From contig CBDCKW010000005.1 of the NCBI GenBank assembly GCA_965218435.1, positions 32,001 through 96,000 on the forward strand: a DNA stretch of 64,000 bases, in the 5' to 3' direction. The DNA comes from Truepera sp. (GTDB lineage Bacteria > Deinococcota > Deinococci > Deinococcales > Trueperaceae). Within the stretch, counting starts at the first letter, position 1; each line of letters opens with the position of its first letter. The translations under genes and the position numbers were made by a program. The notes under the pieces are model-generated. The model saw only the letters and a program-made list of their open reading frames with translations. It did no database searches and was not told where the DNA came from. Positions 1-64,000 of the stretch are shown piece by piece.

Positions 1-5
1 TTGAG

Positions 6-443
6 ATGAAAACAACGTTCACCACAACCATCAAAGCCTCGGGCAACAACACAGGCATCGAAGTACCGCCTGAAAACATCGCCGAGCTGGGCTCGAGCAA
101 AAAGCCACCTGTCAAGGTCTATCTTCCCGGTTACAGCTACTCGAGCACGGTGGCGGTCATGGGCGGAAAATACCTGATTGCCTTGAGCAAAACCCACCGC
201 GAAGCAGCGAAACTTCAAGCAGGGGACGAGGTAGAAGTCACGCTCGAGCTGGACGAAACGCCGCGCACCGTCGAAGTGCCGGGCGATTTGCAAGCGGCGT
301 TGGAGCACGCGGGCGCAACAGCCTCGTTCGAGGCGTTAGCCTTTTCAAAACGCAAGGCGTTCGTGCAGCAGGTAGGGGACGCCAAGACCGAAGAAACCAG
401 GGCGCGGCGCATCGCCAAAATCGTCGCGTCGCTTAGCGAATAG
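6..443 (+). CDS. DUF1905 / YdeI-OmpD-associated family protein
   Basis: N-terminal TGIEVP...KPPVKV beta domain; C-terminal VEVPGDL...KTEETRARRI OmdA-like motif. Confidence 0.8.
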   Translation: MKTTFTTTIKASGNNTGIEVPPENIAELGSSKKPPVKVYLPGYSYSSTVAVMGGKYLIALSKTHREAAKLQAGDEVEVTLELDETPRTVEVPGDLQAALEHAGATASFEALAFSKRKAFVQQVGDAKTEETRARRIAKIVASLSE

Positions 444-461
444 CTTAGAAGGGGAGACCTC

Positions 462-692
462 ATGTCGTTTCAATCGTACCTGAACAACATCGAAGCCAAA
501 ACCGGTAAGAACGCCGAGGACTTTAGAAACCTCGCAGCGGAGAAAGGCTTTACCGAAAGCGGAAACCTCAAAAAAGGCGTCAAGGCGGGGGAGGTCGTGC
601 AGTGGCTCAAAGACGACTTCGACTTAGGTCACGGTCATGCGATGGCGATTTATGCGCTCCTCAAAGGTGCAAAGCACGAGGGCAGCGCGTAG
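462..692 (+). CDS. DUF4287 family protein
   Basis: MSFQSYLNNIEAKTGK...WLKDDFDLGHGHAMA signature; SD AAGGGGAG. Confidence 0.85.
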   Translation: MSFQSYLNNIEAKTGKNAEDFRNLAAEKGFTESGNLKKGVKAGEVVQWLKDDFDLGHGHAMAIYALLKGAKHEGSA

Positions 693-974
693 TACCCCTA
701 ACATCCTCTGGAAAACGCTTTGCATCAGCTTCGTTTGTTGCCCTTGTTTGACTTAGCGACGCAAGGGACGCTGAAAGAGCAATAGCTCGGTACCCCCGTT
801 TTTGTACGAGAGACGCGCGCCTTTTGCACAACGCTTACGCATTTGGCAGGTCGTACACACTCAAAAAGTTGAGCAGACGCGGCCTCCTTGGGGTATACTA
901 GCGACGCCACTGGTCAGCACCCGAACAAAGCCAAGCTTTCGCCTTACAGTTAGTTCACGCTGCCCAGGAGGGTT

Positions 975-1448
975 ATGCCTACGCCAATCCGTTTTGAAGA
1001 CTTTACCAGTAACCTGTTCACCTTACTTATTGAAACCTTTGAAAGCCCACCTCGACCTTTCAGCGCCTACCTTGACCAAAACACGGGCCTATTTGACACC
1101 CTCAGCCACCTCTCGGCTGAACAGGCGTCGCAGCCAACCACGGAGGGCGGTACCAGCATTGCCGCTCAGGTCAAGCACCTAAAGTACTACATCGAGGTGT
1201 TTGAACAGTTCTTAGATAGCAAGAAGGTCGAGGCGGACTGGCACGCCAGTTGGCAACCTAAAGAAGTGACACCAGAAGCGTGGGAAACGCTGAAACAAGA
1301 CCTCGAGACAACTTATCAAAGGCTAAAACGAAAGCTTGAGAGTATCGAGACCTGGAACGACGACGCGGTGGGTGACAGCATGGCTATCGTCGTCCATACG
1401 GCCTACCACTTAGGCGCGATACGCCAGATTGGGCGCACCGTCATGTAA
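975..1448 (+). CDS. DinB/YfiT-like helical bundle protein
   Basis: SIAAQVKHL and HTAYHLGAIRQ motifs; SD AGGAGG. Confidence 0.8.
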   Translation: MPTPIRFEDFTSNLFTLLIETFESPPRPFSAYLDQNTGLFDTLSHLSAEQASQPTTEGGTSIAAQVKHLKYYIEVFEQFLDSKKVEADWHASWQPKEVTPEAWETLKQDLETTYQRLKRKLESIETWNDDAVGDSMAIVVHTAYHLGAIRQIGRTVM

Positions 1449-1640
1449 CTTGTGCCACGCTTGCGCCGAGCTGTTCGAACGCCTCTACCTCTTTTCGCTT
1501 GAACGCCGCTGTGTAAACGCCACGCACTCTCATGGATGGCCCTTCTATTAGAGAGTTAGCTAAATCTCCATTTTGGCGGTCAATCTCAGCGACTTGTTGC
1601 CCTTGTTTCGGTGCCATTCAAATGAGGAGAAATAAACTTC

Positions 1641-2130
1641 ATGCTCACTCGAGAAGACATCAACGTAGCCCTAGTCAGTCGATTGGTCGCCACGCAGTTT
1701 CCCCAGTGGGCAAACTTGCCTATCAAACTCGTGGAGCCGAGCGGCTGGGACAACCGAACGTTTCACCTCGGCTCCACCATGATGGTTCGGCTACCGAGTG
1801 CCGAGGGCTACGCGCCCCAAGTGGAAAAAGAACATCGCTGGTTGCCCAAACTCGCGCCGCTGTTGCCCCTGCCCATTCCTGTTCCACTGGCGAAAGGGGA
1901 GCCCGAAGACAGTTATCCCTGGCCGTGGTCCGTTTACCCCTGGCTCGAGGGCGAGACGGCAACTCTGGAACGCATCGCCGACTTACCAGAGTTTGCAACG
2001 ACACTCGCCCACTTTCTCACGGCTCTCTAAACCATAGACGCCACAGCTGGACCCCTGTCGGCACCTCACAGTGGTTTTCGTGGTGGACTCTTGAGTACTT
2101 ACGGCGCGGAGACTCGAGCTACGCTTCCTG
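1641..2130 (+). pseudogene. Aminoglycoside phosphotransferase-family protein, nonsense-interrupted and truncated
   Basis: SGWDNRTFHLG...VRLP N-lobe; TAA at 2028-2030, after which the frame continues TIDATAGP...FRGG; catalytic HGD region is absent. Confidence 0.8.
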
Positions 2131-2153
2131 TTGGGACTCGCTCTTAGTAACAG

Positions 2154-3144
2154 CTAATCTACCATACCCAATCGCGTCACATATTTACCCTCACCGCGAC
2201 CATCAGCGAGCAACTGGTGGACGGTAGCTACACCGGTCAGCGAGCCTATCTCGGTTACGGGAATGTTGAGCTGGCCGGTAGCGATTAGGTCTAGGACGTG
2301 GCGGAGAGCTTCAGCGACACGCTGTGGGGCCGTACGGGTCAGGCTGCTGAGACTAAAACCGCCGACTGCCAAATTACTGCTGATGAGCCGTCCAACGGGT
2401 GGTAGTGAGGCAAGCTGCCCGCCGTTGGCATTGCCGAACAGTACAACGCGGCCACCAGGCGCAGCAACTGCCAAGTCAACGTCGAGCATACTGGTACCTA
2501 ACGGGTCTAAAACGATGTCTACACCGCCGCCAACCACAGCACGTACTTTTTCGGTCAGGTCACTGTCACGAGCGAGTGCGACATCGTAGCCGTTCTTTTT
2601 CGCAGCATAGACTTTCTCGGGGTGGCCGACGGTTCCAATACGCAGCCCCCCACCCAAAATAGGCACCAGTTGAGCTACGGCGCTGCCCACGCCACCGCTA
2701 GCCGAATGTACTAACACGCTTTCGTTGGCACGTAGTCTGGCGACGTCGGTGAGCAGCAGCAAGGCCGTACTCAGCATGACCGGGGCAGCTGCTGCGACCC
2801 GTAATGGTACCCCGTGCGGCACCGGCACGGTCAGTGCTGCTCGGGCGAGTGCAACCTCAGCGAGTCCACCACCCATAGTAAATGCAGCTACCTGCTGGCC
2901 TACAATTAGATCGTTGACACCCATGCCTACCTTACGAACGGTACCAGCAACCTCTAAACCGGGCAGGTAAGGCCACGCGCACATAGCCTGCATCACCCCG
3001 ACGCGCCATCACGTCGATGAAATTGATCCCGGCATAGATGACGTTGATACTCACCTCACCCTCGTTCGGGCAGGGCTCGTCGATCTCCTGCACCACTGTG
3101 AAGTCCGATCCTTGCGACGGTGCGGTCATTACTAAAGCGTACAT
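2154..3144 (-). pseudogene. NADPH:quinone oxidoreductase (MDR family), frameshifted near 2980
   Basis: AGINFIDVMARRG in ORF 2932-3144 and PGLEVAG/ASGGVG in ORF 2154-2996 are in different frames. Confidence 0.8.
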
Positions 3145-3156
3145 AACAGTCCCCTT

Positions 3157-3211
3157 TTCGACATTCGTCGTACGACGAATGTTATATCATAAACATACGA
3201 CGAACGTCGAA
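3157..3211. promoter_or_regulatory. Palindromic operator(s) between the divergent oxidoreductase and ArsR genes
   Basis: Perfect 22-bp palindrome ACATTCGTCGTACGACGAATGT (3161-3182) plus a further half-site TACGACGAACGTCGAA (3196-3211). Confidence 0.7.
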
Positions 3212-3224
3212 GGAGATGTACGTG

Positions 3225-3569
3225 ATGCCTAGATCACAACGCCGCTACACGAGCTTGGCTCACCCGAAAGCAACTGATTTCGACCTGTTAGATATCCTGC
3301 ACGCACTCGCCGACCCCACCCGCATGATCATCGTCCAAACCTTACTTTCCGACCCGGAGCGAGCGTGTGGCACCTTTAACGTAGAGGTTGCGCCTTCTAC
3401 GCTCTCTCATCATTTTCGGGTGCTTCGTGAAGCCGGGGTTATTCATCAGCGCGAGGAAGGTAACCGCCGGTGGACGACTCTTCGCCTCGAGGACCTTAAA
3501 ACTCGTTTTCCCGGTCTCCTCGACGCTATTATTGCGGCCTACAACTACCAAACTGAACCGCCTTCATAG
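3225..3569 (+). CDS. ArsR/SmtB-family transcriptional regulator
   Basis: ALADPTRM...STLSHHFRVLREAG winged HTH. Confidence 0.9.
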   Translation: MPRSQRRYTSLAHPKATDFDLLDILHALADPTRMIIVQTLLSDPERACGTFNVEVAPSTLSHHFRVLREAGVIHQREEGNRRWTTLRLEDLKTRFPGLLDAIIAAYNYQTEPPS

Positions 3570-4049
3570 TCATCATATCGCCTCAAATTCCATTCTAAAA
3601 GCCGTGTCGCATTACCGCGACTTTATTCTGGTCTTATAACGACGATGTTGTGCGTGAAACCGGCCCAATGCACGCATAAGCAGCTCTGTTTACCCACATC
3701 CTCCATCGTCGTTGCCTTTACCTGGGGTTAAGTTCAACCACTTTAACGTGAACTGCTATCAAATCGGGTACATTAAATCTGTTATTGTGCTCTTTCAGGC
3801 GAAAATCGTCGGGCGTTCTATTCGGGCCTTCCGGCGGACAACGCAACGTGGGCGAGGGGACGCGGCTGGGCGTTGTGGAAGGCGCTCATTACCCTCGCCC
3901 AACGTCTCGACACCTATCCTCAAGAAGCTGTCAAGGCCCGGTACGTGATTGATGAAGTGCTGGCTGATCCTATTGCTTGATAACGCCGAACAGTTCGGAG
4001 AACTTTTCATGATCACGCTTCTTGGAATAGAGCCCATAACCATCAGCAC

Positions 4050-4991
4050 TTACGCCGAAAAGATGCGCATCAGGTGATGGGCCATCGTCTCAGGTGCGGC
4101 ATCACGCAGGTAGTCAGGCCAATAGAGCAAACGTGTACGCCTCTCGGACTCGTTCATCGAAAACTTGATGGCATCCTCATTCACGCTCTCAACGCCCGAT
4201 GCTTCAAGGGCACTGCAATAGGTTGCGATAACGGCGTCTTGAGCAATGTCCGCTCCATTAGCCTCAGCCCGTTGTATTAAAAACGTTAGGTCGCTTGGAC
4301 CATATCCAATTCGCACCTCTTGCCAGTCTGCCCAAAGCAAACGACCCTCCCCATCGCGCAGCAGGTTGTCGAGATGACAATCTCCGTGGCACAAGGTCAT
4401 TGTCGTGTCTGGGCCGTAGTCTGGTTCTGTCCTGACCTCCACTAAAGCCGACTCGATTTCACCCAAGGTCGCGTCGGTCAAGACTTCACGAAGTTGTGGT
4501 TGCTGTGCCAGAGCCTGCCAGGTTTCATAGGCGTGTCGCGCATCCTTGGTAAGGTCTGACGGCTTCGGCTTTTCCAGCCACGATAAGTTATCAAGCTGGT
4601 CGGTGTGGTTCCAGTACACAGCATGAAAACTCGCCAACTCTCTGGCGATTTCGGTGAACTCAGCCCCCTTCAGTTCACTTGCAGGCTTCATAGGCGTATA
4701 TGCTGCGAGCAAAAGCGCACAAGAACCAGATTCTTCTATCAGACTCCCTAAGACGCGCGGGGTGTGGAGCGGTATACGCGCTGCCAACTCGTCGTAAAAG
4801 TAAATCTCACGGCAGCCTCGAGCCCGCACGTAAGCTGCACTGTCGGCAGCAATCACTTTCAACACACACAGCTCAGTGAGTCCGTGAACCCGGTAAGTTG
4901 CTGCCCCGGACACGCCACCACTCAACAACTCCAGGTCAGCAGACAACGCCTCTTCAATTTGCAAACGCCGGGTTTTCTCTCCGGTGTCCAT
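4050..4991 (-). CDS. APH/choline-kinase-like phosphotransferase
   Basis: GGVSGA P-loop, LCHGDCHLDN catalytic motif, DWQ. Confidence 0.85.
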   Translation of the reverse strand: MDTGEKTRRLQIEEALSADLELLSGGVSGAATYRVHGLTELCVLKVIAADSAAYVRARGCREIYFYDELAARIPLHTPRVLGSLIEESGSCALLLAAYTPMKPASELKGAEFTEIARELASFHAVYWNHTDQLDNLSWLEKPKPSDLTKDARHAYETWQALAQQPQLREVLTDATLGEIESALVEVRTEPDYGPDTTMTLCHGDCHLDNLLRDGEGRLLWADWQEVRIGYGPSDLTFLIQRAEANGADIAQDAVIATYCSALEASGVESVNEDAIKFSMNESERRTRLLYWPDYLRDAAPETMAHHLMRIFSA

Positions 4992-5109
4992 GCTTGCGCC
5001 AATTTAGCAAAAGGTATCTTGCCTGTATTGACACAAAAAATATCGCCACAATCTCGCAACCACTCAACACACCACCTTAGCCAAACCTCGCTATTACGGC
5101 AGGCGGCGG

Positions 5110-5394
5110 TTGAATCACATGCCTAAGTTCGTGGCTTCGACGACCCTTCAAGAAACCGAGTGGAAAGCAACCCTAATAGAGAGTGAGGTTGCCGAAGGCG
5201 TCTCTAAGCCAAAAGAATCCCAGAACCTTCTAATCTACGGTAGTGCCAAGCTGGTGCAGTCACTCATGCAGCATGGCCTTATCGACGTGTACCGGCTGAT
5301 GGTGCATACAGTTGTTCTCGGGCAGAGGCTTCGTCTTTTTGTCGAGAAGAGTACAACGACGGGCTTTGCACAGAAAGTCCACAAAGAGTTATAA
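5110..5394 (+). pseudogene. Dihydrofolate reductase/RibD-C family fragment
   Basis: PKFVAS..L, YGSAKLVQSL...LIDVYRLMVH; N-terminus missing. Confidence 0.7.
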
Positions 5395-5507
5395 ATGAGG
5401 GGTGCGCGCATCATCTCAGCGTGGTCGTACTAGGCTCAACGCTGCCTGGAACATCATCTTTAGACTGCACGTTTTGTAACTGCTACTTAGCCGATGGTTT
5501 ATCCTCT

Positions 5508-6764
5508 TTATGCCGGTAGTTTGACGATAAACCGTGCACCGCCCTCCTCACAGTTGGCAACTGCGACCGTCCCACCATGCAGTTCAACCAACGTCTTGAC
5601 GATGGCCAAACCCAAACCACTACCCCCCGTCAATCGGTTGCGGCTGGCTTCAACGCGGTAAAAGCGGTCGAAGATGTGCGCGAGAGCTTCTTCGGGAATA
5701 CCCGGACCGCTGTCCTCGACCGTCCAGTTGGTGCCTCCACCGTAGGCGTTCATAGTCACGCTTATCCGACCCCTCTTGGGCGTGTGCTGGAGGGCATTAC
5801 TCAGCAGATTATGAAGAACTTGGCGTATACGAACGGCGTCAACGACGCCCCAAATTTCGGTATCGACATGGTTATAAACAATTAAAATCTCGGTGTCTCT
5901 GGCCTCGATCTCTAAACTTTGGAGCACGCTCTGCGTCAGGACGACGAGTTCAGTCGGCTGCCGGTTGAACTTCAAGCGACCTACCTCGGCCAGCGAGAGA
6001 AGGCGCAGATCATCGACCAGCCGGGAGAGAAGGTCAACTTCTTGAACGAGCGACGCGACTTCCTCCTTATCGGGCCGCAAGATACCGTCTTGAAACGCGT
6101 CGAGTTGGGCTTGCAAGATAGAAAGTGGGGTGCGTAACTCGTGCGCGATGTCGGCGATCAGCTGCCGGCGTTCATCCTCGAGCCGCGCCAATGTTTCCGC
6201 CATCGTATTGAAACGCTTGGCTAGCAGGGTAAGTTCATCTTCGGCGCGTTCAGACCGTTTTGGTAAGCGCACCCTGGCACTCAGGTCACCGCGGGTCACA
6301 CGGTCGGCGGCGGCGGCAACTGCGGCTATCGGCCTCGCTACACGCCACGACAGCCACACGGTTAGGGCCGCTACCGGTAGGGCAATCCACAAGACCAGAA
6401 AGAGTGGAGAAAACCAGCTGTTAGGCTGGTGAGCCTCGAGCAAGAGGTTGGTTATGGCGCTCAAATCATCTGGTGCTACACCGTGCCCGAGTCGTTCGGT
6501 GATCCGCGACGCGAGTTGGTCGCGCTGCTGCGCTTCGCTGAGGGTCAGGTCATCGAGGATGGCGCGTGTTTCCCTACCGAACGCCGTATCCGACCTTGCT
6601 AAAGCCCGCTCGTAGTGCTGACGTTGTGCCCTTGGCATCGGCCAGGTCGGGGTCAGCGTTTGAAAGGCAAGCACCAGCAAGCTCTCGAAAACGACGACGA
6701 CCACAACGATAACAAAGCTCAACCGTACGGCTAGACGTTTACTAAACGGCACTTTCGTTGTCAT
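5508..6764 (-). CDS. HAMP sensor histidine kinase (BaeS-like)
   Basis: Two TM segments, HAMP, HELRTPL H-box, DSGPGI and GSGLGL boxes. Confidence 0.92.
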   Translation of the reverse strand: MTTKVPFSKRLAVRLSFVIVVVVVVFESLLVLAFQTLTPTWPMPRAQRQHYERALARSDTAFGRETRAILDDLTLSEAQQRDQLASRITERLGHGVAPDDLSAITNLLLEAHQPNSWFSPLFLVLWIALPVAALTVWLSWRVARPIAAVAAAADRVTRGDLSARVRLPKRSERAEDELTLLAKRFNTMAETLARLEDERRQLIADIAHELRTPLSILQAQLDAFQDGILRPDKEEVASLVQEVDLLSRLVDDLRLLSLAEVGRLKFNRQPTELVVLTQSVLQSLEIEARDTEILIVYNHVDTEIWGVVDAVRIRQVLHNLLSNALQHTPKRGRISVTMNAYGGGTNWTVEDSGPGIPEEALAHIFDRFYRVEASRNRLTGGSGLGLAIVKTLVELHGGTVAVANCEEGGARFIVKLPA

Positions 6765-7441
6765 GACGGCGCTTTCAGCCGGTAGCCGACACCACGGACA
6801 TTCTGGAGGATACCGGTTAACCCACCCTGCGCGAGTTTGCGCCGCAAATTGGTGATATGCGAGTCCACGGTACGCTCGAGGGCGTCGCTTTCGGGATTGG
6901 CCGCCTCGAGCAGTTCCGCACGGCTATAAATGCGTCCAGGATACTGGGCGAGCTGATAGAGGATGCGAAACTCAACCGGCGTCGGCTCTAGGTCACACCC
7001 CCGTACCGTAGCCGAAAGTTTGAGCGGATCGAGGTACAAGGGGCCGAGCTGCAGCGGGGCGTCGCGGCGGTCGGGTGGCGTGGCGGGGCGGCGGAGTACC
7101 GCCCTGATCCTGGCTAAGACCTCCCTGGGCCGGAACGGTTTAGGGATGTAGTCGTCCGCGCCCAGCTCGAGCCCCAATACCGTATCGATCTCCTCGACGC
7201 GGGCGGTCAGCATGATCACGGGTGTGCTGCCTGCGGCCCGGATGGTTTTAAGCACCTCGAGGCCGTCTAATTCGGGAAGCAGGATATCGAGCAAAACCAA
7301 ATCCGGACGGTACACACGAAATGCCTCCAACGCGCGCATCCCGTTCTCGGCCCGCTCGGTTTGAAAGCCCGCCTCGCGCAGGTACGCCTCGAGGATACGG
7401 GCGAGCTTCCATTCATCTTCAACGATCAAAATACGGACCAC
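6761..7441 (-). CDS. OmpR-family response regulator (BaeR-like)
   Basis: ILIVEDE, LLD, GADDYIPKPF, VRGVGYR; 4-nt overlap with the kinase. Confidence 0.93.
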   Translation of the reverse strand: MVRILIVEDEWKLARILEAYLREAGFQTERAENGMRALEAFRVYRPDLVLLDILLPELDGLEVLKTIRAAGSTPVIMLTARVEEIDTVLGLELGADDYIPKPFRPREVLARIRAVLRRPATPPDRRDAPLQLGPLYLDPLKLSATVRGCDLEPTPVEFRILYQLAQYPGRIYSRAELLEAANPESDALERTVDSHITNLRRKLAQGGLTGILQNVRGVGYRLKAPS

Positions 7442-7579
7442 GAGTTCTTGCTTGCTCCCTTATCCGCCTATCGTAGCGAAACTTCGTTGAGCTTGCGGCG
7501 AGGTATCTTCACACTCGCTCAACACACGCTTGGAAAATGCTCAACCGTCCTCTGGCACGCTGCAAGGCAAGGAGGACAT

Positions 7580-8230
7580 ATGGCATCTGCAACATCTGTT
7601 ACGCTTCAAACCCACGCGTCGCTAAGCCGCCAGTACGACGACGCTGCCCCAAACTGGCAAACGAAGATTCGGCGGTTACGTTATGACCAAGCCTACAAGG
7701 ACACCCTAGAGCGGGTGAATTACCTGGGTCTCGAACCGGGTACCCATGTTTTAGATGCTGGGATAGGGGGCGGGGCGCTGAGCCTCGCGCTTGTAAGTGG
7801 GCTGGGCACCCTTCACGTGACAGGCGTCGATATCGCGCCGAAGATGCTGGTCGAGGCCAGCCATACCCTAGCGGGTGCGGTCGCAAGCTACGACTCCTAT
7901 TGTGCTGATGTACGCGCACTGCAGCTCCCGGATAGCGTTTTCGACGGGGTCGTCAGCGCGCATCTGCTCGAGCATTTTGCTGATCCAGCGGCTGCTTTGG
8001 GAGAACTCTACCGCGTTTTGCAACCCGGAGCACCACTCTTTGTCATGGTGACCCGGCAGGGACTCGGGGGACTGTGGATCAAGCGCAGATGGCCTATCTA
8101 CCCACTGACGCCACGCACGTTGAGGCAAACTCTTGAGCAAGCAGGCTTTCATAAGATTGAGCAGGTTCCGGTTCAAGGACCCCTCTGGTGCCGCCATTTA
8201 AGTCTGGCATTCCTCGCTTGGAAAGTATGA
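7580..8230 (+). CDS. Class I SAM-dependent methyltransferase
   Basis: VLDAGIGGG motif I; start placed at the ATG after SD AAGGAGG. Confidence 0.85.
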   Translation: MASATSVTLQTHASLSRQYDDAAPNWQTKIRRLRYDQAYKDTLERVNYLGLEPGTHVLDAGIGGGALSLALVSGLGTLHVTGVDIAPKMLVEASHTLAGAVASYDSYCADVRALQLPDSVFDGVVSAHLLEHFADPAAALGELYRVLQPGAPLFVMVTRQGLGGLWIKRRWPIYPLTPRTLRQTLEQAGFHKIEQVPVQGPLWCRHLSLAFLAWKV

Positions 8231-8706
8231 AGGTCTCGGTGACGGTCATCTTCTGGCGCTTTCTTGCCTTGACACTGACCGCCTTAACGATGGGACTCAC
8301 CTTTGCCCACGCGCTCGAGGCACTTCCCAAACTGCGCTGGAATGGGGAGCTCTACCTCTCGGTGCAGACCAACCTCTACTACCTTTTCGGCAACGTCGGC
8401 GCAGCAACCGAAGTTGGAGCCATCGTAGCTGCGTTCGTCCTTACGGCTCTTGTTCGGGATCGAGGTAGGGTCTTCGGCTGGACACTAGCAGGTGCGCTTA
8501 TCTTTTTGAGTTCCTTGGTCGTGTGGTTTTTATTCGTTGCCCCCGTCAACGCTCAAACGGGTGCTTGGCAGCAAGCGAGGGCTGTTCCTGCCGACTGGAA
8601 AAACTGGCGTAACCAATGGGAGGTAGCTCAGACGACGTGTTTTGTGCTGCACCTGTTCGGTTTCGGGGCACTGCTGCGTTCGGTTTTACTCGAGACACCC
8701 TCATGA
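8227..8706 (+). CDS. DUF1772 / anthrone oxygenase-like membrane protein
   Basis: Four TM segments, AHALE, PVN, PADW...RNQWE; ATGA coupling to the upstream gene. Confidence 0.75.
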   Translation: MKVSVTVIFWRFLALTLTALTMGLTFAHALEALPKLRWNGELYLSVQTNLYYLFGNVGAATEVGAIVAAFVLTALVRDRGRVFGWTLAGALIFLSSLVVWFLFVAPVNAQTGAWQQARAVPADWKNWRNQWEVAQTTCFVLHLFGFGALLRSVLLETPS

Positions 8707-9770
8707 AACGCTTTTGGCAGGTTGTCCTGAGTCTTTTTGCGTTTACAGTCATATCTATCGTCGTGACGAGTTGTGCGCCTGTTTACACCCAGGCTTTTCG
8801 TGATGCCAAGGGCAAGCTTGTCCCGAAGAGTGTAGCGGTGATAGAGCAGATTCGTATTAACGGCGTTAACCAGAGCTTGTGGTTCCGTGGTGTAAATATC
8901 GATAATCTCGCTCTCATCCTGCTGCACGGCGGGCCGGGAACCAGTGAGTCGGCGCTCTTTCGCCACTATAACAGCGAGCTGGAAAAGCACTTCTTGGTGG
9001 TGTACTGGGAACAGCGCGGGGCAGGACGCTCATATCATCCCCCCCCTGCGTCGATGACCGTCCGGCAGTTCGTCGCTGATTTGCACGAGGTCGTCAAGCT
9101 GGTCAAGCGGCGTTTTGGTAAGGATAAAGTTGTGCTGCTCGGGCACTCGTGGGGCACGGTGATCGGCACGCTTTACGCTTCCGAGTATCCGGAAGACGTG
9201 GCTGCATATGTCGGCGTGGGTCAGATTGCCGACGTCGCTGAGGGTGAAAAGTTGTCCTACCGGTTTGCCCTTGATGAGGCTATTCGTAGGCATGACCAGG
9301 CCGCGTTTCGGGAGCTTAGATGGATGGGTCTGCCGCCCCACACCGTCGCTGAGCTGTTAGCGAAGGGCCGCTGGGTCGAGCGGTTCGGCGGCGATTTCCA
9401 CGCCGACATGGATACCTGCAGCCTGATCTGGGCTGCGCTTTCGGCTGATGAAACGAACCTCGCCGACCTGATTAAATTCGGTCAGGGGAACGCGTTTTCG
9501 CTCGAGTATCTGTGGCCTGAGTTCTCTCACGTTGCACTCGACGATCACGTTCTAAATTTTAAGGTGCCGGTGTTTTTCCTCGAGGGACGCCACGACTGGA
9601 ATGTCCCTGCCGTACTCGCCGAGCGGTACTTTCAGAAACTTCACGCACCCTACAAGAAGCTTATCTGGTTTAGCGGGTCGGCGCATAACCCGCCCTTCGA
9701 GGAGCCTGACGTTTTCGATAAAGTTTTGATTCAAGAGATATTACCGGTAGTAATGAGCCAGGTTGAGTAG
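8703..9770 (+). CDS. Exported alpha/beta hydrolase (proline iminopeptidase-like)
   Basis: Signal/lipobox-like N-terminus, LHGGPG, GHSWG, SAH. Confidence 0.85.
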   Translation: MKRFWQVVLSLFAFTVISIVVTSCAPVYTQAFRDAKGKLVPKSVAVIEQIRINGVNQSLWFRGVNIDNLALILLHGGPGTSESALFRHYNSELEKHFLVVYWEQRGAGRSYHPPPASMTVRQFVADLHEVVKLVKRRFGKDKVVLLGHSWGTVIGTLYASEYPEDVAAYVGVGQIADVAEGEKLSYRFALDEAIRRHDQAAFRELRWMGLPPHTVAELLAKGRWVERFGGDFHADMDTCSLIWAALSADETNLADLIKFGQGNAFSLEYLWPEFSHVALDDHVLNFKVPVFFLEGRHDWNVPAVLAERYFQKLHAPYKKLIWFSGSAHNPPFEEPDVFDKVLIQEILPVVMSQVE

Positions 9771-10039
9771 ACGTTCCGCTGGGACAAGAAGTAGTTTGCT
9801 GCCCACCGCCAAGCGTTAGCTCGTCATTTTGAGGAGCGTCGAGCCATGACGGAGAGTGTTACGGGCAAATTTTTACTGCCTAACTCCTTGACGTAAGAAA
9901 TGACGAAATAAGGTTCGTTTAGGCGGTATCTTAGCGCGTTCCAGTTAACCGCCTATGCTGCAAATGGGCTGGAAGCACGCGCAAATACTACGTTGCTTAA
10001 CACTACTTTGAAACGGCAAGGCTCAGGACGTCAGCAACC

Positions 10040-10906
10040 TCAAGGAACCGACTTCTCTAAAAAGTCCCGAATAGCTTGGGTGATCTGCTCCTTTGCCTCT
10101 TCTTGGAGAAAATGACCCGCGTCAAGCTCTGACGTTTCGGGATTCTCGAACATCGTTTGCCAGCGAGTTAAGAAACTCGGGGGTACCAGCTTGTCTTTCA
10201 TCCCCCAAAGTAGCAGGGCCGGTTTATCTGCTATCGCCACTCGCTTGTCCCACAATGTCTCAAACCACCCGTTAGACTCAGCAATCGTAGCGACAAGTTC
10301 GTAGAGTGCTTTACGGCTTCGTGGCGTTGGAAACGGTTCCCGGTAGTGCTTGAGCAGTTCATCGGTCAGAACTGTTCGGTCCGCAAATCCCAGCCGTTGC
10401 AAGGGTACGTTGACCGAAAAGTTCAACCGGGTGTAGAGAAACCTACCCAACGGATTGCCAAGCACTTTCCCTGCTCTTTCGAGCGACGCGTTAGGCCACA
10501 GCCAAGTATTCATCACCACGAGTGCCCGAACGTTTTCAGGATGCTCGAGCGCGTAAGAGAGACCGATGGGGCCGCCGAAGTCGTGGACGACCAGCACAAT
10601 ATCTTTAAGCTCGAGCTTGTCAATAAGTCGCCCCAAATTCTCTGCGTGTGCTACTGGGGTATAAGCAAACGCTTCGGGTTTATCTGAAAGACCGAAACCG
10701 AGCTGATCCGGTGCAACGCAGCGATAACTATCAGCTAAGCCTCGGACGAGGTGGCGGTACAAAAATGACCAGCTCGGCGTACCGTGAACCATTACGATAG
10801 GTACACCTTCACCTTCGTCTAGGTAATGCATACGACCTGATTCAACCTCGAGGTAGTTTCCTGCAAAAGGATAGAATGCCGGGTTAAGCCATATAGGTCG
10901 GGTCAT
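10040..10906 (-). CDS. Haloalkane dehalogenase-like alpha/beta hydrolase
   Basis: HGTPSW, GFGLSDKP, VHDFGG nucleophile, GHFLQE. Confidence 0.88.
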   Translation of the reverse strand: MTRPIWLNPAFYPFAGNYLEVESGRMHYLDEGEGVPIVMVHGTPSWSFLYRHLVRGLADSYRCVAPDQLGFGLSDKPEAFAYTPVAHAENLGRLIDKLELKDIVLVVHDFGGPIGLSYALEHPENVRALVVMNTWLWPNASLERAGKVLGNPLGRFLYTRLNFSVNVPLQRLGFADRTVLTDELLKHYREPFPTPRSRKALYELVATIAESNGWFETLWDKRVAIADKPALLLWGMKDKLVPPSFLTRWQTMFENPETSELDAGHFLQEEAKEQITQAIRDFLEKSVP

Positions 10907-11472
10907 GAGGAAACCTCCTGATATTTGCCGAGCAGCGCTCCTAGAACACGTTCAAACGGGTAGTCGGGCTCGAGCATCGCGTGCTGACAAATACCGTCGA
11001 TAGCGGCGAAAAGTAGGCGTGATTCCGTCTCGGGGTGAGCTACGTTTAAGTCTTGACATATCTGCTCTAACTGCTCGCGGATGCTCTTGATACCCGAATA
11101 GATAACAGAACCTAATGCTTGGACAGCTGACGGTTGAAAGCGCAAAGTATAAAAGAGCCGCCAGAAGTCACGATTCGCTTGCATGAGGTCGAACGTTTTA
11201 CGCAGTAGCAGTTCTAAACGCCCTACACCATCAACTGCTGCGTCAAGCTCGAGGGTAGAGCGCACGTCTTGCATACTTTTTTCAAATAGTGCCAACAAGA
11301 GGGCTTCTTTATTCTCGAAGTGAACATAGAGCAGCCCTTGAGAAACGCCTGCGCGTTGGGCAATCGCTTTAACACTGGTTCCAGCGTACCCGTACTCGGC
11401 AAAGAGTTCTAGAGCACTCTTCAAGAGCCGTTCTTGCCGAGTTAAATCTCCTTCTACATTTGCGATAGCCAT
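10903..11472 (-). CDS. TetR-family regulator (leaderless)
   Basis: ALELFAEYGY..TSVKAIA..AGVSQGLLYVHF; TATAAT 6 nt upstream of the ATG. Confidence 0.92.
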   Translation of the reverse strand: MAIANVEGDLTRQERLLKSALELFAEYGYAGTSVKAIAQRAGVSQGLLYVHFENKEALLLALFEKSMQDVRSTLELDAAVDGVGRLELLLRKTFDLMQANRDFWRLFYTLRFQPSAVQALGSVIYSGIKSIREQLEQICQDLNVAHPETESRLLFAAIDGICQHAMLEPDYPFERVLGALLGKYQEVSS

Positions 11473-11485
11473 ACTCTTATTATAG

Positions 11486-11503
11486 TGAATGTTCGTTCAT
11501 TCA
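11486..11503. promoter_or_regulatory. Putative TetR operator
   Basis: TGAATG-N6-CATTCA inverted repeat directly upstream of the TetR -10 box. Confidence 0.6.
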
Positions 11504-11716
11504 TAAAATGATAAATGTCCTGAAGGAGTTTTAGGCCGTTATGCTATGATTGAGCTCAAGGAACGCAGTGGTGGCGGGACGATGAGCAAATGATGTCCAT
11601 CAAACTTAGGTGACTCAAGTATGTTGTTACCAAACTAATGTACGTAGTGCTGTCACCTAATCGCGATGACGCATATTTCACGCCTGCGGGCTGCTTAGCG
11701 TTAATGGCTGCAAATA

Positions 11717-13287
11717 TTGTTTCGACGGCAGCCTCGAGCTGCTCCCGAGCAGGTAAAGATGTGGGTGCATTCGCCGCACGGTGACGGAGACGGGTACGCC
11801 CCACCGGTACGCGTCACCGGCGTGCCGGGAACGAGCTTACAGGTGGCATTACCCTCGGGCGTCGAGGCGGTTGTCGCGTTGCCCTTTCCCCATGAAGTAG
11901 CTCGCCTAACGCTCGGCGGCCAATTGCGGACGAGTCTGGCACTTACGCTCTATGAAGACGACAGCGACCTAGCTTATGCTGCTGAAACAGTTGAACGCGA
12001 AAAGGGGGCTGCTCCTGGTACGACCGGAGGCACAGCTGCCGACGACCGTGCGCTGCACCTCGCAGTCGTCGCGCTCGCTTGGAACCACTACCGCTACTTT
12101 TTTCCTTACTTTGATCAGATCGACACGGACTGGGACGCGTTACTTCCCGAGGCCATAACCCTTGCGGCACAAGACGATCCGGTCTCCTTTACGGCTACGT
12201 TCCGCTGGTTGAACGCCCAACTCCGTGACGCACACAGCTTTAGCTACCTCAAAGACGAACGGGCGCAACGCGACTTCCGTCCCCCATTCCGGTGGCGCAC
12301 GGTCGGGGCCAGTTGACGGTCGTTCATACCGACGAGGTGGGTTCCTTGACGGTCGGCGACGTCGTGACCAAAGTTGGCGGTCTGCCAAGCGGGGAGGTGC
12401 TCGAGCGTGAAATCGCGCTGCTCTCACAAACGGGCGACTTGGCTCAGCGCTACGCCGAAAACATCGTCCTCTCCGGCGCTGAGAACAGCCCCCTCGAGCT
12501 CGAAGTCGCGTCTGCTAACGGCGAAGTTCGGCCTATAGCCGTGCGGCGGAGCGTGGACCGGCGGGGGCGTAAGGGCGTGCCGACGGACAACCGCCCCGCC
12601 TCGCCCGTCGCGCGGCTTGGAGACGGCGTCGTCTACTTCGACTTCACCCGCTTGGACGACACCACCGATGTTTACACCGGGGAGGCGGCCATACACGATC
12701 TCGCGGCGCTCGTGACGCTGCTCGCGGGCGCGGAGGGCCTTGTCTTCGATATGCGGGGTTACCCCGGCTGGACCTTACCCATTGAACTGTTCGGTCATCT
12801 GACCGACAAACCGCTGCGGACCGCGCCCCTGTACATGCCCGTGGTAACCCGGCCAGATACCCCGGTGGCGCTTGTTGACGTGACCTATGAATGAGCGCAA
12901 CCCCAAGCACCCCGCTTTACCGATAAGGTAGTGTTCCTCATTGATAGTCTAGCTCTAAGCCGGGCCAAGCATATTCTTGCGATGGTCGAGGGCTACGGGC
13001 TCGGCGAACTGCTAGGTACGACGACAGCAGGTGCGAACGGCACTTACGCGGGCGTCACCTTTTACGGCCGTTACGCCTCGAGTTGGACGAGTCTTCAGGC
13101 GAACCGCTTTGGTGACAAGCAGCTTTTCGCTAAAGGCATTCCGCCGACGATCCCAGTCGAGCGTACCTTAGCAGGTGTCCGCGTAGGGCGTGACGAACAG
13201 CTCGAGCGGGCTTTTAATCACCTTTCGGGCAGGCCCGCCGCCGCTATGCGGGTTGAGGTTCTAGACTTGCCGGGGGCACCGGTTTGA
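11717..13287 (+). pseudogene. S41-family peptidase, fragmented
   Basis: WNHYRYFFPYFD..TDWD, LRDAH, LVFDMRGYPG, GTTTAGANG and GIPP motifs spread over three ORFs; N-terminus missing. Confidence 0.75.
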
Positions 13288-13739
13288 CTACAGCCGACCC
13301 CTCTGTCAAAAGACGGGTCGCTTTTCTGTCTTTCAAACGCGCAACCAAAGTGTGTCCCTTTTCGGTGCGCCTAGGGTATCAAGTAACGATTGCTCGCTAA
13401 CGACTTTACCTCTTTATAACTGGTGTTGTGTAAGGGTTTAGCAAATACCGAAAAGAACCAGACAGCCGAGCTCGTCTATCTCCACCTCAAGTTCTGTAGT
13501 GAAGCCCAAGTGTTGGTCAGGCAGCTCGAGGTACTCTTAGCATCCCGCACCGGAACGCTACCGAGGCGTTGCAAAGGCTTGTCGAGTTAGGCCTGCTCGA
13601 AGTGCTCAAGCCTGCGGCGAACCGGGCAGGACGGTATCGGGTCAAGCAAGCTTAATAGAGAAGCTAAAGAATTCTACTCTAAATACTTGACTTGTCCCCT
13701 TCAATTGACCGACCCCCCAGAAACGCCTATCCTTAAAGT

Positions 13740-13970
13740 ATGACGCTACGCGAAGAGATACAAGCGCGGATAGCCAAACTCGACGACGCTGTGCTGCCTA
13801 ATGTTCTGCTGGACTTAGAGGCTATCGAAGCGCGGCAAAACCGTAAGTTCTCGCAGGCGTTCAGCGACCTGATGAACCGCGAGCCGCAAGCCGATGACCT
13901 AAGCGGTGACGAAGCGATGGCGCTGGCAACCGAGGCGGTAAAGGCCCACAGGATAGAACACCGCCGTTAA
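13740..13970 (+). CDS. Putative antitoxin of a PIN TA pair (leaderless)
   Basis: 76 aa; LSGDEAMALATEAVKAHR tail; TAATG coupling to the PIN gene; TATCCT 6 nt before the ATG. Confidence 0.65.
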   Translation: MTLREEIQARIAKLDDAVLPNVLLDLEAIEARQNRKFSQAFSDLMNREPQADDLSGDEAMALATEAVKAHRIEHRR

Positions 13971-14380
13971 TGCGGATTGTCCTTGACACCAACGTTCTCA
14001 TCTCAGCGCTGCTTACCCCGCAAGGTCTGGCTTTTCAAGCTGTCAAACTCTGGCAGCAAAACCGTGATGACCCGGTAACCTCGATCTAGCAGATCAACGA
14101 ACTTCGGGGTGTAACTAGGCGCGAGCATGTAAAAAAGCACCTCCGCTCCGGCGCTGCTGGAACGCTCGTCGAAGCGTTACGGAGTAAGGCGTTCGTGATC
14201 GAATGTTTGCCGCGGGTAGACGATTCACCCGACCCCGACGACAACAACGTCCTAGCAACAGCGATTGCCGGGGGCGCGCATTATCTGGTGACAGGCGATA
14301 AGACCGACCTACAAACCTTGGAGAAGGTGCAAAGCGTCCGCATCCTCACCGTGCGTGAATTTATGGAGATCATGGGCTAG
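13970..14380 (+). pseudogene. PIN-domain (VapC-like) toxin with in-frame TAG at 14087-14089
   Basis: MRIVLDTNVLISAL ... DPDDNNVLATA...LVTGD in one frame. Confidence 0.85.
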
Positions 14381-14484
14381 CTGATAACTTAGACGAGCTG
14401 CTGCCCAGATTCCTTGAGAAATAATCGTTTTTCCGTCCTGCTGCTGATATGTAATGCTAGAGCGATAATGACACAGGGAGAGAC

Positions 14485-15050
14485 GTGGCCGCACCCGACA
14501 AGGTTTTAGAGCTGATCGAACGCTTTGACTACAACCTCAGCTCGTACCGCTCCGGCAAATACAACGAAACGCAGGTCAGACGCGAGTTTATCGATCCGTT
14601 TTTTGAAGCAATGGGCTGGGATGTCGGCAACCGTCAGGGCTACGCCGAAGCCTACAAAGACGTGATTCACGAAGATGCGATCAAAATCTGCGGGCAGACC
14701 AAAGCGCCGGACTACTCGTTTCGTATCGGCGGCACCCGTAAGTTTTTCCTCGAGGCCAAAAAGCCGTCGGTAAACATTAAAGACGACCTGCCGCTGGCCT
14801 TCCAAATATGCCGCTACGCTTGGAGCGCCAAGCTACCCCTTTAGATCCTCACCGATTTTGAAGAGCTGGCCGTCTACGACTGCCGTATCCAGCCGAACCA
14901 GACGGACAAGGCAGCGACGGCGCGGGTGCAGTACATGACCTTTCGCGATTACGCCGAGCGCTGGGACGAGCTGGCCGGGGTGTTTTCCCGTGAAGTCATC
15001 CTTAAAGGCTCATTCGACAAATACGCTGCTGATACGAAAAAAAGGCACCG
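14485..15050 (+). pseudogene. N-terminal nuclease region of a type IIG (Eco57I-like) restriction-modification enzyme
   Basis: NETQVRREFIDPFF, PDYSFR..FFLEAKKP; TAG at 14842, then ILTDFEELAVYDCR; truncated. Confidence 0.8.
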
Positions 15051-15275
15051 CCAAAAGCGCTAGCTACGAAGCGACAACTTACTTACTTAGACAGGGACAC
15101 AGCCGCGTCGGTTTTATAGGTCATACCCTTGAGCCTACTAACTACCCTAGGTACCGCGGGTTCTTAAGCGCATACGATGGATACGGCCTTGAGCCTGATG
15201 TAGCACTGCTTTCTGCCGGGGCGACAGACTACGAAAGCGGATTTCAAGCAACTGCGCAGCTGCTTGTGGACTCGG
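15051..15275 (+). pseudogene. LacI-family sugar-binding domain fragment
   Basis: ATTYLLRQGHSRVGFIG...RYRGF...ESGFQATAQLL. Confidence 0.6.
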
Positions 15276-15582
15276 CACTGCCGCTGCAGAAAGGCAAAAG
15301 ACCTGTTTTCTTAAGGCAACGGGCTCGAGCTGGCTTACCGTCTCGAAGGTGCAAAAACCGTTTAGCAAGAGGTGTGCCAACCCCCGCTTGACCCGATAAT
15401 CGGTATTGGTGCCTTCAAAAACTGAAAGCTCCTCGTCTAACTCGAAACGTTTTTCGCCTAGGTAGAGACCGAAAATACTGATAATCTCAGTTGCCAGCGT
15501 CAAGGTCTTTTTATCCAGCCAACCGTAGGGGCGTCAGCTCTTCGCCGGTATAGCGGTGCACGAGTAGTTCGGAGGTCAGCAC
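15270..15582 (-). pseudogene. DUF790-family N-terminal fragment
   Basis: GTG-LTSELLVHRY.GEE start, frameshift, then DYRVKRGLAHLL. Confidence 0.6.
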
Positions 15583-15684
15583 GCGGCTTAACGATAATAA
15601 GCCTCGCCATAGTCTCTACAGTTCAACCCTTGGCAAGAAGCCTGTGTGGGGAGGTATGCCGAGCATAGTAGCAACCGGTGGTCT

Positions 15685-16581
15685 TCACGACTCTACTCTT
15701 GCTAAAAAGTCAGCCAGCACCGCCATGTACCTTTCGGGCTCCTCAGCGTGCGCCATATGAGCACTGTTTTCAAAAACGACCCAGGTCGAGTCTTTAATGC
15801 CTTGATGAACCGTTTCACCGATTAAAGGCGTGGCCTCATCGTAACGACCCGTGGTGATCAGGGAAGGCGTACTGATTTCACTCAAACGCGCTGTGACGTC
15901 CCAATTTTTGATTACACCTACTACATGAAACTCGCTGGGGCCGTTCATCGTGTGGTACACCTGGGGCCACTCGGCTAGTTTGGCAAAGCTGCGCTGCACG
16001 TAACCTGGGTTTGGCACCACGCGGCAGACGTAGCGGTCGTAAAAGACTTGCATCGCCTGCTGATACGCTTCGCTTTCGGTCGTGCCTGCTTCTTCGTGTT
16101 GGGTAAGCGATTCCTGTACCTCTTCTGGTAACTCAGCGCGTAACCGGTTGGCCTCTGCTAGCCACATAGGGATACTCGAGGGCGAGCTGGCAACCGTGAT
16201 ACTGGCAACGCCCTTGGGCTGCGTCAGCATGTACTGCATCGTCAGCATCCCACCCCACGATTGGCCTAGCAGATGAATCTTCTCTAAACCTAGAGCTTTA
16301 CGGACTACGTCAACTTCTTCGACAAACAGATCAACAGTCCATAGCGATGGTTCGTCAACGTGGGTCGAATTGCCGCAGCCAAGCTGATCGTAAAAAATTA
16401 CCTGGCGTCCGGTCGCGGCTAAGGCCTCTAACGACTCGAGATAGTCGTGCGGGACGCCGGGGCCGCCGTGTAAGCAGAGGAGCGGCAATTTCTTCTCGTC
16501 TGTTCTCTCACCGACGATTTTGTACCAGGTCTTAAAACCGCGAAACTCGACGGTGCCTTCTTTTTCCGTATAGGTGCTCAT
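15685..16581 (-). CDS. Proline iminopeptidase / tricorn F1-like amidase
   Basis: LHGGPG, YDQLGCGNS, GQSWGGML, MNGPSEF, SAHMAH. Confidence 0.9.
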   Translation of the reverse strand: MSTYTEKEGTVEFRGFKTWYKIVGERTDEKKLPLLCLHGGPGVPHDYLESLEALAATGRQVIFYDQLGCGNSTHVDEPSLWTVDLFVEEVDVVRKALGLEKIHLLGQSWGGMLTMQYMLTQPKGVASITVASSPSSIPMWLAEANRLRAELPEEVQESLTQHEEAGTTESEAYQQAMQVFYDRYVCRVVPNPGYVQRSFAKLAEWPQVYHTMNGPSEFHVVGVIKNWDVTARLSEISTPSLITTGRYDEATPLIGETVHQGIKDSTWVVFENSAHMAHAEEPERYMAVLADFLARVES

Positions 16582-16590
16582 GACGTCTCC

Positions 16591-17035
16591 TTATTTTTGT
16601 TTGGGATCGAACTGGGCGCGTAGCCCGTCACTAAACCAGTTGACGGCGATCACAGTAATCATAATCGCGAGTCCGGCGAACACGGCTACGTAGGGCGTCA
16701 GGAGTAGGTAAGCCCGGCCGTCAGCGAGCATCGAACCCCAGTCGGGATCGGGCGGTTGAATACCAAGCCCTAAAAAAGACAAGGCGGCGATATCTAAAAT
16801 GGCAAACGCAATATCGTTACTACCCTGCACCAAGATAGGCGACGCGATATTGGGCAGCAGGTGGCGGTACAAGATACGCCCGTCGCCCATGCCGCTACTC
16901 CTCGCTGCTTCGACGTAGTTCAGGTTGCTCTGCACCAGCGTTGCGCCGCGAACAACCCGTACAATCGCAGGAATGTAAACAATGCCTAAGGCGAGCACTG
17001 TGTTGCTCAGCCCACGGCTCGGCTCAGCGACAAGG
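16591..17035 (-). pseudogene. Dipeptide/oligopeptide ABC permease (DppC-like), 5' truncated
   Basis: YVEAARSSG EAA loop, LSFLGLGIQPP.PDWG; N-terminal half lost. Confidence 0.8.
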
Positions 17036-17052
17036 TAATCCCTGAAAGCGCA

Positions 17053-17577
17053 TTGCGTCACGAAACGGGCCGCCGCTGGAAGCCCTGGCTACACCTCAAC
17101 TGTAATGGGTATCCCGCTTATGAGTGGGTCCGTGCCAACAGCGGCTATATCCCCAGAGGATTCGAGGCGTGGAGTTTGCCTTTTAGGTACTTCACCATCT
17201 TTAGCAGCACGTCGCCAGATGCGGCACTCCTCGAGCACCTTAAAGGGGCCGTCAGCACTGCACTTGGGCAACGCGCTCACCTCCAACAAACAACGCAAGT
17301 TCAGATCCAAAGAGCACTGCAGCACATGGAGAGCAGTACCTTCCCGCTCGCGCTCGCGCAAGGGTTTCCCTTTTTGCTAAGCCACGAGCAACCTCCTGAT
17401 CAAGCTGCCGAACAAAATTTTGCTCTTAGGCTCACGGTGATTACCGAAGTGCCCGACGAAACCGTGGCTGGTCCGTTGTGGCGTGATTGTGTCGAAGCGC
17501 AGCAGATCATCGTCGAAGCGGCTCTACAAACGTGTTTGAAGGTGGAGGCCGCAGCTTTACATCGCCACAAAACGTAA
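17053..17577 (+). CDS. Hypothetical protein or fragment
   Basis: 174-aa ORF, TTG start, no recognisable motif. Confidence 0.35.
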   Translation: MRHETGRRWKPWLHLNCNGYPAYEWVRANSGYIPRGFEAWSLPFRYFTIFSSTSPDAALLEHLKGAVSTALGQRAHLQQTTQVQIQRALQHMESSTFPLALAQGFPFLLSHEQPPDQAAEQNFALRLTVITEVPDETVAGPLWRDCVEAQQIIVEAALQTCLKVEAAALHRHKT

Positions 17578-17766
17578 GAGCACAGGGTTATACGGCTGGT
17601 CGTCAATCAGGTAGAGAAGCTATCACGTTTCTATGCTCGAGCTTAAGAGAACGCTTGGGCTTTCATTATGATCAGTCCAGGACCAACGCATGTAGATTTC
17701 TTTCAAGAGCTACCCGTGCTTTCAACATAACTTTTGAAGGTAGCCTTTCTTGAATCTCTTGGGGTC

Positions 17767-17975
17767 TGAGTCTACGCCGCAAGCGGCGTAGACTCACAAG
17801 GTGAGCAAGTATATCCACAAGAGCCACAACGTAGATATTCTGATGTACCACATAGTTTTTCCGGCGAAGTACCGTCGCGCGGTGATAGACGATGAAGTTG
17901 ACAACGTGCTCAAAGAAGTCTGCATGGAGATTGAGAAGCGTTACGAGATCATATTTTTAGAGATAGGCACAGACA
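17767..17975 (+). mobile_element. tnpA: IS200/IS605 left end with truncated tnpA
   Basis: Perfect 14-bp hairpin TGAGTCTACGCCGC-AA-GCGGCGTAGACTCA; MYHIVFPAKYRR motif; cut by the IS982 before the HUH motif. Confidence 0.85.
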
Positions 17976-18879
17976 ACCTCGACTGCTAGGGGGTAGCTCT
18001 ATAGGGAGAAAAAAGCGAAGATAGCGCGATTTGGACATCGCGCTATCTTCTAGAGCAGCATACCGTCAGCGAGTTGTTCACGGTCGTATACGTGCTGGTC
18101 GATGATTACCTCAGAGCCGGGGTGCAGCAAGGCAGATTTGTGCTGCCCGAGTCCAAGCAGCAAAAGGGTAGCTACGCAGAACTGATGAGCATTGCCTTGG
18201 TGGGCGATCTGCTTAACCAGGCCGATGTGGGGCTGTGGTTCAACCTAGTCAAGAGCGAGTACAAGGGCTTGTTCCCGGTGTTGCCCGACGATACGCGCTA
18301 CTACCGGGTACTCAAGAAGCTAGAACGCCTCTGGGCCGAGCTAGCCCTGGTGCTCACCGCGCAGCACGCTACATGGGCTTACAGTATCGACTCCAAACCG
18401 CTGCCGGTGTGTAAGTTCAAGCGTCACCGACGGCCTCGGGCCATGACCGAAGCGACCGTAGGCTTCTCGACCCAAGGTGCCGTATACGGCTTCAAACTTC
18501 ACGCCCTCACGACCTCGCAAGGGCTCATTGTCAAGTTCGCCAGCGCCCCGGCACACGAAGCCGCTGTCACCGTTGCTAGAGCCTTGCTCGGTGAAGCCGA
18601 ACGGGGTGCAAGCTTAAGCGACAAAGCCTATCTCGGTTGTGGCGTCTACACCCCTCCCAAGGCCAACGCGCTCACGCCCGGCGTCTGGACCCAGCTCATG
18701 GATGCGTCTCGAAAAACCATCGAAAGCGTCTTTTCCTCGCTCTCCCGCACCAAACATCTTGTCCTTGGTCAGCGCAACTCGTTTCATTCGCTCCGGGCAC
18801 ACGTCTGTCGCAAGATAGCAGCGCATAACTTCGCCCTTATCTTCGCTTCCTAGACCCCTTATCCCCTAGCAGTCGAGGT
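17976..18879 (+). mobile_element. IS982-family element (transposase ~18074-18853)
   Basis: 17-bp TIRs ACCTCGACTGCTAGGGG / CCCCTAGCAGTCGAGGT; IDSKPLPVC, YGFKLH, DKAY, IESVFS; no TSD. Confidence 0.85.
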
Positions 18880-19033
18880 AGGTTATGAATTGTGCGTTGC
18901 CGCCCCCCAATTCGTAGTTGGTAAAGCCTAAGTAGATACCTTGTACCAAAGGAAGTACCGAAAAAGCGACAATAGGAATAAACGCTGGTAAAAGCAACCA
19001 GAGCGGAATGCCCAACCCTTTAGACCGAAACAT
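18880..19033 (-). pseudogene. Sugar ABC permease N-terminus truncated by IS982
   Basis: LLLPAFIPIVAFSVLPLVQGIYLGFTNY ends at the IS right TIR. Confidence 0.75.
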
Positions 19034-20075
19034 AGCCCGTCTCTTGTGTTGCACCAGCGATATATCCTGTAGACGACTCGCGGATAACTAAGCGGGGCGT
19101 GATCACAATTTTCCGAGGCTCGAGGTCGGGTTCACCGAGCCGTTCTAAAAGCAGTTCGGCTGCGAGTCTGCCGCGCTCTCCGGCGAGCAGCGATACAGAA
19201 CTCAACGTGGGATTGCTGACCCTAGTCAGATCGATATTATCCATACCTACGACTGCGATTTCTTGCGGTATCGTCTTGCCCAATTCTTGGAGTTTCCGAA
19301 GCGCACCAAGCGCGATAAGGTCGTTTGCACAGAAGAAAGCGTCGATGCTGGGTGCCCGGTCAAGTAACGTAGCCGCGGCGTCGTAACCACCTTGCACCGT
19401 AAACGCTGTGTCCATCACCAGGGTACTGTCGAAATTTAGGTGCTGCCTCTCGAATTCGGCTTGATAGCCGCGAAGCCGAGCTTCCGCAGGAACGGTATGG
19501 GCGTCGCCGTTAATAAACGCGATTTGTCGCCGCCCCGTTTCAACGAGGTGAGCGAGGGCTAGGGCTGCCCCAGCAGCTGAATCTACGCGAACGCTGTCGA
19601 CGGGTACGGCCTCCGGGATGCTGCCAATCACACATACCCGCTGCCGCGCGGCTTCGACCTGTTTGAGAAACGTACTCGTTACTTTGAGCGAGCAGATAAT
19701 CAGTCCGTCAACGTAGCGGCGCTCGAGATTTTTGACGGCGAGCTGCTCCTCAAGCGAACTGCTTTCGGTGCTTACGACGCTCATGCGGTAGCTGCGTCCC
19801 CGGGCAACTTGTTGCACGGTCTTTGCCATTGCTACATAGACCGGGTTGGCAATATCGGGAATGACAAGCTCGATCTGGTCGGTCTTATTGCGTTTCAAGC
19901 TTTGCGCCGCATGGTTGGGTACATAACCCAACGCCTTGACAGCGTCTTGAACCCGCTTGCGCAACTCAGGAGCGCAGTTGGGTGCGCCATTAAGCACTCT
20001 GGAAACAGACCCGACGGAGACGTCTGCTCGTTTGGCAACATCTGCGATCGTGACCCTCACCTGTCTTCGGTTCAC
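19020..20075 (-). CDS. LacI-family transcriptional regulator
   Basis: VTIADVAKRADVSVGSVSRVLN HTH; LGYVPNHAAQSL; GTG start after SD GGAGAGGAG. Confidence 0.93.
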   Translation of the reverse strand: MNRRQVRVTIADVAKRADVSVGSVSRVLNGAPNCAPELRKRVQDAVKALGYVPNHAAQSLKRNKTDQIELVIPDIANPVYVAMAKTVQQVARGRSYRMSVVSTESSSLEEQLAVKNLERRYVDGLIICSLKVTSTFLKQVEAARQRVCVIGSIPEAVPVDSVRVDSAAGAALALAHLVETGRRQIAFINGDAHTVPAEARLRGYQAEFERQHLNFDSTLVMDTAFTVQGGYDAAATLLDRAPSIDAFFCANDLIALGALRKLQELGKTIPQEIAVVGMDNIDLTRVSNPTLSSVSLLAGERGRLAAELLLERLGEPDLEPRKIVITPRLVIRESSTGYIAGATQETGYVSV

Positions 20076-20137
20076 TTGACGCTCCTCTCCGTGACACCAG
20101 CTCATGAAGCCTATAACTTATTTTTGATTCATCAATC

Positions 20138-20261
20138 ATAAAACGTTTCATCAAACAATGTTAATCTATTTTACAGTTATATATCGACAAGGAAAGCAAG
20201 TGACGCTGTTCTCAGCAGTCAGACGGAACAGCGGCATAGGTTTATTAATGAAACGATTCAC
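20138..20261. promoter_or_regulatory. Two LacI-type operator-like sites
   Basis: ATAAAACGTTTCAT (20138-20151) and ATGAAACGATTCAC (20248-20261), both CG-centred palindromes. Confidence 0.6.
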
Positions 20262-20460
20262 CTCAAAAAGATTGTTTATAGACGCTACTCATCGGGCCCC
20301 TCTACCACAGCCTGAACCCTTGCGGTTGCGGCGGCACCTTTTAGTAAAGGTGCCTGTTTGAAGCGCAATGTGCGGAAAAAGTAGGGTGTAGCCCGGTTGG
20401 TCACCGATACCAGTGAGCCGAATAAGTCCTTAATCTTGGCGAGAACGAAAAGAATACACC

Positions 20461-20676
20461 TTGGTTCACCTCGAGACTGCACCACTAAACGTCAAATTCA
20501 TTGCCGCTGCCGACAAATTGCACAAGGTCCAGAATATTGCACTCGATCTCGATACGTTAGGTGACGCGGTATGCAGGCGCTTTAACGCTACGAAAGAAGA
20601 TCAAGCTTGGTACTACCGTGGCGTCTTGAACGTACTCACCACACGTGGCGAGACGCATCCTTGTCCGACCTTTTGA
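20461..20676 (+). pseudogene. HD-domain hydrolase C-terminal remnant
   Basis: AADKLH...GDAV.RRF...QAWYY. Confidence 0.55.
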
Positions 20677-21106
20677 GCAATACGGTAGAGCAAGTCTTCC
20701 GCTAAAATATATCACCGGTTCCATTTTGCATTTCTCAACTTCGTGTCTACGTACGGGAGGTTGCAAGCTGTAAAGGGTAGTGGATTCAAGCTCCGATATT
20801 CAATCGCTCTCTCGCCTGCTCCAACATGTCACGCGCGATACGGTTGGGGCTGTAGCCCCCAGTCATATGGACAAAGGGTATTTCCCCGCGCTTTACACGT
20901 CTGCGCCAACTCTTGGTGAGTATGGTTCGACCAGCGAACGAGCAGTAAAACGACGGCCACCTCGTCGGTAACTTCTAGTTCAAGTAAGCTCAAATTGGTA
21001 TGCGGCGCAGTTTCTAGCTACCTAATCTGGCAGGCAAAAGCCGTCCCGAGCCGTCGTTTAAGCCAGCTCAACAGCTGCGCTGGTGGTCTCGAGCCTGGCG
21101 GTAGGC

Positions 21107-21922
21107 TCAAAGCTCAGACCCTCCTCCGCGAGAATGCACGCGCGTATAGTGCGCCTTAGCTTTGCCGAGGCGTCGCCAGAGGTCGGGGTCAATAGGGATA
21201 GGCCGGACACTCCCGCTAGCGAGCGAGTAGAACGCCCCGTGATAGGTCAGCGTCCCGTGCCGCAACAGCTGCCAGAGCAGATTTAGAATAGTTGTTGCAG
21301 CGAAGTCGTTGACCAGTAGGTCTTGCTTTGTAAGCGCCTCGAGCGTGCTACAGCTGGGCAGGTCGTCTTCGGGAATACGCGTGTCGCAGAGTTCGGGAAA
21401 GAGTTCGTACGCGATGCGTAGGCGCTCTTGCTTCCGGCGATTGTAGTAGCCCAGGGGTTGTCCCAGCACGACCTGACCGGTGCTGGCAAGATTCCCGGCA
21501 GAGACGTGGTAGACGACCCGGTGGAGCCCCCCTGCAATCGTTGCCCTGGCTGCGCGTGTATCTACGCAGTCAATCACTAGCTTGGGGGCGTCGTAGGCGT
21601 CGGCGCAGCCTCTATCGAGGTTCTGCGGCTGCGCCCGCCAGTCGAGGCCACACGAAAGGTTGAGGCGGTTGATCAAGACCTCGGCTTTATTGAGACCCAC
21701 ATCTGATGGGTAGAAGCTCTGCCGGACGAGGTTACTTTCGCTTACGGTGTCGCCGTCGGCGAGGACGACCTCGAGGCCGGGATAGCCGAGCGCCCGGAGA
21801 CCCTGGTGGATGTTCTTGAGGCCGACGACGACCTTCGAGCCTGTCCCGCCAGCACCCACAACGAGCGTTCGGATGGGCATTCTGGAGTCTTGAAAGTACG
21901 GGTGCAAGGTGTGGCTAAGCAT
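21107..21922 (-). CDS. PRTRC-type ThiF/E1-like protein
   Basis: VVGAGGTGS, DGDTVSESNLVRQ.F, KAEVL, DCVD, PSCS.LEAL.KQDL.VN. Confidence 0.88.
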   Translation of the reverse strand: MLSHTLHPYFQDSRMPIRTLVVGAGGTGSKVVVGLKNIHQGLRALGYPGLEVVLADGDTVSESNLVRQSFYPSDVGLNKAEVLINRLNLSCGLDWRAQPQNLDRGCADAYDAPKLVIDCVDTRAARATIAGGLHRVVYHVSAGNLASTGQVVLGQPLGYYNRRKQERLRIAYELFPELCDTRIPEDDLPSCSTLEALTKQDLLVNDFAATTILNLLWQLLRHGTLTYHGAFYSLASGSVRPIPIDPDLWRRLGKAKAHYTRVHSRGGGSEL

Positions 21923-22634
21923 GAAAGAGGTCTCCGAGTGTTTCAGTAAGGGGAACCAGCTGCTCAGTAGGGAAGTGGCCCTCTTCTCTGACCCGCTGCC
22001 AGAGTTCGCCCATCGTGCCGCCCCAGTTGCGGTAGAGCAAGTTCGATGAGCCGTGAGTAAAAGCCGAGGCGAAAAAACCGCTCGAGTACCCTGCGGTGTC
22101 TTTCACACTCAGCGTGTCAGGTAGCGACGTTGACCCTAAACAGACGCCGCTAGTCGAAGTGTTCCAATAGGGCGCAGTGTAGAGCCTCGAGGCTGCGGTG
22201 GGGCGTTCATCGTTGTCTAAAGCCAGCACCCGCAGGCTTCTGTGACCTGCGATAAAGAGCAGGGGAGACTGCGGAAAACTCGAGCCCGAAAGCTGCGTGA
22301 GCAGGGGGTCATTACATGCATAAAACATCACCCGCTCCCTAGCAGGCTCGAACCACACGAGGTTCTCGTTGTTGGCGGCCAGGACGTGCGGCGGCAGCAG
22401 CTCGAGGCCGGACACCGGACTGAGGGCTTGAGAAAGTTCACGGACGGCCTCGACGTTTGCGAGGGTGCCTGGCTCGAGCATAGGTGTCGCGCCGTCGTAA
22501 CGCACTGTGTGGACCGACGCGAAGGTGTCTGCGGGTGCGCCGTAGGTGTCGCAGGCATTTTCGTAGATCAAAATGGCCTTTTTAAGCATGACCTCGTTGT
22601 GATAGCCGAGTTGTACCTGCACGTCGATACTCAT
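21915..22634 (-). CDS. PRTRC protein B (prokaryotic E2 family D)
   Basis: LYTAPYWN....VCLGS with putative catalytic Cys; FF.SAFTH. Confidence 0.8.
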   Translation of the reverse strand: MSIDVQVQLGYHNEVMLKKAILIYENACDTYGAPADTFASVHTVRYDGATPMLEPGTLANVEAVRELSQALSPVSGLELLPPHVLAANNENLVWFEPARERVMFYACNDPLLTQLSGSSFPQSPLLFIAGHRSLRVLALDNDERPTAASRLYTAPYWNTSTSGVCLGSTSLPDTLSVKDTAGYSSGFFASAFTHGSSNLLYRNWGGTMGELWQRVREEGHFPTEQLVPLTETLGDLFHA

Positions 22635-23803
22635 GCCATCGCCTCCAGGGCGTAAAAGAGTGCGTTCGTCTGTTCGAGGATGAGCCTACACACCGTTAGG
22701 GCGTCTTTTAGAGTCGTCAGCGTTTCGGGATCGTCAGGGTCGAAGCCAAGGGCGTAGGTTGGTTGAAAGTCCGTTCCCGCCTGCCAGATCTGCTGCTCAT
22801 ACTCGCCGTAGACCTCCCGCACCAGGTCGTGGTCGCCGCCAAGCGTGACGATAACGCCAAAAGGCAGTTCGCCCTCGATCAGGTCGTCAATGTGCCGGTC
22901 GCGTTCAGGGAGCGCCCCTTGCAGTTCAGCAAGTTTTTCCAGCGCTGTGATGATGGGCAATGCCTGCTCGAGCTTCTCAGTGCAGAGACCCCTACACCTC
23001 TCGAGGCTTAAAGCGCCGTGTTCCTGGTAGCGGGGCTCGAGGCGCGCATCGACCTTTTGGCTGGTCAGGAAGTGTTCCTGGGCGTAGGCAACGACATCCT
23101 CGTGGGTAAAAGCTTCTTTCCTGTCGCTGAACTGGTACCCGAGTTCTTCCTCGGCTTCTTCCAGCAACATACTGTCGTCGTCCATTCCTTGCCAGTAGTG
23201 CCAGCGGATGATGTCTTTGGCGACTTCGGGTGTAAACGCCGGGGTCAGGTCGAGCGTGCGGTAGACGTGCCCGAGGATGCTCGGGCCGAGCTGCGGCTCC
23301 AGCTTGTCGAACGCCGTCGCCGCCGCGTCAAAGGAGATGACCGGAACGCCGCCGACGAATACCAGCAGGTAGTGACGCCCTTGTTCCTCGAACTTTGCGA
23401 CCCGAAATGCGAGGTCGAATCCCGGATAGCCGAGGCTGTTGCCGAGCGTTCGGGTGATGGCCTTCTCGATGAGTGCGTTCGGGCTGCTGTAGGGCGCGTC
23501 GTCGCACTCGTGGACGAGTCCGACCTCGAGTAGCCTCAGCGCGAGCTGAGCCGAGGCAGCCTGCTCATTGTCAAGGCTGTAGTGCGAGGGGACACCCTCC
23601 AGCCGGGGAAGCGCTAGTCCAGCATAGGCAGGGAGGATGAAGGTGGGCGTTTGGCGGGTTTTCCTGTCCGACTGCTCAGCCGGGCGAGAAGCTGACCGAC
23701 GGCCTGCGCGTGCGGGTCCTTGAGGTAAGCCTGCACGAGGGGTGGGTTGTGCGTTTTGCCCGAGGTGCTCCGGGCGAGTTTCTCTTCGAGTGGGGACACG
23801 CAT
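22631..23803 (-). CDS. PRTRC protein F-like
   Basis: ALPRL.GVP, FTP....D....YWQG..D; coupled upstream of the E2 gene; SD AAGGAGG. Confidence 0.65.
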   Translation of the reverse strand: MRVPTRRETRPEHLGQNAQPTPRAGLPQGPARAGRRSASRPAEQSDRKTRQTPTFILPAYAGLALPRLEGVPSHYSLDNEQAASAQLALRLLEVGLVHECDDAPYSSPNALIEKAITRTLGNSLGYPGFDLAFRVAKFEEQGRHYLLVFVGGVPVISFDAAATAFDKLEPQLGPSILGHVYRTLDLTPAFTPEVAKDIIRWHYWQGMDDDSMLLEEAEEELGYQFSDRKEAFTHEDVVAYAQEHFLTSQKVDARLEPRYQEHGALSLERCRGLCTEKLEQALPIITALEKLAELQGALPERDRHIDDLIEGELPFGVIVTLGGDHDLVREVYGEYEQQIWQAGTDFQPTYALGFDPDDPETLTTLKDALTVCRLILEQTNALFYALEAMA

Positions 23804-23826
23804 AAGCCTCCTTTGGCAGATAAATG

Positions 23827-23848
23827 CAGGGCAACCGAAGTTGCCCTG
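23827..23848 (-). terminator. cUUCGg-tetraloop hairpin between the RES toxin and PRTRC F
   Basis: 9-bp perfect stem CAGGGCAAC/GTTGCCCTG; weak U tract, so may be a processing or stability hairpin. Confidence 0.45.
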
Positions 23849-23928
23849 GAAACTTATACCCAGGTTCTAAATGCACATTACGGCTTGGCTGAGACTGACT
23901 TTAAGCTGCACCTCGAGCCGTGTGCCAA

Positions 23929-24414
23929 TCAACGTCCTTCATTGGCAAGTCGTGCGTCGAAGCGGAAAGACCGGGGAGCCTCGATGGTCAGCTCTGTGAA
24001 CTGCGGGTGTTCGGGGTTGAGCAGATAGTTCCGTTCCTCGGGCACGATGACGCTGGGGACGGCTAAGGCGACGCTCGCCTGCGCCGCCAGCCACGCATCC
24101 CCAACTCGCCTCGCACCGTCGCTGACCGCCCTTACCTGCCAGTCTTCGGGCAAGTCCTGCTGGCGCAGCTCGAGAACGAGCCGTTCGGGAATCGCGAGCT
24201 TGAAAACCACGTACTCCCGCTCGAAGCGCCGCCTGTCGGCGTGAACCAGCGTTTCCAGCGCGGCGAGTGACAAACTCCCACTGACGTAGACAACGCGTCT
24301 ACCCGGTGTGTTCCAGCGTCCGCCGAAACGCCGTGCGCCTTCACCGTTAAAGGCGTCGGCTCGGCTGCCATACCTGGATCTGACGAGTCGCCAAGCCGTG
24401 AACACCTCAGCCAC
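23929..24414 (-). CDS. RES-domain toxin (MbcT/ParT-like)
   Basis: GEGARRFGGRWN, VYVS.SLSLAALE, VPSVIVP.E.NYLLNP.HP. Confidence 0.92.
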   Translation of the reverse strand: MAEVFTAWRLVRSRYGSRADAFNGEGARRFGGRWNTPGRRVVYVSGSLSLAALETLVHADRRRFEREYVVFKLAIPERLVLELRQQDLPEDWQVRAVSDGARRVGDAWLAAQASVALAVPSVIVPEERNYLLNPEHPQFTELTIEAPRSFRFDARLANEGR

Positions 24415-24434
24415 AAAGGTCGTTGAAACGCCGG

Positions 24435-24869
24435 TTAACTGTAAATGCCGTAGTCGATCCGCCCGAGCAGGTTCTCGACCTCTCTTGCGCCGATCTCGGT
24501 ATCGGCGTAGCCCAGCGGCGTGAGGTTGCCCAGGCTCAGATTTGGTGTTTTAAGCCACGCCGCTGCGTCACCGACGTCTTCAAATACCTGTGCGGCGCGC
24601 TCGAGCAAGTTGGCCAGGCGGAGTACGTGTTCGCTTTCGTCCGGGGCCAACCGGCCTGCACGCTTACGGCGGGTCAACGTGGTTCCGCTGATTCCTGCCA
24701 GGTTTGCAAGCATCGCGTCGCTGACGCCCAGTGCCTCAGCGAGCGTGCGAAAGACCTGAATGGGCAACCCGCTCCTTACGACCTCAATCAGGTCACGTGG
24801 GCGGTTCGTCAGACCTAACGTCTGTAAGACGCCCGTTGACCGAAACGGGGGGGGGACAAATGCATCCAT
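24435..24869 (-). CDS. Xre/MbcA/ParS antitoxin (leaderless)
   Basis: HTH plus WLKTPNLSLG..TPL...GIYS; TAAACT 6 nt before the ATG. Confidence 0.92.
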   Translation of the reverse strand: MDAFVPPPFRSTGVLQTLGLTNRPRDLIEVVRSGLPIQVFRTLAEALGVSDAMLANLAGISGTTLTRRKRAGRLAPDESEHVLRLANLLERAAQVFEDVGDAAAWLKTPNLSLGNLTPLGYADTEIGAREVENLLGRIDYGIYS

Positions 24870-25000
24870 ATGGTTAGTTTAGCATAGCCATGTGAACCGT
24901 AGCAAAAATTTTTGAAACCAAGAAGACGTTTGCAGGTCGTATATACGCATGTAAGGGTTGTTTATACTTTTAGGTGCGAGGATGGCAGGCTGTCGTGCTG

Positions 25001-25453
25001 TCATGGTCGTCGATACTCCCAGATGCTCACGGTGTCGGGCAATGTATCCAGCAGTTTGAGGACTTGGGCTCGAGGTAAACCGCCCTGCCCGATACCAGGG
25101 AAGTTGAGGTAAACCTGTGCTGTAGGGTGGCACTCGCACCAGCGTCGTAGCTTGGTGGCCGCCTCGCTGATAAGGCTGAGCTGGGCCGGGTCTTTCCAGT
25201 GCAATTTCGTCTGAAACGCCCCAAGTCTCGCCTCGGGCCAGCGCGGGCTCACGAGCAGCCCGTAGTGTTTACCTTGCTCGAGAACGACTTTGCCGAGTGC
25301 TTGGTCGAGACCAGGGAAGCGGTCACGGGCTTCTTTAGCAATACCAGCTCCCATCACGAGCTTGCCTTGCAAGGTCAAGGTCGCATTGGCCGCAATGAGA
25401 AAGAGGTCGGCCTCGGAAAAGACCGACCACATATCGCCTTGGCGCAGCTTCAC
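25001..25453 (-). CDS. Stand-alone macro domain (ADP-ribose binding/processing)
   Basis: GD, N...VMGAGIAK...RFP, FQTK.HW, PGIGQGGL; GTG start after SD AAGGAGG. Confidence 0.82.
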   Translation of the reverse strand: MKLRQGDMWSVFSEADLFLIAANATLTLQGKLVMGAGIAKEARDRFPGLDQALGKVVLEQGKHYGLLVSPRWPEARLGAFQTKLHWKDPAQLSLISEAATKLRRWCECHPTAQVYLNFPGIGQGGLPRAQVLKLLDTLPDTVSIWEYRRP

Positions 25454-25633
25454 GTTGCACCTCCTTGAAGCTATGCTGCACCCTAAAGTGCAAAGCTGCT
25501 TTATGAGGTTGTAGCAAGGCGGCTTTGGAGCCGCTTGCAAGAGGGTATCGAGACGTTTCTACAGCGTTTTGGAAAAGACTTTTCAGGCATGGCAGACCGA
25601 CGTCCTTTTGGAAATCTTAGCCCCAGAGTAAAC

Positions 25634-28023
25634 GCTGGGTAAAGAAGTGGCATTACTGCCACTCCCTCCCCTAAGAACCGGACGTGCGAGTTTCCCCGCA
25701 TCCGGCTCAAGCTGTTCAAAGCCCCGGTGTTGGGGCCAGTTTCACAGCGTCGAATCGTCGGCTATGAATCTGACTATGGCAGTTGGGATGGATCATCAGC
25801 AAGTTGGATTGTCGATTATCACCGCCGCTGGCTCGTGGGATAATGTGATGGACATGCCATCCCTGTTCTCCCGTAAGCTTTTGGCGGCATACCGGACATG
25901 TTCCTCCTTGTTTTAGCCAAAGGGAACGCAACCTCTGTCGTCCGTCTAGTGAGGTCCTCATTTTGAAGGTCAAACGCTCTTCAAAGTAGGCTTCCCACCG
26001 GGGGTCGAACGGGTTGGCCTCCGTTTTGACCTTGATGTGTCGCTTAATGGGTACGTCGCCTGCGTTAAACAGTCTTGTCCATTGAGGCGTTCCATCGTTT
26101 AGGGTTTCCCCTGTTTTCGCCGCGAATACCCAGTTCCGGCTTCCCTTAGAGATGAAGTATTTATCCTTCAACCAGTGAGTGCCTTTGCCAGGATGACGGC
26201 GTTTTATCCAGCGCCATAGGGTTTGCCAAAGCTCTTTATTCACTGACTGAAACGTTTCGCTAGCAACAACATGTCTGTGATAGTTTGCCCATCCGCGTAT
26301 CACCGGGTTGAGTTGTTTAATCACATGGCTTTGTTTTGCCGTTGGCTGACGTTTCACGATTTCTCTGACTTTATCCAAGAACGTCTTGACGCTCTCTTTT
26401 GACGGCTTAATGAGTAGCTTGCCGTCGTACTTGCGGATATTTTGCCCTAAGAAATCGAACCCCTCTTCGATATGGGTGATTTTGGTTTTCTCTTGCGAGA
26501 GTTCCAAACCCCGAGCTGCCAGAAACTTGGTAATCAGGGGTTTAACTTCATTTTCTAACAACTCTTTTGAGTAGCCAGTCACAATGAAGTCGTCTGCATA
26601 CCGAATCAGATTGACCTTCTAGGTGAATCGTTTTCCATCAACCGTTTTCCGTTTGAAGCCTTTGGTTAACAGGCATTCGAGGTCATCCAGGGTCATATTC
26701 ATCAACGTTGGCGAGATGGGGCCGCCCTGCGGTGTCCCTGCCTCTGTTGGGTAGAGGGTCTTGTTGTCAATGAACCCAGCCTTCAGCCACTTGCGGAGCG
26801 TTACCTTGTCCGTGGGGATATGGTTCAGCATCCACTCGTGCTGAATCGTGTCGAAGCAGGCTTTGATGTCACCTTCCAGAATCCACTGAGCAGACGCTTT
26901 TGTTCCGAGGGAGTTAAAGCACCCTTCAATGGCGTCTGCCGTGCTTCGTTCTGGCCTGAACCCATACGAGTTCTTATCCGCTGTGGTCTCCGCGACGGGT
27001 TCGAGAGCCAGCAGGTAAAGTGCCTGCATCGCTCTATCCTTCATCGTGGGAATACCCAGCGGGCGCATCTTGCCATTGCTCTTAGGGATCCCGCCTCAGC
27101 GGGCTTGGTTTGTAACCATGCCGTTTGAGGGACACGATGGCTTGAGATTTGGCCGCCGGGGTGGACCAGGTTGCCCCGTCTACACCCGGCGTGTTCTTGC
27201 CTTGATTCTCCGTCACTCGCCTGACAGCTAAAGCTTTGGCCGAGAACGAGTGGGTCAGCGTCCACTGCAAGGCTTTCACCTTGCCATGTCGGCCTTCCTG
27301 TGTCGCCTTTACAATACGCGCCTGGAGTTTCCTCACCGTTTGGTAGCACTTGGCCCAGTCGATGCTGTGCCAGTCCACGTTTGAGTGGGAGGATGCACAC
27401 GCTTTAGCGTTCATTTGCCTTTCCTCCTTAAGAGATTCTTCAAGCTCCCTTGTAACGAACAACCATACGGAAGTCTGCCCGCTTTCGCGTGGGGTGATGT
27501 CGCGGCTGCTCAACCCCTATCTGCCCCATTACAGAGCAGCGTTCGCTTTCTCCGCGCTCCTCTACCCACAGCCCTATCGGCCCGCCTTGCGGCTTGCTTT
27601 CCTTTACAGGAGGACTATGGGCTTACCGTGTTTCATCTAAGTAACAACGATGGGTTAGACCCTGCCTCTTCACCGGTGGCCGTTTTATCCGTGTAACCCC
27701 AGCCAAGAACAGGGTTAACTGAGCCACGTACCTTTTGGTTCAAGCCTGTCAGCGTCTTTGGCTTGTTCTTGATGACGATGTTTATCAGCAGTTCACATGT
27801 GTTGGTCATACCATCGAGCCCAGTCCCCTGACCGCTTTACGCTAGCAGCCAACGCTTTTACCTCACGGTTCGTGCGTAATCTTTCGATTCGGGTACTCTT
27901 TTCTCGGCAGCTTCACACCAGAGCGTTACCACCCTCGCATGTGCCGATAGGCTACTGTTGACGGAACAACAGGTTTTGTCGTCAGAGACGCAAAACAATT
28001 ACTTAGACGACTTCACGTCGCAC
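25634..28023 (-). mobile_element. Group II intron (IIB, chloroplast-like class 1)
   Basis: 5' end GTGCG; domain V GAGCCGGATGCGGGGAAACTCGCACGTCCGGTTC; domain VI ending TTACCCAGC; inserted 8 nt after the stop of 28032-28580. Confidence 0.9.
25716..27414 (-). pseudogene. ltrA: Intron-encoded RT/maturase/HNH endonuclease, inactivated
   Basis: RVT_N, TPGVDG, GTPQGG, RYADDF and HNH motifs; frameshift near 27090 and TAG at 26619-26621. Confidence 0.9.
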
Positions 28024-28031
28024 CCTGACCT

Positions 28032-28580
28032 TCAAGCCGCACGGAGCACCTCCACCTCGGGCAGCTCGCCCGCTACCAAAGCTTCCCTGACGGCTTTCTC
28101 CAGGTTGACGACCGCGAGCTTGAGTTCGTAGGCGTGAAGCCGCTGCGAGCGGAGCTTCTTGACCATCTCCTCAGCGAGTGCGTGCTCCCACAGCCAAGTC
28201 TTCCACGACTCGTGGAGCGGCAGCCGGAGCTGTTTGGACAACAGTGTGTAGAAGCGCCCCGGCAGGTCCTCTTCGTGTTCGCAGATGACCAGCTCGCCGC
28301 GCAGCACGGTTTTCGAGAGCAGGAGGCCGTGAAACGCGCCGGACGGGAGGCGTTCGGTCAGCAGCTTGCCGCCGTCTCGTGGGTTCATGCGGACGCTGTA
28401 GGTCCTCACCTCGTTATGGAGGACGGTGGTTTCGCCTTTCATGAGGCGCGCCCAGATAGCCTTGACCGCCTCGCGTGAGCCGACCAGCGATAGGAGGTGA
28501 GCGTAGCTTTCTCTGCCGGTGCCGAACACGGCCTCGTCGACGTGACACGCAAAGCCTTTGGTCTTTAGCAGCGGGACCAC
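28032..28580 (-). CDS. Hypothetical protein (mobile-element type)
   Basis: 182-aa ORF with LSLVGS.EAVKAIWA.L and LPLHESW..WLW; function not recognised. Confidence 0.7.
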   Translation of the reverse strand: MVPLLKTKGFACHVDEAVFGTGRESYAHLLSLVGSREAVKAIWARLMKGETTVLHNEVRTYSVRMNPRDGGKLLTERLPSGAFHGLLLSKTVLRGELVICEHEEDLPGRFYTLLSKQLRLPLHESWKTWLWEHALAEEMVKKLRSQRLHAYELKLAVVNLEKAVREALVAGELPEVEVLRAA

Positions 28581-28584
28581 GGCT

Positions 28585-28755
28585 TTACCGTTCGGGCCAG
28601 AGCGACAACCAGCGAGTACCGTAACGTGCGGCGGCGCGCCGATGTGCGGGACGAGCCGCGGAGAGTGTCGTAAAGCGCCGGGTGCAGCCTGTTTTGCGGT
28701 AGGTGAGCACCCAACCTTTTGCCTGTCCAGCTATCGTATGGGCGACTTGGTTCAT
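28585..28755 (-). CDS. Small basic hypothetical protein (56 aa, below the ORF-track cutoff)
   Basis: SD GGAAGGTG, then MNQVAHTIAGQAKGWVLTYRK...WPER*; ends 4 nt before the next start. Confidence 0.45.
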   Translation of the reverse strand: MNQVAHTIAGQAKGWVLTYRKTGCTRRFTTLSAARPAHRRAAARYGTRWLSLWPER

Positions 28756-28948
28756 ATGAGGCACCTTCCTTTCGAGAAGTTGCCCCCATGCTGCTCGTGT
28801 TAGCGAGCGTCCTTTTTAAGTTGTAGGCGAGCTTAGCGTTCAGAATTGGTTGTGCGTCTGCTTGCGGCGCTTGGTCCGGCGAAAGACGAACCACAAAGGA
28901 AACGACACGAACCAGAAGAACGTCAAGCCCGTGTCGACGATGCTTTGT

Positions 28949-29440
28949 CTAATTGAGGTTCCCCTGCGCCGCTCGCCTTTTGAGCAGCCCGTCGATACGC
29001 CGGACGATGCTGTCAAGCGTCGCCTGCGCTTCATTGGAGTCTTGCAAGCTCACCTGCACGTCGTTCTCGCCGAACTCGAGCCGGGGCTCGCCGTTACCCA
29101 GCCACTCACGCACGAAGGTCAAACCCTGCACGTAACCGCTGAGCTGCGCGACCTTGGTCTCGAGGGTCAGGTAGAGCGCCAGTTCATCTCGCTCGAACGC
29201 TCTACTACGCTCGGCCTTAAGGCGTTCGAGCGCGATCTGAGCGTCTTCGAGGCTCCGGTCGAGTTCAGGCAAGATGCCGTCCAGTTCGTCTAAATCGTCA
29301 CGGTAGCCTTCACCTGGCAGCGCGCTGCCGAGGATAAACACCTCATCGTCCGCTTCATAATAGACCTGGCGTTTGACATCGTGCTCGTCCTCGGTCTCGA
29401 ACAGCCCGTCTCGGTCTTTATCTTTCATGAGCTTTAGCAT
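28949..29440 (-). CDS. Acidic coiled-coil hypothetical protein
   Basis: SD GAGGAG; heptad-like LDELDGILPELDRSLEDAQIALERL. Confidence 0.7.
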   Translation of the reverse strand: MLKLMKDKDRDGLFETEDEHDVKRQVYYEADDEVFILGSALPGEGYRDDLDELDGILPELDRSLEDAQIALERLKAERSRAFERDELALYLTLETKVAQLSGYVQGLTFVREWLGNGEPRLEFGENDVQVSLQDSNEAQATLDSIVRRIDGLLKRRAAQGNLN

Positions 29441-29555
29441 AACGTTGTCTCCTCGTTTGGGTGTAAGAAAGGGAGAAGAACCTAAACCAGGTTTAGGTTC
29501 AGGTTCTTCGTCGACACGTTATACGAGATAACGTGCCCGCCTGAGTGCTCAGGTC

Positions 29556-30857
29556 TTAGGCAGCGTTCACAGTCTGCTCGAGCGTCTTAAAGCCGTCCAT
29601 GATGCTCGGGATCATCCGGGCATTCGTGGCCGCTTCAAGTCTCGCGTGGGCAAGAGCTGCGACAACACCTTTCGGCGCTTTACGATCACTTTGCTTGAGC
29701 TGCGTTTCAAGCAAGGTGACGATGGTCTCGGGCACGTCGGCTTCCGCTTCGTCCCTGGCCTCGGCATCATCGGCTTTGATAAGCTCACGTCGAGCTTTTA
29801 CCTCAGCGGTGACTTTCTCGGCCGTTTTGCGACCTTCGAGCCATGCGTCCGATGGTGCTTCTATGGGCCAGCGAGGACCCTGGGTACGTGGTGCCGGTTG
29901 TACCCTGATAGGTTTCGCCAACTCCGCTGCCCAGTAACCTGCACTCCCACCGCGACCACCTTTCTGCGGCGGCAGCGGGGGCACGAAGTCACTTACCTTC
30001 GGCCCGCCTGCCAGCTCAGCTAACGCGTCCTGGTAACTTGCTTCACCCGCTTCGGAGACAAGCTCGTCGGCACGTTCGGCGACCAGAGCGCGTTCTTCGA
30101 TGTCGTCTTCATCACCAAAGTGGGGTGACAGAAGCGGATCGAGGTTGCGGCTGGTGTCTCTGACAAACCGCGCGTGCTCAAAGCTCGGGGCTGAAGCACC
30201 GAACAAAGAAACGCGGCGTATCGGATCACGGGCGTCGAGTTCGGCGGCTTCTTTCCAGGTGATGTCGGCCTTGTACCCAAGACGCTGTATCACCCCGAAG
30301 TCCCGACCGCTGTTCTGCATGAAGTCTTCTTCAAGGTCCCACGGCGCGACTTTGGTCAGCGTAAGTGACCTGGTCAGCGGGTGGGTGCGTTTGACGAGCG
30401 TGTGCCAGCCATTTCTGGAGGCGGACTGCTCATCCCACAGCTCTCGAAGAAGCTCTTTGAGAACGCGGCGGTGGTTTCTCTTGCAGCGGAGGTCTAAACG
30501 ACCCGAAGCTGCTGCGGGGGCGACTTTGTTCACCACGAACTTGGCGAAGTTCGGATTGTTACGCAGCCGCTGCCCGAACTCTTTCCTGACCATCTGCTCA
30601 CGCGAACGCCGGTTGACGTCGTCAGCAGAGGACGAGTAAAAAGAGAAGAGCACCACATCCGAATTCACGAGGCGGACGAGGAGCCTCATGGCGAGAGGGC
30701 GGACGTCATCGGGACAGACAAGTCGAACGTTTCCGTCCAACACATCTGCTGCTCTCTTACGAGCTTCCTGGGCAAACTTGGCGTCTGCCTGATAGCGCCC
30801 CAGAAACCCTTTGACACTCTGACCAAACACAAACGTATCCTCCTGCTGGTTTTGCAT
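29556..30857 (-). CDS. Orphan 433-aa protein
   Basis: Start placed at ATG 30857 after SD AGAAAGGGG; long ORF, no confident family. Confidence 0.75.
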   Translation of the reverse strand: MQNQQEDTFVFGQSVKGFLGRYQADAKFAQEARKRAADVLDGNVRLVCPDDVRPLAMRLLVRLVNSDVVLFSFYSSSADDVNRRSREQMVRKEFGQRLRNNPNFAKFVVNKVAPAAASGRLDLRCKRNHRRVLKELLRELWDEQSASRNGWHTLVKRTHPLTRSLTLTKVAPWDLEEDFMQNSGRDFGVIQRLGYKADITWKEAAELDARDPIRRVSLFGASAPSFEHARFVRDTSRNLDPLLSPHFGDEDDIEERALVAERADELVSEAGEASYQDALAELAGGPKVSDFVPPLPPQKGGRGGSAGYWAAELAKPIRVQPAPRTQGPRWPIEAPSDAWLEGRKTAEKVTAEVKARRELIKADDAEARDEAEADVPETIVTLLETQLKQSDRKAPKGVVAALAHARLEAATNARMIPSIMDGFKTLEQTVNAA

Positions 30858-31003
30858 GTCTTTCCCCTTTCTTACAACTGAGTTCAGACAGACCTGAGAC
30901 TTGGTAGTTTGGCCTATCTGCTGTGAGCCTAGCAAACCCTGGAAATCCCTGTGCTGTTTAGGTGCGTAAGGGACGCAAAAACGGCGTACACGCAGCAAAG
31001 GAT

Positions 31004-31032
31004 TTGCACCCCGATAGAGTTGGTGCTACACT
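31004..31032 (+). promoter_or_regulatory. Sigma70-type promoter for a putative antisense sRNA
   Basis: TTGCAC-N17-TACACT with extended -10 TGn. Confidence 0.65.
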
Positions 31033-31038
31033 CTAGGG

Positions 31039-31119
31039 GCATTTCAATCCTTCTGGATTGCACTGAGTTACCAGGCGGCAGAGTTTACTTGGTAGTTGCT
31101 CACTGCCTGGGCTTTTCTT
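31039..31119 (+). ncRNA. Putative ~80-nt antisense sRNA
   Basis: 5' hairpin CAATCC/GGATTG, single-stranded ACUGAGUU, long hairpin with loop ACUUGGUAGUU, then U-rich tail; both motifs are complementary to the leader of the 433-aa gene. Confidence 0.55.
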
Positions 31120-31129
31120 GCCCCGACAA

Positions 31130-31152
31130 CAAAAAAGCCCCGCACTGGGGCT
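31130..31152 (-). terminator. Intrinsic terminator of the Uma2 gene
   Basis: Minus strand AGCCCC-AGTGC-GGGGCT followed by a T run. Confidence 0.8.
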
Positions 31153-31174
31153 CGCGCACAAATTTGTGAAGGCG

Positions 31175-31729
31175 TTAGCTGTCGAACAGCTCGCTGATCG
31201 GCAGTTGCCATCCCGGTACAACTTCACCACCGTCGAGCGTGTCGTCTACCCCCAGAACCTTCACATCGGCATCGGGAGCGTGGACGAACACCTGCTGCCT
31301 GCGCGGGTTGACGACCACGACCATCTTGGAGCCCGCTTCCAGCCACTCGGCCACCTTGTCGCTCACCTCGGTGTAGAGATCAAAGGGGGAGACGACTAGG
31401 GCGGCCAGGTCGGGCGCACCGGGCCAGTAGCCCTGAACCGGGCCTACCTCGTCGAGCCGCTTCTGACTGATGAAAGCGGCGTCGGGTGCGCGGACGGTGT
31501 CGGGATTGCTGGCGAGTTTGAAGCCCGTTTCGGCGGCGTAGACCTTACCGAGCCTTTTGGCCTTCACGAAGTTTCGCAGCTCGGCAGCGAACTCGAGCGC
31601 GAGCATTCCATGTTCGTTTCCTGCGGGTGCCATCTTCTTCAGCTCCCCCTTTACTAGTTCATAGCGAAAGCCGTCGTTGGGACAGCGGAGGAGTTCGTCG
31701 GCTGTGGTTAGCTGTACCTGGGTGGTCAC
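31175..31729 (-). CDS. Uma2 (DUF820) endonuclease-like protein
   Basis: RYELVKG, VRAPDAAFIS, APDLA...VSP, KV.EWL.AG; GTG start after AGGAGG. Confidence 0.9.
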   Translation of the reverse strand: MTTQVQLTTADELLRCPNDGFRYELVKGELKKMAPAGNEHGMLALEFAAELRNFVKAKRLGKVYAAETGFKLASNPDTVRAPDAAFISQKRLDEVGPVQGYWPGAPDLAALVVSPFDLYTEVSDKVAEWLEAGSKMVVVVNPRRQQVFVHAPDADVKVLGVDDTLDGGEVVPGWQLPISELFDS

Positions 31730-32008
31730 GTCTACCTCCTTTTGGTCCTCACAGTATAGGAGGCCCGAACCTTTTAAGGCAGACTGCACGGCACGTGCGA
31801 TGTTTAGGGGTGCTTCACGCTCCCCTCGACCTCGAACATGACTCGGGTTGTGATGCCTTCGTGCTCTATAAACGCCTTCGACACGGTTTCCGACCGCCTG
31901 TATGGTGACCTTTCTTACTAAGCCGTACGCGTTGAAAGTCAGAGGGTCGTCCTCCGGGTAGTCCTCGTCCTGGCAGCCGTTCCCACGGTGTCTAGCCCAG
32001 TTGTGTAT

Positions 32009-32311
32009 TCAGTTGAGGGTGTGCTCGCCCTGTCCTACTGGCGTTTGCTGGGCGTGCTCGGCTCGCTCGAGCAGCTCCTGATTTTCTCTTCTCTTGAGCT
32101 CGATGAAGCGACCCAGTATCCCGCGCCGTTCCAGTTCCCAGCGCAGCTCGTTGAGTGGAGTTTGTAACGACATGACGTTCTTCATGTCGCCTACGCGCAG
32201 AGCGCGAACTACCTCGGTGCTGATGTGGTTGTAGGCGAAGATGAGGGGGAACAGTTCGAGCCGCTGCGGGTCGGTGAGGTCCAGGGAGAGAGTCACTTTA
32301 GCGTCCTTCAT
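32009..32311 (-). CDS. Hypothetical protein
   Basis: 100-aa ORF with ATG start directly after the DsbA-like gene. Confidence 0.5.
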   Translation of the reverse strand: MKDAKVTLSLDLTDPQRLELFPLIFAYNHISTEVVRALRVGDMKNVMSLQTPLNELRWELERRGILGRFIELKRRENQELLERAEHAQQTPVGQGEHTLN

Positions 32312-32314
32312 TAA

Positions 32315-32909
32315 CTAAGCCTTGGATGGTGTTCCAGTCGGGGTTGGCGTAGGCTTGACCTTGCACCACCACGGTGGGCGTTCCCCGAATGCCGATCCCC
32401 TGGCGCACAAGGTGTTCTGTTCGACCTCCTGAGCAGTCGAGCCTTTCTCAAGACACCCGCGCAAGGGTTGCGACTCGAGCCCTCGCTTACCGGCCAGCTT
32501 GACCAGCGCCTCTTGGTTCACGCCGGGCATCTCGAAAAAAGCGCTTCATGTAGGGCTGAAAACGCTGCCTCTCCCTGCCTTGCCGCGCAGAGTGCGGCCG
32601 CCGCGGTAAGTTTCGAGTCTCACCCAGCATCCCGATGGGAACGACGGTGAAGCTTAGGTCTCCGTTAGCAACGAGGGACTCGGCTTCTGGTATGACCTGT
32701 CCCTCGAACGTCCGGCAGTGGGGGCAGCGGTAGTCGGTCAAGACAACCATGCTTTCCGGGGTGTCGACCTGCCCTAGCGTGAGCCCGTGAAGGTTTCGCA
32801 GGGTGTCCACCTTGAAGGGAGCGCGGGCGCGGTAGGCGCTGCTTCCGAGGTAGAGCAGGGAGAGTGCGGAGAGGACGATGCCGGTTGTGAGGGTAAGACG
32901 CCTGTTCAT
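32315..32909 (-). pseudogene. DsbA/thioredoxin-fold protein, frameshifted
   Basis: N-terminal TM, TDYRCPHC; downstream part continues in other frames; TAGGGT 6 nt before the ATG. Confidence 0.7.
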
Positions 32910-33080
32910 AGCATTACCCTAGAGACTTTTGGAAAAGCGCGCACTGTTAAGCAGGGAGGACGTCCAGAACGCACTTCTGGCAACCTCTCAGCCCTGTGAG
33001 ACCCCATCGTCGGATGCGTTTTCCCTTAACAGCTCGTGGGGCGCGGTTCCCTTATTACCTTGCGAACAGGAGGTGAGGAA

Positions 33081-33281
33081 ATGGAAGGAACGACGAGCAA
33101 GCCGAGAAAGCCTCAGCTCGGTGAGGTCTTGGAGGCCGAGGTGCTGGCGACGTACTTGAAGCAGCGGCGGGGAACACTCGTCCCGTACCGCGACCGCATC
33201 ACTGTTTCAATGGGCTTTGGTGAGGAGGGCTTCGATCTGGTACGGGTGGCGCAGGGTGTGCGCTGGCAACGGACAAGATAG
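33081..33281 (+). CDS. Small hypothetical protein
   Basis: Strong SD AGGAGGTGAGG before the ATG; followed by the SD of the next gene. Confidence 0.55.
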   Translation: MEGTTSKPRKPQLGEVLEAEVLATYLKQRRGTLVPYRDRITVSMGFGEEGFDLVRVAQGVRWQRTR

Positions 33282-33289
33282 GGAGGATC

Positions 33290-34075
33290 ATGCACGACAC
33301 CGAATCTATTCAGCGTAAGCACGAGCGCCTGAAGATGTCGCCTCCCGACCCGCGTATCCATCAGGTCCGGGGGCAGGCGGCTCTGGACCTCGCCAGAGCG
33401 AAGGACTACACGCTCGAGGTGGACATTCAGGTGTGGCGTGCGCACACCGGGGCGCTTTATTACGACAACTTCTATGATGTGGAGCTGGACAGCGCGGACA
33501 TGAAACAGCTGCTCCGGGACGGTTTCGTGGAGGGGGACTTCTTTCTCAACCTGGGTGTGGATGAGGCGACCGAGGATGCTCTTGTACTTGAGCTGTTCGA
33601 CGCCACCGAGCCCGAGGCGGACGGTTACAGGAGCGTGCAAGAGATCATCGGGTTCACCCGGGTCGAGCCGCTCTTCGTGGGTTCGTTGCTGAGCTGGGGC
33701 AGGGTCGGTGAAGCGCTGCTGCGCCTGACAAAGCAGGGGACGTTAGAAATCTTCCAGAAAGACGTCCATCCCATTGACCTCGACAACGCGTACCGTTACG
33801 CGGACGTCTCGAGGGAGCCGCCGCTAACCGAGGAGCAGGTGGGCAAGTTTCAGGAGCTTTTGCGGGAGCCTTACCTGGACGATGACGACCTGAGGGTGCT
33901 GGTGCGCTCTTCGCACCTGGCTTTTGCGGAGGGTGTCGAGGCGGAGCTGAGGGAGCGGCTTGCTGAAGGGAGTGAGGCGTCGGTTCGTGCGGGCAGCGTG
34001 GTGCTCGCACTTGCGGACTGGGCACGAAGAGAGGTGGAGCGCGGGGGTAAGGGTCAGGTTCTAGTGACACGGTAG
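33290..34075 (+). CDS. Acidic hypothetical protein
   Basis: SD GGGAGG; 261-aa ORF, no motif recognised. Confidence 0.7.
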   Translation: MHDTESIQRKHERLKMSPPDPRIHQVRGQAALDLARAKDYTLEVDIQVWRAHTGALYYDNFYDVELDSADMKQLLRDGFVEGDFFLNLGVDEATEDALVLELFDATEPEADGYRSVQEIIGFTRVEPLFVGSLLSWGRVGEALLRLTKQGTLEIFQKDVHPIDLDNAYRYADVSREPPLTEEQVGKFQELLREPYLDDDDLRVLVRSSHLAFAEGVEAELRERLAEGSEASVRAGSVVLALADWARREVERGGKGQVLVTR

Positions 34076-34259
34076 CGGTCGTTGTTGGGCTTCCTTGGCA
34101 CGCTAGCGAGTCGAAGCGGTACTCGTCCGGCCAGAGCCTTGCGGTTAGGCAGCGGTCTTTGTTATGCGGTACTCGGGCCGGAATTACGCGAACTTAAACT
34201 CGTACCAAGCGGTGTACACGTTACGCGACCTGCTGCACCGATTTAGCCTCTGGAGTCCC

Positions 34260-34829
34260 TTAGGGCTGCAAAAGGTCAATTAACCGTTCTGCACCTTTGT
34301 AGGCGTCCGTCAGCCCCTTTTCTCGACGCATCCGCCCGCCCGCCTGAAGGTCGATCAGCCCGTGAACCGAGGCGTAGATCAGGCCGGTCAGTTCCACGTT
34401 GGGCACGCCAGGAAGGCTGCCTACGTCTTGACACCCCTGCACGATAGCGGCGAACTCAGCAAAGGACTTAAGAGCCGCCGCCTCGAGGTCGTGTTCGTCA
34501 CCTTGCGCCGCGATGTCCGGGTCGCTGAAAAGAAGTCGGTAGCGTGCGGGGTACTGCTGACCGTAAGAGACGAACACCCTGAGCGCCCGCTTCAGCTTCA
34601 CGAGCGGGTCTAGAGGTAGCTGCCGTAGCTCGGCGAACGCGGTGGTCAGCGCCGCAAAGTCTTGCAGTGCTACAGCTCGGAGGAGTGCACTCCGGTCCTC
34701 GAAATGCTTGTACGGGGCGTTGTGCGACATTCCCACTGCCTGCGCTACGGCCCGAATGGTTACGGCAGCCTCGCCGCCGGTGTCGAGCAGCGAGGCTGCT
34801 GCAGCGACGAGCCGCTGGTCAGTTCTCAC
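34260..34829 (-). CDS. TetR-family regulator (WHG-type C-terminus)
   Basis: VTIRAVAQAVGMSHNAPYKHF; ASVHGL. Confidence 0.9.
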   Translation of the reverse strand: MRTDQRLVAAAASLLDTGGEAAVTIRAVAQAVGMSHNAPYKHFEDRSALLRAVALQDFAALTTAFAELRQLPLDPLVKLKRALRVFVSYGQQYPARYRLLFSDPDIAAQGDEHDLEAAALKSFAEFAAIVQGCQDVGSLPGVPNVELTGLIYASVHGLIDLQAGGRMRREKGLTDAYKGAERLIDLLQP

Positions 34830-35039
34830 TGAAGGTCCAAGGACCGCTTGTTGGCTTGAGGCCGACCGAGTTGTTCAGAATTTCACCGTAAGTTAATTGC
34901 TTGAGCTGCGTCATACGAAATTTTAGACGACCGCGCCGCCCAGCACGAGCCGGGCTTGTTCGCACGCCTCTTAGCACTCCCTAAACCGAGGCTGGTACCG
35001 CCCCCGACGGTATCGCTACCGACAAGACCGCTGCGGGTG

Positions 35040-35906
35040 CTATAAATTTCCTGGGCGGGCGGTGAGGCCCAAGTTTCTAGTGACGAAGCGGTCGAATGTG
35101 GCGTCGCTCAGCAGGCCCGCCACGCGCGCCATGAGTTTAGCGTCACGCCCGACGAGGTAACGTGTGCGTGGCCTGCGCGCCTCGATGGCATCAGCAATTA
35201 CCTTTGCCGCGCGGAGCGGTTCGATACCGCTACCTGCCTGAACCTTCGACTGCTTATGCATGGCAGCAACTAGGTCGCCGTAGTGCGCGTGCTGCTCGGC
35301 GGTCATAGTGGCCGACAGCTTGTCCATGGTTGCGATACCCTTGCCCCACATGGGGGTAGCGATGGTCCCGGGTTCGATGACGATGACCTTGACACCGACC
35401 CGACCGACCTCGCGCCTGAGCACGTCGCTGAAACCCTCCAACGCAAACTTCGCAGCGGCGTAAGCGCCGTAGGTCGGAAAGGCGACCCGTCCGCCGATGG
35501 AGGAGACGTTGACGAGGCGTCCGTCACTACCTTCGATCAGAGCGGGTAGCAGGGCTTGCACGACTGAGACGTGCCCGAAGAAGTTTACGTCGAAGTGCCG
35601 TCGCCACTCAGCCAAGGGGATCGCCTCCACCGGAGCGTTGAGCGCAACGCCAGCATTGTTGACCAAGGCATTGAGACGGCGTCCCTGCGGGTCATGAGCG
35701 GCGCGGTCGGCCAGCGCCGCGACCTGCGCCTCGTCGGTGATGTCCACGATTACCGGCTCAACGTTTTCGCTAGCTAGTCGGTCGGCGTCTTCATGTTTGC
35801 GGACCCCCGCTAAGACATGGAATCCGCGGCGTGCGAGCTCTTGGGTGGTTGCAAGGCCAATGCCGGAGGACGCTCCTGTTACGACAGCCATTTTGTTGGT
35901 GTTCAT
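35040..35906 (-). CDS. Short-chain dehydrogenase/reductase
   Basis: TGASSGIG, NNAG, YAAAK. Confidence 0.93.
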   Translation of the reverse strand: MNTNKMAVVTGASSGIGLATTQELARRGFHVLAGVRKHEDADRLASENVEPVIVDITDEAQVAALADRAAHDPQGRRLNALVNNAGVALNAPVEAIPLAEWRRHFDVNFFGHVSVVQALLPALIEGSDGRLVNVSSIGGRVAFPTYGAYAAAKFALEGFSDVLRREVGRVGVKVIVIEPGTIATPMWGKGIATMDKLSATMTAEQHAHYGDLVAAMHKQSKVQAGSGIEPLRAAKVIADAIEARRPRTRYLVGRDAKLMARVAGLLSDATFDRFVTRNLGLTARPGNL

Positions 35907-35975
35907 CTCTGTTAACTCCTTTAATGCACTCCGGACGACTAGAGGAAGTGCCGTCGGAATTCCGCAACCGCCTTG

Positions 35976-36019
35976 GTTGTCATTGTCAACCCTACTCTAA
36001 GGAGTTGTCATTGTCAACC
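35976..36019. promoter_or_regulatory. Tandem operator upstream of the SDR gene
   Basis: Two identical near-palindromic 16-mers GTTGTCATTGTCAACC at 35976 and 36004. Confidence 0.7.
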
Positions 36020-36186
36020 TTTCAATAGATAACCTTCCAGCACAGCTTGAACGCGGCTTGACAAGCCACGAGATGCCGAAAGAAAAAATAGCGGTGTGCG
36101 GTCATTGAGCGCGACGCTGCCATAGACTTTGCTACTTCACGGGTATCTTGAACGACCTCTAGACAAACTATGGTCTGGAGTTTTTT

Positions 36187-37006
36187 TTGGACCAAAGCTC
36201 CAAACCCACGCTCACCACTGCCATTCGTTCCTATCTCGAGGCAAAACGCCTTGACGGGTATAGCCCCCGGACACTTTACTCGTACCGCCGACAACTGCAG
36301 CACCTCGCCGTGCATTTGGGAAGCGATACGCTCGTCGATCGGATTCGACTCGAATATCTTCGCCCTTACCTATCCAGCTTCACGCATTTGAAGACGTCGA
36401 GTCTGGCAAATAGGGTTCGGGTCGTCAAGGTGTTCTTCAAGTGGCTGCACGAAGAAGAGGTGTTGTTACGAAACCCTGCAGTAAAGCTTAAAGAGCCTCG
36501 GCTTCCTCACTGCATCCCGAAAGCATTGTCCACCGAGGAGATCGAGTTGTTGGGTGACGCCTGTAAGAGTCCGCCCGAGCACGCCCTCACCGAGTTCTTC
36601 TTCGCCACCGGTTGCTGGGTCGGAGAGTTTCACGCCCTTGACCAGGATTAACGTGAACTGGACCCAACGGAGTGCCATCGTGCTGGGTAAGGGCAACAAA
36701 GAGCGAGAAGTTTACTTCGGTGCAAAGGCGGCTTTGTGGCTCAAGCGCTATCTCGATAGTCGCGGGGATTTGAGCCCCGCACTCTTCGTCACCGACCGAC
36801 GTCGGGCACAAAAAGACGGTGGTTTGAGCCGACAGCGCTTGAGCATCTCCCAAATGCAGCGCGTCTTCAAGCGCGTGGCTGCCAGGTGCGGCCTTGCAAC
36901 GCGGGTGACGCCGCACGTTCTTCGGCATACTCTAGCGACAGCGACCCTTCTACTGAACCAGGACGCGCCCATCGCGGCGGTGCAGTCGATCCTGGGGCAC
37001 GCCTAG
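36187..37006 (+). pseudogene. Tyrosine recombinase (XerC/D-like), frameshifted and truncated
   Basis: SAM-like N-domain, ATGCWVGE (catalytic R lost), VLGKGNKER, TPHVLRHT, ILGHA*; catalytic Tyr absent. Confidence 0.88.
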
Positions 37007-37485
37007 CTCGCATGAGGTAACCGTAAAAGGCTGGAACGTCCAAGCTAATTCCCTCCGGTTTTAGGAAAGCTGACGAAATCAGTTGCGAGCTTGTGGGTAA
37101 CGTTTTTTGTCTGCATTACAACAGGCATATGTCCTCCGACACGGCTTACGAACCGCGCTCAAATCAGAAGTGGGTTGTGAGGCTGTCCGGAGACCCGCGA
37201 TGGTAACATTGTAGCAAGGTTTCAAGCAAGTTTGTTCGACACTTGCGCCGCTAAACTGCCCATTCGCAGCACAAGGGACATGTTTAGAACGCGCTCGTTA
37301 ACTGCATAAGACTACGTGCAATGGAACGTAGCTGCTTGACTACTTTAGCGGCAAGAAAAAGGGCGTTAACTTGCATTTTGGTCGTGGAGGCCCCACGCTG
37401 ATGCTGCTTTATAGCTTAGTCACGCTACGCCGAAAAGAGTCCACACTGTTTGAGAAATATCATGACGGAAACCTCGTGATAACCG

Positions 37486-38256
37486 CTACTGAAAGCTCGC
37501 CTCGAACACCTTGATGATGCGCCCCTCGAACCCCAGGTAAAGGAAGAGAATGGGGAGTGTCGTGACGAGGGCGGCCGCGCCCAAGAGACCCCACTCGAGC
37601 GGCCTACTCCTCAGCAAATCGCTCAAAAAGACCTGTACCGTCGGCAGGGCGTTGGCCATCACTCTCGGGTACAGCACCAGGTTCCAGTGCGCGGCGAAGG
37701 CGAGAATGCCGGCGGCGAGGAGTTCGGGGCGGAGGAGCGGCGCGAGCACGCGAGCCATGAGTGTCACTTCGTCGGCTCCGTCGAGCCGCGCGGCCTCTAC
37801 AAGCTCCCACGGCAGACGCCGCAGCGCCTGGAGCAGCAGAAAGATGACCAGAGGGCTCCCCAAAAAGGGAATGACGAGCGCGGCCAAGGTGTCGAGTAGG
37901 CCGAAGCCCTGAAGCTCACGGTAGAGGGGGATAAGCAGCAGTTCAGAAGGGAGCGCGAGCGCCAGCAAGACAAGACCCGTCACGGGCACACCGGTACGGA
38001 TGGCATAGGCCGCCATAAGACCAAAGGCTAGTTGACCGCAGACGGTAAGGCTGCTCGCCAAGAGCGACACGAGCAGCGCACGTCCCACGCCTGTCCCCGC
38101 GAGATCAATAAAGTTGCCGAGGCTGAACCCCGTCGGCACGAGCCGCGCGCTCAGCATCGCTTCGGTTGGCAAAAAGGCGGCGTAGAGAAGCCACGCAAGC
38201 GGCAGCGCCACAAACACGCAGAACATCGCGGTGACGAGGCGGTTGAAGATCTTCAT
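37486..38256 (-). CDS. Carbohydrate ABC permease (MalG/UgpE-like)
   Basis: ELVEAARLDGA EAA loop, multiple TMs. Confidence 0.9.
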   Translation of the reverse strand: MKIFNRLVTAMFCVFVALPLAWLLYAAFLPTEAMLSARLVPTGFSLGNFIDLAGTGVGRALLVSLLASSLTVCGQLAFGLMAAYAIRTGVPVTGLVLLALALPSELLLIPLYRELQGFGLLDTLAALVIPFLGSPLVIFLLLQALRRLPWELVEAARLDGADEVTLMARVLAPLLRPELLAAGILAFAAHWNLVLYPRVMANALPTVQVFLSDLLRSRPLEWGLLGAAALVTTLPILFLYLGFEGRIIKVFEASFQ

Positions 38257-39146
38257 GCACGGCTCCGGGTCATCAGGATGCGCGCTTGCAGAAACGCCAC
38301 GACCAGTGTCAGGGCAAGTATCAACACCGTGAGCGCCGCACCGTAGCCGAGTTGCAGGCGCTCAAAGGCCGTCTCGTAGAGGTAGTAGCCGACGACACGG
38401 GTGCTGCCGAACGGTGCGCCTTTGGTGAGCAAAAAGACCGCGGTGTAGGATTGAATGGCAAAGACCGTGCCAATAACGATGAGAAACAGAAGCGTCGGGC
38501 GCAGCAGCGGGTTTACGATGAGGCGCTGCACCTGCGCCTCGCTGGCCCCGTCGATGCGGGCTGCCTCCTTGACTCCGGTGGGAATCCCCTTGAGGGCCGC
38601 CGACACTACTAATACGCCGTAGCCCGTGCTCTGCCAGAGCGTAAAGAGCACAACGTAGAGGAGCGCCGCCCAAGGCTCCGTGTTCCAGGGGAGCGATAGA
38701 CCAGTCAGCTCCCGAACGAGGCCGTAGTCGGGGTTGTAGAGCGAATACCAGGCAATGGCCGACCCACCGACGGTGACGAGGCCGGGAAAAAAGAGCAGCG
38801 CCTTGATGGAGCGCTCGAGTGGCGTGCCGTCGATGGCAAGCGCAATGGTCCGCGACAGCCAGAGAAAGGCCGGCAGCATGCACACCGCGAAGAGGAAGGT
38901 GGTGCGGAGCGAACGCCCCAGTTCCGCGTCCTGCAACAGGTACCCAAAGTTGGCGGTGCCGACCCGAACGGGTTCAGACAACCCCGACCAGTCCCAGGTA
39001 GCGTAACGCACTACCGACACGAGCGGGATGAGGAGGAAGGTGACGAGCACCAGGAGGGCGGGCAGCGCCAGCCACCAGGCGCGGGGAAGCCGGCGGCGCC
39101 TCCGGCGTGACCGCGAAGGGATTACGGGGTGTTCGAGGCGACTCAT
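38253..39146 (-). CDS. Carbohydrate ABC permease (MalF/UgpA-like)
   Basis: EAARIDGAS, TKGAP.GST; start placed at ATG 39146. Confidence 0.88.
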   Translation of the reverse strand: MSRLEHPVIPSRSRRRRRRLPRAWWLALPALLVLVTFLLIPLVSVVRYATWDWSGLSEPVRVGTANFGYLLQDAELGRSLRTTFLFAVCMLPAFLWLSRTIALAIDGTPLERSIKALLFFPGLVTVGGSAIAWYSLYNPDYGLVRELTGLSLPWNTEPWAALLYVVLFTLWQSTGYGVLVVSAALKGIPTGVKEAARIDGASEAQVQRLIVNPLLRPTLLFLIVIGTVFAIQSYTAVFLLTKGAPFGSTRVVGYYLYETAFERLQLGYGAALTVLILALTLVVAFLQARILMTRSRA

Positions 39147-39157
39147 GGACCGTTTGC

Positions 39158-39738
39158 CTAAAAAAGCACCCGCACGCCTAGGGCGAGGGGTAAGTGATCG
39201 GTGCTTACGAACTCTATGGCGAGGCTCTCTGCGTCGAAGTAGTAGCGCAGCCCTATCGCCCATGCAAGCGAAAACCCCCGCTCTGACGCGTAGCCGGGCG
39301 CTAGATATAAAGATGCGGTCATCGGCAGCCGGAGGCTGAAAAGCAGATCGGTGCCGAGCAAAGGACCCACGTGCAGGCGAGGCCATCTGGTCCGTAGCCC
39401 GTATCTGCGCCTAGACCTAGCGCGAGCGGCGGCGTGGTGCCGAAAGCCGGAAAGACGAGCGCCGATCCTGCAATCTTGAAACCCACCTCGGCAAGATCTG
39501 TGAGGGGAGCGTACGCCTCGAGCCCCAACGACAGGTCGAGGTAGCGCACCGGCAGGATGGTTTCAAAGCCCACTGTCCCCCCCACCGTGCCACCGCTATA
39601 GCTGAGGGCGGCAAAAACAGCGTCCTCGGGAAAGACGGAAGGGTTAGCTCGGACGCTCGTCAGCGAGAGGGCACAAACTACCAGCAGCGTCAGCTCGAAA
39701 TAAGAAATCGGGCGCTGGAGAGGTTGGAAGCGTGCCAT
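39158..39738 (-). pseudogene. Putative small beta-barrel OMP, frameshifted near 39375
   Basis: Amphipathic beta strands; second frame ends ALGVRVLF with terminal Phe. Confidence 0.6.
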
Positions 39739-40946
39739 CAGCGGCTCTCCAGGGCGCGGCGCTGTGCCTCTTCGAGTGCGACCTCAGGCGGCACGCCGCC
39801 CCGCAAGCACTTCTCGAGCGCCTCCTCTAAAAATCCCTGCCAGACCGCGTACGCGCCGACGCGGGGCCGAGGGACGGCGTGCTCGAGCTGCGCGAGCGCC
39901 ACCCGCCGGCTCGGGTCTTCTTGATACCAAGGCTCGAGCAGGGGCAGCGCAGCCCGTCTGGTGGGTAGATAGTACGAAGCCTCCACCCACGTTACCTGGT
40001 TCTCGGGCTGCATCAAGAACTGCCAGAACGCCACTGCGCCCCGGCGCTCCGCTTCGGTAGCGCTTTTAAGGACCACTAGCTGCGCGCCTATCAGCGGCAC
40101 GGCGGCGCTCCCCCCTGTCGGCACCGGCGCGACGGCCGGTCTAAAAGCCACCGAGTAACGCTGCCCCTCAGGCCAGAAGGCGATGCTAGCAAAGGCCATC
40201 ATCCCCTTTGTGCGGACGAAGTCAACAAGCGCGACGTCGAGTTCGGCAAAGCTGTGTACTGTAGCGTGTCCCTCGTCGGCGATGCGCTTAAGCATCGAGA
40301 GGGCGTCTACTGCTTCGGAGCTGTTAAAGTCAGGCTGGCCCTCCTCTGTCACGATGCTCCCCCCGCGTGTGCTGACCATCATCTCGAAGATGAATGCTGT
40401 GCTGACGTGGATGTAGCCTTCGGTCTGCCGGGTCGTCAGGCTCGCCGCCGCCGCCTCGAACTCCGCCCAGGTCGTCGGCACGGCGACGCCCAGCTGCTCG
40501 AAGGCGGTGGCGTCATAAAACAGCACCGGTAGCGACAGCGTCCAGGGAAGGCCGTAACGCCTACCTTCAAGTTCACCGGCGTGCCATAGCGACGGGTAAA
40601 TATCATCGACCAACGTTTCTGGAAGCGCCGCGCTTAGGTCGCTCAGGTCAGCAAGTACCCCCTCCTCGACCAACCGCGGAAATACGGTGACCTCCGCATT
40701 AAAGAGCACTGGTTGATATGCGCCGCCAAGGGCAGCGATCAATTTGATGGCCGCTTCCTGATAGTTGCCGACGTAGCGGGGTATGACACGGTACTCGTTC
40801 TGGGCAGCGTTAAACGCATCAGCAAGAGACTGAACGGTGCCTTGGGCGGCGTCCTGGGTGTGCCAGTACTCGATTACGGTCTGCGCTTCGCCAAAAGAAG
40901 CAAGGCAGATCACAAGAAGTGTCGTCAAGCGGTAAAGCACGGACAT
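39738..40946 (-). CDS. ABC solute-binding protein (UgpB-like)
   Basis: Signal peptide, IEYWH, YGLPW..S.PVLFY, YLPTR. Confidence 0.9.
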   Translation of the reverse strand: MSVLYRLTTLLVICLASFGEAQTVIEYWHTQDAAQGTVQSLADAFNAAQNEYRVIPRYVGNYQEAAIKLIAALGGAYQPVLFNAEVTVFPRLVEEGVLADLSDLSAALPETLVDDIYPSLWHAGELEGRRYGLPWTLSLPVLFYDATAFEQLGVAVPTTWAEFEAAAASLTTRQTEGYIHVSTAFIFEMMVSTRGGSIVTEEGQPDFNSSEAVDALSMLKRIADEGHATVHSFAELDVALVDFVRTKGMMAFASIAFWPEGQRYSVAFRPAVAPVPTGGSAAVPLIGAQLVVLKSATEAERRGAVAFWQFLMQPENQVTWVEASYYLPTRRAALPLLEPWYQEDPSRRVALAQLEHAVPRPRVGAYAVWQGFLEEALEKCLRGGVPPEVALEEAQRRALESR

Positions 40947-40973
40947 AAAACCTCCTCAAACAAAGACGGCAAG

Positions 40974-41423
40974 CTAGAAGTGAAAATTGACGCCGAGCCC
41001 GAGCCGTGCCCGGAGCGCTGCCGCACTAAAAGCGTAGATGGGTTGCGCCTCGGCAAAGAGCCCGACGATACCGGTGCGATATTCCAACCCCGCCGTAGCG
41101 TGTGCACCATAGTTCGCCTCGGCGACAAAGACGTTTGCATATAGGTCCAACCCGGCACCCAGATATCCGTGCGCTCCGCCTCCAAGCGGTTGTGCGTAAA
41201 GCAGGTCGGCGTGCACGGAGGAGGCAAGCAAAAACGTATCGAAAGCGGCCCTGAACTCGAGCGGCCCTGTCACCCGGATGCCCACCTGCAACCCCAGGTA
41301 CGGAAGCCTTTCAGCAGACTCGTCGAGTGAGCTGGCCCCGGCCAACCGAAGACCGATATAAGTGCTTTGAGCACCCGCGCAGGACAAGACAAAAAAGGTA
41401 AGCAGTGCCAACAACGTCTTCAT
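40974..41423 (-). CDS. Small beta-barrel outer-membrane protein
   Basis: Signal peptide MKTLLALL...AQS; ends LGVNFHF. Confidence 0.75.
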   Translation of the reverse strand: MKTLLALLTFFVLSCAGAQSTYIGLRLAGASSLDESAERLPYLGLQVGIRVTGPLEFRAAFDTFLLASSVHADLLYAQPLGGGAHGYLGAGLDLYANVFVAEANYGAHATAGLEYRTGIVGLFAEAQPIYAFSAAALRARLGLGVNFHF

Positions 41424-41520
41424 GGTTTCTCCGATACATGCCAGTGTGGCGCTTGGGTATTCAGTCTCCGAGTTAGCTTCTCGGTTTAACCTTGATTTGA
41501 CCTCGAGCATGAATGACCTT

Positions 41521-42006
41521 TTAGAAGTGGAAGTTGACGCCTAGATTGAGCTTCCCGAAAAAGCCCAAGCCACTATCCGGGTCGCCACTTAAGAGGTACT
41601 CCGGAGCATGTAAGACGTAGAGCGGTTGCATCTCGCCGAATAAACCGATACCGCTTCCCAGACTGTACTCGAGTCCGGCAGTCGCGTGCACACCGAAAAT
41701 CGACCCATCGTCGTAGAAGGCGACGGACCCCACATCACCGCCCACACCGCCGTAGGCCCTGAGCGTGTCGGACAGGATATATGAGTAGAAGAGGTCGATT
41801 TGTAAGAAATTGACTAAAAGAAAAGGGAGTCCCGAAACACGAAGCTCCACATTTTCGGCTACCGGTACGCCTACTTGCAGTTCAAAAAAAGGAAACACGC
41901 TGCCCGCGCCTATAATCCCGCTGAGTTGGAGTCCAAAATAAGAGCTTTGAGCCAGAGCGCCTGAACAGGTCAAGAGGGCAATTAAGACTAACAGATGACG
42001 TTTCAT
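41521..42006 (-). CDS. Small beta-barrel OMP, paralog of 40974-41423
   Basis: Shares HATAGLEY, GLF.E.QP.Y and LGVNFHF with its neighbour. Confidence 0.78.
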   Translation of the reverse strand: MKRHLLVLIALLTCSGALAQSSYFGLQLSGIIGAGSVFPFFELQVGVPVAENVELRVSGLPFLLVNFLQIDLFYSYILSDTLRAYGGVGGDVGSVAFYDDGSIFGVHATAGLEYSLGSGIGLFGEMQPLYVLHAPEYLLSGDPDSGLGFFGKLNLGVNFHF

Positions 42007-42102
42007 CGTTCACTCCATCAGGGTAGTTCAGTATTAGCACATGTTGAGGGCAAATAAGTGTTTCTAGTACAGGCTCGAGAACCATCTGCGAGCCCATAAC
42101 CT

Positions 42103-43330
42103 TTACTGATCCGTCCAGACGCGACCTCCATACTTTGTTGCGAAGGCGGGTGAGGTAAGTGTCTATTTCACCGTGACGGCTCGAGCCGAGCGTCCCTCTC
42201 GTCTCACCAGTTGCGTACACGCCGGTACGGGTACTGATGACGGCTCCGGCACTGTCATATTCCGGCGTCGCCAAGCGCGTTTGCCAGATTTTCTTTCCCT
42301 TAGGCGTAAGCTTAATAACATAGCCGTCACTGTCTCCCGTAGGTGTTACGGTTTCACCACAGAAGACTACACCGCCACCACGCGCGTCTATGCTATAAAG
42401 ATAGTCGTTTCCACCAAGGTCAAACCGTTTGTCCCACAGTCTCGAGCCGTCCGTGTTAAATTTGACGACGCGCACGTCGCGGTTGTCAGGATCGCCGTGG
42501 TAGGTATAGTGTCCAGCCAGATAGACGCTGGAATCAAGACCCGCCAAGCCGAAGGCATTTTCAACCTTGCCGTAGTCGAGTCTCTTGGCCCAGGCGAGTG
42601 TGCGATCGGGCCTGTATTTGCGGATGGTGATGTCCGACTCTGTCAGCGTAGGTGACGAGACCGGCCCCAACCCGGCGACGTAAGCATTAGCCTCACGATC
42701 TGTTGCAACTGCAGTAGCGTAGTTATAGTCGAGGGTGCCGAACGTTCTCGACCAGACCTCATGACCGCTCGCGTCGAGCCTTTCAACGAGAGCGACTGCT
42801 TTCCCTGTCACTTCATCAAGCCTATGACCAACTACGTAGAGGCTGTCGCCGGAAACAGCAATGGAGCCCATATACTCCTGATTTTTGGTACCAAATTGCC
42901 GCCTCCAGAGGATTTTTCCGTTGGCGCTATATTTACGCACGAAGCCGTCGCTGCCCCCATACGAAGCACGCTCAAGCGCTCCCTCAGTGGCCCCTACCAC
43001 GTAAACGTTACCGCCTGCATCCGTAGCAGCCCCCCAAGCGTTGTCCACTTGTGCGGTGCCGAATTGCCTGGTCCACAGCACCCTCTTGTTAGCGTCGTAC
43101 TTGCGGATGAAGGCGTCACCAGCGACTTTTTGCCGATTATGCAGATCGCCGTCGGTCGTCCCCACGACGTAGACACCTGAACCGTAGCTCGCCAGTCCCC
43201 ACGCAATGTCATTCTCTGAGGTGCTGAATCCGGGAACCTGAACTGGTTTGGCTGGGTCAGCACCCCCGGCAGGCACCTGTATAAAGGTCACAAGAAATAA
43301 AAGGCTAAGCGTAACTAAAAACCTTCTCAT
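42103..43330 (-). CDS. Secreted SBBP-repeat beta-propeller, 3' frameshift near 42137
   Basis: Repeats of W.RQFGT, ATD.GGNVYVVG; probable natural end GGRVWTDQ* lies in a shifted frame. Confidence 0.75.
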
Positions 43331-43386
43331 CCGACATCTCCCTGTTGCTTTCATAACTCCGTCGCTAGCTCAGCTGCCTTGGTCAG

Positions 43387-45117
43387 CTAGTCCGTTGAGC
43401 ACTCGCCGTCAAAGTTGCACAGGGAGGGGATCACCCACCAATAGTCCTCGCTCAGGTCTTCGTTACGGACCTCGAGCGCGGTAAAGTCGATGACAACGGT
43501 GTTCCAGCCCCTGCGCAGGTCGACGTCGGTCTTGAAGCCGGCGAAGTCACCACCCGCACACGTACCTACCGCTGTCACGTCGCGGTCGAGGTAGTAGTAG
43601 TTCACGAGGGTGCTATCTGGGTCGCTCGCGCTGGTCTGGACCACCTCGTCGGTCAGCTGACCGTCAACGAAGAGAATGAAATCCTGAGCTGCAGCAATCT
43701 TGAAGCTCTCGGGCGTGATGGTGGTGTCACAGTTGGGAAGCGTAAAAACCTCGGGCCTGCCGTTGAACAGGCGGGAGACCATCTCGGCCTCGCCGGGGAG
43801 CTGCAGCGAGAACGAGCCGTCATCGGTCAGCGGGCTCGTGGCAAAAGTGTCGTCGACGGTGCCGGCTGAAAAAACCCCGGCCTTAAGCTCGAGTGCCTTC
43901 TCACCGAAGTTCCCCCTGCCGAGGTTGGCAATGGTACCAGTGATGGTAGGGCTGTCGCCGAGGGCCGAAGGGGGTGCGTTACTAGGATTGACACTCTCAA
44001 TAGCCCGACCGTTCGCCAGGTCGCTTAACCAGTCCACAAAGCGCACGCCGCCGGTCTCGAGGGTGTAGAACTCGGGACGTTGGAGAATTACGTGTGCGGT
44101 ACCGTTAACAGGGTCATCATCGGTGTCGAAGGTTGAGATATACGAGCGGAAGTTGTCCGTTTCCGACGTGATAGCCGTGAGCGACGCAAGCATCTTTCCC
44201 GACCAGTCTTGGGCTAATTCTGGAGTAGGTTGTGTGATCCCCTGCATCAACCCGTAAAAGCCGATCTGCGTCCCGTCGAAAAGGCTGTTGTACTGCGCTA
44301 AAACCGTGTTTGGGTAGTTCTGACCAATCACGCTATAGAGGTTTGTAAGAATATTTTGGTCGAGAGCTATGGGCTCGCCCAGGTCGGGCAGCGCACCCTC
44401 GAGCTGCCAACCCGCCGCGTCGCCGGAGAAAAAGCCTTCGGTGACGACCCCTGCGCCGCTGTCACCGAGTTGATACGAGGCGGCGTTCGGATAGTGGTCG
44501 GCGATTTCGGGCAGCCAGATCAGCGAGGCGTAAGCTCCGGCGCTGACCCCGGCGACGAACACGGTTTCGGGCGCGCTGAAATTGTCGTAAACCCAGCCCA
44601 GCGCAGCTCGGGTATTGACCGCCCCCCGGTGCTGAACCTCGAGCGTGGTGCCGCCTGGTACGGCGTAGCTCGCAGTATTGTCCCCGAGGTGGAGGTCGCC
44701 CGTACAGTAGGAGATATGCACCTGATACCAGTCCCGAAAAGGATTGGCGGCGTTCGTGCGGTCATAGATTCCCCTGAAGCCGTAAACCTCAGGCGACCCA
44801 TAAACTTTGTTTACATAAAGCCCCTGAAAGTTATTGTCGGGCGTGCTCGGATTTGAACAGGTGCCGCCGTTCCAGCAGGCCCCGCCGCCTTCAAAATCGA
44901 TGAGCAGCTTGTTGACTTTGCCGGGGCTGACGAAGTAGCTGTACGCCGAGCCGTCGGCGCAAAGGGTGTCGCCCGCAGGCGTCAGCTGATTCCAACCGGC
45001 CTCGAGTCCAATGGGCAAAGTGGGCGGCGTCACGGTTTTGCTGCAGGCGGTGAGCAGCAGCAAGAAAAAGAACAAGTACGCCAAGCAAATACGGGGCGAA
45101 AGCGTGCGCGCGGACAT
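43387..45117 (-). CDS. Pectinacetylesterase/Notum-family lipoprotein
   Basis: LTAC lipobox, CADGS, FEGGGACW, YCTGDLHLG, GVSAG. Confidence 0.85.
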   Translation of the reverse strand: MSARTLSPRICLAYLFFFLLLLTACSKTVTPPTLPIGLEAGWNQLTPAGDTLCADGSAYSYFVSPGKVNKLLIDFEGGGACWNGGTCSNPSTPDNNFQGLYVNKVYGSPEVYGFRGIYDRTNAANPFRDWYQVHISYCTGDLHLGDNTASYAVPGGTTLEVQHRGAVNTRAALGWVYDNFSAPETVFVAGVSAGAYASLIWLPEIADHYPNAASYQLGDSGAGVVTEGFFSGDAAGWQLEGALPDLGEPIALDQNILTNLYSVIGQNYPNTVLAQYNSLFDGTQIGFYGLMQGITQPTPELAQDWSGKMLASLTAITSETDNFRSYISTFDTDDDPVNGTAHVILQRPEFYTLETGGVRFVDWLSDLANGRAIESVNPSNAPPSALGDSPTITGTIANLGRGNFGEKALELKAGVFSAGTVDDTFATSPLTDDGSFSLQLPGEAEMVSRLFNGRPEVFTLPNCDTTITPESFKIAAAQDFILFVDGQLTDEVVQTSASDPDSTLVNYYYLDRDVTAVGTCAGGDFAGFKTDVDLRRGWNTVVIDFTALEVRNEDLSEDYWWVIPSLCNFDGECSTD

Positions 45118-45257
45118 GCGGTTCTCCTTTGAGCAATGAAGTGTGTCATTGACTGGTTCGTCGGGACGGTGCCACCGTCGCTACCGTTCAGGTGTCGAAA
45201 GCGGCAACTTTAGTAAAAAAGCCTTGAACTGAATTCAGGGCTTTGTCTAACTTGCAG

Positions 45258-45923
45258 CTAATAGGTGGTTCTTACGTAACTTCCCTTGCCGGAAAACAGG
45301 TAGGCTCCTTCATAGGTTTCATCGGAGAAGACAGGGAAACTGAGCTCGGAGGTTTTGCCTCTGAAACTAAAAGTCCCGCTGGCCGTAGCACCGCGGCTCG
45401 TGCCTCTAAACACGGATTTCTCCGTGTAGGTCGGAGTCTTTATCCGCTCGGTCGAGCGGCTGCGTGTGAGGCCGCCCTGACCCTTCCAGCTCAGGGTGAG
45501 TTTGGCAGGGCCACAGACGGTGGTTCCGCTAGGGAAACTTTCTCTGCAAGCCCTAAAGGTCGCCGTTAACGTCGCCTTGGTAAGCTGTTTGTTAATGCTG
45601 AAGTTTTCGCCACTGCTAGAGCTGAAGATGGAAAAACCCGACTCTGTACACTGGTTGTACCTATTGAGATAAAAGTCAACTGCGTTAGACTCTGTTTTTG
45701 CCCCCTTCAACTCTTTCTGCCGAGTTTTGTAGGCCGAAATACTCACAGATGTAGTTTTGCAGCCCACTGTATTTTCGGAGTAAGCAGAAGCTGATTTGTT
45801 GCTAAAACGATACCCTTCCCTTACCGCCGCCGTCTCCAGTTCGGGCGGTGGTTGCACGGTTCCGCAGGCGGCGAGTAGGAGTAGGGCCAACATAACAAGA
45901 CCTGAGCGCATCGTCATTTTCAT
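45258..45923 (-). CDS. Hypothetical lipoprotein
   Basis: LLAACG lipobox, beta-rich; SD AAGGGG. Confidence 0.7.
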   Translation of the reverse strand: MKMTMRSGLVMLALLLLAACGTVQPPPELETAAVREGYRFSNKSASAYSENTVGCKTTSVSISAYKTRQKELKGAKTESNAVDFYLNRYNQCTESGFSIFSSSSGENFSINKQLTKATLTATFRACRESFPSGTTVCGPAKLTLSWKGQGGLTRSRSTERIKTPTYTEKSVFRGTSRGATASGTFSFRGKTSELSFPVFSDETYEGAYLFSGKGSYVRTTY

Positions 45924-46169
45924 GAATACACCCCTTTTGTGCCCTTCACTAAGGGCAAAAGAACTCGAGGGACCAGAAGCCGCTTCATCACGTCCATCCT
46001 TTCCTAGTACGCTCTCGACCTGCATTTCATCCAAAGAATTTCGGGTTTAACCGGCCTACTTCACTGGTGCCGCCCTCCTTTCACATGTTGGTGCGTACAT
46101 CGTGCAAAAAGGGGAATGAAAACAGCCTGAAATGCGCGCTATCAGCTCTGAAAAGGTCTATACTTAAGT

Positions 46170-48875
46170 GTGGAACTTCTCACGTTAGGTGGGCTTATGT
46201 TAAGCGGCGCGACCTTTACACGCGTCAAACCGCTGCTGCTACTGACCTATCTATCGCTCGAGGGTACCAAAGACAGGCGCTACCTTGCAGAGCTATTTTG
46301 GCCCGACGCCGCCGACCCGCTTAACAGCCTCGCGGCGGCCCTTAAACAACTGCGGCATTACGCGCCAGGGGTTGTCGAAAGCAATCTTACCCGTGTTTCG
46401 AGCGCAGTAAGTTGCGACGCACGCACGTTTCTTCAGGTTGCCGACGCGAGCGACTATATGGGAGTGCTCGAGCTTTACCGAGATGCTTTCTTAAACGGTA
46501 TTTACCTGCCGGGTTGGAGCGCCGAACTCGAGGAGTGGGTCTACGGTACCCGCGAGTTTCTAGCCGGACGAGCGCGCAGCGCGTGGCTCTGCCGAGGTGA
46601 AGAAAGGGCGGCGAACGGTGATTTTGCGGAAGCTGCCCAGTGTGCCGAAAAAGCCTATCTGCTCCCCGGCGCACCCGAACTCGAGCCCGAGGAAGTGACG
46701 CGGATACACACGCTGTTCGTAGCCGGAGACAGCCCTTACCTTGGCAAGTTACGCCGAGACGCCCAAAGTTTCGGCCTCGAGCTTTCTCCTAGAACAGCCC
46801 GTGAGCAGTTGCAACGACCGGTAGCTCGTGTAAGCTCACCTAAGCAGACCTTACCGCTAAGGGGCACCTCGTTTATCGGGCGTGATCTGGAGTTGGTCGA
46901 GATTGCCAACCAACTCGCCAGACCCGACTGCTCGCTGCTGACGCTGACCGGGCCGGGGGGCGTAGGCAAAACGCGTCTGGCGGTACGTGCTGCTCGAGAC
47001 CTCGCGGAGCGCTACGAGGGCGGCGTTTATTTCGTGCCGTTAGAAGTGCTGACCTCTGCGGATCAGATTCCCGCGAGTATCGCTGAAAGTCTCGCTTTCA
47101 CCCTTCAAGGCAGCGAAGCCCCGCTCGTTCAGGTCACACGCTACCTCGGCAACAAAGCCATGCTCTTGGTATTGGACAACTACGAACACCTGCTCGAGGC
47201 GGCGATGGTCGTGACTCGACTTCTCCAGGCTTGCCCCAACTTAAAGCTGCTCGTGACCTCACGTGAGCGCCTTGATCTAGAAGAAGAGTGGGTCTTACCA
47301 GTTGAAGGCTTGGCGGTACCGCCTGAAACGCCCTCACTTCCGGAAGCCAAGGAGCATGACGCGCTACAGCTATTTGAAGACCGCGCCAAACGGTCACGGC
47401 TCTCCTTCGAGCTAAAGTCGCAGGACTTGCCTTACGTTGTTTCGATCTGTAACCAGGTTCAGGGCTTGCCTTTAGGTATCGAGCTGGCCGCGTCGTGGGT
47501 CAAAGTGCTGTCATGTCAGGAGATCGCTCAGGAACTCGAGCAAACGACCGAATTTTTAACCTCCACCAGTCGAAATATTCCCGAGCGACACAGGAGCGTC
47601 CAGGCAGTGTTCGAGGGATCGTGGCGGCTTCTAAGCCCTAAAGAGCAAGCGGTACTAAGAAAGCTCTCGGTATTTCAAGGAGGCTTTAGGCGCGAGGCAG
47701 CGGCTGAGGTGGCAGGAGCAACCATCCCTGTGTTGGCTTCGCTCGTGGACAAGTCGCTGCTGCGCGTTACAGCGAGCGGACGATATTATGGCCATCCACT
47801 ACTTCTGCAATATATTTGGGAAAAGCTGGCAAAAAACAAAAGTGTAGATGAAGTGCAACAAAAACACGCAGTTTATTTTTTATCTTTCGTGGAAGAGGCT
47901 GAAACATATTTGAATAGTAATAAGCAGACCACATGGCTAGAACTTTTGGAAGCCGAACAGGCTAATATACGAGAGGCTTTGCAGTTTACGAAAACACACG
48001 CCAAAGTAGATATGCATTTACGTCTAGCTGGAGCACTTTCGTGGTTCTGGTGGCAACGTGGCTACCTAAGCGAAGGAAGAAAATGGTTAGAAGGAGCTTT
48101 GGGAGGACCTTTTGAAAAAACAGCACTGAGAGCCAAAGCCCTTAATGGAGCCGGGCTGATTACGTGGTCACAAGGTCTGTACCTATCTGCCCAAATGTAT
48201 CAAGAGGAAAACATCGCTATCCGCCGCGTACTACACGACCAATCCGGCCTAGCAGTAGCTCTTAACAACTTGGGGATTGTCGCTTACGACAAGTGTGACT
48301 ACCTTAAAGCTCGCTCACTCCACTCAGAAGCATTAGCGATATGGCGAGAACTAGAACATCAGTCAGGTATCGCGTTCTCGCTTACCAACTTAGGGTTAGC
48401 AGCCTATAATCAAGGTGATTATCCTAGTGCTCGCTCACTTCAGACTGAAAGCCTTTCACTCATGCGTAAGTTGGAGAACGAATATGGTGTTGCACTTGCG
48501 CTCATCAATTTAGGAAACGTCGTATGTGAACAAGGCGATTACGAGCTAGCACGAATTGTACATGAGGAAAGCATCAAACTATTCCGGAAATTAGGAAATC
48601 AGCGGGGAATCGCTTTTGCGCTTGAAAGTTTTGCGAGTTTAGCAATAGGGCAAAAACAAATGGAACAAGCAACGTGCATTTGGGGAGCGGCAGCAGCTAT
48701 ACGCGAAGCTATCGTCGCTCCTCTTCCACCGAGTGAAAGTTTCCGCTATGTGCGGGACATCGACAAGGCCAAATCTCAGCTCGGCGAGTCTATTTTTGCT
48801 GCGGCATGGAATAGAGGCCGAGCGATGCCGCTCGAGCAGGCCGTCGCTTACGCCTTGGCAGCAATAGTGATATAA
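46170..48875 (+). CDS. SARP/BTAD-NB-ARC(STAND)-TPR regulator (leaderless)
   Basis: [15 protein letters not shown] Walker [24 protein letters not shown] repeats; TATACT 5 nt before the GTG. Confidence 0.88.
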
Positions 48876-48992
48876 GAAGTCTCCTATAAACACTCCGGTA
48901 TCTGTTGAGGTGATTTCTACCTAAGAGCAAAGAGAAACAGGCTTCATACTAGCTCATCGCTACGTTTAATGAAGCCAGCCTATAAGGCGGAG

Positions 48993-49098
48993 GGCGATAT
49001 AGTACCCGAGCCCGGAGTGGGTTGAAGTTAGCACGGCCGTACGTCCGCCACTTGATGATTTTAAGCCGACTGTCCTGGACTTCAAGCTGACCATTGCG
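48993..49098 (-). mobile_element. ISL3 transposase C-terminal remnant
   Basis: Reads RNGQLEVQDSRLKIIKWRTYGRANFNPLRARVL. Confidence 0.6.
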
Positions 49099-49211
49099 CT
49101 AGGTTCGTTTTGGCAGAATCCCAAACTTAAGGAAGCTGCGAGCTGCTCTCATCTGAACGGCGATTGGGCTGCGCAGACGCTGAATCACCTGTCAATCCAG
49201 TTGTCCGGTAT

Positions 49212-50090
49212 CTAGTCTTCTGGGTTCAAACTGGGTAGCCGCTGTCCGTGCGCCAGACGGTGCTTGACTAGGGCGCTTATAAGCCGGCTACGGAGGTAAG
49301 CCAAGTCGATCCAGATGCGAGGATCGCCGACGGCGAACCCGGCATGTGCTTCATATTGGGACAAGAAATGGTCCGCCAATTCTGGTGTACTCCGCTGTAT
49401 CTCTGCAGCTGCGTTTGCCACGTCAAAGCGGGGGTCGCCTACCGCTGCCTCCTCCCAGTCCAAAATGGCCGTAATCCCTTGTTCGTCTGAGAGATAGTTG
49501 CCACTATGCCAGTCGCCATGGATAAAGCTTCCCGAACGTTCGCCCACATCGGCGAAACGCTCTGCGATGGCGTATAACTCCTGGCGAAGGGCCAGGATCC
49601 CAGCCTCCTCAGCCCAGCTCATTAGACGCGGCAGTAACTTAGCTAGCGAGATGTCTGGGAGGCGAGCCCGGTCCTCGTCGTGCACAGGGGCGGCATGGAG
49701 GCGGGCGAGGAGGTCGGCTACCTGTGCTGCCTTTGCTGGGGTGTTCGGGATCCGGCCCGGCTCGCCCGGTACCCGCCTCACCATCAACATGTCGGGCATT
49801 TGGGCGACGAGAAGAACGGGTGGAACCGGCATCCCAGCGCGCGTAGCGATCCGCAGAGCGATCTGCTCACGTTGTGGTAGGTCGGGTGCAAGAAATGTCC
49901 ACCATGACATGTAGCCCTGATAAACTCGCACATACACTTGTGTGGTCGCGCCGGTATCTGACCAGTACAAGGTGATGCACTCCACAAACTGCTGGAAACT
50001 TTGAACTTGCTGCTGCTGAGTAATCCTCCATCCTGGTTGATACTGGAAGGCTGACGCTAGCCAAGTCTCGAGTAATTTGGTCCGATTCAT
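49212..50090 (-). CDS. APH-family phosphotransferase (possibly 3' truncated)
   Basis: FIHGDWHSGN, ILDWE, GDPRFD; TACCAT 6 nt before ATG 50090. Confidence 0.8.
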   Translation of the reverse strand: MNRTKLLETWLASAFQYQPGWRITQQQQVQSFQQFVECITLYWSDTGATTQVYVRVYQGYMSWWTFLAPDLPQREQIALRIATRAGMPVPPVLLVAQMPDMLMVRRVPGEPGRIPNTPAKAAQVADLLARLHAAPVHDEDRARLPDISLAKLLPRLMSWAEEAGILALRQELYAIAERFADVGERSGSFIHGDWHSGNYLSDEQGITAILDWEEAAVGDPRFDVANAAAEIQRSTPELADHFLSQYEAHAGFAVGDPRIWIDLAYLRSRLISALVKHRLAHGQRLPSLNPED

Positions 50091-50396
50091 GTAGTGATGG
50101 TACGCTTTTAACTTTGTGTCCTTGCTGAGCAGCCTATAACCCTCCACAACACCGTCTGTTTTGGAAAACCCCGATTTTGAAAAGGACCGTTCTCTGGACG
50201 TTGCATAGTCGGCTAGCGACAGGCTCATCTTCTCATTCTCCGTTTAACGAACGCCGTTTCAGCGCCTAAGCTGCGGCTATATTTCTAAGTTGAAAAGCAT
50301 GCCGAAGGGAGGACAGCCGCACCCGCCACCCGGAAGGAGAAGCGTGTTTCAGCTACCCCTAAGCTTTAGCTTTTGGAGAAAGGAACGGCATCACTT

Positions 50397-50762
50397 ATGA
50401 GCGAGAACGCCTTGACGGTCGAAGGTCTGAAGCAGATTGAGCAACATTGGGCGACAGCAAAAGACATGGATAGCATGATGGACATATTCACAGAAGACGC
50501 CATCTTCGACAATATCGACGCGCAACCTATAGTTGGCAAAGATGTCATCCGAGGCGTCTATGGACCGGTCGAAGGGGAAAAGAGGACAGCCGAAAATCAG
50601 GAGGCGGTCGTCTTAGGTAGTTAGGGCTACAGCTCAGGCACTGCGACGGTGGAAAACCCGGACGGGCATATCCTCAAAACGACGTACCTCAACGTCGTCA
50701 AGCTGGTGGACGGCGAACCGAAGATGTTCCGGCAGATCTTCAAGGTGACGGAGCAGTCTTGA
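50397..50762 (+). pseudogene. NTF2/SnoaL-like protein with in-frame TAG at 50622
   Basis: IFTEDA.F....PIVGKD.IR; frame continues GYSSG...MFRQIF after the stop. Confidence 0.65.
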
Positions 50763-51143
50763 AATGATGACTAAACATATTTTGGCCGTACCCGAATAGG
50801 CCCTCCCAATGTTAGAAGGGCCTACGTTTTTACCCGCTATTTTGGAGATGCCAAACTCCCGCTGTTGTCGTTCGTTACCTGTAAGTGTATGGCACTCATC
50901 ATGCGATCATGCGAACGTTTACACGCTCCTACGTGCATAGGGAACGCTTACTCCAGCGTAGCGCCACACCTTGTGGGTCGGCGTGACTCATCGGCTGCAG
51001 ACCGTTTTACAATCTATACAGGCTGCTGAAAAAGCTCATTCGAGGTGGGCGGAGATCGGCCACCGATCCAACCAGGATGTGTCCTGGAGGTCGTGGCGGG
51101 GCGTGATAGGCAGCACAACCCTCAGGAGACATGCCACAGGTCC

Positions 51144-51644
51144 TTAGTCCACCGGTGGCAGCGGCGGGCCGGCGTCCTCGAGGCGGTACTTGGCATAGAG
51201 AGCGTGGACGCGCTCGAGGTCACGGGGATTAAACTCAGGGATGGTGTCGTCCAGCGCCGGTCGGCCGCCCTCCAAGTAGAAGTTCTCGTGGCCGCCCGGC
51301 TGGACCAGCTCCAGAAGGTGCGCTGGCCCCTTGTCGACGCGGAAGGTATGCGGCAGGTCGCGGGGCAAGTAGATAAACGATCCCGGTCCCGCTTGGTACG
51401 TCTGGTCGTCGCAGACAACGGTCAATTCACCTTCAAGGATCCAGAACGATTCGTCCTCTTGGTGGTGGATGTGTAACGGCGGCGAGAAGCCGACCGCCAG
51501 CCGGACTTCGATCAACCCAAACGCCCCGCCGGTGGTCTGCGCGGTTGCCTTGACGGTCATCCGCGTCCCTAGGAACCAGGTCGCCTCGCCGTCGTCTGGT
51601 CCGCGCACAAACGGTTGGAACTTCACGTGCATCGCCTCGGGCAT
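51144..51644 (-). CDS. Cupin (quercetin 2,3-dioxygenase-like)
   Basis: PPLHIHHQEDESF.ILEGEL, P...PHTF. Confidence 0.85.
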   Translation of the reverse strand: MPEAMHVKFQPFVRGPDDGEATWFLGTRMTVKATAQTTGGAFGLIEVRLAVGFSPPLHIHHQEDESFWILEGELTVVCDDQTYQAGPGSFIYLPRDLPHTFRVDKGPAHLLELVQPGGHENFYLEGGRPALDDTIPEFNPRDLERVHALYAKYRLEDAGPPLPPVD

Positions 51645-51784
51645 GACGTCCTCCTTCTTATCCTTTAGATTTTCTTGCGGTGGCGCCACCTACGGCCACA
51701 GTAGCGCGGAGCGCCGGACAAATCCATCCCGTATTCACGGGATGGTGCCTAGACGGGGTAAAGCAATAGGACTACAGTACGCGC

Positions 51785-52879
51785 ATGAACAGCTTGGAAC
51801 TCGCGCGCTGCCGCGACGCGGTGGAACGACTTGCCGCCGCGCCACTCTCCCCCGATGACCTTGGCCGGGAGTTGGTCACCAGCATCCGGCGGGCCGTCCC
51901 TTTCTTGGGATGGTGCGTTGCGGTCACCGACCCGGAGACCCTTCTCGTCGCAGCGGCCGTGGCCGAAAACCCGGCGATTGGGAACCCTGGCCGCCTCTTC
52001 GAGCTCGAGTATGCCGAGGACGTGAACCGCTATCGCGACTTGGTCAAGCAGCGTTCGCCGGTCCGCTCGCTCCACGCCGCGACGGGAGGCGATTTCCAAC
52101 GAAGCGCTCGGTGGCGCGAGCTCTACGACGGCAGCGGCCTCACCGACGAGTTACGAATCGTGCTCGTGCTTGACGGGCGCTGCTGGGGCTTCATCGAGTT
52201 GCTGCGCGAGCAAGGCGACCGGGCCTTCTCAGAGGAGGAGCGCAGCTTCCTGGCTCGGCTCGTTCCGCAGGTTGCAACGAGCCTGAGGCGATCCCTTATG
52301 GCGGATCCACTTCACGCGCAATGGGGCGAGCAACGGGCAGCTTCCGGACCCGGCACGGTGATCCTGGACCAGGACTTTCGCGAGATCGGCACGACGCCCG
52401 AAGCCAAGGAATGGATGGACCGTATTCGCCCGCCTAGCGATGGGCCGTTCATGCCGACTGCGGTGCTGGCGGTGGCCGCGCGAGCCCGCTCGTTAAGGAC
52501 CACGCGGCCGTTGCCCGGCGAGGAGCCTAGAGTCCGGGTGCGCGGTTCGACAGGCGAGTGGGTGACGGTCTCGGCTGCGCCGCTCACCGGTGGAGCAGCG
52601 CTCGCGGGCGCGATTGCGGTCATGCTGGCAGGTGCGGGCGCCGAGGCCGGGAGCCTGGTACTGGAGGCCTGTGGGCTCACCTCCCGCGAGCGCGAATTGG
52701 CGTCGCTCGTGCTAGCGGGATGCTCTAATAAGGAGATCGCTGAACGGCTGTTCCTCTCTCCCTATACGGTGAGCGACCACCTCAAGGCGATCCTTGAGAA
52801 ACCCGGGGTGCACAGCAAACGCGAGCTGATCGCGAGCGCACTCGGGGGCGGGGTTCGGGAGGGCTTTCGCACGAGCTGA
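51785..52879 (+). CDS. GAF + LuxR HTH regulator (leaderless)
   Basis: LTSRERE...G.SNKEIAERLFLS.YTV.DHLK; TACAGT 6 nt before the ATG. Confidence 0.88.
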   Translation: MNSLELARCRDAVERLAAAPLSPDDLGRELVTSIRRAVPFLGWCVAVTDPETLLVAAAVAENPAIGNPGRLFELEYAEDVNRYRDLVKQRSPVRSLHAATGGDFQRSARWRELYDGSGLTDELRIVLVLDGRCWGFIELLREQGDRAFSEEERSFLARLVPQVATSLRRSLMADPLHAQWGEQRAASGPGTVILDQDFREIGTTPEAKEWMDRIRPPSDGPFMPTAVLAVAARARSLRTTRPLPGEEPRVRVRGSTGEWVTVSAAPLTGGAALAGAIAVMLAGAGAEAGSLVLEACGLTSRERELASLVLAGCSNKEIAERLFLSPYTVSDHLKAILEKPGVHSKRELIASALGGGVREGFRTS

Positions 52880-52950
52880 TCGCGACCGACCCTAGGCTAG
52901 AGCCTCGTTAAGTAAGCACCTGACCTGCAGATTGATAGGAGTGTAAAGCT

Positions 52951-53223
52951 ATGACCCTGTTTACCTACAACACTCCAAGACCCCGACCTGACTTTCCCAT
53001 CTCACCGGACCCTATGGGTGATCCCGTCGAGCTGCCCAAGCCGCTACCCGAAGAAGAACCGGAAGAGTGGGGCGAGCCGATCATGGTCGTCGATGACGAC
53101 ACAGCGCAGCCTAGAGGGGACGACGATCCGGCCGACCCACCGCAAGAGGAAGAGGGACCAGAGGTAGCCGTAGACGAAGACAAGGTACCACCTGCCAGGG
53201 GGCCGGAATCGGAGCCGCCCTAA
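52951..53223 (+). CDS. Pro/acid-rich disordered small protein 1
   Basis: SD AGGAG; P/E/D-dominated composition. Confidence 0.6.
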   Translation: MTLFTYNTPRPRPDFPISPDPMGDPVELPKPLPEEEPEEWGEPIMVVDDDTAQPRGDDDPADPPQEEEGPEVAVDEDKVPPARGPESEPP

Positions 53224-53279
53224 GCTGTCGTGCCTTACATCCTGCGCCAAACCCACCTCCTGAAGGAGACGAGGTAGTC

Positions 53280-53480
53280 ATGCACGACCTTAAACTGACC
53301 GGTCAGCAAGACCCACGCCGGCCGAACTTGGCCCAGCTTTCTACCGAAGACGAGCCGCCTGGAACGTTAGAAGATGTGGCTCCGGGAGACCCCAAAGACC
53401 CGCTACCTGCTGATAACACGGTGGAATCAGGCATACCCGTCAAGTCTCCCTCGCCCGATACGACCGAGTCGCCAGACTGA
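53280..53480 (+). CDS. Pro/acid-rich disordered small protein 2
   Basis: SD GAGGT; P/D/E-rich. Confidence 0.55.
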   Translation: MHDLKLTGQQDPRRPNLAQLSTEDEPPGTLEDVAPGDPKDPLPADNTVESGIPVKSPSPDTTESPD

Positions 53481-53491
53481 AAGGAACCTTT

Positions 53492-53767
53492 ATGCTTGCG
53501 TTTATCTTTCCACCTACCCCAGACCCCGGCGCACCACCTTTGCCCGATCCGATGCCAGAACCGACACCCGATCCTGACGCGCCGATGCCTACACCTGAGC
53601 CAGAACCGGCGTCATTCGTCATTCCTGAAGACCCGAACACCCCGGATGACGATGCGGACGAACCGACCATCGAAGACCCGGAGGAACCGCCAGGACTGCC
53701 GATCGAGGAACCGGCAGAACCGGGCATACCCATTGAAGAGCCACCGCCTGTGGAAAGCCCTAGCTAG
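53492..53767 (+). CDS. Pro/acid-rich disordered small protein 3
   Basis: SD AAGGA; PDP and PIEEP repeats. Confidence 0.6.
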   Translation: MLAFIFPPTPDPGAPPLPDPMPEPTPDPDAPMPTPEPEPASFVIPEDPNTPDDDADEPTIEDPEEPPGLPIEEPAEPGIPIEEPPPVESPS

Positions 53768-53823
53768 GAAGTCTGATCTTGGCTGTAACCGTTAAACTCC
53801 ACTATGCCCGGTACTGAAACCCT

Positions 53824-54471
53824 TTAAGCGGCAGCGACGAGCTCGAGGCTGTTGTTGTGAACGTTGTTGACTGCCCGTGACACCGGATGCGCGTGCATCT
53901 TTCCTGGGTAGGGTTTGAGCAGTTTCTGCACCTCGTTGGCGTCGGTCAGCTCGGGGTCGAGCCATCTGTCGTAATCATGGGGCGACAAAATGACCGGCAT
54001 ACGCTCGTGCAAACTTGCCATCAGTTCGTTCGGAGTAGTGGTCAGAATGGTGCAGCTTAAAAGTTCATCGTGCCACAGATCAAAGAGCCCGGCAAAGCCG
54101 ATAGGCTCACCCCTCTCGAGCTGGAGGTAATAGGGCGTCTTGGCGCTACCTTCCCGCTTCCACTCATAAAACCCTGAGGACGGGATAATCGCCCGTTTGT
54201 ACCGAAGCGGCCCCTTAAAACTTGCCTTTTCGTGCGCAGTTTCACTCCGGGCATTAAAGAGGTTCACTTTCATCTCCTCCGGGTGCTTCGCCCATGCAGG
54301 GATGAGCCCCCATCTTGCCGGGGTGACAGTGCGCTCGTCCGAGAGGGTGGCAACTAGCGGGACGGTTTGGGTTGGCGCGATGTTGTAAGACGGACTGAAC
54401 TCGAGCTGCCCCTGCGCTACACCGTAGTGCTTAGAAAAGTCTTTAATCGTCAAGGTATACCGTCCGCACAT
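53824..54471 (-). CDS. SRAP / HMCES-YedK abasic-site protection protein
   Basis: MCGRY N-terminus (Cys2), SYNIAPT, WGLIP.W, NARSET, GFYEW, HERMPVIL. Confidence 0.92.
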   Translation of the reverse strand: MCGRYTLTIKDFSKHYGVAQGQLEFSPSYNIAPTQTVPLVATLSDERTVTPARWGLIPAWAKHPEEMKVNLFNARSETAHEKASFKGPLRYKRAIIPSSGFYEWKREGSAKTPYYLQLERGEPIGFAGLFDLWHDELLSCTILTTTPNELMASLHERMPVILSPHDYDRWLDPELTDANEVQKLLKPYPGKMHAHPVSRAVNNVHNNSLELVAAA

Positions 54472-54660
54472 CTGCATCCTCCTCGCCGCTCCCGGCATGT
54501 CTCAAATACTTAATATTTAAGGTATTCTAGCATGTGCGAAAGCCACTGGGGATTACGTGTCAGACACTTAGCGCTTATTGAATTGCTTCTCTGCGTGCTC
54601 AGGCCGAGGCAAGAGTTGATACTTCTTTTGCGGCAGTTGCGCGCAACTATTACTTTAAAC

Positions 54661-55757
54661 GAGGGGTGTGCATATAAACATCCACGTTGCCGAATAAGGT
54701 TGCGTGTTCCAGCATGAACTAGAGAGTCTTCGTTAGGCTAGGTCTGCTATGGACCAGAAAACGAAGACTCAGGATACGGTAACACCAGCCTTAGAGACAT
54801 GTATGAGCCTGGTAGATGAGCTAGAGCTGCCAGCCGATTCGGGAAACATCGAGTATTCGACCAGAAGTATGCTGAAGCTTTACTTGTACATGCTGATCAA
54901 ACGCATCAGGGGGTTCAAAACCCTCGCCAAGCAGTTACGACTCAAACCTGAACTACCAGGACAATTTGGTTTAACAACGTGTCCCCACAGAACAACCTTA
55001 AGCCGCCGCTTCAAGGAACTGCCTGAAGTCTTACGAGACCAAGTTCGCAGTCTTCACGCCGAGTTTGTAGCTGAGGGCGTCACGCTTGTCGATGTGATGA
55101 GCATTGATTCCAGCCTGCTGCACGCTCAGGGTAATGTCTGGCACAAAAAGCAGCGGGACAAAGGAGAATTACCGAGCTGTGGCAACATTGACACCGATGC
55201 CCATTGGGGAAAGAGCGGTTGTGGTAAGTGGGTGTACGGCTACCGCATTCACTGTTTGGTAAGCGGCTGTTCAGATGCTGCCTTACCGTGTGATGTAGAT
55301 GTTGCCTCAGCCAACATCAAAGATGCCGAGATGTTCAAAGACCAGCTTGCTCCTTCTATGCCTGAGCAGACCCAAGTCCTGCTCGGGGATGGTGGCTTTG
55401 ATACTCAGACTTGCTATGAGCTTTGTGACACAAACATGATCAGCTTCATTACACCTAGCAAAGCTAAACCCAACACCCCTCAAGACCGTCTCGAACGAGT
55501 TGCGCTTTACCATGACCCCGAGGTACGCCAAACCTTCGCACTTAGAAAAACAACCGTCGAACCCTTTCAAGGTCGGCTTAAGGCTCTTTTTGAACTCGAA
55601 TATCTTTTCATGAAAGGGCTCGAAAACGTTAGAACCCTCGTTATCCTCGCAACCTTTGCTTACTTGCTTCTCGCTAAACTTAATCACCGTCTCGGTCTAG
55701 ATATTCTCAAGCTTCAAGATACCCTTATTGCTATCAGGTGAACCTTGCACACCCCTC
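54661..55757 (+). mobile_element. Intact DDE_Tnp_1 (IS4/IS5-like) insertion sequence; transposase 54749-55741
   Basis: 12-bp TIR GAGGGGTGTGCA; 9-bp TSD ACTTTAAAC (54652-54660, 55758-55766); SIDSS, GDGGFD, VEPFQG. Confidence 0.9.
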
Positions 55758-55881
55758 ACTTTAAACTAAACCTACAGCGATGGCACATTCTACTCGGTAG
55801 GAATTCGCCATCAGAGTCCACCAGGATATCAAAGCACTTTCTGACACGAGTGAGGCTAGTGGCTTTCTAGATACTCTTACG

Positions 55882-57726
55882 TCAAAACGTGTCTGCAGGC
55901 TGACTCTGATATCCCCGAGCCTGGAGCCGAAACATCTGCGCGTAGGTGCCCCCTTGTCCTAACAGCGCCTCGTGCGATCCTCGCTCGGATACAGCGCCGT
56001 TTTCCAACACCACGATCTCGTCGGCCAAACGAACCGTGCTGAAGCGGTGGGAGATGAGTACTGTAATGCGCCCCATCGCCTGCGCCCTAAGCGCCTCAAC
56101 CACCTCGAACTCGGCGTTGGCGTCGAGCGCGGCGGTGGGTTCGTCGAACACCAAGACCGAGCCGCCTCTAAAGTAGAGCCGGGCGAGCGCCAGCCGTTGC
56201 CACTGCCCCCCGGACAGCTGCTGCCCGCCGGCAAACCAGCGCCCGAGCATATTGCCATAACCCTTGGGTAACCGCCCGATAAATGCGTCGGCCCCAGCAC
56301 GAACGCTGGCCGCCTCGACGTCGGCGTCATCAGCTAGCGATTCGGTGTGCCCGAGCGCCACGTTTTCACGTACCGTCAGCTGGTACTGGCCAAAATCTTG
56401 AAAGATGATGCTCATCTCTTTTTGGATGCTACGGGGGCTAAACCGCGCCGCGTCTTGACCGTTAAGCAAAATACGCCCTGCTGTAGGACTATAAAGTCCG
56501 GTCAAGAGCTTGATCAAAGTTGTTTTACCTGCGCCGTTTTTGCCTACGAGCGCAAGCGCTTGCCCTTGCTGAACGTTTAGCGATACATCTTTGAGCACGT
56601 CGGTTTCAGTCAAGGGATAACGAAACGAAACCCCTTGCAACTCGATACTCTCAATCGTGCCCTCCCACACCTCGCCAGCCTCTAAGTCGCGGGTCGGCAA
56701 TTCTAAAAACTCGAACAAGTTACGCATGTACAAGAGGTTTTGATAGATACCGGTGAACCCTGACAAGAGCGTCGAAAACTGCCCCTGTAGCTGCGCAATG
56801 CCCTGAATAAAGAGCCCGAAGTCGCCGACGCTGACCAAGCCCCGTGCGGCTCGCCGGAGCACGAGGAGCGTCGCTGCGCCGATAAACCCCGCCGACGCTG
56901 CCGATGCACCGAGCCCCCACAAGCTGCGCCGCGTAACGAGCGACACGAGCTGGGCACGAAACTTCGCGTAATATGCCCCCCAGCGCGAGATAAGGTAGTC
57001 TTCAAAACCGAAGAGCCGCACTTCTTTTACAGCGGTGTCGTTGGTCAACAAGTAGCCCAGATAATTTTGGATGCGGGCGTCGGCCACCTGGCGGCGGAGC
57101 ATCCGGTAACCCTCGGTACCAAAACGGCTGGTAACCCAAACGCCGGGTAGGGTCGCCAGCAAAACAAGGGGAACGACGGCGATACCGAGCTGCGACAACA
57201 GGGCGCTGACGGTCCCTAGAGTAATCAGCGACTGCACCAGCGACACGATCTGAGTAAACACGCCGAGCGGCCGCGAACCCACCTCGCGGTAGGCGTTTTG
57301 CAGGGTATCGTAGGTTTCGGCGTCTTCAAACTGGGCGAGCTCGAGACTCGAGGCCTTGTGCAAAATACGGAGGCTGATCCGGTTCTGCAGTGCGTCGCCT
57401 AAAAGCTCGCGGTTGGTGCCTTGCGCCGCGGTTAAGATGCTCGAGACGACCCCTACCCCGACCTGCAACGCCAGCAATCCCAAAAGCCGGTTGAACGCGG
57501 CTTCGGGTGTTCCTAAGCGACCCTCAATCGCGCCTGCCACTGCATCGAGCAAGAGTTTGCTGATCCAGATCGTAACGGCAGGGATAAACGCCTGGATCAG
57601 GCTAAGCCCTGCAGCAACGAGCGTTTGCAGTGGGCTGGTCGACCATACGAGTTGAAGTGTCGCTAATAGGTCACGACCGTAGATACGCCAAGAGACATTG
57701 GCAACCGGGACTGCTCGCTTAAACAC
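55882..57726 (-). CDS. ABC exporter (fused TMD-NBD)
   Basis: GKNGAGKT, LSGGQWQRLALAR, DEPTAALD, SHRFST. Confidence 0.92.
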   Translation of the reverse strand: MFKRAVPVANVSWRIYGRDLLATLQLVWSTSPLQTLVAAGLSLIQAFIPAVTIWISKLLLDAVAGAIEGRLGTPEAAFNRLLGLLALQVGVGVVSSILTAAQGTNRELLGDALQNRISLRILHKASSLELAQFEDAETYDTLQNAYREVGSRPLGVFTQIVSLVQSLITLGTVSALLSQLGIAVVPLVLLATLPGVWVTSRFGTEGYRMLRRQVADARIQNYLGYLLTNDTAVKEVRLFGFEDYLISRWGAYYAKFRAQLVSLVTRRSLWGLGASAASAGFIGAATLLVLRRAARGLVSVGDFGLFIQGIAQLQGQFSTLLSGFTGIYQNLLYMRNLFEFLELPTRDLEAGEVWEGTIESIELQGVSFRYPLTETDVLKDVSLNVQQGQALALVGKNGAGKTTLIKLLTGLYSPTAGRILLNGQDAARFSPRSIQKEMSIIFQDFGQYQLTVRENVALGHTESLADDADVEAASVRAGADAFIGRLPKGYGNMLGRWFAGGQQLSGGQWQRLALARLYFRGGSVLVFDEPTAALDANAEFEVVEALRAQAMGRITVLISHRFSTVRLADEIVVLENGAVSERGSHEALLGQGGTYAQMFRLQARGYQSQPADTF

Positions 57727-58260
57727 GTTCCTCCTTGTCTTTTCGTTTCATGCTTATTGATACGTCCCCTGAAGAGGGTTTGCTCCACGCATGATTAAAG
57801 CACCCCGAGCCACAAACTTTTACAGGAACCTGTACGTCGCACGTCCAAGAGTGCTGATGGTATCTAACCGCTCGCTCGTAGTGATCACCGACGTATGAGC
57901 CAAGTAGGCGTTCCTGTCAGCGCCTTGGCTGCTTGCGGGTAGTGCTTTCCAGCTTCGCCTCGCTAGGTGGCTTCTCAAGACACGCCGTCTTACGACCGAA
58001 CCCGTTCTGCCACCTCGTCCCGAGCTTTGGCACTATAGACCTCGAGCGGCCCTAACTCAAGGAGCGGCGTCAAGGTGACCTTATCGCTCCGCCCTTGCCG
58101 AACCCCGTCGGCCCAGGCAATCTGCACGTTCGGCCCTATTAAGACAAGACCCACACCTCTCACATGGTAGTGCTTCGTCGCGCTACCCGTGGCGTAGACG
58201 CTGACCATGACCCAAGCGGTCGTCGTCATCTGCGTATTCCACCGAACTTGGGCAGTCAAG

Positions 58261-58410
58261 GGTCTTCCTCAGCTTCCGTGCATCAGGCCAGCAAAACTCG
58301 CGCGCGGAGTGAGGTCGAAGTTGGCCCGACCATACATCATTCGCTTGACGAGTTTGAGTTTGTTGACTTGACCTTTTTGCCCGTTACTCCACGGTAGCGT
58401 TAAGGCGGCC
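58261..58410 (-). mobile_element. ISL3 transposase C-terminal remnant with right end
   Basis: PWSNGQ..QVNKLKLVKRMMYGRANFDL, then end-like ...GGAAGACC. Confidence 0.7.
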
Positions 58411-58413
58411 TCT

Positions 58414-59094
58414 TTACAGACGCACAGCCAAACTAGAAGATAGCCCCTTGCGACCTTCATTCGTGAGGTGCACAATGCGGCTTCCTTCGTTTTGAAGTAA
58501 CCACTTCCGTTCAAAGAAGCTCTGGGTGAGCGCCGCCCCCAACGCCCCTGCAAGATGATAGCGCCGCTCCGTCCAGTCGAGACACTGCCGAGCAAAGCCA
58601 CGCCTCTGCATTTTGAGTGCGTCGGTGTCGATGTCGAACGTTCTAAAGCCCCTTTCACCCTCGGTCGTAAGCTCAAAGTCTTTGCCCGCCGCCCTCAGCC
58701 AACCTTTACCGAGGCACGCGTCCGTGACCGCCACGCCTAGCTTGCCCGCCAGGTGGTCGTAACAGGTGCGCGCAAACCCGAGGGGCTCGAGCGTCAAGGC
58801 GTTCTCTCGTGGAGCGTCCGCTCGGGGCGCAAGCACCATGAGTGCTTCCACCGCCTCGGCAACCTCTGCACCTGCCAGGCGGTAGTAGCGGTGCCGACCG
58901 TGCTTTTCACCTATGAGCAGCCCACCTTCGCAAAGTTTGCCGAGGTGGGCGCTAGCCGTCTGCGGGGAGATGTTCGCGCATCTTGCCAGAGCGCTCGCAG
59001 GCAAGCCGTCTACATCGAACAGCGCCACGAGCATCTGCGCCCGGGCGGGGTCACCGATAAGCCGGGCGGCTGAAGAGATAGCCTTCGCGTTCAT
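58414..59094 (-). CDS. ArsR-family regulator with RTCYDHLAG domain (leaderless)
   Basis: GDPARAQML, TASAHL.KL, ARTCYDHLAG, CLDWTERR.HLAG; TACCGT 6 nt before the ATG. Confidence 0.9.
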   Translation of the reverse strand: MNAKAISSAARLIGDPARAQMLVALFDVDGLPASALARCANISPQTASAHLGKLCEGGLLIGEKHGRHRYYRLAGAEVAEAVEALMVLAPRADAPRENALTLEPLGFARTCYDHLAGKLGVAVTDACLGKGWLRAAGKDFELTTEGERGFRTFDIDTDALKMQRRGFARQCLDWTERRYHLAGALGAALTQSFFERKWLLQNEGSRIVHLTNEGRKGLSSSLAVRL

Positions 59095-59225
59095 AGTTCG
59101 ACGGTACCTGAAACATTGCTGTGATGTCAAAGGGTAACCTCGTTTTTTATGAACGCAACCGTTCTCTTCGCTGTTTTGGACTTTCCACAAACCACACATC
59201 GTCGCCCTGTGAGAGGACAAGTGGG

Positions 59226-60359
59226 ATGACGAACACCGTGTTTCTCCAATCCGAGGTAAGTGACCCCTACGCCGTCTACGAGCAAATGTTGGCGCGTCAC
59301 CCTATCGTCTATGATGAAGCGAATCGGCTCTGGGCGGTTTATGGCTATGGAGCTTGCCAGGAGGTATTAACGGCGAGCAGCGCACACATACCCGCTCAGA
59401 GCCAGGCGAACATCGAGCGGATGAACCCCTACGCCCGTGCCATCTTAGAAAACCTAGTACGGCTCAGAAACCCACCCGAGCACGCCCGACTGCGCCCGCT
59501 CGTCACCGACTTGTTCGGGAGGATGAAGCACGTGCCTGCTGGTGAGCTGCTCGAGCCGCTGCTGCTAACGCCAACCACGACGCTCGAGTGGGTGGATGTG
59601 GTTTGCAAGAGACTCCCGGCCCTCTCTGTGCTGCGCGGTTTCGGTTTTTCAGAGAACGACACCGCAGCTCTTTTGGAGAGCGTCGCCACGCTCTGTACCT
59701 TCATGCGACCCGAAAAGTCGGCGGGGGTCGTGGCAGAACTCAATACGGTGGCAGCGGAGGTATATCCACGGGTGGAACGTCATCTCACGAAGACTGGCGT
59801 GCTCGCTGGGGTCGCGGGCGTTACCGCGCCCGCGACGCGCAGTGCTCTAGTCGCCAACTTCATCGGCTTCGTGATCCAGAGTTATGACGCGGGCCGCGGC
59901 CTCCTGAGCAATACTCTGTTACAGGTTCTCAATCACGGCTCTGAGCATAGCGGCGACGAGGCATACCTCCGCCGGGCAGTTACGGAATCCCTTCGTTTCG
60001 ACCCTGCGATTCATAACACCCGCCGTGTCATGCGTGAGGACACGACAGTAAAAGGGCAAGTCCTGAAAGCAGACGAGGCGGTGCTAGTCGTGCTGGCTGC
60101 GGCCAACCGCGACCCGCAAGTGTTCGAGCATCCGCGGCAGTTCGATATGGACCGTGACAACAACGGCGAGCACCTAACCTTCGGTGCGGGCATCCACAGC
60201 TGCATGGCGAAGCATCATGTGGTCGAGCTGACGGTGGGTGCAATGGCTCACCTGTTTACCCGCTTCCCGAACGTCGCACTGCTCGACGAAACCCTCGCCT
60301 ACGAGCCGGTGGTCAACGCTCGCCTACCCAAAAAGATGATGCTCGGCTTTTCAGCTTAA
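59226..60359 (+). CDS. Cytochrome P450
   Basis: ESLR (ExxR), AANRDP, HLTFGAGIHSC heme motif. Confidence 0.9.
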   Translation: MTNTVFLQSEVSDPYAVYEQMLARHPIVYDEANRLWAVYGYGACQEVLTASSAHIPAQSQANIERMNPYARAILENLVRLRNPPEHARLRPLVTDLFGRMKHVPAGELLEPLLLTPTTTLEWVDVVCKRLPALSVLRGFGFSENDTAALLESVATLCTFMRPEKSAGVVAELNTVAAEVYPRVERHLTKTGVLAGVAGVTAPATRSALVANFIGFVIQSYDAGRGLLSNTLLQVLNHGSEHSGDEAYLRRAVTESLRFDPAIHNTRRVMREDTTVKGQVLKADEAVLVVLAAANRDPQVFEHPRQFDMDRDNNGEHLTFGAGIHSCMAKHHVVELTVGAMAHLFTRFPNVALLDETLAYEPVVNARLPKKMMLGFSA

Positions 60360-60371
60360 GGAGATGACCTG

Positions 60372-61208
60372 GTGAACAAAGAGAGACAGGTAGCCCTCGC
60401 CGAGAGGTTTAGAGACCTCCACACCGCCCCTGACCTCCTGGTGCTACCCAACGCTTGGGATGCGGGAAGCGCCATCATTTTTGAGAAGGAAGGCTTCAGT
60501 GCGGTCGGCACGACAAGCGCAGGCATCGCCTACTCGCTGGGCTATCCAGACGGTGAACAGGTCACGCTGGGCGATCTGCTCGAGGTAGAAAAGCGCATCC
60601 TGCGGCGGCTCAGTGTCCCCCTAAGTGTGGACATTGAAACGGGCTATGGTGACGACGTAGCACAGGTCGTTAATTCAGTCATGCAAGTTGTCGAGCTTGG
60701 AGCCGTGGGGATCAACTTAGAGGACGGCCTTAGCGGGGCGTCACCGAGGTTATTCGATTTGATGGAGCAATGCGAGAAGATTGACGCTCTAAGTAGGCTT
60801 AGAAAGTCGATAGCTGTCCCCTTCGTCATCAACGCCAGAACCGATGTTTTTTGGTTGCAGGTGGGCGATGCTGAAGCCAGGCTGGCTGAGGCTGTCGAGC
60901 GCGCCTTGGCGTACCTGGAAGCCGGAGCGGATTGTATCTTCGTTCCCGGCCACCTCGAGCCAAGCCTCGTTCGGGAACTCACCGCTGCTATCCCCGGCCC
61001 CCTCAACATCATCGCTACGCCTGACTGCCCGAGCGTCGCCGAGTTGGAGGGGTTAGGCGTAGCTAGGCTCAGTCTCGGCTCCGGCCCAGTAAGGGCCGCA
61101 CTAGGCATCACTCAGAAGATTGCCCGAGAGTTGAAACGCCGAGGAACGTACACGAGCATGTACGAAACAACTATTTCCTATGAGCAAGCCAATCTCTTGT
61201 TTAGCTGA
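60372..61208 (+). CDS. Isocitrate lyase/PEP mutase-family protein
   Basis: LPNAWDAGSA, TTSAG, DIETGYG, GINLED, INARTD. Confidence 0.9.
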   Translation: MNKERQVALAERFRDLHTAPDLLVLPNAWDAGSAIIFEKEGFSAVGTTSAGIAYSLGYPDGEQVTLGDLLEVEKRILRRLSVPLSVDIETGYGDDVAQVVNSVMQVVELGAVGINLEDGLSGASPRLFDLMEQCEKIDALSRLRKSIAVPFVINARTDVFWLQVGDAEARLAEAVERALAYLEAGADCIFVPGHLEPSLVRELTAAIPGPLNIIATPDCPSVAELEGLGVARLSLGSGPVRAALGITQKIARELKRRGTYTSMYETTISYEQANLLFS

Positions 61209-61316
61209 CGAAGCCCGCCTTATGCGGTATTTGAGCGCCACAACTGCGTGCCAACGTCAACGACCCAACTCTTACTCTTCACTTGCCTGCCATGTTGGGA
61301 GTACACTATTACCAAT

Positions 61317-61769
61317 ATGACGACATGGACGCCTCCTCGAACCATAACACTGAGCCCCGGACGCACTCTGACCGAACACGTCTTCGGCAAGCACTACACG
61401 ACCGACGCGGCACGCCATCAGATCGGCGAGGGCTTCGACGCGGACGTGTTCAGACGTTTCGAAAAGGCTGTACTTGCCCCACGCGGGTCGCTTGCCGAAC
61501 ACCTGGGGGTCAGCGAGCGTACCTTACTGCGCCGCCTCCACGAGAACAAGCATTTCAGCGCCTCCGAAAGCGACCGGCTCTACCGGCTGATCGACCTTTA
61601 CAGCCAGGCAGCGGACGTCTTGGGTAGCCTCGAGGCCGCCAGGGAGTGGATGACCGGTCCGGCGGTGGCGCTCGGGGATCAGACGCCCCTGTCTTATGCC
61701 ACGAATGAAGCGGGTGCCAAACGTGTTGAGCAACTTCTTACCCGCATTGATGACGGTGTCTACAGCTGA
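61317..61769 (+). CDS. Xre/MbcA/ParS antitoxin
   Basis: HTH LGVSERTLLRR; W.T.P..ALG.QTPL...GVYS. Confidence 0.9.
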   Translation: MTTWTPPRTITLSPGRTLTEHVFGKHYTTDAARHQIGEGFDADVFRRFEKAVLAPRGSLAEHLGVSERTLLRRLHENKHFSASESDRLYRLIDLYSQAADVLGSLEAAREWMTGPAVALGDQTPLSYATNEAGAKRVEQLLTRIDDGVYS

Positions 61770-62227
61770 AAGCGTTCAGAGTCAGCAAGGCGAAGTACGC
61801 CAGCACAGCCTTCGAGGGGGTAGGCAGCAAAAAGGCAGGGGGTCGTTGGAACAGTCCCGGTCACGCCGTCGTCTATGCAAGTGAGAACCGCGCGACTGCT
61901 GCTCTGGAGATTCTCGTGCACATCAGACGGGCACAGCTGCTCAGGGACGACTACGTCATCTTCGAGCTCGACGTTCCCAAAAATTTGGTGGTCACGCTCG
62001 AACCACACGCGTTAGCTCAGGAGTGGGACGCCCCCATCGAGACGACCGCCAGCACCGACATCGGCGACGCCTGGTTCGACGCCCGTGCGAGCGTGGCCTT
62101 GAGGGTGCCCAGCGTCGCTATCCGAGGTGAGATCAACGTGCTGCTCAATCCTGAGCATCCGGACTTCGACAAGGTGGCTATTCATCCACCCGAGCCGTTC
62201 TTGTTTGATAAGCGGCTAGGTCAGTAA
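61766..62227 (+). CDS. RES-domain toxin with CTG or lost start codon
   Basis: Frame from CTG 61766 reads LKAFRVSK...GGRWNSPG..VYASE...LE...VPS...LLNPEHP; in-frame TGA at 61751 upstream. Confidence 0.8.
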   Translation: MKAFRVSKAKYASTAFEGVGSKKAGGRWNSPGHAVVYASENRATAALEILVHIRRAQLLRDDYVIFELDVPKNLVVTLEPHALAQEWDAPIETTASTDIGDAWFDARASVALRVPSVAIRGEINVLLNPEHPDFDKVAIHPPEPFLFDKRLGQ

Positions 62228-62379
62228 GGTTGCTGCCTAACCTCATGCAGCAACCTTATGCGGCAGTTGGGCCGTAACACTGCGGTAGACATGCGGCACT
62301 TTTGCTGATCCGGATCCGGTTGTTACTTCGAAATCACGCCCGCCCTTGTAAAATGAAGCTACTGAATTATGAGACTCCG

Positions 62380-63522
62380 ATGGTCGTCGAACGTTTTCAG
62401 ATCAACATTCCGCAGACGACTTTAGACGACCTGAACGAACGTTTGGCGCGCGCCCGTTGGCCCGACGAGATCGAAGGGGCAGGCTGGGACTACGGTACGA
62501 ACGCGGCTTACCTCCGCGAGCTGGCTCATCACTGGCAGCACCACTACAACTGGCCTAAGCACGAAGCCGACCTGAGCGTGTTCAACCACTTTCGTGCCGA
62601 GATAGACGGCCTCGGACTTCACTTTATCCACGACAAAGGCAAAGGGGCTAAGCCGCTCCCCCTACTCCTGACCCACGGCTGGCCTGATTCCTTCTGGCGC
62701 TTCTCCAAGCTCATTCCCACGCTTACCGACCCCGAAAGCTACGGAGGGCAAGCGGAAGACGCCTTCGACGTGGTGGTGCCGAGCATCCCTGGCTTCGGCT
62801 TCTCGGATAAACCAACCCGGCGCGGCATGACCAACGTCAAGGTCACGGAACTTTTCGCCCAGCTCATGGCCGAGTTGGGGTATGAGCGCTACGCAGCGCA
62901 CGGCGGCGACTGGGGCCGCGGTATCACGGCTTCCTTGGGGGCGGCGCAAGCGGCCAGCGTGGTAGGTATTCACCTTACCGACGTCCCGTACCGGCACCTT
63001 CTCAGGCAGCCACCCGAGGAGCTATCCGAGGCCGAACAGGCTTATCTCGAGGCGGGTCAGGCGTGGTCGAGGACTGAAGGTGCCTACGCTGCCATCCAGG
63101 GCACCAAGCCCCAAACCCTTGCTTACGGCTTGACCGATTCCCCTATAGGTCTCGCGGGCTGGCTGCTCGAGAAGTTTCGTGCCTGGAGCGACTGTCACGG
63201 AAACGTCGAGAACAGCTTCTCCAAAGACGAGTTGCTGACTAACATCATCTTGTACTGGGCGACCCAAACCATTAACTCGGCCAACAGGCTCTACTACGAA
63301 ACGCAGCACATGGCGCAAGAAGCCCCTCAGGCGCGTGTCGAGGTTCCTACCGGTCTCGCCATCTTCCCTAAAGACCTCGTGGCTGCTCCCCGTGAGGTTG
63401 CCGAGCACCTTTACAACGTACAGCGGTGAACGGAGATGACGCGTGGGGGGCACTTTGCGGCCTTCGAGGAACCCGAGCTGCTAGTAAACGAGTTGCAGGA
63501 GTTTTTTCGTCCCCTCCGTTAA
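62380..63522 (+). pseudogene. Epoxide hydrolase (EHN family) with premature TGA at 63427
   Basis: HGWP, GGDWG; GGHFAAFEEP (catalytic His) lies after the stop in the same frame. Confidence 0.85.
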
Positions 63523-63647
63523 GTCGACTAGGTCAGCGCGGCCACCATCCTTTTACGTTGGGTTGCAACACTTCTCTGAGCGATACCGTTGCCGAACTTG
63601 GGGAGCGGCGTGAGGAGCGGCTAAGCTGAGGCGACCAGGAGGCTCAA

Positions 63648-63860
63648 ATGTCGCTTCAGCAGAGCAACCCGATGTTCGTTCCTGAAGAAACAGCCCGCGT
63701 TGCCAAAGCTATCTACCGCAAAGGCAACTTAGCGATCCATCTACGCGATGAACTGGCAGGCATCTACCGCGACGAGCTATTCGCCGACCTGTATCCAGTT
63801 GTAGGGCAAGCGGCTGCGGCACCCTGGCGACTCGCCTTAGTGACCTGCTGCAATTCGCCG
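63648..63860 (+). mobile_element. IS1182-like transposase N-terminal fragment
   Basis: VPEETARVAKA...LRDEL..IY.D..FADLYP..GQ...PWRLALVT. Confidence 0.7.
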
Positions 63861-64000
63861 AAGACCTGTCCGAATTTCTGACGCCACCGATAAAAACTCC
63901 ACTCGCTAATGCCGAGGGTGCGGCACGCCTCAGCAGCGGTCTTTCCCTGGTTCGTCTCACGCTCGACCTGGCGCAAGGTATCAATGATCTGTTCGGGTGT
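63861..64000 (-). mobile_element. IS3-family OrfA fragment (runs off the window end)
   Basis: TPEQIIDTLRQVE...EACRTLGISEWSFYRWRQKFG. Confidence 0.75.

Follow-up and report, generated by a model that had tools for sequence, protein, structure and literature searches.

The window, a 64,000-nt stretch of Truepera sp. DNA, corresponds to positions 32001-96000 of contig C5 in the genome under study (G000). C5 is 685 kb long and carries its own ParB, and it is probably a second replicon. The locus is centered on an orphan ORF of 433 amino acids (P0001), which heads a same-strand run holding two orphans, a group II intron, and Xre/RES, E2-D, and ThiF genes (Table 1). Genes of these kinds mark mobile elements. 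The ATG taken as the start of the ORF is backed by an N-terminal F-x-F motif that is kept in homologues of 37-44% identity. A downstream GTG with a good Shine-Dalgarno (SD) sequence, picked by a crude gene caller, was set aside because this motif is conserved. Two divergent extended -10 motifs lie upstream and are invariant in all four close copies of the locus.

Table 1. Positions of the ORFs and predicted RNA features at the locus, in window coordinates.
Feature	Position	Strand	Remarks
163-aa orphan ORF, downstream	28949-29440	-	Local pairing is possible between its SD and the left-arm region
Left arm, predicted anti-SD fold-back element	29462-29479	-	About +77 to +94 past the stop
14-bp hairpin with a poor U-tract	29475-29509	-	Directly 5' of the left arm
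P0001, 433-aa orphan ORF	29556-30857	-	ATG at 30857
Right arm, SD region of the 433-aa ORF	30859-30876	-	-19 to -2 of the ATG at 30857; predicted to be targeted by the sRNA 5' domain as well as by the 3' arm
Second sRNA pairing seed	30877-30884	-	At -27; adjoins the right arm
5' leader hairpin	30885-30920	-	Loop 30899-30909 (-52), complementary to the sRNA loop
Extended -10 motif (TGnTAnnnT), predicted mRNA promoter	30926-30934	-	mRNA start near 30920
Extended -10 motif, predicted sRNA promoter	31024-31032	+
Predicted antisense sRNA, ~80 nt	31039-31118	+	Fold z -4.15
sRNA 5' domain	31039-31070		Predicted to pair with -27 to +4, AUG included
sRNA terminator hairpin	31071-31110		Bears loop 31087-31097

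Much of the window is repeated on the same replicon, positions 1-31562 corresponding to G000:C5:274091-309299 in a duplication of ~31 kb with ~98% identity along most of it. The duplication is mosaic around the 433-aa gene, and each copy carries a different sRNA/leader allele. Between the paralog (94%) and the window there is no difference over 30200-30799 and very little over 29200-29499, and divergence sets in from the leader outward, which reads as though a leader/sRNA module may have been swapped onto an unchanged coding and 3' region. A third sRNA/leader module, without an ORF, is found at L002:7250-7550 (G000:C5:236.25-236.55 kb) and is followed by a pair of transposase-like ORFs, which we take to be IS630-like. 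The sRNA 5' domain of this module is that of the paralog and could act on the paralog in trans; its loop base has no matching leader in the genome. Right after the stop of the 163-aa ORF, the paralog alone carries an insertion of ~210 bp (L001:6480-6685) that resembles, by eye, the 3' end of a group II intron, and no Rfam match was obtained for the L004 sequence covering this insertion. The group II intron of the window itself lies at 25634-27973 on the minus strand (Rfam RF00029 and RF02012), with an RT-maturase-HNH ORF that is fragmented in the window and less so in the paralog. In the close copy L003, an insertion ~30 nt past the stop (L003:6340-6462) replaces the 3' hairpin and arm and begins a transposase-like ORF, presumably IS982-like. 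Upstream, the window (31175-31729, minus strand) and L003 (4130-4681) each carry a Uma2 and a DsbA-like gene, and the Uma2 terminator (31135-31153) directly abuts that of the sRNA.

The 433-aa protein has an N-terminal tandem repeat of ~55 aa (HHalign 84%, E 7e-6) and a helical C-terminal domain, and no strongly hydrophobic segment was found in it (best 19-residue hydropathy 1.45). Searches of Pfam, NCBIfam, PHROGs, PDB sequences, and PLSDB gave no family match, and none to a known Rep family such as an antisense-controlled plasmid Rep; no transposase match was found. A DinI match in Pfam was rejected, being confined to 3 of 29 family members (best E 0.0009), with P0001 not among them. Atlas matches scored 0.76-0.81, below the usable level. 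Nothing was returned at E ≤ 0.001 by Foldseek against the PDB (pLDDT-55 model) or against viral models (pLDDT-68 model), a DUF4326 row at E 1.1 in the latter search being a lead only.

Homologues of the ORF numbered 39 at 57-93% identity among the 8000 candidates scored and fell into 19 clusters at 50% identity. Among the 362 other genomes of the order, 3 carry distant homologues, each of them within the same family; with G000 this makes 4 of 363. Further DNA loci were found in one metagenome contig and in no viral or genome contigs, and the leader DNA was found only in G000 among 128 genomes, bar one 22-nt match. The homologue in G263 shares about 24% protein identity and is encoded by unrelated DNA. 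The G262 homologue precedes DUF932, GemA, AAA, and DUF2201 genes. A leader-peptide-like ORF of 57 aa ends just before its start (L005/L009), and 8 nt of a hairpin loop ~51 nt before that ORF are complementary to the 3' hairpin tail, a match that would be at chance level by its length, yet stands at the offset conserved in the family. The G265 homologue (L007/L011, G265:C4:976-3481) and its predicted sRNA lie on a 242-kb contig, oriented divergently from parAB, a setting in which a role in replication or partition is possible; this homologue carries a C-terminal extension that overlaps the next gene, and it has no 3' arm.

The two arms of the inverted repeat are 18 nt long and 1379 nt apart, with 89% complementarity (16 of 18 Watson-Crick pairs), and among the inverted repeats listed for 28000-32500 they rank first. 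The first-pass annotation had described them as inversely complementary, with 12 nt perfect and 17 of 18 paired when G-U is allowed, had identified the right copy with the SD region of the gene, and had noted no target-site duplication (TSD); all of this was borne out, and no TSD was found flanking the arms. Its statement that the left copy follows a terminator-like hairpin needs a small correction. The arm does lie 3' of the hairpin, but its first 5 nt, in mRNA sense, form the base of the 3' strand of that hairpin, which may be a leaky terminator or a barrier to 3'-exonucleases.

As a bare repeat, this structure is unremarkable. Three repeats of comparable quality (12 nt perfect, 16 of 18 paired, 100-1500 nt apart) occur in the window, and real 64-kb chromosome chunks (n = 61) contain 1.9 on average, with at least one in 82% of them; the mean for shuffled sequences (n = 20) is 0.35. 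The placement of the repeat, between a ribosome-binding site (RBS) and the sequence immediately 3' to a strong post-stop hairpin, is not ordinary. A 12-nt perfect complement between positions -25 to -1 and the 150 nt past the gene's own stop was found in none of 4273 crudely called genes (maximum 11), a count that leaves out the 433-aa ORF because the caller picked a later start for it.

Two-site pairing of the divergent sRNA with the mRNA leader is the firmest part of the regulatory reading, firmer than the fold-back, and from the patterns of sequence variation we consider it very probable. The sRNA loop is complementary over 11 nt to the loop of the mRNA 5' hairpin at -52, and the 5' 31 nt of the sRNA can pair from -27 across the SD to the AUG. 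The loop base covaries between sRNA and leader in three of the four close copies (window, paralog, and L003), and the second seed, of 8-9 nt, covaries in the same three. Cofolding of cognate sRNA and leader gave -19.4, -20.3, and -16.2 for these three copies, against -4.6 to -12.2 for cross pairs. In the fourth copy (C5:236 kb) sRNA and leader are mismatched, and no ORF stands behind them. Leader repeats at -52/-51 and -27 to -20 from the ATG were found in the window, the paralog, G263, and G265; in the last two, whose DNA is unrelated, they are direct repeats at -52/-51 and -20/-26. An antisense extended -10 motif lies upstream in the window, G263, and G265, and none was found in G262. The predicted sRNA 5' end, GCAU, is common to the window and G263, and the G263 RNA can pair over its own AUG. 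By itself the 5' domain is not a unique match, with 11, 303, and 385 of 4273 RBS regions scoring equally for the window, G263, and G265, respectively; the case for the sRNA therefore rests on covariation and geometry. Rfam returned no match at the locus or in five loci. The leader loop was also checked by hand for a repZ-type pseudoknot, which was discarded since it does not hold in L003.

The fold-back of the 3' arm onto the RBS, which the first-pass annotation had proposed as a means by which the mRNA sequesters its own start, was compared with controls. Positions -25 to -1 pair with the gene's own hairpin-distal 32 nt at -24.2 kcal/mol in the window, -26.9 in G263, and -24.1 in G262, and in each of these loci the RBS region pairs best with its own segment. 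None of 333 controls, all of them genes that have a terminator-like hairpin, reached -24.1 kcal/mol, the best standing at -21.7; the value for the paralog, -17.7, was equalled by 19 of the 333. When whole transcripts were scanned, the best RBS partner anywhere began at +74 past the stop in the window (margin 8.3) and at +73 in G263 (margin 12.2 kcal/mol). Of 768 control genes, 754 were scanned for margin, and none had a margin of at least 8 with its best window no more than 150 nt past the stop, or of at least 12 anywhere. The controls were drawn from G000 only (not G262 or G263), with crude gene calls and a scanning step of 4 nt versus 2 nt for the loci. Among the 11 window genes scanned, only the 433-aa gene has a comparable fold-back margin. 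The arm ranks third in G262, and no RBS-complementary arm was found in the scans of the paralog, L003, and G265, giving two clear, one weak, and three negative results over six loci, of which only G263 is independent of the choice made in the first-pass annotation. L003 has no right arm, and its 3' region is broken by the insertion described above.

Whole-mRNA folds, which are equilibrium folds of 1.5 kb and ignore ribosomes, pair the arms with a probability of about 0.98 in the window and about 1.0 in G263; in the paralog fold the arms are unpaired and the best RBS partner lies elsewhere. When the arm was removed in the model, predicted unpairing of the SD rose from 0.24 to 0.54 and from 0.21 to 0.69. 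The mRNA strand paired better than the opposite strand in G263 (-26.9 versus -23.0) and G262 (-24.1 versus -16.8), whereas in the window the opposite strand was equally good (-25.6, versus -24.2 on the mRNA strand). The G263 arms share only 9 perfect bases, with interruptions, and their pairing extends ~25 nt beyond the hairpin base, for which reason a processing barrier would suit this hairpin better than a clean terminator. In run X6, a depth-15 contig keeps a window-like right arm and loose ends show a shorter, altered left arm; these arms are linked by depth only, and by hand count ~14 pairs remain, with no compensation. Both paralogs have a local hairpin over the start region, which could act as a further, early lock.

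From these comparisons, the fold-back is probably part of an RNA lock. The first-pass proposal of a self-sequestered RBS is supported by the arm of unrelated sequence at the same place in G263 and by arm pairing in the whole-mRNA folds, but it does not extend to the paralog, G265, and L003, which lack the pairing. Non-conservation of the repeat in homologous loci had been named as evidence that would count against it, and conservation is partial, in that the 94% paralog keeps the left arm and not the right and G265 is armless, whereas G263 has an arm. The further suggestion that the fold-back complements the sRNA is likewise favored by the G263 arm and weakened by the paralog, in which the right arm tracks the cognate sRNA.

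The best-surviving alternative, which we regard as somewhat unlikely, is that regulation truly lies with the sRNA and that the inverted repeat is incidental. It would then reflect an SD rich in purines that happens to face a hairpin tail rich in pyrimidines, the match having become perfect in this single allele by chance or recombination. Bare repeats of like quality do occur 1.9 times per 64 kb, the right arm of the paralog covaries with the sRNA and not with the left arm, the arm is absent or weak in three to four of six loci, and the X6 arms show no compensation. Against this, G263 has the arrangement at the same offset in unrelated sequence, beyond anything in the 333 terminator-matched and 754 margin controls, and these sets also control for base composition. 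Alternatively, the long-range pairing may be real and serve to couple the gene to the next one. An sRNA on the RBS would leave the arm to fold onto the SD of the 163-aa ORF, shutting both genes, and an arm on the upstream RBS would free that SD. Two observations favor this: within 29430-29560, the local fold (z -4.66) has the arm region paired to the SD and start of the downstream gene, and the hairpin is without a good U-tract. It is improbable in our judgment all the same, as the genes past the arm in G263 are on the opposite strand and leave it no downstream RBS to control.

The first-pass annotation had also offered two readings at the DNA level, neither of which held up. Were the arms recombination sites of an invertible segment, a flip would part the ORF from its promoter and switch the gene off, since promoter and leader lie outside the arms, and the 12-bp core is perfect. 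That core is lost in the paralog, however, and the G263 arms are interrupted. The joints shown (15 of 24; runs X1, X3, X4, and X6) are all skips with no strand change, the right arm has no joints in runs X6, X9, X8, and X3, from contigs of a kind that drop rare forms, and no intact recombinase neighbors the locus, the nearest integrase-like ORF being a 154-aa fragment 5.3 kb away; DNA inversion is unlikely, and strongly so for a phase switch operating through these arms. Least credible is that the arms are the terminal inverted repeats of a 1.4-kb non-autonomous element, for although the ends do read TGT...ACA, none of the marks of IS, MITE, or Tn7-like elements (TSD, empty site, dispersed copies of both ends) was found, the arms recur at up to 3 mismatches only at the left end of the paralog and in six scattered 3-mismatch matches, homology with the paralog and L003 continues unbroken through them, and the ORF is not transposase-like by any match.

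The reading that we favor, with a confidence somewhat above even, is that the inverted repeat is a fold-back lock acting together with antisense sRNA control on the 433-aa orphan, in the manner of a type I toxin-antitoxin system. It draws on both complementarities, the allele-specific covariation of the sRNA sites, the geometry kept in distant homologues, and the analogous 3' arm of G263, as read from the DNA, and it supposes that both RNAs are transcribed and that the pairings form in vivo. In the predicted mRNA of ~1.45 kb, the pyrimidine-rich arm just 3' of the strong hairpin would return onto the message's own SD. The predicted sRNA of ~80 nt would catch the nascent mRNA loop-to-loop at the 5' hairpin and, after this contact, cover the RBS. 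Completed messages would be silenced by the 3' arm folding onto the SD, leaving the mRNA translatable only while nascent or once 3'-trimmed to the hairpin, and the trimmed, active form would again be intercepted by the sRNA. Protein would thus be made only when the short sRNA is absent, after loss of the element or on its entry into a new cell. Such expression would fit a protein that is harmful or alters the host and whose gene leads a run of mobile-element genes. A wider reading, which we put forward tentatively and consider doubtful, is that a mobile-element family at the level of the Trueperaceae uses the full type I RNA program for a cytosolic toxin or host-takeover protein of 430 aa over a 1.4-kb transcript; the program may then include, with equal tentativeness, a 5'-3' lock, 3' maturation, a kissing antisense RNA, and allele-specific "incompatibility" variants.

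The closest parallels are hok/Sok and aapA/IsoA, in which, according to the sections of PMC6733600, PMC9841398, and PMC8167048 that treat them, the SD of the full-length mRNA is locked by a 5'-3' long-distance interaction, 3' trimming activates the message, and the antisense RNA blocks the trimmed, active mRNA, through kissing loops in the case of aapA1. Their processing logic accords with a lock arm placed immediately 3' to a stable hairpin. The locus differs from them in having no hydrophobic membrane segment and in its sRNA, which is divergent and partly complementary, whereas theirs are fully overlapping cis antisense RNAs. The first-pass comparison with hok/sok and aapA/IsoA does not extend to membership, on account of protein and mRNA size. 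Type I systems, as outlined in the part of PMC8594479 that sets out their dimensions, have a protein of 20-60 aa and an mRNA of 150-400 nt, and the locus was not filed among them because, at 433 aa and about 1.45 kb, its product and its predicted message are larger than these ranges allow. The predicted 80-nt RNA would fall within another type I feature, an antisense RNA of 60-200 nt acting on the translation initiation region.

A small RNA beside the gene and pairing through short shared repeats recall the divergent trans-type antitoxin loci tisB/IstR and timP/TimR, and Fst/RNAII of the Enterococcus par locus, the last of which uses two direct repeats, as given in the portion of PMC8167048 dealing with it. 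Here there are two repeats in a divergent arrangement, one of which is loop-loop and the other over the RBS and AUG, covariation is allele-specific, and the target protein is large; the Fst genes, by contrast, are convergent. Control of a large-protein mRNA by an antisense RNA is also reminiscent of RNA-OUT of IS10. The IS10 transposase mRNA is also held by an intramolecular fold-back. The present locus differs from IS10 in having neither a transposase match nor element ends and in an sRNA that is not cis-overlapping. Lastly, in leading a run of genes on a replicon that is likely mobile, the locus resembles establishment or leading-region genes, and transient expression in naive cells would follow. 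For such genes of conjugative plasmids (pLS20 EGeRS1/2 and ssDNA promoters), PMC8708921 gives, in the section concerned, a protein repressor, ssDNA promoters, or a mechanism not yet known. Neither an oriT nor a relaxase was located at the locus, whose putative leading-region status is deduced from its neighbors. The open-access papers searched yielded nothing on such a locus type for Truepera, for Deinococcus type I toxin-antitoxin systems, or for establishment or zygotic induction.

What would be new here is the combination of a 5'-3' lock with an antisense RNA on a 1.4-kb message, a design known for toxin mRNAs of 150-400 nt. On a message of this length, ribosome loading should far precede synthesis of the 3' arm. 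How a long-distance lock can operate against coupled translation is a question raised in PMC6733600, and the locus makes it testable in an extreme case. Natural, mutually mismatched sRNA/leader alleles, two of them on one replicon, would provide a ready set of orthogonal RNA repressors. Size-limited searches for type I systems would overlook loci like this one. Tight double silencing would also single out this uncharacterized family of proteins as possible toxins or establishment factors, and if the wider reading is true, the Trueperaceae elements would carry an RNA-only addiction or arrival switch far beyond the known size range.

Follow-up and report, generated by a model that had tools for sequence, protein, structure and literature searches.

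Organization of the locus

We analyzed a 64,000-nucleotide stretch of DNA from Truepera sp. (here referred to as the window), in which an intergenic region lies between the gene for a 433-amino-acid protein (P0001) and an upstream Uma2-family gene. The features of this region and its flanks are as follows (sRNA, small RNA; SD, Shine-Dalgarno).

29462..29509, minus strand: terminator-like hairpin after the target gene; 16 of 18 tail positions complementary to the gene's own SD region
29556..30857, minus strand: target gene, encoding the 433-amino-acid soluble protein P0001 (open reading frame, homologues)
30864..30869, minus strand: SD-like AAGGGG, 6 nt before the AUG; predicted to be unpaired without the sRNA
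30877..30884, minus strand: target element 1, in the linker between hairpin and SD (-20 to -27 from the AUG)
30885..30920, minus strand: leader hairpin at the predicted mRNA 5' end; its loop is target element 2 (30899-30909)
30926..30934, minus strand: predicted mRNA promoter, extended -10 TG-C-TAGGCT; invariant in 4 of 4 close copies, no consensus -35
31004..31032, plus strand: predicted sRNA promoter, TTGCAC-N17-TG-C-TACACT; its -10 region is the same in all four close copies
31039..31119, plus strand: predicted antisense sRNA of ~80 nt, starting GCAU (folding, motifs)
31045-31060, plus strand: small 5' hairpin of the sRNA, with a pyrimidine-rich loop
31062-31069, plus strand: sRNA element 1, a repeat of leader element 1
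31071-31110, plus strand: sRNA main stem, with loop element 2 at 31087-31097
31113-31119, plus strand: U tail of the sRNA (sequence)
31128..31153, minus strand: intrinsic terminator of the upstream Uma2 gene; kept in 4 of 4 close copies
31175..31729, minus strand: Uma2-family (PF05685) gene, the upstream neighbor in the window, in copies 2 and 3 (see below), and in metagenome locus L003

The probable mRNA start, near position 30920, coincides with the base of the leader hairpin, and the putative sRNA start at GCAU is placed by the invariant extended -10 motif. The first-pass annotation, made from the sequence alone, had placed a TTGCAC-N17-TACACT promoter with an extended -10 TG before the sRNA; this sequence is present at 31004-31032 but was missed by a consensus promoter scan (at least 9 of 12 matches needed), which listed neither the sRNA promoter nor the mRNA promoter. 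The TG-C-TAnnnT-N6-GCAT geometry recurs in two distant loci (L009 and L010). The hairpins and promoters were conserved while the spacer in between diverged. No terminator-like structure was listed by a terminator scan between the leader and the coding start. The terminator of the Uma2 gene faces that of the sRNA and insulates the cassette; the Uma2 gene itself was absent at the distant loci read.

The complementarity between the tail of the hairpin at 29462-29509 and the SD region may reflect long-range 5'-3' pairing or chance between purine- and pyrimidine-rich tracts. The predicted pairing (-25.1 in the window; -17.7 in copy 2) competes with the leader hairpin (-24.5).

Secondary structures and strand preference

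The SD-proximal hairpin was described at first pass as pairing fully only on the mRNA strand, and it folded on the minus strand only (10 bp; z score, -3.15; 0 of 200 shuffles as good), with a z score of +0.23 on the plus strand (105 of 200 shuffles as good). In an alignment of four sequences, 92.5% of the cells of this stem were paired, two pairs were altered on both sides, and the G-U types fell on the minus strand. This degree of covariation was reached by 131 of 500 shuffles; thus, with only four sequences, the stem did not pass the shuffle control. The SD was predicted to be unpaired in the window and copy 2 and partly paired in L003.

The distal hairpin had the uninterrupted plus-strand outer stem (8 bp; -20.3 kcal/mol versus -14.5 kcal/mol on the minus strand) and the U-rich tail (31113-31119) that had been ascribed to it. 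For an 84-nt piece containing it, the z scores were -2.33 on the plus strand (4 of 200 shuffles) and -1.81 on the minus strand (11 of 200), so that folding alone prefers the plus strand only mildly. The sRNA stem was 100% paired across the four sequences, with two G-C/G-U changes that hold on the plus strand only and no two-sided change. The small 5' hairpin stayed paired across three different stem sequences. The YUNR motif noted earlier in the sRNA loop (CUUG) was invariant in 4 of 4 close copies; the target loop in the leader contained no such motif. Rfam yielded no match to the sRNA at its gathering score, and C4 models appeared neither at that score nor among the four matches with E values of 10 or less.

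The motif pair and its chance expectation

The observation that opened this work, a motif pair occurring twice in the window, was reproduced: ACTGAGTT lies at 30877 and 31062 and ACTTGGTAGTT at 30899 and 31087. The longer motif sits inside hairpin loops, as had been stated, and the identity is limited to loop and linker, the stems being unrelated. The paired pattern was found at these two places only in the whole 4.8-Mb genome. Among 4.63 Mb (contigs C5 and C9), there were 10 pairs of an 11-mer and an 8-mer of comparable kind, including the window's own, which corresponds to about one per seven 64-kb windows, or about 2 per Mb. At this frequency the motif pair alone is not strong evidence. A scan anchored at start codons gave scores of at least 18 for 7 of 2029 upstream regions of the same genome, and two of these seven belong to the element itself.

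Allele concordance in close copies

Contig C5 carries three copies of the intergenic region. Copy 2 stands before a 94% identical paralogue, and L003 encodes a protein with 76% identity to P0001. The gene had been called an orphan, which did not hold: we detected 39 homologues at 57 to 93% identity and distant ones at 22 to 30%.

Each of the three close copies with an intact gene carried its own allele, present in both the leader and the sRNA (3 of 3 concordant): ACTGAGTT/CTTGGTAG in the window, CTTGAATT/CTTGGCAG in copy 2, and TCTGTGATTT/CTTGGGAG in L003. The element 1 allele of the leader was identical to the sRNA's own in all three, and CTTGAATT and CTTGGCAGTT read alike in the leader and sRNA of copy 2. 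Copy 3 was discordant (its leader loop is of the window type, and its sRNA loop carries another base); an insertion sequence lies inside its element 1, and no gene follows it. The covariation analysis that had been suggested as a check thus gave three alleles with matched changes in both elements, as the antisense proposal predicted. Concordance was seen in only three close and two distant loci, and the close loci are related.

Upstream extensions translated in homologous proteins point to further alleles. P0023, P0027, and copy 2 have C at the loop-center codon. Judging from the protein sequences, the extension of P0015 has F there, which would match the sRNA of copy 3, and that of P0017 has N-H; P0017 and P0023 appear to begin with the translated reverse strand of the sRNA promoter. 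Two contigs of X9 kept the leader and sRNA around a diverged spacer (contigs of 4 of 23 runs, among the matches listed). Contigs from other studies contained, as loose ends, the leader allele of copy 2 and one more allele, again among the matches listed.

Distant homologous loci

A profile search of 364 genomes of the phylum found the gene in four, including the genome of the window; the three others belong to the same family, and their homologues share 22 to 30% protein identity with P0001. For one of these three genomes, the nearest entries to a ribosomal protein were ribosomes of Deinococcus and Thermus. At the DNA level, the element was found in 1 of 128 family genomes. Locus searches returned at least one locus among metagenome contigs and none among genome contigs, viral contigs, and plasmids.

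The architecture was kept with unrelated sequence in two of the three distant loci (L010 and L008), which adds to the support that matched alleles in close loci give to the antisense reading. L010 has TG-C-TAAGCT, six bases, GCAU, a 5' hairpin, a main hairpin, and a U tail; its loop repeat is 12 nt, its 5' domain is predicted to pair over the SD and AUG, and its main hairpin prefers the antisense strand (-29.5 versus -22.1). L008 combines a 16-nt repeat covering the SD with an 8-nt loop repeat, and its extended -10 motifs overlap back to back; its first hairpin has no U tail, with a terminator 70 nt further on. The leader hairpin of L010 and the sRNA hairpin of L008 showed no strand preference.

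The third locus, L009 (genome G058), has a promoter-GCAT unit and hairpins without a duplicated target, and no second target for this sRNA-like unit was found in 18 kb or, by pattern, in G058. The unit occupies L009:2788-2880, with promoter and GCAT on one strand; the other strand carries a strong SD and the ATG of a 57-codon frame. It may represent the same control in a cis-encoded, overlapping arrangement.

In five of six loci, none of 300 shuffles reached the paired-repeat score, which was defined after the sequences had been seen; the L009 score was 14 (reached by 13 of 300). Overall, the layout was conserved in five of the six loci with an intact gene. The homologue part of the check proposed at first pass was borne out in the close loci and in two of the three distant ones; its Rfam part gave no family match.

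Predicted pairing between sRNA and leader

In a 5 × 5 matrix of sRNAs and leaders, the cognate pair had the best summed duplex energy in all five rows and all five columns; the segments were defined after the sequences had been seen, and the energies take no account of what it costs to open the 5' hairpin (7 bp in L010) or of the topological constraint on loop-loop helices. There was one near cross-match, through G-U pairs, of the window sRNA on the copy 2 leader (-35.8 versus -40.5 for the cognate pair); the reverse pair, the copy 2 sRNA on the window leader, gave -23.7.

Between GCAU and element 1, the sRNA repeats, in register and with degeneracy, the part of the leader that runs from the start codon to element 1. 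The GCAT-to-element-1 lengths of sRNA and leader were 31/31 in the window, 30/30 in copy 2, and 29/29 in L003, and the cognate 5'-domain identities were 19/32, 21/31, and 18/29, respectively (noncognate, 8 to 16). Because the 5' domain copies the leader in register to the start codon, pairing should cover the SD and AUG, and the predicted duplexes do extend over both; in L003, L008, and L010, pairing is predicted directly on the SD. Pairing upstream of element 1 beats shuffles only modestly (102, 45, and 158 of 2000 reach it). The longest exact match is 11 nt at the window and 16 nt in L008. Pairing had initially been ascribed to two motifs; both elements are matched, but the contact probably extends past them over the SD and AUG.

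Duplication and exchange of the control region

The window locus and copy 2 sit inside a duplication of at least 43 kb on one contig (G000:C5, 20001-63560 and 262079-309300; 92 to 99.7% identity). Their DNA is 98 to 100% identical over the first 242 codons and 72 to 85% identical from the start codon through the sRNA and Uma2 gene. Residues 1 to 242 are identical despite the differing alleles, with 24 changes in residues 243 to 425. The fall in identity at the start codon, from 98-100% to 72-85%, indicates that the control region was replaced as a block, and the cassette was thus exchanged as a module.

In the window, a group II intron (RF00029, RF02012) at 25634-27973 has its reverse transcriptase frame in three pieces (two in the duplicate). 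The cluster at 21107-24869 comprises ThiF, Prok-E2_D, and a 390-amino-acid gene, with an Xre-RES pair upstream, and the duplicate of this cluster contains an inserted reverse transcriptase ORF, the second of intron-like type. A tyrosine integrase at 36187-37006 is split into two overlapping frames.

Target protein and genomic surroundings

P0001 has a basic N-terminal part of 170 amino acids, an acidic middle, and a conserved C-terminal helical bundle. Its N-terminal part contains two tandem repeats of about 50 amino acids (hhalign probability, 78%; E value, 1.8e-5), and the N-terminal half is basic in 9 of 9 members (pI 9.5 to 10.7). The differences between P0001 and the L003 protein by codon position (74/55/138) show coding-type divergence. 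The first-pass description of a large soluble protein of no known family stands: the 433-amino-acid protein matched nothing in Pfam, PHROGs, NCBIfam, PADLOC, PDB sequences, or ESM Atlas, and no hydrophobic (membrane) helix was found in any of the nine members (maximum 19-residue hydropathy, 1.45). The AF2 model had a mean pLDDT of 69.9, and fold searches returned generic helical matches only (best Z score, 6.2, for residues 253 to 433), the N-terminal domain being barely covered. Two candidate assignments were dropped: a weak DinI match in one homologue lay below the cut-off, and a "Mor family" source label on one protein was backed by no profile.

In the window, P0001 precedes ThiF, Prok-E2_D, and Xre-RES genes and the group II intron; we take the ThiF/Prok-E2_D cassette to be PRTRC. 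At the window and in G058, a P0001-type gene stands first in what appears to be an operon of element genes; in G058, the homologue lies ahead of DUF932, AAA, and DUF2201 genes with a coupling protein at 23 kb. DUF932 is linked to leading regions. The G061 homologue lies on a 242-kb contig that also encodes a coupling protein, its neighbors being parAB and, 4.5 kb away, a separate primase-helicase gene, and the G059 homologue is 2 to 5 kb from a transglycosylase (SLT) and a coupling protein. By this gene content, the distant homologues are placed on predicted conjugative elements. Contig C5 contains ParB, and neither a coupling protein nor DUF932 was found on it; its copy is therefore only a candidate mobile element.

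Toxin-antitoxin genes are common nearby (Xre-RES in the window, PemK in L013, and PIN/Phd in L003). According to the available part of PMC11541004, the main text of which does not mention DUF932, leading regions are rich in uncharacterized and toxin-antitoxin genes. The DUF932 gene of G059 appears split (L014:2341-4441 and 12275-13426): its start is downstream of the homologue and its remainder is 9 kb away on the other strand, each piece beside the same transposase. Upstream of the G058 homologue, a large NB-ARC/TPR protein, a PD-(D/E)XK nuclease, and a WYL gene (L013:12165-16938) form a possible defense cluster.

Proposed mechanism and alternative explanations

We consider it likely that a divergent antisense sRNA of about 80 nt represses translation of the 433-amino-acid gene, a reading drawn from sequence comparison and predicted structure. 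Two back-to-back extended -10 promoters, suggested by conserved motifs, would yield a nonoverlapping mRNA and sRNA. The mRNA would start with a hairpin whose loop is complementary to that of the sRNA main hairpin, and loop-loop contact may initiate the interaction, as in plasmid antisense systems. The single-stranded linker of the sRNA would then pair with the linker just 5' of the SD, and the sRNA 5' domain would finally zip over the SD and AUG; the complementarity is observed, and the order is what we infer. A full duplex would not form, because the stems are not complementary. The SD is predicted to be open without the sRNA, which argues for repression. Since matching changes in both partners make specificity alleles, each element copy would silence mainly its own gene. 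Regarding its role, we tentatively suggest, with somewhat less than even confidence, an early or establishment gene of conjugative elements, which would show a burst of expression when the element has entered a cell without the cognate sRNA and would be silenced once the sRNA builds up or where an element of the same allele is already resident.

With the same antisense mechanism, the module could serve addiction, as a type I toxin-antitoxin system whose toxin is soluble and unusually large. The divergent layout is that of tisB/istR (available part of PMC4147584), toxin-antitoxin genes are frequent in the neighborhoods, and the sole discordant copy (copy 3) has lost the gene, although this loss may have preceded the discordance. 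We nevertheless regard a toxin as unlikely: the hydrophobic helix was absent from 9 of 9 members, no toxin family or fold was matched, the gene leads an apparent operon of element genes in the window and G058, and the SD is predicted to be open, whereas the mRNA of par-pAD1 conceals its SD. Alternatively, the sRNA might pair as proposed and act by transcription attenuation, RNase targeting, or activation. P4 CI causes termination through two complementary sites (available part of PMC4825925), and element 1 of the window, at 20 to 27 nt before the AUG, is at the edge of the ribosome footprint. Such modes are improbable given that no terminator-like structure was listed between leader and start, that an already unpaired SD leaves nothing to activate, and that pairing falls directly on the SD in L003, L008, and L010.

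Readings without an antisense sRNA fare less well. Tandem protein-binding sites in DNA or RNA (e.g., for autoregulation) would suit a protein with a basic N-terminal half and a tandem repeat, as well as two repeat copies on one strand upstream of the gene. However, the sites differ between the window and copy 2 while residues 1 to 242 are identical, and a basic half that does not change with the allele weighs against such sites. The sites of L008 and L010 are wholly different with positions relative to loops and SD kept, and the distal hairpin, which favors the opposite strand, comes with a promoter motif and a U tail of its own and is located on the far side of a minus-strand terminator; we thus find this explanation quite improbable. 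A nonfunctional relic of a duplicated leader, its copies still alike through chance or gene conversion, would account for the resemblance of the sRNA 5' domain to a leader duplicate, and motif pairs do arise by chance at about 2 per Mb. It is nonetheless highly improbable, as identity is confined to loop and linker with unrelated stems, parallel changes occur in three alleles and two distant lineages, and hairpins and promoters are conserved across a diverging spacer. We give equally little credence to a two-segment guide that the 433-amino-acid protein would load and direct to DNA of its own leader, in the manner of TIGR or bridge RNAs. A pair of short, variable segments (8 to 16 nt) matching a nearby site and a basic protein of no known fold would fit, but the target loop is presented by an mRNA-strand hairpin with G-U pairs, for which DNA recognition has no need, there is one unit and no array, and no structural match to such proteins was found (the N-terminal domain being barely covered).

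We also offer a broader scenario, which we regard as doubtful. Conjugative elements may carry exchangeable RNA "immunity cassettes," in which leader duplication turned a cis antisense RNA into a trans-acting pair of divergent layout, the alleles diversify together and swap as modules at the start codon, and one-way G-U silencing sets a dominance order among coresident elements over an uncharacterized early regulator or anti-defense protein. The ancestral, cis-encoded state could be represented by L009, whose promoter, SD, ATG, and one hairpin overlap across both strands.

The two partners of this predicted antisense system are encoded at separate sites but change in concert. At least five orthogonal pairs occur naturally, which makes it possible to test directly how RNA-RNA specificity evolves and how trans sRNAs originate by leader duplication. 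The locus also singles out an uncharacterized family of proteins on conjugative elements as one requiring tight control specific to each element, and it provides compact translation switches that are orthogonal to one another.

Comparison with known systems

Antisense control by loop plus tail on mobile DNA is an already known principle; for the layout, cassette exchange, and target class found here, no description was found in the literature searched. The window system works like par-pAD1 and the plasmid antisense RNAs and lacks defining features of each, as it does those of C4/CI and tisB/istR. C4 RNA acts by two-element (a'/b') pairing. The known systems are described below from the available portions of the sources cited.

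The first-pass annotation took tisB/istR as an analogy, but par-pAD1 RNA I/RNA II (Fst family) and the plasmid antisense RNAs with a 5' tail plus loop are closer. In par-pAD1, which resides on a conjugative element, the two RNAs owe their complementarity to direct repeats that are read in opposite directions, and a loop-loop start is followed by pairing that hides the translation start (PMC7472228, PMC4147584). Opposite-read direct repeats and complementarity at the translation start were found here at the sequence level. The par-pAD1 RNAs are convergent, and a shared bidirectional terminator supplies their kissing loops, whereas here the transcripts are divergent and nonoverlapping, according to the predicted promoters, and the loop match is a repeat within unrelated stems. 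An intramolecular stem-loop hides the SD of the par-pAD1 mRNA; here, the SD is predicted to be unpaired in the window and copy 2. Its target is a 33-amino-acid membrane peptide, in contrast to a soluble protein of 433 amino acids.

In pMV158 RNAII and R1 CopA, a 5' single-stranded tail and a hairpin loop recognize the mRNA, loop changes create new specificity groups, and YUNR occurs in one loop (PMC4485353). The same bipartite recognition with allele specificity was predicted here in silico. Because the plasmid copy-number RNAs are cis-encoded, one mutation changes both partners (PMC4485353), unlike the window system, in which two separate sites must change together. They are also fully complementary to their targets, whereas the transcripts here are predicted not to overlap and have unrelated stems. 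Their target is a replication initiator; P0001 has no Pfam or NCBIfam match.

P1/P7 C4 and P4 CI likewise act in trans through two short, separated elements; they control an early gene of a mobile element and provide immunity specific to that element (PMC8201110, PMC4825925, PMC2864571). Unlike C4, the window sRNA does not match RF01695 in Rfam. CI causes termination and is released by processing of the transcript that contains its targets, whereas a separate promoter on the opposite strand is predicted here. The C4/CI target is an antirepressor or lytic operon, and P0001 has no family or fold match.

The sRNA and mRNA of tisB/istR-1 are back to back and nonoverlapping (PMC4147584), as the predicted promoters suggest here. 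That pair uses one contiguous 21-nt match at a standby site, compared with two sites (8 and 11 nt) and a degenerate extension at the window, where the longest contiguous match (11 nt; 16 nt in L008) is shorter than the 18 nt or so expected of divergent type I systems. The TisB toxin is a hydrophobic peptide of 29 amino acids, again in contrast to the 433-amino-acid soluble target.

For the proposed role, the closest logic is that of the pLS20-family establishment genes, with rapid, transient expression in a new host; this expression is transient because the repressor is not transferred (PMC8708921). Repression in those plasmids is exerted by a protein (Reg576) or by another kind of cis element, and at the window the repressor would be an sRNA.
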